Positions 1 through 37,154 of a stretch of 37,154 bases of DNA are shown here, piece after piece. The position numbers and the translations under genes are program-made. Origin of the DNA: Chiloscyllium plagiosum (taxonomy: Eukaryota). Location of the stretch: contig NC_057757.1 in NCBI RefSeq assembly GCF_004010195.1, forward strand, positions 597,996-635,149. Reading direction: 5' to 3'. Each line of letters starts with the position of its first letter. The stretch's first letter is position 1. Under the pieces are notes generated by a model that was not told the DNA's origin, did not search any database, and saw nothing but the letters and a program-made list of their open reading frames with translations.

Positions 1-260
1 CCCAGGGTTATACAGTGACAGACCTGTCCCCACCAGTACTGTCCCCCAGTGTTATAGAGTGACAGACCTTTACCCACAAGTACTGTCCCCCAGTGTTATA
101 CAGTGACAGACCTGTCCCCACCAGTACCGTATCCCAGGGTTATACATTGACAGACCTGTCCCCACCAGAACTGTACCCCAGTGTTATACATTGACAGACC
201 AGTCCCCACTAGTATTGTACCCCAGCATTGTACAGCAACACACCTGTCCCCACGAGTACT
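1..260. repeat. 44-bp minisatellite, ~6 units (cccagtgttatacagtgacagacctgtccccaccagtactgtnc), running off the window start
   Basis: cccag(g/t)gttata-type unit starts at 1, 45, 89, 133, 177, 221 (exact 44-nt period). Confidence 0.95.
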
Positions 261-409
261 CTGGTGATAAACTGGGAGTGCTACCCAGTTTTTAGCAAGC
301 ATAGTCTAACTATATGTGGGATAAGTAGTGATGTGAACTGGTTGAGGTTTACAATGGAAGATCTGAGGTTGATGTTTTAAAGCAATCTGAATTTCCGTTT
401 CCCTTTTAG

Positions 410-493
410 CATATTGGGAAGTACCTCCAGGCAGAGGCCATCAAAAAGAACCGCCAGGACTTCTATGATGACTGGAAAGGATATTTCAAAATG
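410..493 (+). CDS. SENP3: SUMO-specific protease 3, internal coding exon ([28 protein letters not shown])
   Basis: ccttttag acceptor and ATG|gtgggt donor, phase 0/0; closely matches recalled human SENP3 [28 protein letters not shown]. Confidence 0.93.
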
Positions 494-660
494 GTGGGTC
501 GCCTGCAAATTCCGTTTCGGGAATTGAGTAGTTAACCTTCATGATATGTGAGGGAAGAGTCATGAAAGACTGTTTGTGGAGTGCCCAGGAGAAAGAACAA
601 GGAACTTACAAAAAAAGTCAAGAGATGAGACATGCTGATATTTTTCATTTCAAAAACAAG

Positions 661-847
661 TATTGGGTTAGCTACACAGTAAAGCTCACTCTATACTGTC
701 CAGTGCAAAAACTCCCAGGAGATGGACAGCACGGGGTTGCATACATGGTAAAGATTCATCTACACTGTCCCCAATCAAACACTCCCAGGACAGGGACAGC
801 AATGGGGTTAGTTAGAGTAAAGGTCTCTCCACACTGTCCTCATCAAA
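661..847. repeat. ~70-bp tandem repeat (acactgtccccatcaaacactcccaggacagggacagcacggggttagatacagagtaaagctc...), left part of an array split by a LINE
   Basis: 2-3 degenerate units; the same unit resumes at 2160. Confidence 0.85.
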
Positions 848-848
848 A

Positions 849-1802
849 GGAAGGTTGCTTTTCAGACTGGAGGCCTGTGACCAGTGAGGTGTCGCAAGGA
901 TCGGTGCTGGGTCCACTACTTTTCAGCATTGATATAAATGATTTGGATGTGAACTTAAAAGATATAGTTAGTTAGTTTGCAGATGGCACCAAAATTGGAG
1001 GTGTAGTGGACGGAGAAGAAGGTTATCTCAGAATACAACAGAATCTTGTTCAGATGGGCCAATAGGCTGAGGATTAGCAAATGGAGTTTAATTTAGATAA
1101 ATGCAAGGTGCTGTATTTTGGAAAGGCAAATCAGGACAGGACTTAGACATTTAATGGTAAGGTCCTGGGGAGTGTTGCTGAACAAGGAGACCTTGGAGTG
1201 CAGGTTCACAGTTCCTTGAAAGTAGAGTTGGAGATAGATAGGATAGTGCAGAAGGTGTTTAGTATGCTTTCATTTCTTGGTTAGAGCATTGAGTATGAGA
1301 GTTGGGAGGTCATTCGTTAGGCCACTTTTGGAATATTACCATTGCCATTCTGATCTCCTTCCTATTGACAGGGTTCAGAAAAAATTTACAAAGATGTGGC
1401 CGGGTTTGAGGATTTGAGCTATTGGGAAAGGCTGAACAGGCTGGGGCTGTTTTCCCTGGAGCGTCGGAGGCTGAGGGGTGACCTTATAGAGGTTTATAAA
1501 ATCATGAGGGACATGGATAGGATAAACAGACAAGGTTTTTTCCCTGGGGTTGGGGAGTCCAGAACTAGAGGGCATAGGTTTAGGGTGAGAAGTAAAAGAT
1601 GAAAACGGAACCTAAGAGGCATACAGGATGGTGCATGGATGGAATGAGCTGCCAGAGGAAGTGGTGGAGGCTGGTACAATTACACCATTTAAAAGACATC
1701 TGGATGGGTATATGAACAGGAAGGGTTTAGAGGGATATGGGCAAAGTGTAGGCAAATGGGACTAGAGTAATTTAGTCTGGTTCCATGCCGTACATCTCTG
1801 TG
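849..1802 (+). mobile_element. 5'-truncated, decayed CR1-type LINE (RT C-terminus and 3' tail)
   Basis: GCFSDWRPVTSEVSQGSVLGPLLF.I.INDLD and YWERLNRLGLFSLERRRLRGDLIEVYKIM are CR1 ORF2 motifs; stops and frameshifts present. Confidence 0.93.
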
Positions 1803-1832
1803 GGATCTTGGTCAGCGCACACTGATGACATT

Positions 1833-2064
1833 AGGAGAAAGTGAGGACTGCAGGTGCTGGAGATCAGAGTCGAGTGTGTGGTGCTGGAAAAGTACAGCAG
1901 GTCAGGCAACATGCGAGGAGCAGGAGAATCAACACTTCTGGCAAAAGCCCTTCATCAGGAAAGACGCACCTCATTCCTTACGAAGGGCTTTTGCCCAAAG
2001 TATTGATTCTCCTGCTTCTTGGATGCTGCCTGACTGCTGTGCTTTTCCAGCACCACATACTCTT
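1833..2064. mobile_element. Short palindromic PLE-terminal-repeat-derived element (family A), decayed hammerhead cores
   Basis: Arms ~1875-1961 and ~1974-2060 are inverted copies of the sequence that ends the PLE at 8440-8530; flanked by duplicated cactgatga (1820-1828, 2065-2073). Confidence 0.8.
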
Positions 2065-2104
2065 CACTGATGATGCTACCTAGTATGTTGACGAAACGTC
2101 TGAA
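2063..2104 (+). ncRNA. Minimal hammerhead ribozyme motif (PLE type), stem II decayed
   Basis: ttca-CTGATGA-t-gctacctagtatgttgac-GAAA-CGTC-tgaa: core boxes, stem I ttca/tgaa, palindromic ACGT stem III. Confidence 0.6.
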
Positions 2105-2159
2105 ACCAAACCTTCCAGCTCAGCAAACAAACTCATATCTAGCATCTTTATGACTCCGG

Positions 2160-2460
2160 GGACAGGATCAGCACAGGGTCAGATACAGAGTAAAATCATT
2201 TCTACATGTTCCCCCCCTCCATCAAACCCTCCCAGGATAGGGACAGCATGGGGTTAGTTACAGAGTAAAGCTCCCTCTACACTGTCACCTCATCAAACAC
2301 TCCCAGTACAGGGACAGGACAGGGTTAGATATAGAGTAAAGCTCCCTTTACACTGTCCTCCATCAAACACTCCCAGGGACAGGGGCAGCACGGGGTTAGA
2401 TACAGAGTAAAGCTATTTCTACACTGTACTTATCAAACCCTCCCAGGACAGGGACAGCAC
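2160..2460. repeat. ~70-bp tandem repeat, right part of the array (~4 units)
   Basis: agatacagagtaaa-like unit marker at ~2181, 2257, 2327, 2398. Confidence 0.9.
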
Positions 2461-3004
2461 ACTTCCAGGATGATTACAGCAGTGTTCAATATAGAATAGA
2501 GTCTTAGCTTTTAACCTGAGAAACCCAGGTGAAGACACAGGAACCTGAATGCTGTAAGGGCTCCCTCAAATATCCCGCCATTACCTCTCCAAATCTTTTC
2601 TGTCTTTTCCCTGCATCTTTGTTTGTTCCTTTAACTGACCATTCTGCAGATACTGTAAAACTCAGCAGGACAAGGACATTTGTATCATTCATGTCTCTGG
2701 GCTTGGAGATGGGGTATTGGATAAGCCCAGTTTGTGTCAAATTAAAAGCTGATCCAGTGCTGAAAGAGGCGACCCCCCCACATCCACACCCACACGCACC
2801 AATTCTCTGAGGAGTTGCTCACGAGACCGACTGGTATTTATCAGATGTCTTGTCCTTAGGTACTTTTTGACTGAGTGCTGTAGCAAGGTGATCTGCTTTC
2901 GGTCTGTGTGACTGAGAGGGTATAATTACATTTCAAACATTAAAGACTTCAAAAAAATTATTCAGCTTTTGAATTGTAGATAAAACATCAGTTTTGTGGA
3001 TTAT

Positions 3005-3510
3005 TAATTATTTGTGAGATGTGACTTGTCAACGAGAAGGCCAGCATGTATTGTCCGTGTGTAATTGACCTTGAGGATGAAGTGGTGAGTGATGTTCTTA
3101 AACCTCTGTGGTGTTGGTACAGCTGCCTTGCCCTTGTATAAAGAGTTGCAGCGTTTTCAGCCAGTGACTTGGAAGAAACAGGTGATATATTTCCAACCAT
3201 CTTTAACATTGTTGAATCCAGGCTGTAAAAAATCGGGAAGTTTCATTAATGTTGCACTCTATCCGATTTTAAAAAATAATGATTTAAGATGATTGGCAAA
3301 AGAACTAGAGACAGTTATAAAGAAACACTTTCTCAAACGACAAATTTGTTGTGATCTGGAATGCACTCCTGAGAAGGCAGTGGAAGCAGTTGTAATTTTC
3401 AAACGGACATTGGATAAATAATTGAAGGGAGAGAATTGACAGGGCAATGGGGAATGGGATAAATTAAATAGTTCTTTCACAGAATCAGCACCGACACGAT
3501 GTGCTGTATG
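3005..3510. mobile_element. Old LINE 3' fragments (minus-strand tail ~3005-3200; CR1 tail on + ~3310-3510)
   Basis: Similar to the LINE tails at 34400-34520 and 1640-1770. Confidence 0.5.
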
Positions 3511-4665
3511 ATCATTAATAAAACACTGCTGCACAATGATGTGGGCAAGGATTACAAAAAGAAATTTGCATGAAACGTTCTTTGCCCAAAATGAAAATAT
3601 CAACTTCTTAAAGCAAATAATTTCTTCCACTTTGGTGTGGATGGTTGGTCGGGCACGGTTTATTACTTGGCTGGAACTCTAACCACCCAATAATGATTGC
3701 CTTTTCAAATCGGGTTTTACTTACTCCGTCCTTTACAATATATTGTAACGACTGCTACTGAAAGAACAGTGACTGCTCCCTTCATTCCCTTCCTCCACAT
3801 CCTCTCAAACATAAAGAGTCATTGTCACAAGTGGTCAGCCTTTAACAGAAGATTCTGATGTCCGGGATACTGAGATTTTGATTTGGTTGCCAAGATGATG
3901 ACATTCAGTATCTTATAAGCTACATTCAAGTATTCCGTTCAGATGATATCCCTAATCAGTGATTACTCAAATGCATCTGGGGCTTCCCATGCCAGTTTGT
4001 TCCACCATCCACTTCCATATTTAATGAGCGTACATCCAACCTTCCCATTCTGGGGTTTGTGGTACATTTGTAGCTCCAGCTATTCCTGCTGTCTCTTGTG
4101 GATTTTGTTTTCTTTTGTAAAGGGAAGGGAGTGGTTAGCAGGGTAATTCAGCAATTGTGGGAAATGAATGTGTACTATATATCTCATCTTGTGGCAAGTT
4201 CCATTTGGGTATCTGCACATGGTGACAGTGAAATCTGGAGGTGACTATATGGCTGCAGCATCAGACTTAAATCCTCAAACACAATGGAGCATTAATGAGA
4301 GTGCTTTATCAGGATGAGGTTAGGCCCATTGTGAAATCCAGTGTTGTACCATCTATGTTCATTTAATCCAAGTTATTTTTAAAAGTAACAATTCTGTTGT
4401 TGGTCTGTTATTAATTGATCCATTAGCTTCCTGTTTCTACACACTGAGTCTGCTCTGCCATTCAATCATGGCTATATGTTTCTCAACACTTGCCTTTTCG
4501 CTCTAACCTTTGATTCCCTTACTAATCAGGAACCTATTTATCATTAGGAGGGATTTTAATATTTGTGATGTGCACTCACGAGTAATGTTCTCTGCATGTG
4601 TTATAAAGTTACTTTTGACTTTGGGATTGCAGCTATAAAGTAATTTGCTTCACTTTCCTTTTCAG

Positions 4666-4716
4666 AATGTCGCAAGGCAAAACAATGACAGTGATTGTGG
4701 AGCTTTTGTACTTCAG
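4666..4716 (+). CDS. SENP3: SENP3 penultimate coding exon with catalytic Cys (NVARQNNDSDCGAFVLQ)
   Basis: ttccttttcag acceptor and CAG|gtgtgt donor; Q-x-N-x-x-D-C-G Ulp1/C48 motif, identical to recalled human SENP3. Confidence 0.95.
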
Positions 4717-5998
4717 GTGTGTGAAACAACAGTTTGTTGATTAAAAAACAAATCCCTTCAAATCTGTTTGGCCACAACGTTAGATACTGGCTTTTCTATA
4801 TTTTGACTCCATCTGGCTATCTTGGTTCTACACGCCCATACAACAAAACTTTAAATGCTTCAATTAATTCATCCCGAGCTTTCAATTTTCAAGGGAATAC
4901 ATGTCTAGTGTATGTAACCTGTCCTTGTAATACAATATAATAACACTTAAGAAAAGACTCATTGGTCCATAGATCTTGTCTTCTGTTGCTGTTGTCTGGC
5001 CTGACTGCTTTTAGTAATAAAGGTGTCACACAGGTCCCTTGTTAATCCGCTACAATAATGCTGTTCAAATGCATTAAAACATGGGTTGTCAATGTCCTAG
5101 GTGAAATCTGTCAGGGGCAGCAGCCCATCAGTTTTGCTAGGACTGGTTGAAAATGACTTTGTTATCAGATTGCCTAATTGCTGTTCTTCTCAATCTCCCT
5201 TTAGCTGCTCCAGTAGAAGCTTTATCTCCAAAGCCATTGATATCTAGCCCTCATTCTTTTCAGGGCAGCTTGCTCTAAGCCAATAAAAATGCTTTTATTT
5301 AAGTATGATTTGTTGTCTGAGCAGTGAGTTGGTTAGGTTTGACCATATATTGATTTTACTCAAAGGGCATGCTTAGCTTCTTTTTGCATATTGGTATTTT
5401 GAGGTCGATCCACTTTTCATTAATGTATTAGCCCTGCCTTGGAGGACAACCACACCAATCTTCAAGTAATCTACAGTTTTTTGCAAATTTACACGTCATA
5501 TTAAAATCTGGTAGCACAACATTTTTGGCACCCCTGCTTTCAAACAAAGAACCATTGAAATGGTTTGGGGCAGAAAAATGGCCTCTCCGCCTATTGTACC
5601 ATAACAGTCCTTCAGATGCCAATCCAGGTACCCTTTAAACAAGCTGAGGGTTTAGGCCTTCACCACCAAACTGGGCAGTAAATTCCAAATACCCCACAAG
5701 TTCTCCTCATGTCTTTGTCTAATCCAAGTTCATTCTAATATTATGGTCACTGTTGTAAACGATAGCTACCTTTATTGACTGACTCGTCACTATTCTTTTC
5801 ACAAAAGCAAACTCCACATACAACAGCTCTGTTTCCCATTTGGGCCTGGGCAGTTATGAGCCTGGCTTATAGAAATGGTCATGTGTGCCATTATAAAGAT
5901 GGGCAAGGAACCTCTTGGACAAATGACTGCAGCATCCAACTAGTTAATAGTCTTTCACTGTAAGTAGAAGATGCCTGATGCAAAATGTTCAGAGCATA

Positions 5999-7150
5999 TG
6001 GTGGGCAAGTTGTTGGAGGGAAAGATTTATATGTATTTGGATAGGCAAGGACTGATTTGGGATAATCAACATGGCTTTGTGCATGGGAAATTATGCCTCA
6101 CTAACTTGATTGAGTTTTTTGAAAAAGTAATGAAGAGGACTGATGAGAACAGAGCGGTGGACGTGATCTTCAGGAAGGCATTTGACAAGGTTTCTCATGG
6201 TAGACTGATTAGCAAGGTTAGATCACATGGAATACAGGGAGAACTAGCCATTAGGATACAGAACTGGATCAAAGGTAGAAGACAGAGGGTGGTGGTGGAG
6301 GGTTGCTTTTCAAACTGGAGGCCTGTGACCAGTGGAGTGCCACAAGGATTGGTGCTGGGTCCACTGCATCTCGTCATTTATATAAGTGATTGGATGTGAA
6401 CAGAGGAGGCATATTTGGTAAGTTTGCAGATGACAGCAAAATTGGAGGTGTAGTGGACAGCAAAGAAGGTTACCTGAGAGTACAATGGGATCTTGATCAG
6501 ATGGGCCAATTGGCTGAGGAGTTTAATTTAGATAAATGTGAGGTGCTAGATTTTGGAAAGGGAAATCAGGGCAGGACTTAATGGTAAGGTCCTGGGGAGT
6601 GTTGCTGAACAAAGAGACCTTGGAGTGCAGGTTCATAGCTCCTTGAAAGTGGAGTCGCAGGTAGATAGGTTAGTGAAGAAGGCGTTTGGTATGCTTTCCG
6701 TTATTGGTGAGAACATTGAGTACAGGAGTTGGGAGGTCATGTTGCACCTATCCAGGACATTGGTTGGGCCACTTTTGAAATATTTTGTGCAATTCTGGTC
6801 TCTCTGCTATAGGAAGGATGCTATTAAACTTGAAAGGGTTCAGTAAAGATTTACAAAGATGTTGCCTGGTTGGAGGGTTTGACCTTTTGGGCGAGGCTGA
6901 ATAGGCTGGGGCTGTTTTCCCTGGAGTGTTGGAGGCTGAGAAGTGACCTTATAGCGGTTTTTTAAATCATGAGGGGCAAGAATAGGGTAAATAGATAAAG
7001 GTCTTTTCCCTGGGTTTGGGGAGTCTAGAACTAGAGAGCATAGGTTTAAGGTGAGAGGGGAAGATTTAAAAGGGACCTAAGGAGCAACGTTTTCACACAA
7101 AGGGTGGTGTGTGCTAGAGGAAGGGGTGGAGGCTGGTACAGTTACAGCAT
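5999..7150 (+). mobile_element. Decayed CR1-type LINE (RT), continuing at 8545-8615 after a PLE insertion
   Basis: NQHGFVHGKLCLTNLIEFF, FRKAFDKVSH, VTSGVPQG.VLGP, KFADD motifs across frameshifted ORFs. Confidence 0.95.
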
Positions 7151-7566
7151 CCAGTCCCTGTACACCTCCATACCCCATCACGAAGGACTCAAAGCCCTCT
7201 GCTTCTTCCTTTCCTGCCGTACCAACCAATACCTTTCCACTGACACCCTCCTTCGACTGACTGAACTGGTCCTCACCCTGAACAACTTCTTTTTCCAATC
7301 GTCTCACTTCCTCCAAACCAAAGGAGTAGCCATGGGCACCCGCATGGGCCCCAGCTATGCCTGCCTCTTCGTAGGATATGTGAAACAGTCCATCTTCCGG
7401 AGCTACACTGGCACCACCCCCCACCTTTTCCTCCGCTGCATCGATGACTGTATCGGCGCTGCCTCGTGCTCCCACAAGGAGGTTGAACAGTTCATCCACT
7501 TTACCAACACCTTCCACCCCGACCTCAAATTCACCTGGACCGTCTCAGACTCCTCTCTCCCCTTCC

Positions 7567-8240
7567 NNNNNNNNNNNNNNNNNNNNNNNNNNNNNNNNNN
7601 NNNNNNNNNNNNNNNNNNNNNNNNNNNNNNNNNNNNNNNNNNNNNNNNNNNNNNNNNNNNNNNNNNNNNNNNNNNNNNNNNNNNNNNNNNNNNNNNNNNN
7701 NNNNNNNNNNNNNNNNNNNNNNNNNNNNNNNNNNNNNNNNNNNNNNNNNNNNNNNNNNNNNNNNNNNNNNNNNNNNNNNNNNNNNNNNNNNNNNNNNNNN
7801 NNNNNNNNNNNNNNNNNNNNNNNNNNNNNNNNNNNNNNNNNNNNNNNNNNNNNNNNNNNNNNNNNNNNNNNNNNNNNNNNNNNNNNNNNNNNNNNNNNNN
7901 NNNNNNNNNNNNNNNNNNNNNNNNNNNNNNNNNNNNNNNNNNNNNNNNNNNNNNNNNNNNNNNNNNNNNNNNNNNNNNNNNNNNNNNNNNNNNNNNNNNN
8001 NNNNNNNNNNNNNNNNNNNNNNNNNNNNNNNNNNNNNNNNNNNNNNNNNNNNNNNNNNNNNNNNNNNNNNNNNNNNNNNNNNNNNNNNNNNNNNNNNNNN
8101 NNNNNNNNNNNNNNNNNNNNNNNNNNNNNNNNNNNNNNNNNNNNNNNNNNNNNNNNNNNNNNNNNNNNNNNNNNNNNNNNNNNNNNNNNNNNNNNNNNNN
8201 NNNNNNNNNNNNNNNNNNNNNNNNNNNNNNNNNNNNNNNN
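7567..8240. other. Assembly gap (674 N)
   Basis: Run of n. Confidence 1.
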
Positions 8241-8437
8241 CATCTTGTCTCAGTCAAATCCCTCGAACTCAGCACCGCATTCCTAACCTGCAATCTTCTT
8301 CCTGACCTCTCCGCCCCCACCCCCACTCCGGCCTACCACCCTCACCTTGACCTCCTTCCACTATCGCATTTCCAACGCCCCTCCCCCAAGTCCCTCCTCC
8401 CTAACTTTTATCTTAGCCTGCTGGACACACTTTCCTC

Positions 8438-8473
8438 ATTCCTGAAGAAGGGCTTATGCCCGAAACGTCGATT
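8438..8473 (+). ncRNA. Minimal hammerhead ribozyme motif in the PLE 3' terminal repeat
   Basis: CTGAAGA(8442-8448)-a-gggc ttat gccc-GAAA-CGTC(8469); core and stem II intact, stem I weak. Confidence 0.7.
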
Positions 8474-8610
8474 CTCCTGCTCCTTGGATGCTGCCTGACC
8501 TGCTGCGCTTTTCCAGCAACACATTTTCAGCACAGTTACAGCATTTAAAAGGCATATGGATAGGTACATGAATAGGAAGAGTTTAGAGGGATATGGGGCA
8601 AGTGCTGGCA

Positions 8611-8697
8611 AATGAAAGAAGCAAGAAGTGAACTTAGTCAGTTTTCTACATTGGCCATGTAGAAAACTGACTAAGTTCATTTCTTGCCTCTTTCATT
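8611..8697. repeat. Near-perfect inverted repeat: 41-nt arms, 5-nt spacer
   Basis: 8611-8651 vs reverse complement of 8657-8697: 39/41 identical. Confidence 0.95.
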
Positions 8698-9059
8698 CCA
8701 TTTTGGTTTGAGGCTGGATCCACCAGGCTAGCTCATGAAACTCTTTATACAATGAACTGATGTTAAACTCAGACCATCAGGAGAGCCAAGGTTTTTTTGG
8801 AGCGGAAATGAGCAGAATGCTTATTCTTATGTGGAAGAGCATTCACTATAGGTTGTCACTAAGGTAGTCACCTCATTACTACTGGAACTGGTTGAGGTGA
8901 ATAGAAGGGAACAAAGGATTACAATGGTCAATTTAAATGAGGGTAAATGGGAGGAGCTTTCAATGAGGTTGGGACTAGTTGGTGCCAAAGAGAACATAAT
9001 CAAAGTATTTAAAAACCTAAATGTGCAGCTTTGCTAAAGTTATGTATGTGTTGTTTCAG

Positions 9060-9170
9060 TTCTGTAAGTGTCTGGCTCTGGGACAACCGTTCAGCTTCAC
9101 CCAGCAGGACATGCCCAAGCTCCGGCGCCAGATCTATAAGGAACTTTGCAACTGCAAGCTGATTGTGTGA
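9060..9170 (+). CDS. SENP3: SENP3 last coding exon ([36 protein letters not shown])
   Basis: tgtttcag acceptor; matches recalled human SENP3 C-terminus [39 protein letters not shown] at 9168-9170. Confidence 0.96.
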
Positions 9171-12100
9171 AGAGCTTGCTCCCAGAAGTTGGTCGACACA
9201 AGCCTAACATTGGGTGACTGACCAGACAAACGCACCCTTTTGTGAACAATACGAAGACGGCACAAGTTAAGAAGGCTTGATTCAACAATTCTGGTCTTCA
9301 AATGTGTTGAAACATGAAATTTTTTTTCCCCTTTTTTAAACAAGCAAACTTTTTTTTTCTATGCCATATTTTTTCAATTATTTAAGTGTTGTTCAAATTT
9401 GAAATTCTGGTTACCTATGTTGTATTATTAAACCAGGATCACAGCACTAAACGGCTGCAATGGATTTATGTGAAGGCATTTGGGTATTTAGCATCTTTAA
9501 AGCAGTCTATTAGCTGGCCTGTGAACTAGGGGAGGAAGTGATTATGCAGGATCGGTGACTCTCCATGTGGACTGTCAGGTTTTAGTTCCAAGGCTTGTCA
9601 CTTGGGATTATTTTCTATGAGCTCTCAGTCAGCAGCTTACACAAAGTGGCTTGGTGCAGAGATGTCTCCCATTTTTGGGATTGTTAGGAGACCGAGCATG
9701 GTGCTGTCTGTTTTCTATGGCTACACTGACATTATTGCCCCCACATAGTCATGGAGAGGTTGTGGCCTACTGCTGTGGGGTAGGGTTAGGAGGGGAGTAA
9801 GCCGTCTTCGATACCTGTGAAGCTTTTGAGTAAAACAAAAGGTTGCATCTATTGAAATTCAGTCAAATTAACTTGAAAGTGATGGTTAGTCACTGTCCAA
9901 ATCCACCAAATCCTCTTAAAGACGTTGTTTGGTGTTTTGTTCTGTTTGGTGTCTTTTTTCAGTTTGTATGTTTTAAAAAAAAGCTGGGACTTAATATTGT
10001 GACCAAAATGTGGATTTGTAAGGCTTTTGGGTTTGCTTTTGAATGAAGAAGGAAAATGCAGTAGCCTGACACGATAAACCTCATGTACCTCACTAACTGC
10101 GTGTGGTAGCAATGTGCAACAGTGTGATGCCCCAACACCCATAATAAAAATCTGATTGGTTACATCATAACTCTCGCCAAGCATCCTTCTAAGTGTCCAT
10201 ACAGTTCAGTTTTAACATGTTAGTATTGTGTTTCTGTATGAAGAATATAGGGTGTTTAGTTGTGTTGGGGTTAGGGAGTTGATGGAATATCAGTTTTACT
10301 TGAAATCTTCGTTATCAAATGAATTCAGCATGATAAGCATTAAATGATTACCTTTTGCCTGTTCCCCATCTCACGCTACTTAGTATGGGTTTAAAAAATA
10401 AAATATTGGATAGCTTTTCATCTTTTATTTAAAGTTCCTGGTGTGAATTCAAAATGATGGTAGCATTTTGGCTGTGATTGCACTTGTTCATGTTTGCAGT
10501 CTATGGTAATGTCTGACCGATAGCTCCATCCCAGATTTAATTAATGAAATATGTTTTGTGGTGTCTTCTTTGCCAATCTGAACGCCAGTTCCTTGAACAG
10601 TTTGGGCATTGCTATCACCTCCTATTGTCACCCCCAAAGGCAGAGGTACAGAGCAACACTGCTCACTTTACCTTTTCATCCCCCGGGTTCAAGTTCAAAC
10701 ACACAGACCAAGAAAATGAAGGATTCTTCTGTCTGCTGCCTGCATAGCACTTCTGTAAAGCAAAGCAGAGAGACGTGAGCATGGGTGCTTACTTTTGAAT
10801 GAACAACCTCACTCAATCCAGAAATGGAAATGTCAGTAGGGATTGCTGTACCATGATAAAATTGAAGGGACTTCTCTTGGGACAGGGTTGAGGGAGCTTT
10901 GTTTGGTATAAGTCCATGCTGTATCTAACTTGTGAGTTCTTGATAATAGCTGCCAGTGGGAAAGTATTCCATCTCTCAGTACTGGAAAGCTCAATCATTG
11001 AAATTTAAACTGGTAGAAAGGCAGTGTCAGCTATTCTTGGAAAGTGTTCAGTACGTGTATTTAACATGCTGTGGTGTTTTGTGCATTTGCTGTTCAATCT
11101 GGCTGCTTCATGAAGGGAATGAGGGGTTTTAAAAGGCACGGAGTTAATCTTGAAACCCTATTATATCTAGAGATGGAAAGATGAAGGCTCAGTGAGATAA
11201 TTCAAAGGCCTAAGATTTTATTTTGGGCTAATTCTGTGCCAAAACTGATACTGATTTTACACCCCGTGTACTCTTCCAGTGACTATTTATTAATAAGCTC
11301 AGTTTTTGATTAGAGATATTAGTCAGATTCTATTGCCTAATTTTAGGGACTTTGGGAGATACGCCTCCTGCATTTTGAAACTCAATCATTCTGTGACCTG
11401 AATCTTCATAACACAAGTATTTCCTGAACTCCTCCAACGACATGGAACATAGTTCAGATGTGAATGTGGCAATCTTGTAGCTGAGTAGAAGAAAGCAACA
11501 GTTGGATGGTTGCAAACTTTTAGTCTGGTCTTTCATATGTTTTGTTAAGGGAGCAGGAATTTTCTTGGAGTTAAGGTTTTATATTCTGGGAGTAAACACT
11601 AGTGTTGACATTGTGGGGGGGGGGGGGGAGCTGGTGGTGGTGCTGAAATCTAGTCCGTCACAGTTGAATTATTTCAGGTTAATTGCCTCCATCTGAAGTA
11701 GTGAGCAATTGGTTTTAGACCTGGTGAAATGTAATGTATGAAACTGATTTCTGTCAGTCTTCCTCCCCATCCCTCTGCAGTTGTATAATACTCTGTCATT
11801 TCACTAAAAAGTGTGGTGATTCTCATATTGTTAAAATATAGAACCTTCATAGGAAAATCCATAAAATGAAAGAGTCAAATCTCTTGCTCGATTATTGGGG
11901 GGAGGGGGAGTGATTATTGATGGTTTGCATGCTTCCTCCTGCTCTTTCTCCAGCCCTCTCAAAATCTGGTCACATTTGCAAACATAACATTTGAAGCTGT
12001 GTCCTGGAGATTCGGTCTGAAACCTAAATACCTTATTGTGGAACTTACTTTGTCAGAATCAGTGGAATTGCTACTCACAAGTGAGTTGTTTTTTTTCAGT

Positions 12101-12470
12101 TTGTGTGTCAGTTGAATCTGCTACTAGTTGTTATGTGATAACTTTGTTGTGGAACAAGCAAACATGGAAACTATTTAAGGTGACAGAGATTTCCAGCACT
12201 TACTCTTGTAAGCAGAGATTTGGCTCACATTAAACCTGATTTGTCAGATAGTTTTTTCACAAGTAGTGTAACTTGTACCTGATTTACATCTGTAGCATTG
12301 CGTGCTTTAGTGAATTCAGCTCTGTAATGTTCACATCCATACAAAATGGTGTTGGGAGTGATGTTTTTGAAATATACAGTCAAGGAAGCTACTGTTTTGT
12401 CTTTGCCCTTTGAATCTGGAAGAGTGAGAACCATATATACTATTGTGTTAATTTGTCAAATCTCTGTCTA

Positions 12471-12476
12471 AATAAA
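12471..12476 (+). terminator. Candidate SENP3 polyadenylation signal (other AATAAA at 10143, 10397, 14311)
   Basis: AATAAA near the end of a long repeat-poor, U/GU-rich stretch; usage unknown. Confidence 0.35.
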
Positions 12477-14689
12477 CATCAAAAACATTGTAAGGGGTGT
12501 CGATAGGTCTGAGCAGAGAGCTAAGCCTTCAGTTATTTGCATGAAGCCACTTACATGACTTTGCAGCTGATGTGGCCTTTGAAGATGGAGGTTACAAAAA
12601 CATATTTTCACATCTGAGGTTTTGTGACTGTTGTGCAATCACAGTTACATACTGTTCTGTTAGATTTGTAACGACCGGTGATATTGTGCTCCTGTTGATT
12701 AGACACTTGCCTGGTGGTTTGAGAATACTGTGCATATATGCTGTACTTGGTCAGTGAATGTTAAATGTTTGAAAGTGCAAGTAGGAGCAGCTGCTTTCTC
12801 AACTTCAGAGAAACTCTGGAGTGAGTTTCCAAAGTGCCTAGAAGATCCATTGGAGCCAGCCACACACACACACTCAACTCATTATGCTTTAATAAAACAG
12901 AAAATGTTTGTAAATGTTCAGCAGCATTAATGGAGAGAGGAAAACAGAGTGAACATTTCAAGTCAGTAACCTTTGGATTAACTTGGTCTCTGTCTCCACA
13001 GATGTCTGACCACCTGAGTATTTCCAGCCACCTCTGTTTGATTTCAGCCTTCCACATCTGCAGAACTTTACTTTTGGATTGGGGTCACACTTTGTCAAGC
13101 TCTCAAAGGTGTCTTGGTCTCTTTGGCTTTACAGTCAGGATGTAATCATGGCCTGGATTATTGTGCCATTATTAATTGTATGCTGATCCTGGAATTGAAT
13201 GACTCCACTGAGGAGAAAGAGGAAGGCTACAAGTTGAAAGGTGTTCATCTGGAGAAAGGCGACCATGGAAACTGTTTCTGACATGGTGTTCAAGGTGCCT
13301 TCGGTGCTTTAAATCCTGTTCACTAAAAAATGCCCTTTAACTGAAGGAATTGAATCTCCGAACAAAAAAGACTTTGGATTTCAAATAGTGATTTTGTGTT
13401 CCATGTGTTTGAGATTCTTTTTCACAAGTATTTTCAGGATGACATTCCAAGCTTAATCTCTCAACACTATAACCCTATGACCTTGCTCATTTTCTCATAT
13501 GGGGTTGGGGAAGAGAGGTTTGCTAGAGTGAAGAAACTGATGCAGCCAACTGGCACTTTGGAGCCATTGCTTTAGGGACTCAGTAAAACAGGAGCTAGAG
13601 GCAAGGAGGAGAATTTTCTTGTCCTACGTTGCTTATCCAATCAACCCTTCTCTCCCCACAAAAAGAAGTCTCGTCTTTGCTCATCCTGATAATCTGATTG
13701 CAGCTGGCTTTAATTAGACCAAGATGGATGGATCCAGTGGTAGTGGAAATTTTGCCTTGGGAATGTTTCTAAAGCCAAAAATGTCCACGTGGGCCTAACA
13801 GCCAGTGTTCAGTTATATCCCAGCTTGGTATTAGTTACTTGACATATTCAGATACAAAACTAGAAGCTAGCTCATAGGGTATCGAAAATGAGATGGAGAG
13901 GAGTCATTTGATATTCTAATAATTGTGGGGAATTTGGGGGTTCTGCTCCTGACATCCTCTATCTGTCTTGGACTCAACAGCATCACTTCACACCCAATCA
14001 AAACCATCCTCTATTCCCAAGAAATCTGCGGCCCTTTCTTAGGCTGCAGCTCCCCATCTGCACATCAGTGTCAGTGTGAGAGATTCTCAGTTACATTTCA
14101 TGGTGTTTGAGTACTGATAGGGATATGTACTAATTGTGGGAGATGGTGGGATGGGATGGGTTCATCTTCTACACGGGTTCTCTTACATTTGAGTATATCT
14201 GATATAATGCAGACATGAAGGTTTATTGTTGTTTAAATCTCCTGCTGCCAATGTTCTTCATGTATATCACTGTTGGATTGAATTGGATTTCCTATCCCTT
14301 GTATTGACACAATAAAGATTTGAGTCTTGAGCATATAGCAAATGTGAAATGTGGTTTCTGTTGAGATCTAGTACCAGTGTCAGAGTATGATGAGAGGGGT
14401 ATCTTTGCTGATGGACAAACACAGTTTCTCCTACATCCCAAAAAGTCTAGTGGTGCTCCCAAGCTGTATATGCTGAACCATTTTGTCCTCTAGTCCCCCT
14501 CTCTGAGACAGACTCTCATAGGAATGCAAGTCATTGGCAATCTTCAAAGACCATTTCTATTCTTGTATTTGGGTAGGCTCTTTGGCAGTGATATTCCTCA
14601 TAACTACTAAAAGAGAGGTTGCATTGGCTACAGTTATTTTCCTTGTTTGGGGGGGGGGAAACGAGGAAAGAAGAGTCTGAGATGCACAA

Positions 14690-15720
14690 ATATTAGGGGC
14701 ATAGATAAAATTTTCCCCTTAGTAGAGGGTTCAATTTCCAAGCAGCATGGATTTAAAGTATGGAGCAGGAGGTTTAGAGAAGACTTAAGGAAAAATGTTT
14801 CAACCCAAAGGTGGTGGATACTGAGAACTCCCTGCCTGAAAGAGTGGTGGTAGAAACGTACAGGCTAGGAGCAGGAGTAGGCCCTTCAATATGATCATGG
14901 CTGATAGGGTAAATCAGTATCCTATTCCCACTTTTTCCCCTGTACTAAAAGGAAGTCTTTAGCCTAAGAATGAGATCTAATTCCATCTTAAATGTTCAGA
15001 TTGCATACAGTTCTGGTCACCACACTACCAAAAGGAAATGGATGTTTTGGAGAGGATCCAGAAAATGTTTACCAGGACATTGCCTGGTATCAGGGATTTT
15101 AGCGATGAAGAAAGGTTGGATAGAATGGGTTTGTTTTCACTGAAATGCAGGAGGTCGAGGGTGACCTGATTAGAAGTTTAAAAGATTGTGAATTGTATGG
15201 ATAGAGTGGGAAGTACGAGGCTTTTTCCCAGGGTGGAGGGGTCAGTTACTAGGGGGCACAGGTTCAAGGTGTGGGGTGGGGGTATGCTTAGTGCGAGGCA
15301 GGTTTTTCCCACACAGGATGGGGAGTGTCTGGTATGCACTGCCAGAGGTGCTGGAAGCAGACAGAATAGCAGCATTCAAGAAGCACCTGGACAAGGACAT
15401 GAATAGGAAGGGAATAGAGGGAACCGGATCCTGTAAGTGAAGACACATTTTGCCCTTCCATTCAAAAACTGTCAGCGCAGGCTTGGAGGGCCAAACAGCC
15501 TGTTCCTGTGCTGCATTGGTCTTTACTCTTATTCAATGTTTTGGCCTCTAACGCTTTCTGTGGTAGAGAATTCCACAGATTGACCAATCTGAGTGAAGAA
15601 ATGTCTCCTAATCTCAGTCCTAAATGCCCTTCCCTGTATCCTTCAACTGTGACCCCTGGTTCTAGATTCCCCAGTCACTGGGAACATCCTTCCTGTCTTT
15701 ACCCTGTCAAGACCCGTTTG
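14690..15720. mobile_element. Cluster of CR1 LINE 3' fragments (+ 14690-14850, + ~14995-15520, - ~15535-15720)
   Basis: IFPLVEGS..K.HGFKV and LFPRVEGSVTRGHRFKV CR1 C-terminal motifs. Confidence 0.8.
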
Positions 15721-16234
15721 AATTATATTGTTTAACAGACCTTGCTGTCTGAAAATTGGCTGCCATGCTTCCGATGTTATAACTTGGCTGCATTTAAAAT
15801 TGTGTTAAAATGTGCACCTTGGGTAGTGCAATGTGTTGTTTTTCTTACAATTTTCTGGCCTACTGGAAGTATGGTCTCTAAACTGGATTAGATGGGCATT
15901 TTACACTTTCGTTTTGCAGTGAGGGGAAGAAAATTGTTCTGAAATCACCCATAAATGTATTTTTGTCTCTTCCTGCTGAGTTACCTGGTTCCATTAGCTT
16001 AGCTCCTTTTAAAATTAAATTCTGTTCTGGCAAGGCATACCATCATGAATCATCAGAATTAACCTATGTTTAATGACTCACAGATTACTGTGTCAAAGCC
16101 TGAACATTCTGCTGCAAGCATTTTCAATTTAAAGAGTCTAAAAGGCTTAACTTTGTTCCTCCCTACCTTTAAAGGTGGTCGTTCCTATAGTTCTCCTGAT
16201 ACTGCTTTTAACAGTTAGACTCTAGGCCAACTAT

Positions 16235-17350
16235 TTTTTTGCTGCTCCATCAATGACCTTCCCTCCATCATTATAGTCAGAAGTGGGTCTTTTCTGCTGC
16301 TGATTCTGTACCATTTGCAATTCCTCAAATACTAAACAAGTCCATGTGGAAATGCCGCAAGACTTGGACAAATTCAGGTTTGGTCTGACAATCGATAACT
16401 AACATTATAAATGTTATGTTGCAAATCATCATTGAATTCTCCATTATCAACATGGTGGAGTTTACTATTGAATAGAAATTGAACTGAGCCAGTAATATAC
16501 AGTAAATACTGTGGCCAAGAGGTCAAGTCACAGGCTAGGAATCCTGTAGCAAGTAACTCACCTCTTGTTTTCCCCCGTTGCCTGTGCACCATATACAAAC
16601 ACAAGTCAAGTGTATAACGGAATACTAGACTCATAGAATCCCTACAATGTGGTAGCAAGTCATACGACGCATTGCACCAACCTTCCAAAAAGCATCCACC
16701 TACCCCATCCCTGTAATCCTGCATTTCCCATGGCTAACCCACCTAGTCTGCTCATCTTTGTACGTTTTGGGACAATTTAGCATGACCTGCACATCTTCCC
16801 CCTCAGACCTGTGAGAGGAAACCCACCCACATGTGGGGGAAATGTGCAAATTCCTAATACACTAGCCAGAGGGTGGAATCGAATCTGGATCCCTGATGCT
16901 GAGAGGCAGCAGTGCTAACCACTGAGCTACCGTGCCGCCCTAAATACTCTACATTTGTCTGGTTGGGTGAAGCACCAACAATGCTCAGGAAACTCCAAAT
17001 CAGGTTGGTTGGCATCCCATTCACCACCTTCAAAATCCACTCCTTCCATCACCAATGTCCAGTGACTGCAGTGTGTACCTTGTACAAGATATGCCTCAGT
17101 AAGTCACTAAGGCTTTTCTGACAGCAGGTACATGGGAACACCACAACTTGCAAGTCCCTCTTCGTGACTTTTAAAGATTTTGGCTGTTCCTTCACTGTCA
17201 TTAGGTCAAAATCCTGAAACTTCCTTCCTAAAAACAGTGTGAGTGTCATTATACCACAGGGACTGTGGTGATACAAGGCAGCAGCTTGCTGCCATTTTCA
17301 TTGGGGATTAAAATGCTGACCTACTCAATGATGTTCACATGCTGTAAACT
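16235..17350 (+). mobile_element. Decayed LINE (same family as 31450-34520), split by a SINE
   Basis: catcaatgaccttccctccatcat..gtcagaagtggg and later segments are collinear with 33630-34500. Confidence 0.7.
16627..16940 (-). mobile_element. tRNA-derived SINE (elasmobranch HE1-like) with CR1-type tail
   Basis: Minus strand gggcggcacggTAGCTCAGTGGttagcactgctgcctc...GATTCGATTCC (A/B boxes); aatact on both flanks (16621-16626, 16943-16948). Confidence 0.85.
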
Positions 17351-17769
17351 ATTTTAAAAAAAATGTTAATATGGAATGGACTTTGATTCAAAGGCTTGGT
17401 TTCTCTGAACCTACTGATGGATGCTACAGTGAGGGGTCACTGCTTTTTGTTTACAGAAGGACAGAGACACTTCACTGAGTTCAAATAGCTTTAGGAAAAA
17501 CAATTTGGCAAAGGTTGAGGGTGAACGGCGTACCATACAAGAAACCAGTAATCAGTGACCATCCGGATTGATCAATCATTCAAGCGCATCAGTTGATTGT
17601 TCTTATTATACCTTGGGAATCAACAGAGCCAATCTGCCCCAGAGGCTTGGTTCAGTTGCAATTTTTTTATCACTTGGAATGTTTGTTCCCCTTGCCTTGA
17701 TGTCGGATCATCCAGTAATCATTAGTTAGTTAGGCTTAGCAGTAGATGCAGAACAAGTAGAACCCAGTA

Positions 17770-18030
17770 ACAGTCTCAAAATAAAGGACAGGCCGTTTGG
17801 GAATAAGGTGAGAAATTGACCAGAGGGTGATGAGTATTTGGAATTCTCTACCCGAGAGAACTGTGGAGGTTCAGTCCTCAAGTATATCCAAGACAGTGAT
17901 CAATTGATTTTCAGTTATTAAAGCTGTCAAGGAATAGAAAAGAGTGCAGGAAAATGATGTTGAGGTAAATCAGCTACGAGCTAGAATGAAGAAGCAGTGT
18001 TAAGGGGCTGAATGGCCTCTTCCTGCTCCT
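17770..18030 (+). mobile_element. CR1 3' tail fragment
   Basis: tggaattctctacc..agaactgtggagg and ggctgaatggcctcttcctgctcct, typical CR1 tail. Confidence 0.65.
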
Positions 18031-18759
18031 AAACAGTGCAAATGCAAGCACTTGCTATGTAGACAGGAATGGAACAGGCAGCAGCATCACGCTATGAAGA
18101 TATGAGTACATTACCAGCATCTCCCTAACTGTATGGTTTCAAGATACAGATTAAAGTGTTTAACAACAGGTTTTTCTCCTCCCTGACTAATGTACATCAA
18201 ACTCTGGTGACAAAGAATGGTTCACAAACCATGCTTCAAGCCATTATCATCTCCATTTCCCTCATCAGTGCGAGAAGAAGCAAGTACCTTTTAGATGGTG
18301 AGAGGGTTTATGCAGCACACTTTGTAATGTGCCAGCATGGTCTTGACATTTCAGATGTTTAATACTTGGCTCATTTCAACCATTATTTTGTGAGGCTAAA
18401 TGTTCTCTCAGACTCCTGGGACAAGGGCTTGCTGAAAGCTATCTTGTCATTGTTTTCCATATTCCACCATCCATTTGGATCTTAAAAGATTGAAAACCAC
18501 ACGTGTGATCACTGGCTATCCACTGATTCGTGCACTGCTTCAGCTAAAAGATCAACTCTCCTCAGCTCAAAGTACCTTTATAGCACCTCTTGATTAAAGA
18601 TCAAATCACATTCCTTCCCTTTGCAGTTATTTCAATGTTCAATAATTAAACAACTATCATACAAGGCAATCTTAGCCAGGTTGAATGACATCGGATAACA
18701 AGGAGTGGACAGATAATTGAATAGAATCTATAGCCCAAAAAAAAGGATATTTTTATCCA

Positions 18760-19080
18760 CCTGGCGTTTTCCTACCTCTAGCGTACTTCCTTCAATCTAC
18801 TCTACTCCATTCACTGTTCATAATGTGGTCTCCTCAACATTAGCAAGACCCAAAGGCAGACTGGGTGACCACTTTGCAGAAAGTCTCCACTCAACCTGCA
18901 AGCATAACTGCAACTTTCTGGCTGCTTGCTATTTCAATATCCCGTCTTACTCTTATCTCTCCTAGGTCTACAGCAGTGTGCCAGTGAAGTCTGGTTCAAG
19001 CTGGAGGAACAGTACCTCATTTATCATTTAGGCACTTACATTTTGGATTCAATGTTGAGTTCAAGAATGTCAGACCATGA
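18760..19080 (+). mobile_element. Decayed Penelope-like GIY-YIG endonuclease fragment
   Basis: RLGDHFAE-like segment and gaggaacag.acctcat..ttaggcac motif, similar to 27880-28140. Confidence 0.6.
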
Positions 19081-19649
19081 GCTCTGCCCACCATTTTGAT
19101 TAATTCAGCCATGTTTTTTTTTGCATGATTTTGCACTCAGAACAGCTGATGAATATTCTGCTATTAACTCCTAATCTTCCTCTCCCTGTAAAATGGTTGA
19201 ACGGTAGGGTTCGGGGCCTAGCTTTGCTGCTCCTCTCCCTTGTAAAACTGCTGTCTTTTGTGTACAGCTGTCAATGTTTTTTGTAAACTGTTTTGTAATT
19301 TGTTTAATAAAAAAAAAATTAACTCCTAATCTAGATCTAATTTGCTTCTCTACAACCATTTTTTTCTCCATGAACTACCATTTTGTTTCACTTGATGCTC
19401 CCCATCTTTCTCTACAACATAAAATCCACATTTCTGCTTTCCTTCAGTATCAGACTTGAAACCTCAACTGTTTCTCTATCAACAAATGCTGCTCGACACT
19501 TTGTTTCTATTTTAGCAAGATACTTGATTGTCAAGGGAGTCAATGGTTAACAAGAGACCAGTAGTAAAGTGGGTTGAGGCCACATTCACATTAACCATGT
19601 TCTTATCAAATCACAGAGCTGACTTGAGAAGCTGAATGACTCTTGCTTC

Positions 19650-20430
19650 TAAGAACATAAGAACTAGGACCATTCAGCCCCTCGAGCCAGCTCCACCATT
19701 CAATACGATCATGGCTGATCTCATCTCTGCCTCAACTCCATTTTCTATAACCCTTCAACCTGTTACTAATTAAAAACTCTGCCTCTCTCCTCAAATTTAC
19801 TCAGTGTTGTGGCATCCATTGCACTTTAACATTAACAACTCTGAGAAAAGTAAGTTCTCTTCATCTCAGTTTTAAGGTAAGTGGTAGCAGATTTAAAACA
19901 ATGACCTCTCATCTTAGACTGCCCTATGAGGAAACATCCTTTCCATGTATACTCTGTCAATCCCTTTTAGAATCTTATACACTTCTAGTTGATCACCTCT
20001 CATTCTTCTGAACCCTCAGCAAATTAGACCTCAACTACTCAAAATCTCTTCATAACACAAACCCCTCATATCTGGGAATCAATCCAGTGAACCTCCTCTG
20101 AATTGTCTCCAATACATTACACCCCTCCTTAAGGGCTGGCCCAAAGTTAAACAAAGTACTCCAGGTCCAGTCTCAGTAATGCCTTTTACAGTTGCAGCAA
20201 CAATTACTTACTTATTTATCCTTTAGCAGTAGATGCCAAAATTCCATTCACCTACCTTTTTAATGCTGTACCTGCTGATTAGTTTTCTGTGATTTCATGC
20301 TCAAGGAAACCCAGAGCATGAAGCACTCTGACACTTCTCTCCATTTAGATAATAAGTTGCCTTTCTGTTCTTCTGACCAAAACCGATAACCTCTAGCTTT
20401 TCATGTTAAACTCCATTTGCCAAATTTTAG
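19650..20430 (-). mobile_element. CR1 LINE 3' part, minus strand
   Basis: Begins with (aagaacat)n tail then accattcagcccctcgagcc, the reverse complement of a CR1 3' end. Confidence 0.75.
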
Positions 20431-20451
20431 CTAATTCTAATTTTCACCGTT

Positions 20452-20657
20452 AAAAATAACCCAGCACCAGGTTATAGTCCAACAGGTTTAATTGGAAGCA
20501 CACTAGCTTTCGGAGCGACGCTCCTTCATCAGGTGATTGTCAGAGCGACGCTCCAAAAGCTAGTGTGCTTCCAATTAAACCTGTTGGACTATAACCTGGT
20601 GTTGTGTGATTTTTAACTTTGTACACCCCAGTCCAACACCGGCATCTCCAAATCATG
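20452..20657. mobile_element. Short palindromic PLE-terminal-repeat element (family B) with ~13-16-bp TSD
   Basis: Arms ~20450-20523 and ~20543-20617 are near-perfect inverted repeats; tctaattttcac(c/a)gtt at 20436-20451 and 20658-20673. Confidence 0.88.
20501..20535 (-). ncRNA. Intact minimal hammerhead ribozyme motif
   Basis: Minus strand cac-CTGATGA-a-ggagc gtc gctcc-GAAA-GCTA-gtg: stem I cac/gtg, GC-rich stem II, palindromic AGCT stem III. Confidence 0.8.
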
Positions 20658-20859
20658 TCTAATTTTCACAGTTGTAGACACACCACAGATGACCTGAGTG
20701 ACAAACTCTGGCTGAGAATAAGGGACACTGTGTGCTATCAGAAATGCTGGTGTAAACTTGAACCGCGTGTCAGTGCTAGCTACGGTCTTGAACAGGGTGT
20801 AGGGGTGCTGACCAGGACAAAACATGTCTCCAATTGGCCTAAAGGTCAAATCATAGGAT

Positions 20860-21290
20860 ATTCACAAAATCTCACTTATTTTTAATAAAACCTTAAGTTA
20901 TCTCAGTACTGTGACTTGAAAGAAGTTCTGGGATTTACATATTAATCAATCTAAACCTGCATCCTCATTCTAAGTGATTAAAGATGTAACAGGAATCTAG
21001 GTTTGTTCAATACACCTGAAGAGCTTATGCCCAAAATGTCGATTCTCCTGCTCCTTGGATGCTGCCTGACCTGCTGTGCTTTTCCAGTACCGTACTCTCA
21101 ACTCTGATCTGCAGCCCTTACTTTCTCCTTGTTCAATACATTGCATCAATTGTATAACACTTTGATCTTTTACTATAAATTTTGTGTCCTATGACCCTGT
21201 CCCACTAGCTACCTAAGGAGCAGCGCTCCGAAAGCTTGTACTTCCAAATAAACCTGTTGGACTATAACATGGTATTGTGTGATTTTTAAC
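20860..21290 (+). mobile_element. PLE family-B 3' end with nested 114-bp family-A fragment (21015-21128, 12-bp TSD)
   Basis: 21213-21290 matches the 20543-20617 arm; ttgttcaataca duplicated at 21003-21014 and 21129-21140. Confidence 0.75.
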
Positions 21291-21904
21291 AAAAATCTGG
21301 GGCAGTCAATTGCACTGATACTGACAGCACCTGTGGACAGAACTAAGCTTTTGTTAAAACTGCAAGTCGAGCACCTAAAGAATGTCCCACTTTCTTTGAA
21401 AGCCTTTTCACTGTCCGAGATATAAACTGTCCCTAGGCCAATCACCTCATCCCTAAGTCGAGAATCAGTCTGGTGAAACTTAATTGAGTCCCTTCTTAAC
21501 CCAAGAGAGACATGCAAGCCTGAGTCATCTTGCAGACTTCAAAATGGAGTTTTGGTAGGTTAATTTACAAGTACTACTCTTGATTCCTCCACCCAAGTCC
21601 CGGGTAGGCAAGTCTAACCTTGCCAGGAGGGTACCAAAATTTTCTTTCTACAAAGGCTGCCAAACATGCAGGCATTCTGCACCTCACTGGGGCCAGAATG
21701 TCAGCTCACATTCCTTTGTTTGCTAATGAATGGGACTTTGTGACGAGATGTCCCAGACACGTGGTCACCTCAAAGAGTGGGGATACCCATTTAATCCATC
21801 ACATGCTAAATCTGGGAGAGAGGCATTTCTCAGATGCCGAAACAAAAGATGGTTGTAAAGCGGTGAACTTCGCGCCCACCCTACCAGCGGGCCTGAAACA
21901 ATTC

Positions 21905-22195
21905 TTTTAAAATGGCATTTTTTTTTTGTCTGTCTCTCTCTCTCTCTCTTTCCGGAAGTGATCAATTCGCGACGTGTCAACCGAACGTGTTGATCAGGGC
22001 GGGGCGACGCCGCCAGGAATGGGCGGGACCGGACGTTCGCGGGACCAATCAGGGGCTCGGCCGCATGCTGAGCGACGGGAGCCGCCACCAATCGGCGGGT
22101 GCGGGTGGGCGGGGCCGGGACGGCCAGCAGGTTCGGCTGCGCCCGCCGGCCGCCTATAAGAGGGAGAAGCAGCGTCGCCCCCGCTCTCTCTGCTG
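21905..22195 (+). promoter_or_regulatory. EIF4A1 CpG-island promoter: YY1-like 21909-21916, ETS 21952-21960, CCAAT 22045 and 22088, GC boxes, TATA 22155, pyrimidine-tract (TOP/TCT-like) start ~22184
   Basis: aaaatggc, ccggaagtg, ccaatc x2, gggcgggg, tataagag, and ctctctct ~30 nt after TATA; CpG-rich ~21950-22960. Confidence 0.85.
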
Positions 22196-22317
22196 TGGCG
22201 GGCGCGGCGACTGAAGGCGTGTTTAAAGAGCGGGTGTGTGTGTGTGGGGGGATAAAAAATTAAAAGTCTTGTCGCTATCTGACCTTTCCCAACGAAAAAA
22301 AAAACGGAAAATTTATA

Positions 22318-22343
22318 ATGTCAGAAGACGGCGCGGAATACAG
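22318..22343 (+). CDS. EIF4A1: eIF4A1 exon 1 (MSEDGAEY-R)
   Basis: First ATG after the promoter, A at -3; CAG|gtatca phase-2 donor joins exon 2 in frame. Confidence 0.8.
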
Positions 22344-23843
22344 GTATCACAAACGGGGCGGGAGTATGCCTTAAAAGAAAGGGCTGGCGAACGAAATCGG
22401 TCTCCATTCATAAATCGAATTCGTGTTGAATGACATGAGTTAGGGGAAAAAAAAACTGTGCCACAAAATGGCCGGACGCTGGGAATGGAAGAGGTGGGGG
22501 TGGGGAGGGGAAAAAAGGGAGATTTTCATATTGCTGTCGTCTCGGTTTTCCCTTTAAACCCCGCTCCCGTCAAAACTTTTTATTTTTTTTTATATATATT
22601 TTATTCTTGAAAGAGAAAATTGAGCGAGGGGACAATGGCTTTTTGACTTGGCCTTACCTTGTGTCTCCGTGTACTCGCCCGCGACCGGTTGGTCGGTTGG
22701 AACCAACGGTCGTTTTAATTTTGTAATCGGACCGTCCGAATTGGCCGCTGGTGGGGGGGGTTGGGGTGGTGTCCCGCTCCCCGTACAACTCCTCCGGGCA
22801 CTTTCTGGGGGGGGGGTGGAGAGAAGTGGGCTGGGCCATGCGTCTCGCCAGTGCGCAGGCGCTGCGCTGCACCCTCCCACCTCCGGCCCGCGCCATGGTG
22901 TCCGCATGGATCCCCGCGCTACGCATGCGTGCTCACTTCCGCATCTCTTAGTAGTTAGGTTTGGGGGGGCGGCGGGAGAGAAAGAAGATCTATAACAAAT
23001 TATATAGAGAGGCCTGATGATAACCGGCGCAAAGGGTTTGAGACACTGGGGTGTGATGATACTGGGTGTAGAGGGTTGAGCAAGTTATAAATTCGCGGGT
23101 GGAGAGGGGGCTTAAGAAACGGTACACGGGGGGAGGGGGTGGGAAGATGATAACCAGTCGGGGAGCGGGTTCAAGAAATTATACGGTGGTTCAATATGTT
23201 AGCGGTCTTGGGGCATTGTACAAGAGCATGATCCCCGCTGGGTGTGGCTTTGAGTTCGACAAGGGTGTGATAATGCCGTTGGGAGGTTTAAGGAGTTGTA
23301 CAAGGATACAGTTATATCCTGTGGGGGGATTTAAGGAGTTAGGGTTACAATGGTCCTTAATGGGGTTTCATGAAGTAGACCTGGCTGTGACCAAACCCTG
23401 AAGAGGTGTCAGTGGAGTTTGATTGCCTGGTCAGTCTCTTGAGACTAACTTCCCCATCCTATTTGGGGACATCAGGAATCAGCCATTTGAGCCATTGTCT
23501 GACCAATGTTTGCTCCATAGGGGTGAAAGTCTTCCCCTTTCTCATAAATCTTGTGTAATACTCGTCAGTTTGTTTTATAAGTGAAAGTGGAAGTTCAGCT
23601 TCTGATTGCTAATGTGTTATTACACCATTTGAACACTGCAGTGACCCTATCAATCTCACCTTTGTGGTAATTTCCTTTTCTTTTCCTGCTCCCAATCATG
23701 TCTGTGTTGCATCTTGGGTCTTGGAATCCTCACTCTTATTTGCATTCCCACCTTTTTAATACTGAGCAATTGTGTACCGGTGTTGAATTTCTTAAAATAT
23801 TGTCTTAATTTGAAATGTGACACTTACTGATTTTACTTTTCAG

Positions 23844-23895
23844 ATCTAATGATCATGGTGGACCTGATAGAATGGAACCTGAGGGTGTTATTGAG
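23844..23895 (+). CDS. EIF4A1: eIF4A1 exon 2 (SNDHGGPDRMEPEGVIE)
   Basis: ttttcag / GAG|gtgagt; eIF4A N-terminal GP.GMEPEGVIE motif. Confidence 0.93.
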
Positions 23896-24014
23896 GTGAG
23901 TGAAATGAGGCTATGGGCTGAATGTGTTGGTGAGTAGTTTTGAACTTGTACAGTTGCAGTAATGCATATGCTTGACTGTATTTCCATGTGCCCTGGGTTG
24001 CTTAACACTTGGTG

Positions 24015-24155
24015 TGTCCCCATTCATTTGGCAAGGAGGTACCTTTTTGCTGTGGTACTGTAATTTGGTCTCAGTTGGGGTATACTAATGAATCCATATT
24101 CATCCCAGTGTGTTCTAATAATGAATCTACACTGGTTCATACTATGGTCACAAGA
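24015..24155 (+). ncRNA. SNORA48: H/ACA snoRNA SNORA48 homolog, copy 1 (intron 2)
   Basis: Two hairpins, H box atacta 24082-24087, ACA 24150-24152; 3' pocket TTCATC/TTCAT complementary to 28S AUGAA-U-G-GAUGAA; resembles recalled human ACA48 (EIF4A1-hosted). Confidence 0.85.
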
Positions 24156-24691
24156 TGTTGCATGAGACCGTGTACTGAAATCTATTACACTGTCAATCTA
24201 CATTTCCTGGGGAAGGGAATTCAAAAGCTATTTAACCTCTGGCGAAAGTTTTTGCTGTGGTCCCAAATGGTGAACACCTATCTAGTGCAAGGGGCCCTAG
24301 TATTAATTTCTCCATTTTGAAATCAGCATTTGCCTGTTTGGCTCTGTTCATTGAGATGTAATGTAGCAGGCGATCACTCTTGGTGAAATCTCTGCAGTGG
24401 CTCTTTGTCCTGTTCTTGCGCCCCATGTCTTTGGTGTGACTGAGTGATTGCTTCATGGAGGACCATTGTGAAATCAAAAGCTGATTTCCATATGGAAATA
24501 TCTACAGATGTTGGTTTTTATTGTTTTCTTTCTGTGGCTGTTGGTATGTCTTAACACACTGGAGAGGACCCTTCTGAAGGTGTTTTCTCGAGTTTCTCTT
24601 ATGATCAGTGAATCTTGAGCTTGAAGGCTGATGCAGTTGAGCCAAAGCATTGCTTTGCTTCCATTGACATTTTGAATGCTTGCATTTGCAG

Positions 24692-24824
24692 AGCAACTGG
24701 ACTGAGATTGTCGATAACTTTGATGACATGAACCTTCGGGAAAACCTGCTCCGTGGAATCTACGCCTATGGTTTTGAGAAGCCATCTGCCATCCAGCAGC
24801 GGGCCATTCTTCCCTGCATCAGGG
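24692..24824 (+). CDS. EIF4A1: eIF4A1 exon 3 (Q motif [13 protein letters not shown])
   Basis: 133 nt, AG/GT flanks. Confidence 0.97.
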
Positions 24825-25055
24825 GTAGGGATTGCACTGCTGTTTCCTGGCCAATCACAGGGGCATGTTTAGTAACAAGGTGATCACAGCATTGAGTGCT
24901 TCTCAAGAATGGTTGGCACTACCATGGGTTTGGAAGTTCATTCCTGGATATGCAGAGATCTCTCAGGGATGGGTTTCATAACGTGAGGAATTGTTTTAGC
25001 ATGCAGCATGATACATTTCCATTTGTATTACACTGCTTTGTGCTGGTTTCCAGTT

Positions 25056-25196
25056 TATCCCCAGTCACTGGGCAAGGAGGTACCATTTGCTGTGGTACTG
25101 TGACTTAATCTGATTTGGGGTATACTAATGAATCCATTATTCATCCCAGTGTGTTCCAACAGTGAATCTACACTGGTTCATACTATGGTCACAAGA
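25056..25196 (+). ncRNA. SNORA48: H/ACA snoRNA SNORA48 homolog, copy 2 (intron 3)
   Basis: Highly similar to 24015-24155; H box 25122-25127, ACA 25191-25193. Confidence 0.87.
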
Positions 25197-25338
25197 TAAT
25201 TGCATGCAAGCACCTGATCATTATTGTAAAGGGGATTGTGGGAGTTAGGCTTAGTAATGGGAGCTTTCTGCCCCAGATTCCTGAGCAGTTGCATTGAACG
25301 GGAGAAAGTAACTTGTGACCTACCTTCCCCTCTTCTAG

Positions 25339-25478
25339 AGTATGATGTCATTGCCCAGGCACAGTCGGGTACAGGAAAAACTGCCACGTTTGCCATCTCT
25401 ATCTTGCAGCAGTTAGATGTGGGCCTGAAGGAGACACAAGCCTTGGTGTTAGCCCCAACGAGGGAGCTTGCCCTACAG
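25339..25478 (+). CDS. EIF4A1: eIF4A1 exon 4 (motif I AQSGTGKT, motif Ia PTRELA)
   Basis: 140 nt, tcttctag / CAG|gtaatt. Confidence 0.97.
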
Positions 25479-25493
25479 GTAATTGTTTGTTTC

Positions 25494-25628
25494 TGCGTGT
25501 AACTTTAAATTGATGGTGGCCCCTGGCTAGTACAGACATTGAAAAATGCACACACAATCACATTGCTCTCAGAGCGGATCTTTGGATTTGTAAGACTCTC
25601 CTTTGTAGAGTTCTTGCAATGTACAGAA
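25494..25628 (+). ncRNA. Candidate H/ACA snoRNA of unassigned family (intron 4)
   Basis: tgcgt/atgca basal stem, H box acacaa 25552-25557, acattgc/gcaatgt basal stem followed directly by ACA 25623-25625; 135 nt. Confidence 0.55.
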
Positions 25629-25676
25629 AACTCCTAGGTAAGCTTTATTTTCTTTTTTCTCTCTTTATTTTCTTAG

Positions 25677-25845
25677 ATTCAGAAGGTCATAGTGGCTTTG
25701 GGTGATTACATGGGTGGGACCTGCTTCTCCTGTATCGGTGGCACCAGTATCCGATCGGACATGCAGAAGTTTCAGCTGGAGGCTCCACACATTGTGGTTG
25801 GGACTCCAGGCCGTGTATTTGATATGATGAACCGGCAGCATCTTT
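25677..25845 (+). CDS. EIF4A1: eIF4A1 exon 5 (GG doublet, TPGRVFD)
   Basis: 169 nt, long polypyrimidine tract + ag / T|gtaagt. Confidence 0.97.
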
Positions 25846-26438
25846 GTAAGTACATGGGTGGAAAGAGTTTAATTTGGGAGATTTGTAGAAGTGCCTCAAG
25901 CTTTATAGAAGGCACACAAGAGGCTGGAAGAGCACAGCAAGCCAGGCAGTATCAGGAGTTGACATTTTTGTTATAACCCTTGGGACTAGAGAGTAGCAGA
26001 ATGTTCAGGTAGTGACAGGTGAATGCAGGTGGTGGGTACGACCTGGTTGGTTGGGAAATCAAGCTTTATAGAGTTTACTTTGCATATCTCAAAAGTGCTT
26101 GCTACCTGCATGTACATCAGTGTAAGAAGCAGCTCATCAAAAGCAGTCACTGTTTTTGACTCCACCTTAAATCTTGAGCAGGATCGTTCTGTGTCTTTGA
26201 ACTCATGGCATCAGGCTATAGTCCAACTGGCTTATTTGAAATCACACTTTCAGAGCATTGCTCCTTTTATCTCATGAAGTTACTAGTTTTTATAAATGAA
26301 ATGATGGCACCTTTTAATTGGAGGGGTGGGTTCAGGGATATTGTTTGGCTTGTGTTGGGGGTTGGGGGCAGGGTGTGGTGGGGGAGAGATCTGATCAGTG
26401 ATGAATTGACTTGGTTTAAGTTTTATTTTAACTTCCAG

Positions 26439-26548
26439 CTACAAGATACATCAAGATGTTTGTTTTGGATGAAGCAGACGAAATGTTGAGTAGAGGGTTC
26501 AAGGACCAAATCTATGAAATATTCCAGAAACTCAACACATCCATTCAG
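26439..26548 (+). CDS. EIF4A1: eIF4A1 exon 6 (DEAD box)
   Basis: 110 nt; [34 protein letters not shown]. Confidence 0.97.
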
Positions 26549-26803
26549 GTACAGCAGCTGTTTGCTGGAGCAGGACCCTGTATAGTTTAAGTCATGTTTG
26601 CAGTCCTCTCTAAAACGAGTTGGTGATTGAAATGGGTATTCCTGGCAACTTGGAGGACCCATCCTGCAGATGCTGTTCAGGATAATTGGTGAAATATCAG
26701 GCATATTGGATCTGAATAACTTGGGTTTTCTGCATCAGTTTGCCACTAAGCTTGAAAGATTAATTCCTAGTTCCAGCTGCTTCTATGTTACTAATATATA
26801 AAT

Positions 26804-26977
26804 TGTCCTTTGCAAGCATCCTGCTGTAGCTGGGAACATTGGTTAATTCTGATGTTCTTAACAATGACAGTTGGATTTGTTGGGACATAGATTAATGCCC
26901 CACCCACATTGACTTGGGAGGAGTGGACCTCTTTCTTAATGTCCAGTGCTTTTACCTGTTGATGTGGTGGCACACTC
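26804..26977 (+). ncRNA. SNORA81: H/ACA snoRNA SNORA81-like (intron 6)
   Basis: Long 5' hairpin tgtcct..gggaca, H box agatta 26889-26894, ACA 26972-26974, 174 nt; gtggacctctttcttaatgtcca (26923-26945) matches recalled human SNORA81. Confidence 0.75.
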
Positions 26978-27033
26978 GCCAAAAGAGCTAACTGAGTGAT
27001 CAGTGTTTGAATACAGTCTTCTATCTCTTCTAG

Positions 27034-27177
27034 GTGGTTTTGCTTTCTGCCACAATGCCTTCTGATGTGCTGGAAGTGACCAAGAAATTCATGCGTGACC
27101 CAATTCGCATTCTTGTGAAGAAAGAGGAGTTGACGCTGGAGGGAATCAGGCAGTTCTACATTAATGTGGAGCGAGAG
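27034..27177 (+). CDS. EIF4A1: eIF4A1 exon 7 (SAT motif III)
   Basis: 144 nt; [48 protein letters not shown]. Confidence 0.97.
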
Positions 27178-27230
27178 GTGAGACACATTGGGACCTCTGC
27201 TTCAGTCGAGAGTTCCAGTCCAATTCAGCC

Positions 27231-27362
27231 TCCAGAAAGCTGTTTGTTTCAGCATGGCTTTGTGCCCTACTGGATTTCAGCTCTCTGGTAGAGAGACCAG
27301 CTGCACTCCACTGTGGATTACAATGTCAGTGTTTTTATGCAACTAAAATGCAGTTGACAGGG
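27231..27362 (+). ncRNA. SNORA4: H/ACA snoRNA SNORA4-like (intron 7)
   Basis: ccagaaagctg/cagctctctgg 5' stem; 3' pocket CTCCAC (27306-27311) + ACTAA (27342-27346) complementary to 18S UUAGU-U-G-GUGGAG, 15 nt from ACA 27357-27359. Confidence 0.78.
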
Positions 27363-27381
27363 TTAGCAGAATTGTGTATGA

Positions 27382-27609
<228 letters not shown>

Positions 27610-27744
27610 TAATTGCACTTCACTTCATGAAAGTTGTATTCCATTGTTAAAATAGGCTGCCCCTGTTTGTAGCAATCTGGTGACCAAATCTGGGGGTGGT
27701 TGTTTTCAATTAGGTATTTTCTCTCCTACGCAGCCCCCCCCTCC

Positions 27745-28430
27745 TCCTGCCAAAATCCCATCTTCCCCTGCCACTGCAGGAATTGCAAAATCTCTGCCTA
27801 CATTCCCCTGCCCTCCCCCCAACCTCTGTTCAAGGCAGAAAGGAGCGCCTCCAATCTAAATGTTTCACCTGCACTTCCCCACAGGCATTTAGTGTACCCA
27901 TTGCTCCCGATGCAGTCTCCTCTACATTGGGGAGACAGGATGCCTACTCGCAGAGGACATCTCCAGGACACTTGCACCAACCAACCCCCACCACCCATGG
28001 CTGAACGTTTTAACTTCCCCCTCCCACTCAAAGGATATGTAATTCCTGGGCCTCCTTCGCAACTCCCTAACCATTTGAGTCCTGGGGGAGGAATGTCTCA
28101 TCTTACACCTCTGGACCCTCCAACCACATGGCATCACTAGATTTTGCAAGTTTCCTCCTTTCCACTCTTACCTGTCCATCTTCCTTCCCACCTACTCGGT
28201 CCACCCTCCCCTCTGACCTATCACCATTACCCCCACCGTCCATCCATCTATTGCACTCAGCTACTCCCAGCCCCACCCCCTCATTTATCTCCACCCCTTA
28301 GGCTCCCAGCCTCAAGGACTTTTGCCCGAAACATCAATTCTCCTGCTCCTTGGATGCTGCTTGCCCTTTGCTTTTTCAGCACCCCACACTCTAATCTCCA
28401 GCATTTGCAGTCCTCCCTTTCACCGTACTT
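27745..28430 (+). mobile_element. Decayed Penelope-like element 3' end (GIY-YIG remnant + terminal repeat) in intron 8
   Basis: CRNCK..AY, FTCTS, ctctacattggggagac (LYIGET) and ttttgcccgaaacatcaattctcctgctcc terminal repeat. Confidence 0.8.
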
Positions 28431-28456
28431 CTCTCCTCACCTCCCCTGTTCCATGA

Positions 28457-28627
<171 letters not shown>

Positions 28628-29109
28628 TAACAGCCTTGTACCAGAGAAGGAGTATATGGCTTGGTATTGTGGTGATCTGCTGAAACTGTTTGAAGTAGAG
28701 CGCAGGGGAGTCTTGTGTGCCACATTCTTTGGATTTTGTAGATTTGGTGAAACATTGGCCTCGCCTGCACAGCAGATTCTGGACTTGGCCCAAGTTCACT
28801 AAATATGCAGTCAATGGTGCATTTTATAAAGCCTTGTCTAGAGCATTCAGTGAAGTGGGTCCCCTTCCTGTGCAGTGAGTGACCTTGCCTGTCGTTGGGT
28901 GGCTATGGTTGACATGAGTTAGGCCACTCGCTTTGGGTGAATGCAATCTGTTTAACTGCTGAAATGGAAACCCAGCCTGGAGGAACCGAGCTGGTCTGGC
29001 AGTATCTGGAGAATGAAATATTTGGCATTGGTTGGTTAAATCAAAAATGTTTGGAAACCACTGTCCCATGTCTGTTGTCATCACTAATAGAGCTACTGGT
29101 TTATTTTAG

Positions 29110-29189
29110 GCTCGTGGAATTGATGTGCAGCAGGTGTCCTTGGTTATCAACTATGATCTGCCTTCCAACCGTGAGAATTATATTCACAG
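29110..29189 (+). CDS. EIF4A1: eIF4A1 exon 10 (motif V ARGID)
   Basis: 80 nt; ARGIDVQQVSLVINYDLPSNRENYIH. Confidence 0.97.
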
Positions 29190-29318
29190 GTAAGTGGTGA
29201 GCAGTGTTTTTTTTTTTCACCACTGGCTGGTGCCTCTGCCTCTATGCAGGTAATCATATCACCCTGCCCCTCGCTCGCTCTCACTTTGCATCCTTGTGCT
29301 CACTCTCTACCCTCGCAG

Positions 29319-29463
29319 AATTGGCCGTGGGGGCCGCTTTGGACGGAAAGGGGTTGCCATCAACCTGATCACTGAAGAGGACAGGCGAACACTTCGTGAC
29401 ATTGAGTCATTCTACAACACTACTGTGGATGAGATGCCAATGAATGTTGCTGATCTGATCTGA
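29319..29463 (+). CDS. EIF4A1: eIF4A1 exon 11 coding part (motif VI, C-terminus ...MPMNVADLI*)
   Basis: [18 protein letters not shown] 29461-29463; exons sum to 1227 nt = 408 aa + stop. Confidence 0.97.
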
Positions 29464-29961
29464 TAGGTTTTCGGAGGCTGAGATTGAGGCTGTGAATGCT
29501 GACTGGCTTACTTGCAGTCAAGGTTTTCTTTTTAAACTCGGTGTTGAGTGTCGTCTGGATGCTCAGAACTGATCATATTGCGTACAACACTGTTGGTGAT
29601 CAGCTTGCTTTTGGAAGAATTCCTTGTCCTTCCTCCTTGTAAGGTTCAGACTGGAAATGGAGGGGGGAGAGGAAATACTTATGGGGTCATTAAAGATTCT
29701 GGGTAAGTACTTTTTCAGGCCCAGTCTTCTCTTAGATGTAGTAGCATTAGATATTTTTCATCATGTAACCATGTATTTGCGGACCCGGAAGTATCACAGA
29801 TGTTTGAAGTCTGCCAACTACGTAAAGCCAGCTTACTTCAGGATAATGTTTTGGGATTCGGAGTGGAGTGTGGGATATCATTCTTGAAATGTGTGCTAAT
29901 CACGGACAGAGATCATGTACAAATCTTGCATTGTCTGTATAGTATTTATTAAATGCTGTTC

Positions 29962-29967
29962 AATAAA
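29962..29967 (+). terminator. EIF4A1 polyadenylation signal
   Basis: AATAAA with upstream TGTA elements and ATTAAA (29948), downstream U/GU-rich sequence. Confidence 0.8.
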
Positions 29968-31006
29968 TTTGTATTTGTTTACATGCATTGTCCTGGGAAT
30001 CTTCAATGGTCTTAACTTTGCTTGACTTGACATGTATATGGAACTTGTACCCTTGTTTTTCCAGAGTAGGAAAACCTATGGGGATAGTGATGACCCTTCA
30101 CTTCATGATGTCTGTGCAGAGCTGTTACTCTGCATGTTGATGGTGTGGGCTGTGTAATCTTGTTGCTCCTCAGTGTTTGTCAGATGAGTGTGCATAGTGC
30201 CTGTATAGGGCTTCCCACTTCATTCTTCATGGCCACAGTACAGTGAGTGGCTCTCCTATGTCTATTCTCTTGTGCACCTGGATTTGGTTATTGCACTTTA
30301 TAAAGTCATGTATTATTGAACATTAAACTTGGTATAAGAATCAGCACTGATGTCTTCATATTCTTTCACTAATTGCTCCAGCTCTGCTGCTGTTGTACTA
30401 AGTGCAGAACAAGACTAAAGATGTCAGTTAAAGTTTTTGGATTTGTTTAAAATAGTCCAGAGGTCAATCCACCAGCTTATACCAAAGATATACATTGTCC
30501 CTCAGTAACAGTCTCCAAGAGAGCTTTTGGTTTCCCTTGACCCAATCAGTTTGGGCTTCATTACAACCTTGGGATGGAAACATGTAAACTGAAAAACCCT
30601 TCCCTTTTCTGTAGCTAATTTTCAGATGCCTCCCTGACCTTTAGGTGGTGCCATTTGCTTGTTTGGCTGCATGCTACAGATCAACACATTCAAGGCACTT
30701 TTTAAAACAGTTGCTTCAAAAAAAAAGTGGACATGCTGTGATTTTTGTAACATCAGACTCCATATGCATTTCAGATGTGAAAGTGACTCTGGGGGGGGGG
30801 CAGGTGTGGGCCAAAAAGGCAGGCAGTTTTGAGGTAGGATGTTTCAGCTGTTGAAGAGGTTTGAGGTCAGTCAGATGGGGTAAGATGGCTTTGTTGTATT
30901 ATCATACCATGAGCTTCTGTATAAGTAGTCTAATGTTCTGGTAACCTGGGTTTGAATCCCTCCATGAAAGTTGGTAGAATTGAGAATGGTTTCACATCTG
31001 TCAATA

Positions 31007-31229
31007 CAGAATAGCCTCAGTTATCTGATCATCAATTATCCAAATCTTGGATCATCAGAACAATATCTCAAGTTCCTGTGTTTTTTTTTTGAAACAAACA
31101 CTAAGCAAGCCTCTTGGCCTGGAGGGAGCAGGAACAGAACTGCTATTGCTGCTGTCATGAGAAACCCTGTTCTGCTATCTGAACAAAGTACTCCACACCC
31201 ATTTTGTTTGGACAATGGAGGTTGTTCTG
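31007..31229. mobile_element. Tc1/mariner-Tigger-like MITE inside a decayed SINE (~30925-31350)
   Basis: Imperfect ~22-bp TIRs cagaatagcctcagttatctga / ttggacaatggaggttgttctg with TA on both sides. Confidence 0.65.
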
Positions 31230-32356
31230 TACACTAAGTCCTTCAGGGAAGCAAAACAGGAGTTTGTCTGGTCTGGCTTAAATGTGATTCGACTTGCTGC
31301 AGTATGGTTGACTTTCTGCTGCTGTCTGACATAGCCTGGCTAGTCACTCCATTGCATTAATCACTGAAATATCAAAGGAATGGAACTAGGTAGACCACTG
31401 GGGAAAGAATAGCAGAAACAACATTGAATGAGCCAAATGGCCTGCCTTCTGCTCCTGTCTTATGGTCTGAACCCTGTTGATCTGGCAAAGTACTCTGAGT
31501 AACATCGTGGGGGTGTACCAAAATTGGGAGAGTTGTCAAGTAATAGCCTGATGTTAAATGCATGAAATGATAATGTCTGAGTGACTATCCCACCCACAAT
31601 CCTTGCCTTGCCTGAATACCCTGCCCCAATAACAGGGCAAACCCACCATGTTATACAGTTGAGGTAGTTGCCCTTTGGGAGTCTGCAATATTGACCAGAC
31701 TGCATGAAGTTTAATGGCTTCAGATTAAACACAGCCAAGGAAACCTGAATGCCATATCCCATCCTCCCTTGGCTGATGAATCATTACTTACCCATATGCA
31801 ACAATTGGAGGAAGTTGTGAGGGGGTAGAATGATGTCATGTGGGTAATTTCACAAGTAGCTCAGCAGCAACACTACCGATCAACTGGTTGGGTCTGGCAG
31901 ATACATTTGTCCACATCAGTAGAAGTATGACCATCTTTTGGAGATGAAATTGCACCTTTGCATTGAGAGTAATCTCCAGTGTGTTGTGTGGCATTATCAC
32001 CATGCTAAATGGGACGGATTTCAAACCGATCTAGCAACTTGATTTAAGAATCCACGAGGTGCTGTGGATTATCAGCAGTATTCCAGCACAATCTGTACAA
32101 CACAAATTCCCAGCTCGGCAAACAGAACCACAACAACAATCTGTGACCTCATGGCCTGCCTTGGCCACCCCACTCATCCATTACTACCAAGCCATGGGTA
32201 TTTGGTAGTTCAATGGAGAATGCAGGAGTAGCAGCTGAAAATGAGTCGTCAATCTGGTGAAGCCACCAAACAACAGGACTACTTGTATGCTGAACAGCAT
32301 ACACAGCAAGAGCTAAGCAATCCCAAAACCAACGGATCAAATCTAATCTCTGCAGT

Positions 32357-32965
32357 CATAGCCATAGAGATGCACAGCATGGAAACAAACCCTGAAGTCC
32401 AACTTGTATGCGCTGACCACGTATTCTGAATTAATTTGACCCATATCCCTCCAAACCCTTCCTATTCATATATCCATTCAAATGTACCAGCCTCCACCAC
32501 TTCCTCTGGTAGCTCATTCCATACATGCATCACCTACTGCCCCTTAGGTCCTTTATTAAATCTTGCCCCTCTCACCGTAAACCTATGTCCTCTAGTTTTG
32601 GACTTCCCCCAATCTGAGGAAGAGACCTTGTTCATGCTCCTCATGATCTTTATGGTAAATTATACATGGTCACCCCTCAGCCTCCAATGCTTCAGGGAAA
32701 ATAGCCCCAGCCATTCTGCCTTTCCCTATAGCTCCAACCCTGGCAAAATCCTTGTACATCTTTTTCCAAGTTCCACAGCATACTTCTGTAGTAGGGAAAC
32801 CAGAATCTCATGCAATATTCCAAAATTGCCTTATCGATATCCTGTACAGCCGCAACATGACCTCCCAATTCCTATACTCATTGCACTGACAAATAAAGGC
32901 AAGCATACCAAACATTTTCTTCACTGTCCTATTTACCTGTGTCTCCACTTTCAAGGAACTGTGTA
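32357..32965 (-). mobile_element. CR1 LINE 3' part, minus strand
   Basis: Reverse complement of the 6600-7100 / 1400-1800 type sequence; (catag)-type tail at 32357. Confidence 0.85.
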
Positions 32966-33489
32966 CCTGCCACATTTAGTCATGAATGGTAGTGGACAAT
33001 TAAACAACTTATTGGAGGAGGAGGCTGTACAAATATCCCCATCCTCAATACTGGATCAGCCTGACACACCAGTGCAAAAGATAAACATGCAGCAATCTTC
33101 AGCCAGAAGTGTCAAATGGATAATCCATCTTGGCAGACTCCAGTGGTCCCCAGCATTGCAAATACCAGCCTTCAGCCAATTTGTTTCACTCCATGCGGTA
33201 TCAAGGAGGAGTTGGAGGTGCTAGATTTTGCAAAGGCTACAAAATTCCAGCAATAATACTGAAGACGTGTGCTCCAGAACCTGCTGCTGCTGTAGCCAAG
33301 CTGTTCCTGTTAGGACATTGGCCTCCACCTGACAATGTGGAAAATTGCCCAGGTATGTCCTGTACACAAAAACGGGACAAATGCAAAGGGGAAACAATAC
33401 TTACTGCCGCATCAGTTTACTCTCAATCATCTGTCATGACAGAAGTTGTCATCAACAGTGGTGTCAAGCAGCACATGCTCAGTTCAGAG

Positions 33490-33580
33490 ACATTATTACA
33501 CACCTCTGGAGCAGGTGGGACTTGAACTTGGGCTTCCCAGTCCAAGGCTAGGGGTATTACCACTGTGCCATAAGACATCT
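33490..33580 (-). mobile_element. tRNA-derived SINE head fragment
   Basis: Minus strand tggcacagtggt...agttcaagtccc (A/B boxes). Confidence 0.6.
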
Positions 33581-34558
33581 TTAAGTTCCTCAATATAATG
33601 AACTGGGCCCATCAGCTTCAGCTATTTCATCAATGATTTCCTCTACACCCTAAAGTCAGAAGTGAGGATGTTTGCCAAAGATTGCACATTTCGTAATGCC
33701 TCCGATACTGAAGGAGTCCATGTTCAAATGCAGCAAGATTTGGACAATATCCAGGCTTGAACTGAGGTGACAAATAACGTTTACACCACACAAATGGCAG
33801 TCAATGGCCCTCTCCCAATAAGACACAACCTAACTATCATTCTTCAAGTTTCAATCGTGTTACCATAACCGAATCTGGAGTTAGCAACATCCTTGGGTGT
33901 GGAAAATTATCCAGAAACTTGACTGGACATGTCACACAAAAACAGTGACTACAAGAGCAGGTCAGAGACTAGGAATACTGTGGCAAGTAACTCACCTCCT
34001 GACTCCCCAAAACTTTTCCACCATCTGTAAGGCACAAGTCAGGACTGTGAGGGAATACTGCCCTATAGTCTGGATGAGCAGCTCCAACAATACTCAACAA
34101 GCTTGACACCATCCAGGACAAGTCCATTTGATTGGAACCACATCCACAAACATTCACTCCCTCCAGCACCGGTGCTCAGCAGTGTATACCATCTATAAGA
34201 TGCACTTGAGAATTCACCAAGGCTCCTCAGCACCTTCCAAACCCATGACCACATTTGCAAGAACAAAGGCAGCAAATACATGGGAACACCACCACTGCAA
34301 GTTCCCCACCTTGCCACGCATCATCCTTACTTTGAAATATATCGCCGTTCCTTCAGTGTCGCCGGGTCAAAATCCTGGAATTCCCTCCCTAAGGGCAGTG
34401 TGGGTCAATCTACAGCATACTACTGCAGCAGTTCAAGAAGGCAGCTCACCACCATCCAGCAGGGGCAACTAGGTACAGACAGTAAATATTGGCCCTCATC
34501 CCATGAGTGAATGTAAAAAAAGTTGCCAGTGTGAAGGAAGTAATGATCATCTGACGAT

Positions 34559-35227
34559 TGTTATGAAGGTATAGAAGTGTACTGTACCTTTAAGAGAGTG
34601 AAGGACTTAGAGAGACACACAAGAGTGCTGGCGAAGTTACATTGTAACATTTGGTCCAGCAGCTAGAGTAGCTGGTTGCCTGGATACAAAAACAAATCAA
34701 ATTTGGCAATCAGTTTAAATTATATCCCAAAAAATACAGACTCCAAACAATTGAGTATATTGACAATATTAAAAGCCAATGAAACAATCCAATGCTTTGT
34801 GGTATAAGACTGGGAAAAACTGAACAGTCGAGAGGAGAACTGCCAAGCCACCAGCATGTACAGACTGCCCAAAACACAGCTCTCTTAAAGGTACCTTAAC
34901 TATCGATGACCTATGGAACAGAAATCCTGAAGGAGAAGAAACTCTACAGAGGAAGATACGAAGGGAAGATTTGATAGCTGCCTGGCTTTGAAATTTGAAT
35001 TTTGGTAAATCTTACCTGGAGGTTTATCGGACTAGTATTACAGAAGGGAAAGTAAAAGGTAGGTTAGAGGAAAGAGTTGTAAATAGTTGTTGTTCTTTGT
35101 AATACTTTAAGACATAAAGTTGTCAATTTTTACTTTAAATAGTTCTTGGCCTCTCGAATTGTCACAGATGAATCTTATCTGTGTTGCTGGTTTAAATTAA
35201 GCAGGAGGGTTTACCCATGTCATAACA
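34559..35227 (+). mobile_element. Solo LTR (669 bp)
   Basis: TGTTATGA...TCATAACA termini; 5-bp TSD acgat at 34554-34558 and 35228-35232; internal CCAAT x2 and TATA (~34803) suggest + orientation. Confidence 0.85.
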
Positions 35228-35643
35228 ACGATGGAAAGATTTCTATGACCTGATGGGTGACCAGTTCTCAGCCTGTTCACTCCCTTGCACTGTAAACGGC
35301 ACAGTTGGCATGCTGATGCTTGCTTTGACCAGGAGAGACTTTCCACACTAACATTTATGGGACAGGGTGCCAATGTTGGAGCAGAGCAACACGTAGCGGG
35401 ACATTTTGAAGAAGGGCATTTGCCAGTAGTTGTCCAGGCAGCAGAACCTGACTACTTTCATCATTTGAGCAATTTAACATCAAAATGTAGACGAGGATAG
35501 GCTGTGAGGAAAGTTGAAGGGCTGCAAGAGGTTATAACTCGGAATGATGCTACCCCCTTCACTGTCAGTACTGAGGATGTGCCAGATTGTCAGACAGGCT
35601 GTACCAATTAATTGGATTATTCTCATGTTTTTCATAAGTCCTT

Positions 35644-35950
35644 GTGGCTCTGTGGTTAGCACTGCTGCCTCACAGCACGACAGACCCAGGTTCAATTCCA
35701 GCCTTGGGTGACTGCCAGTGTAGTGTTTGGATGTTCTCCCCATATCTGTGTAGGTGTCCTGCAGATGCTCCGGTTTCCTCCCACAGACCAAAGATGGATT
35801 GGCTGTGCTAAACTGCTCGTAGTGTCTGAGGATGTGCAGGCTACGTGGATTAGCCATGGGAAATGCAGGGTCATAGGGAGTGGGGTGGTGTTGGGATGCT
35901 CTTCATAGGGTCAGAATGGGCCTAATGGCCTACTTCCATTCTATGATAAT
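35644..35950 (+). mobile_element. tRNA-derived SINE (HE1-like)
   Basis: tggctctgtggttagcactgctgcctcacagc..ggttcaattcc; same family as 16627-16940. Confidence 0.85.
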
Positions 35951-36921
35951 CTGGTCTCATTTCCCACCCCAGCTCCAAACCTACCCTGTGGCCAGTTGAG
36001 AACGAAATTGGATTGTAAGTGATATGGGTGCTCCTCACAAACCTACTACTGTTAATGCAATTTAGCTTTATGATTCTCTTCAACATCTCTGGGCTGATTA
36101 AATCGCTTTGTAAAAAGCATTTGTTAACTGAGGGCCGGCAAATAAACAGGAAATGTCTCCTGTTTCCTGAATAAATAACCAAGGTAACTATGCCACTGAA
36201 ATCTTGGGTAATGACAAGGCACTGTTCGCAGCTCTGAAGCTCACTGCAGCAGGATGGAATAGATTGCTGCCTGACTATCTACCATGTGAAGATTGGGTAG
36301 ACATGGAACCAAAGACTGGGGCACTGAATTTGATTTATTATTGCCACATGTACCAAGATACAGTGAAAAGTATTGTTTTGTGTGCTTACCAGACAAACCA
36401 TACCTTACACAAGAATAATAGAACAGAATGCAGAATATAGTGTTATAGCTACAGAGACGGTGCAGACAAAGACCTACCCTAATATCTGTGAGGTCCATTC
36501 TTGGACACTTACAAGTGAATGTCAGGTGACAGATGAATTCACTACTTAGAAACTGGCTGTTTTGAACAGATAAGGAGCTGTTAACTGGAGGGCTGTTATT
36601 GATGCTCTGGTATTAAGTACATTCCTGAGTGAGATTGATTCAACATTTCCATGCTAAATTTGAAGAGTAGAACAGGAAATGGAAATTGGGGTCGATTATA
36701 TGCCTACTGCCCCAATTACATTAAAGGCAGGTCGCCATTCAGTCTCTGGAGCATTGTCCAGCATTCATAGAGTCACACAGCACGGAAACAGCTTTAGTCC
36801 AACCAGTCCGTGATAACTATATCCCACTTGACTGCGCTTGGCCCATATCAATCCAAATCTTTCCTATTCAAGTGGACTCAGACCTTTGGCTTCATCGTGG
36901 ACAGGGAAACAGATAACCAGT

Positions 36922-37154
36922 GAACATAGAACATAGAACAATACAGCGCAGTACAGGCCCTTTGGCCCTCGATGTTGCGCCGATCCAAGCCCACCTAACC
37001 TATACTAACCCACTATCCTCCATATACCTATCCAATGCCCGCTTAAATGCCCATAAAGAGGGAGAGTCCACCACTGCTACTGGCAGGGCATTCCATGAAC
37101 TTACGACTCGCTGAGTGAAGAACCTACCCCTAACTTCAGTCCTATATCAACCCC
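36922..37154 (-). mobile_element. Young CR1 LINE 3' end with (catagaa)n tail, running off the window end
   Basis: gaacatagaacatagaacaatacagcgcagtacaggccc; CpGs preserved. Confidence 0.8.

Follow-up and report, generated by a model that had tools for sequence, protein, structure and literature searches.

The window analysed here is a 37,154-nt stretch of Chiloscyllium plagiosum DNA, in which a gene of the eIF4A-I/II type spans 22155-29200 and a short palindromic insertion lies at 20436-20673, about 1.6 kb from the ATG of that gene (22318). One exon of the gene scored 70.2 bits against eIF4A-II and 68.4 bits against eIF4A-I; a second exon was uninformative on the paralogue, since no eIF4A-II chain covering that exon came up. 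A 150-nt intronic element is duplicated (24017-24164 and 25058-25206, 89% alike) and shows a weak match to SNORA48; it is likely to represent an unannotated pair of H/ACA snoRNAs. This weaker SNORA48 match, whose host gene we take to be EIF4A1, points toward EIF4A1 and against EIF4A2. An intron also contains SNORA81 (26802-26977, 46 bits against a gathering threshold of 45), and there is a weak match to SNORA4 at 27229-27361; both are hosted by human EIF4A2 (PMC8759569). These two snoRNAs suggest that the neighbouring gene is probably of the EIF4A2 type rather than EIF4A1. The initial annotation, which placed the insertion ~1.6 kb upstream of the EIF4A1 start, was thus correct in the distance and probably not in the paralogue.

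A repeat search of the sequence delimited an insert of 206 bp (20452-20657) bracketed by 16-nt direct repeats. The left copy of this TSD (20436-20451) and the right copy (20658-20673, plus strand, also represented in flank contigs) agree over 16 nt with one mismatch and over 12 nt exactly; the left boundary of the insert is uncertain by 3-4 nt, because the last three TSD nucleotides (GTT) also match the element end. The inverted arms (20449-20523 and 20543-20617) are 75 nt long and 93% complementary, with five differences and a gap of 19 nt, and the insert was predicted to fold with -131.4 kcal/mol (z = -17.5), a stability reached by 0 of 200 shuffles. The earlier description of a TSD-flanked palindromic insertion with a short tail was therefore borne out. 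The insert comprises an inverted pLTR end without tail (20452-20540, minus strand), which starts 8 nt ahead of a hammerhead core and has three private changes close to its outer end, a 2-nt linker CA at the head-to-head junction (20541-20542), a direct pLTR end truncated within stem II (20543-20620, plus strand), and a 37-nt tail of a Penelope-like element (PLE) on this end only (20621-20657, plus strand), marked by pile-ups of family 3' ends. In 431 RNA reads of the family the sequence past 20540 is different and non-palindromic, and the linker fits neither arm's family continuation. The stretch 20600-20657 (plus strand), which runs into the tail, resembles a 3' splice site, with a T-rich tract and an AG near 20629-20630, and the last three letters of the tail are ATG; it is possible that the tail stretch derives from the intron end and start codon of the parent. 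A miRNA precursor was considered and rejected, as none of eight local Rfam matches reached gathering and the scores reflect only the long hairpin.

The window contains a second, unrelated hammerhead family, with the same palindromic layout at about 1829-2064 and a 9-bp TSD (1820-1828 and 2065-2073). The arms of this palindrome begin 6 and 8 nt ahead of the core, and the tail is present on the left end only. The second family is also represented by a single-arm stub at 21003-21140, which is flanked by a 12-bp TSD and lies just upstream of or within a longer first-family copy. Another second-family hammerhead repeat (8241-8530) comes after a reverse transcriptase (RT) fragment (7110-7562), across an N gap, and the two are probably parts of a longer PLE copy. 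The RT fragment scored below the cut-off for Pfam RVT_1, its Atlas neighbours were RVT_1, with 12% HTH_animal in one cluster, and a PDB search with it gave no matches. A decayed frame at 18717-18965 (minus strand) presumably resembles the GIY-YIG endonuclease region of PLEs. A further palindrome at 8611-8697, 87 bp long and near-perfect (92%), is related to neither of the hammerhead families.

The hammerhead motif and its predicted fold-back

The minus strand of the left arm carries a minimal type I hammerhead motif (20501-20535, descriptor match), composed of CUGAUGA at 20532-20526, an extra A, a 5-bp stem II with G10.1-C11.1, GAAA and a palindromic AGCU. It was the single match to a relaxed descriptor in the window, with 0.02 matches per window expected from 200 Markov-sampled controls. 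The core features of minimal hammerheads are present, i.e., CUGANGA, GAAA and UH, G10.1-C11.1, the extra base after position 9 and the palindromic 15.2-16.2, and the motif geometry predicts a cut on the minus strand between 20504 and 20503, at the position after CUA that had been proposed before. Stem I, however, has 3 bp, or 5 at most with a bulge, and its probability of pairing is about 0.14 in the isolated arm and about 0 in context; the term 'intact' used in the initial annotation fits the complete core, but not the hammerhead as a whole. In Rfam, no hammerhead family was found at gathering in the window, nor at E<=10 locally.

The motif shares with the minimal hammerheads of metazoan PLEs the same core, the extra base 9/10.1, G10.1-C11.1, the palindromic 15.2-16.2 and the lack of loop 3, and differs from those of Schistosoma in its shorter stems (stem I of 3 versus 4-5 bp, stem II of 5 versus 7-8 bp; PMC4209133). 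Pairs of minimal hammerheads on opposite strands, 100-700 bp apart, were noted in the same source already in 2014; in our insertion, by comparison, the second motif is truncated and the mirror arm pairs with the first. In the available part of the supplements of that paper, shark terms were not found. As stated previously, the right arm is without CUGAUGA and has AAAA in place of GAAA, which the comparison of the arms identified as G12>A. Selective inactivation of the right arm was rejected, since G12>A occurs at a CpG and is explained by CpG decay; the other deamination product (20512 G>A) is present in 9-16% of family depth.

In equilibrium folding of the whole element, with or without flanks, the probabilities of stem I and stem II were both about 0, and forcing both stems cost 37.5 kcal/mol. 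The mirror arm comes first in minus-strand transcription, so that the fold-back dominates the growing RNA (p 0.9997 at six of six growing 3' ends, equilibrium folding), and it pairs with stem II, GAAA and stem I of the hammerhead. According to these predictions, the hammerhead in RNA running through the locus would be held within a fold-back of 75 bp and is not expected to cut. The idea that it is oriented to cut promoter-antisense RNA is therefore not supported: the mirror arm traps the ribozyme by ~37 kcal/mol, which makes such cleavage unlikely, and minimal hammerheads depend on a partner, with weak cutting even in the dimer. In earlier studies, minimal hammerheads were inactive alone and weak as dimers (PMC4209133), eight of nine Xenopus hammerhead dimers gave no cleavage (bioRxiv 10.64898/2026.07.22.740005), and the Anolis hammerhead required protein and was dispensable for insertion in vitro (PMC11167929).

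Relatives, the unfilled site and the insertion event

To look at related copies we aligned to 20250-20849, at 88% likeness, contigs from organism A (X1) and from the related organisms B (X9) and C (X11), and raw single-cell poly(A) reads of organism A (X21, ~2% of the run, a 3'-end library). Contigs matching this region numbered 92,557 (X1), 84,907 (X9) and 77,441 (X11), and the summed core depth corresponded to 1.7-4.4 x 10^5 single-copy flank units. The number of relatives of the arms is thus on the order of 10^5, a rough figure only, since summed contig depth is not copy number. Two further first-family copies in the window (21215-21290 and 26208-26266) are single arms. Viral contigs yielded no relatives of the element, and neither did metagenomes with a 25-mer query; with a 17-mer, 81 metagenomic stretches were found, of which 80 were examined and all judged to be chance matches (best alignment 32 nt). 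The stretch 20330-20389 had a summed depth of 13,000-22,000 in all three DNA runs and is a fragment of another repeat, which breaks contigs near 20353.

Organisms A and B carry the insertion at this site, which is unfilled in organism C. For organism B this follows from two X9 records (18 and 24), which enter the element from each flank. The unfilled site of organism C was deduced from piece lengths and end distances, no joint being among the rows listed: X11 record 16 (328 nt) aligns to 20658-20849 and has 83 letters left over, exactly as many as in 20353-20435, and the X11 differences at 20394 and 20403 have equal depth (27.4) and lie at distances from the end that in both cases lead to 20436. 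Loose ends of family copies pile up at 20618/20620 and at 20655-20657, 37 nt apart, in each of the three DNA runs, and both classes of 3' ends lead into AT-rich flanks that are unrelated. The outer end of the left arm corresponds, in mirror image, to the first of these classes, and the outer end of the right arm belongs to the second. The centres, by comparison, are variable: among the joints listed (15 of 685, in a count that was itself incomplete), the ten that cross a centre were all different, and the linkers of other copies, among the rows listed (12 of 604), were short and variable. Opposite-strand joints from 20614-20620 to 20654-20657 were also seen (2-11 contigs per joint and run), which connect tail-less and tailed 3' ends, as well as head-to-tail joints (20607->20570, 20614->20581, 20619->20586); both kinds could be due to self-insertion or to 3' self-priming.

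These observations speak for one of the two origins considered in the initial annotation, namely an extreme 5'-truncated and inverted PLE insertion, which agrees with the empty site, the one-sided 37-nt tail, the varied centres and the published PLE layout. The other, a retrozyme-like family with a fixed junction, does not agree with the single hammerhead, the head-to-head rather than tandem arrangement, and the rare centre. Animal non-LTR retrozymes are likewise non-coding, pLTR-derived and of similar size, with a type I hammerhead, but they consist of units repeated head to tail, with two or more complete hammerheads (bioRxiv 10.64898/2026.07.22.740005), whereas the insertion is head-to-head with one. 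In four features, i.e., hammerhead repeat, inverted truncated repeat, one-sided tail and TSD, the insertion matches PLEs that encode an endonuclease (EN+), and it is known from its end module alone. The published EN+ insertions (PMC3846280; PMC8557442 Fig 2) show the same layout, with head-to-head inverted pLTRs, strong 5' truncation, a tail on one end (30-40 bp there, 37 nt here), a TSD and no poly(A) at the insert end. Compared with them our insertion is minimal, with 206 bp and no ORF between the repeats, in a family of ~10^5 copies; PLE insertions are often truncated to very short lengths (median 128 bp, PMC9977147).

We consider it highly probable that the locus records a single old retrotransposition event of an endonuclease-bearing PLE, with the palindrome formed at insertion and the hammerhead carried along as a passenger of the pLTR. 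At the locus, the duplicated AT-rich target encloses two element end modules, set head to head with a 2-nt linker between them. In the proposed mechanism, the element protein would cut both target strands and the free 3' ends would each prime a cDNA, at one of two reverse-transcription start sites, with 89 and 115 nt copied. Priming from the left flank at the tail-less site would have given the plus strand of the left arm, and priming from the right flank at the tailed site would have given the minus strand of the right arm; these cDNAs would then have been joined at their truncated ends through the linker. As the palindrome would then arise from this joining at insertion, it would not be a transposition unit. 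We infer two separate cDNAs as the source of the arms, which are of nearly the same subfamily, compatible with two templates or with one that was re-used. L1 twin-priming likewise creates its inversion at insertion, but from two non-overlapping stretches of a single RNA, whereas the arms of our insertion are both copies of one and the same end. The Poseidon PAc element of Anolis provides a biochemical parallel, as its protein cuts AT-rich DNA and cuts and extends both strands, and its reverse transcription begins at two internal sites that bound the tail (PMC11167929). In the available part of that source, as in our data, no RNA ends were seen at the ribozyme site.

As an alternative, less likely and still worth considering, only one cDNA would have been made, and the mirror arm would have resulted from a template switch at the palindromic stem II, by self-priming or fold-back, with either an antisense template (as proposed for rotifer PLEs) or the first cDNA being copied. 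The right arm indeed opens with the same 12-15 nt as stem II of the left arm on the same strand, as a direct repeat, its loop letter (A) is the complement of that of the left arm, and self-priming from junction palindromes has been proposed by Arkhipova 2013 (PMC3846280). However, this loop letter is a standing variant of the family, found in 8-18% of its depth, most other centres among the joints listed are away from stem II, and a simple fold-back yields no two distinct 3' ends, one tail-less and one tailed.

We regard as improbable that the insertion belongs to a small non-autonomous palindromic subfamily, in which the unit itself is transcribed and re-inserted by PLE proteins with new TSDs. 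The initial annotation had proposed to look for copies with the same arm junction; this was carried out with contigs, and the shared centre accounted for at most ~0.01% of family depth. Depth at 20542 was 0.007-0.024% of core depth in the three DNA runs, and that of this element's letter at most 0.006-0.014%, so that many copies with one centre, as in a MITE-like family, were not found, and a subfamily of a few tens of copies is compatible with the data. Expressed as upper bounds, the same letter amounts to ~54 (X1), 28 (X9) and 9 (X11) single-copy units, the last although organism C is without this insertion. Some other centres in X1 have a depth of 126.7, 133 and 360.8, in comparison to a single-copy depth of 6.92 (18-52 times), which together with the ~54 same-letter units indicates that a number of junctions have been re-amplified in some way. 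The centre is also spanned by one X1 contig of 93 nt (depth 26.8), with ten differences and one gap, and pLTRs suffice in cis for mobilisation in trans (PMC3846280). On the other hand, contigs in the same register mostly deviate at 20541 (C>A or G) or 20542 (A>G), or jump elsewhere (20542->20593, 20543->20598), only three first-mate plus-strand RNA reads cover 20541, two of them with another letter, and the fold-back of such a unit would mask the tail-less start site.

Co-option of the insertion as a ribozyme or terminator of upstream-antisense RNA from the EIF4A promoter appears very improbable. The complete core does lie on the gene-antisense strand, 1.6 kb from the TATA box, AUUAAA is present on both strands (20492 minus, 20574 plus), and the insertion was kept in two organisms. 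Yet the fold-back would trap ribozyme and poly(A) signal alike, stem I has only its 3 bp and a dimer partner is absent, other minus-strand AUUAAA hexamers (21795, 20886) come earlier, organism C does without the insertion, and one complete core among ~10^5 copies requires no selection; X21 gave no reads on the single-copy flank bins, which is weak evidence in ~2% of a 3'-end library. An assembly or read chimera, suggested by the fact that none of the contigs listed from the best run (X1) spans the exact centre, can practically be dismissed in view of the arms differing at 5 of 75 positions, the TSD and both flank junctions in another organism.

Polyadenylated family RNA and a tentative strong-stop model

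Over the left arm, plus-strand first mates of X21 reached a depth of 961-1358, compared with 62-89 in the opposite direction. A T-run directly preceded 20472 or 20475 in 483 + 399 = 882 reads (1348 first mates, 2540 records, PCR duplicates included). These poly(T) loose ends, which stem from raw RNA reads of other family loci, map two poly(A) sites at 20475 and 20472 (minus strand), 12-15 nt past AUUAAA at 20492-20487 and followed by a GU/U-rich stretch. The hammerhead-sense family RNA is therefore polyadenylated there; in about a third of X1 depth the hexamer is AAUAAA. Internal oligo-dT priming was judged unlikely, as neither the two arms nor the 21215 copy have an A-run following the site, and as none of the 18 DNA rows listed (with 1209 further loose-end rows beyond the listing) had a loose end of the poly(T) type.

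The poly(A) sites are located 29-32 nt beyond the hammerhead cut site, and the poly(A)+ family reads traverse the cut site with no drop in depth and no pile-up of ends reported. Uncut poly(A)+ family RNA thus exists; the reads are also compatible with some cleavage, because short cut products would be lost from the library. Upstream, the family reads continue in three sets (431, 346 and 186), two of them visibly alike and non-palindromic, and the reads originate in longer copies of the family at other loci. Mirrored into the right arm, the poly(A) sites fall at 20591/20594 and precede both classes of insertion 3' ends, hence an RNA that ends at them cannot supply the insertion ends from its 3' repeat. 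In the openly available literature that was searched, we found no description of a PLE poly(A) signal or of a strong-stop model; poly(A) tails are shown on a Chlamys transcript (PMC8557442 Fig 7).

Some features point to where the RNA may start. The longer copy of the family (21141-21291), which has a decayed core and lies outside the insertion, contains TATAAA at 21174 (its annotated part being 21174-21291, plus strand) and a CA at 21203/21204, 30 nt on and 9 nt ahead of the core position; the chance of such a spacing is ~0.3-0.4% for a 7-nt slot, calculated post hoc on one copy. By eye, the 20 nt upstream in this copy match the 431-read continuation at 14 of 20 positions. The left arm of the insertion terminates 8 nt ahead of its own core, and in the few second-family copies the arms start at -8, -6, about -2, +6 and +38 relative to the core, one arm being long. 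In Penelope, a 34-bp repeat is located at the ORF start (PMC2377424), and the RT start sites of PAc are within the first part of its ORF (PMC11167929). The PAc ORF starts in the hammerhead, while in our family that frame stops after seven codons.

The terminal repeat of retroviruses has the order TATA, start, AAUAAA and poly(A), with the RT start downstream. We tentatively suggest, as one of several conceivable routes, that the PLE family has a retrovirus-like R region and that the stubs are integrated strong-stop cDNAs. The mRNA would start about 8-9 nt before the hammerhead core, 30 nt past the TATA box, and would be polyadenylated 66-69 nt into the next repeat, ahead of both RT start sites. 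These sites would then be present only near the mRNA 5' end, and therefore reverse transcription would run off after about 90 or 127 nt; two run-off cDNAs joined head to head would make palindromes of ~200-215 bp. For full-length copies and pseudo-LTRs to form, synthesis would have to jump from the 5' copy of R to the 3' copy. Compared with the retroviral strong-stop the order of elements is the same, but PLEs prime on cut target DNA instead of tRNA and have no integrase. Alternatively, the template may possibly be a multimeric read-through RNA, as in the multimeric mRNA model proposed for PAc (PMC11167929); in our family, in contrast, poly(A) is added before the start sites. Schostak et al. 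2008 stated that the mechanism regenerating the pLTR was not obvious (PMC2377424), and the strong-stop model, if true, would supply one for PLEs.

As a locus, the insertion is ordinary, a clean and datable case of the known PLE layout, and it is unlikely to regulate the neighbouring gene. The main gain comes from the family RNA: what is new here is a working poly(A) site inside the pLTR, after A(A/U)UAAA, which is reached by uncut passage through the ribozyme site and lies upstream of the insertion ends. If the RNA also starts just before the ribozyme, then stubs, inverted repeats and pseudo-LTRs would share one explanation, run-off cDNA and a template jump, and this, if true, would bear on the way in which PLEs replicate. 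A further consequence would be a genome strewn with ~10^5 potential poly(A) signals, along with numerous long RNA hairpins.

Follow-up and report, generated by a model that had tools for sequence, protein, structure and literature searches.

RNAs of the H/ACA class are known to be excised from spliced introns and loaded with H/ACA proteins, and the two eIF4A paralogs are among the genes that harbour them. Human EIF4A1 hosts SNORA48, SNORD10 and SNORA67, while human EIF4A2 hosts SNORD2, SNORA81, SNORA63 and SNORA4. At two bony-vertebrate EIF4A2 loci (L006 and L013), SNORD2 occupies intron 3, SNORA81 intron 7, SNORA63 intron 8 and SNORA4 intron 9. As far as the accessible part of the published account extends, the Xenopus EIF4A1 cluster carries three SNORA48 copies, and its SNORA67 guides 18S-1347 as well as 18S-1445 (PMC6984369); for zebrafish eif4a1a, the portion of the record at hand lists six snoRNAs of 127-139 bases, none of SNORA81 length. 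Excerpts of two reports document movement of snoRNAs between introns and between genes (PMC6984369; PMC2653536), with copying into paralogous hosts as a named route (PMC2653536). A literature search found no described case of two eIF4A paralogs sharing snoRNA families. Here, we describe an eIF4A gene of the shark Chiloscyllium plagiosum that stands in the EIF4A1 position and holds predicted H/ACA RNAs related to both human sets.

The window analysed is a stretch of 37,154 nucleotides, and all of the features described below lie on its plus strand. The eIF4A gene model (22318-29463) has 11 coding exons, encodes 408 aa and contains introns that are all GT-AG, including introns 2 (23896-24691), 3 (24825-25338), 6 (26549-27033) and 7 (27178-27459). 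Its product is 98.5% identical to Narcine P0001 and agrees with Scyliorhinus P0002 at 386/390 positions. Directly upstream lies SENP3, with an earlier exon at 4666-4716 and its last coding exon at 9060-9170; in a phmmer comparison with PDB, the SENP3 exon scored 59 bits against SENP3, 51.2 against SENP5 and 20 against SENP1, and so the SENP3 linkage claimed from sequence alone is upheld and the gene is EIF4A1 by position. One teleost gene model fuses SENP3 with an A1-type eIF4A, and A2-type models fuse cystatin or LRAT domains. The protein, in turn, is placed differently by different tree models, falling inside EIF4A1 (support 94) in a quick LG+C20 search and as sister to EIF4A2 (64/85) under LG+G4, and the AU test gives no rejection of a placement with bony EIF4A1 (p 0.44). 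Of 19 diagnostic sites, 8 are A1-type, 10 A2-type and 1 neither, and the two residue types are interleaved over the exons without blocks; in exons 6-8, around the intron RNAs, A2-type residues do not form a block either. A distinct EIF4A2 is present in cartilaginous fishes; its representatives, Callorhinchus P0074 and Pristiophorus P0115, cluster together within EIF4A2 in the trees. Database names of close relatives are mixed, some reading 4A-I-like and others 4A-II-like. The locus is thus settled as EIF4A1 by synteny, with the protein tree leaving A1 versus A2 undecided; an identity as EIF4A2, on which the sequence-only reading would founder, has synteny against it and a split tree.

The presence of four putative RNA genes within introns 2, 3, 6 and 7 of this gene, as first proposed from the sequence, is confirmed by Rfam matches, alignment and box motifs. 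An ACA box stands 3 bases from the 3' end in all four, the ends being set by the Rfam alignments, and the hinge contains a canonical H box (ANANNA) in three (24082, 25122 and 26889); the claim that every RNA has both boxes therefore holds for ACA and, as regards a canonical H box, for three of the four, the expected place in intron 7 reading AGAGAG. Guide pockets fit known rRNA sites in the three RNAs other than the SNORA81 homolog, as had been claimed, namely both SNORA48-like copies and the intron-7 RNA. Three of the four RNAs score below the Rfam cut-off. Folding z values for the three RNAs other than SNORA81 range from -1.0 to -1.9, and holding the pockets open raises the folding energy by 2-8 kcal/mol above the unconstrained minimum. 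A pocket scan of the introns gave 6 matches; 30 shuffles averaged 4.0 and reached 8, and the scan by itself is not above chance.

The RNAs in introns 2 (24015-24155; H 24082, ACA 24150) and 3 (25057-25196; H 25122, ACA 25191) are filed as SNORA48-like, since their scores with the Rfam SNORA48 model (RF00554), 12.7 bits (E 9) over 24015-24155 and 21.8 bits, respectively, both lie under the gathering cut-off of 50. They agree with each other at 122/140 positions (87%), as compared to 58/109 and 54/111 in their flanks, and given that identity the second copy looks like a late local duplication. With pockets taken at 14-16 bases from the boxes and with human/Xenopus rRNA target positions, from which those of the shark may differ, the intron-3 copy has pockets for 28S-3674 (25066-25074/25107-25110; 9+4 pairs) and 28S-3797 (25140-25145/25177-25181; 6+5 pairs). 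In the intron-2 copy, the 28S-3797 pocket is intact (6+5 pairs) and the 28S-3674 pocket is weakened by one mismatch and two wobbles. For both copies, the open-pocket folds arise only under constraint. The SNORA48 pattern also occurs at 21 genome-contig loci and one viral-contig locus labelled as prokaryotic or viral; the one that was read (L037) is a chance match.

Intron 7 contains a SNORA4-like RNA (27229-27362; ACA 27357) whose pocket for 18S-1347 (27306-27311/27342-27346) has 6+5 Watson-Crick pairs with the human/Xenopus target and lies 15 bases from ACA; the nearest ANANNA (AGACCA) lies 4 bases after the expected H-box place, at 27294. When the proposed SNORA81 and SNORA4 assignments were taken to Rfam, the former passed and the latter did not, the SNORA4 model (RF00394) scoring 32 bits at 27229-27361 against a cut-off of 56 (E 0.1 in 10 kb, 0.006 in 583 bases). 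That cut-off also misses the intron-9 SNORA4 of the L006 EIF4A2 gene, a non-mammalian member at 32.6 bits, and this same L006 RNA aligns end to end with shark intron 7 (score 60; 100 shuffles, mean 28, max 47). The L013 fish intron-9 RNA, SNORA4-like by its pocket, scores 20 against shark intron 7, which is not above chance. No SNORA4 match was found in shark intron 9, and a SNORA4 model built from three sequences revealed no further copy within 22000-30000. Since Xenopus SNORA67 acts at the site that SNORA4 guides, the RNA of intron 7 may represent an EIF4A1-line sister of SNORA4, with SNORA67 as its tetrapod form, a proposal to which we give about an even chance; for the same reason, the reciprocal loss put forward from the sequence may be wrong for SNORA4. 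The SNORA67 model (RF00272) matches nothing in intron 7 or intron 9, even with E values of up to 10 allowed, and an 18S-1445 pocket was not found.

Intron 6 holds the SNORA81 homolog (26802-26977; H 26889, ACA 26972), the sole gathering-level Rfam match in the whole window (RF01241, 46 bits against a gathering score of 45). SNORA81 from an EIF4A2 locus aligns to this intron with a score of 64, as compared to a mean of 30 and a maximum of 44 in 100 shuffles; a faint resemblance of intron 4 to SNORA81, at p 0.02 in one comparison out of 60, is attributed to chance. In pocket tests against the human/Xenopus target sequence, the shark copy presents no workable pocket for 28S-4606, 4401 or 4470. 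Its 5' pocket is predicted to be closed, and for 28S-4606 the 5' strand makes 6 pairs while the 3' strand makes <=2 in five registers; EIF4A2-hosted SNORA81 passes the same test in both L006 (9.5) and L013 (12). About 3 bases are absent below the pocket relative to all 8 other copies. Modelled in this way, the shark RNA would no longer be able to guide modification at 28S-4606.

The four remaining families of the seven hosted by human eIF4A genes (SNORD2, SNORD10, SNORA63 and SNORA67) were undetected in the shark gene. Remnants of SNORD2 in intron 5 (26296-26400) and of SNORD10 (26183-26213) suggested by eye have no Rfam match at E up to 10; the L006 SNORD2 scores at chance in 10/10 introns. 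Guide motifs are likewise at chance level in the window, with 7 matches versus 9.65 expected in one scan and 4 versus 3.0 expected in the other, none of these 4 inside the gene, and a SNORA63 remnant in intron 8 (p 0.14) was rejected. The failure of the sequence-only reading to find SNORD10 and SNORA67 is thus borne out, there being no Rfam match, no motif above chance and no pocket. Most of the combined human snoRNA set has been lost from the shark gene as well, or was never in it.

Compared with the EIF4A1 clusters of human and Xenopus, the shark gene is alike in its SENP3-linked host and in SNORA48 pockets for 28S-3674 and 3797, and it shares with Xenopus an extra SNORA48 copy as well as a 3'-most H/ACA RNA for 18S-1347, like Xenopus SNORA67. 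However, it lacks SNORD10, a SNORA67-model match and an 18S-1445 pocket, and its SNORA81 homolog is unlisted in the human, frog and zebrafish A1 clusters. Compared with the bony-vertebrate EIF4A2 cluster, it has SNORA81 then SNORA4 homologs in the same order and the 18S-1347 pocket, but these RNAs sit in introns 6 and 7 rather than 7 and 9, SNORD2 and SNORA63 are missing, and the 28S-4606 pocket of SNORA81 is broken.

What the broken copy has retained is a 3' stem-loop (26923-26948, with a 12-base loop at 26929-26940) that equals the Rfam family consensus at 26/26 bases. The loop was found at 17 loci in four host genes, of which just 2 are in eIF4A genes; the 13 non-vertebrate loci are in introns of RPL32, RPL27A or HSP90. 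The non-vertebrate RNAs bearing it have SNORA21-type pockets (28S-4470, 13 pairs) and match both SNORA81 and SNORA21 models weakly, whereas the SNORA21 consensus is without the SNORA81 loop. Relative to SNORA21, yeast snR10 and Rfam Afu_182, these RNAs are alike in pocket type, and the shark copy differs in having neither a 28S-4470 nor a 4401 pocket. The pockets beside the loop also vary among hosts, being for 28S-4470/4401 in RPL32-hosted copies and for 28S-4606 in vertebrate EIF4A2 copies. A by-eye look at printed 18S and 28S for rRNA partners of the loop gave only 8-9-pair purine-rich matches, at chance level, and none is claimed. Judged by this conservation, the shark RNA has likely been kept for its 3' loop, and the loop's occurrence in non-vertebrate RNAs of other hosts hints at a non-guide role. 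Ovarian cancer cells are slowed by knock-down of SNORA81, whatever the state of its host gene (PMC8759569), and the role of SNORA81 is usually interpreted via 28S-4606. As regards function only, the intron-6 RNA might instead be a decaying pseudogene with the loop match as a leftover, a reading that the failure at all three 28S sites, the bases gone below the pocket, the long branch and an Rfam score just 1 bit over the cut-off would suit, yet one that we consider doubtful given 26/26 consensus bases in the loop beside a remainder about 43% identical, two hairpins that still fold well (z -4.4 and -2.6) and H and ACA boxes that are retained.

As to origin, we judge it somewhat more probable than not that this EIF4A1-position gene received its SNORA81 and SNORA4-like RNAs from a single pre-duplication eIF4A and that they later moved within the gene to introns 6 and 7. 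Both paralogs would then have kept parts of one RNA pool after duplication, with copying into neighbouring introns, as in the SNORA48 pair, and with loss differing by lineage. Each RNA would be released from its intron after splicing and would then assemble with the H/ACA proteins. Pseudouridine formation is predicted to be guided at 28S-3797 by both SNORA48 copies, at 28S-3674 by the intron-3 copy alone, and at 18S-1347 by the RNA of intron 7. Common descent is favoured because two EIF4A2-type families in one paralog are harder to obtain via two independent jumps. An old split of the shark SNORA81 fits its 41-44% identity to bony-vertebrate copies outside a core of 20 bases, its branch of 0.89 and its weak grouping with those copies (77/82); the long branch could alternatively reflect fast decay of a younger copy. 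Against descent stand the 13/17 loop loci in RPL32, RPL27A or HSP90: the family changes its host with ease, so that a place for it in the ancestral eIF4A gene would be no more than presumed. The zebrafish eif4a1a list with no RNA of SNORA81 length and a protein tree that varies with the model also count against it. All of the processes invoked (a common starting pool, moves between introns and loss that differs among lineages) are already known, and the layout is explained by the same intragenic translocation and cis/trans duplication described, in the portions available, for vertebrate snoRNAs (PMC2653536; PMC6984369).

A post-duplication transfer, in which retroposition or ectopic recombination brought copies of both RNAs from EIF4A2 to EIF4A1 within the cartilaginous-fish lineage, draws on that same mobility across four host genes, on copying between paralogous hosts as a route named in the excerpted report (PMC2653536), on the silence of the three A1-type cluster tables about SNORA81 and on new intron positions, which fit insertion. 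It is nonetheless unlikely, in that two families must land in one paralog, exons 6-8 show no A2-type block and divergence from the bony EIF4A2 copies is deep; gene conversion by homology is disfavoured because the introns changed. The view taken from sequence alone, of a preserved pre-duplication cassette divided in mammals by reciprocal loss, has in its favour that one gene holds RNAs from both human sets, but it is improbable, since the RNAs occupy other introns than in EIF4A2, 4/7 families are not found, the SNORA81 copy fails the guide test, the second SNORA48 looks late, and the paralog split, already present in frog and fish tables, is not mammalian. What survives of it is a probable pre-duplication origin of the shared families, with a shared ancestral pool as the best reading; an intact cassette is not supported. 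Least probable of all is that the gene is a third eIF4A duplicate, or a recombinant formed long ago between A1 and A2. This would account for both the mixed residues and the mixed RNAs and has the LG+G4 tree, the 10/19 A2-type sites and the mixed names of relatives behind it, but it is opposed by the SENP3 neighbour, by site types interleaved as for retained ancestral states and by a bony EIF4A1 grouping that the AU test does not reject and the mixture model prefers.

Returning to descent from one ancestral pool, a bolder joint proposal, tentative and unlikely as a whole, would have the SNORA81 loop perform an older, pocket-independent job, the shark copy be a pre-duplication, pocket-less relic, SNORA81 and SNORA21 have split from an snR10-like RNA, and SNORA4 and SNORA67 be unrecognised genome-doubling duplicates.

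The way in which human EIF4A1 and EIF4A2 divide their snoRNAs is, then, not universal, and the shark eIF4A gene offers a concrete case for following non-coding passengers across vertebrate genome duplication, a modest one, the processes being known. More promising is the loop of SNORA81, as a natural copy with the loop and without a predicted pocket makes a non-guide function testable.

The eIF4A gene spans 22318-29463, with 11 exons, 408 codons and GT-AG introns in the gene model, and its protein shows 98.5% identity to a Narcine protein (P0001) and matches that of Scyliorhinus (P0002) at 386 of 390 positions, which points to a shark or ray as the source of the window. Upstream lies a SENP3 exon (9060-9170; 59 bits for SENP3 versus 51 for SENP5); the last SENP3 intron contains an assembly gap of 674 N (7567-8240) flanked by LINE-like DNA. 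Protein trees reveal a separate EIF4A2 in cartilaginous fishes (Callorhinchus P0074, Pristiophorus P0115), and in both trees the window protein clusters with those of Narcine, Scyliorhinus, Leucoraja and Callorhinchus (P0047), outside the chondrichthyan EIF4A2 branch. Beyond that separation, placement of the elasmobranch group is model-dependent, falling within EIF4A1 under LG+C20 (support 94; a quick search on 36 of the fetched proteins, with 10 fragmentary or fused rows dropped) and as sister of EIF4A2 under LG+G4 (64/85; 22 proteins), with distant outgroups, one of them fungal. Grouping with A1 was not rejected by an AU test (p 0.44), and diagnostic sites are interleaved across exons (8 A1, 10 A2, 1 other). 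By position the gene is EIF4A1, and synteny rather than the tree decides this, given the SENP3 neighbour here, a fused SENP3-eIF4A1 gene model in a teleost, and A2-type proteins in models fused to cystatin or LRAT. Public names of elasmobranch eIF4A proteins are inconsistent (4A-I-like or 4A-II-like). Exon 5 (25677-25845) and exon 8 carry elasmobranch-specific changes in otherwise conserved stretches, e.g. CFSC for CHAC and, in exon 8, L for H, all common to Narcine, Scyliorhinus and Leucoraja. The promoter (22120-22343) is GC-rich, with a TATA-like box at ~22155 and a pyrimidine run at ~22182; snoRNA host genes are expected to have a TCT/TOP-type start, for which these features make it a candidate.

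The shark snoRNA set is real. The SNORA48-like RNAs of introns 2 and 3 and the SNORA4-like RNA of intron 7, first proposed in the sequence-only reading, are present on the joint evidence of sub-cut-off Rfam matches, alignment and pockets. The SNORA48 model gives 21.8 bits in intron 3 and 12.7 bits in intron 2, and the two copies are identical at 122 of 140 positions, their flanks at about half. The intron-7 RNA scores 32 bits for SNORA4; since an EIF4A2-hosted SNORA4 of another vertebrate (L006, a metagenome contig) reaches 32.6 bits under the same model and aligns with intron 7 end to end (score 60; maximum of 100 shuffles, 47), the low scores are due at least in part to distance from the model. 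Fold support is weak for both SNORA48 copies and the intron-7 RNA, and the H box of the latter is non-canonical. Guide pockets in three RNAs also hold up as predictions, against targets from the human/Xenopus rRNA alignment in the PMC6984369 supplement. Lying 14-15 bases from the respective box, the predicted pockets form 9+4 pairs with 28S-3674 and 6+5 with 28S-3797 in the intron-3 copy, 6+5 with 28S-3797 and an imperfect fit to 28S-3674 in the intron-2 copy, and 6+5 with 18S-1347 in intron 7. The scan alone is not beyond chance (six matches; 30 shuffles, mean 4.0, maximum 8), and the pockets count because the correct site falls within the correct family's RNA.

SNORA81 in intron 6, likewise anticipated, is the only gathering-level Rfam match in the 37 kb (46 bits, cut-off 45), and probably has already been labelled by automatic genome annotation. 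All 26 bases of its stem-loop at 26923-26948 (12-base loop 26929-26940) agree with the Rfam consensus, a match independent of the motif search described below; outside the 20-base core, identity to the EIF4A2-hosted SNORA81 of L006 and L013 (a second contig) is 41-44%. The 5' pocket strand forms six pairs with 28S-4606 of the human/Xenopus target, and the 3' strand at most two in the five registers tried; the L006 and L013 RNAs pass the same test. In the predicted fold the two pocket strands of the shark copy pair with each other, about 3 bases are missing below the pocket, and its target in shark 28S may have changed. Across nine copies, two-sided changes at 20 of 29 predicted pairs of the 5' hairpin support a single family.

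SNORD2, SNORD10, SNORA63 and SNORA67 were not detected in the eIF4A gene. A SNORD2-like remnant (26296-26400) with C-box-like and D-box-like motifs and a short terminal stem was rejected, as it has no guide and matches at chance. Intron 8, which in EIF4A2 houses SNORA63, is here lengthened by C-rich repeat-like DNA (27720-28440), and 28310-28424 matches four other window sites.

An exact search of metagenome contigs for the SNORA81 loop motif returned 17 loci, which match the loop by construction; for 13 of them the SNORA81 model also gives a hit with E no higher than 1. Two have an eIF4A host, EIF4A2 by residues in both. L006, apparently sauropsid-like, carries SNORD2, SNORA81, SNORA63 and SNORA4 in introns 3, 7, 8 and 9; in L013, apparently fish-like, SNORA81 sits in intron 7, and intron 9 harbours an RNA (140-305, minus strand) whose pocket fits 18S-1347 and for which Rfam reports nothing at E up to 1. 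Non-mammalian relatives of SNORA4 either escape its model or score too low under it. As L006, L013 and the chicken table of PMC2653536 (same introns for three EIF4A2 snoRNAs) agree on the EIF4A2 seats, the shark homologs of SNORA81 and SNORA4 occupy different introns (6 and 7, versus 7 and 9).

Human SNORA48 lies in intron 3 and SNORA67 in intron 9. The Xenopus table of PMC6984369 lists one cluster with three SNORA48 copies, SNORD10 and SNORA67, and another with SNORD2, SNORA81, SNORA63 and SNORA4; it names no hosts, and human order points to eif4a1 and eif4a2. For zebrafish, the PMC11880993 supplement lists six RNAs in eif4a1a, each 127-139 bases long, and five in eif4a2, of which two measure 179 and 190 bases; it gives no family names. 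Xenopus SNORA67 guides 18S-1347 and 1445 (PMC6984369). Because the Xenopus SNORA4/SNORA67 pair guides the same 18S site and each ends its human cluster, the two may be duplicates; the shark intron-7 RNA may be the EIF4A1-line copy of that pair, though the SNORA67 model gave no match to it.

The proposal that this gene preserves a pre-duplication cassette, later divided in mammals between EIF4A1 and EIF4A2 through reciprocal loss, fails as a frozen arrangement, given that the RNAs sit in other introns, that four of the seven families were not detected and that one RNA has been copied locally. The simplest account, towards which we lean, is that the pre-duplication eIF4A gene would have held a single RNA pool, followed by moves between introns and uneven loss. 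Transfer of SNORA81 and SNORA4 from EIF4A2, consistent with the SNORA81 family switching hosts among animals, seems to us less likely than an ancestral pool. The processes invoked are already known: snoRNA copying and movement, both inside one host gene and from host to host, are described in PMC6984369 and PMC2653536, as is the shuffling of pockets. In literature with thin coverage of subscription papers and preprint supplements, we met no report of eIF4A paralogs sharing snoRNAs, of shark snoRNAs or of a SNORA81-SNORA21 link.

The remaining loop-motif loci are hosted by RPL32 (nine, closely related and thus not independent), RPL27A (three) and HSP90 (one), with one bacterial-looking and one unplaced. 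Of 19 motif copies tested, 11 are RPL32-hosted, lying in L001 (two), L004, L007 (4240-4418), L010 (two, at 5137-5315 and 6040-6184), L012 and L014-L017. In every one of these a 13-pair pocket fits 28S-4470, a pocket listed as the snR10 equivalent, and another fits 28S-4401 (8.5-11); the other eight motif copies score at most 6.5 for 28S-4470. The 28S-4470 and 28S-4401 positions are SNORA21 sites, here served by predicted pockets under a SNORA81 loop. The L007 copy also gives weak matches to SNORA21 and to the fungal Rfam family Afu_182 (32 bits for the latter), a hint of kinship between SNORA81, SNORA21 and Afu_182. SNORA81-loop RNAs hosted by the final RPL27A intron (three loci) or by an HSP90 intron beside SNORD12 (L003 2308-2486; L008 2422-2600, minus strand; L009 1398-1580; L011 55-245, minus strand) have pocket strands unlike the vertebrate ones. 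Persistence of the loop under such different pockets suggests that it may have a function of its own.
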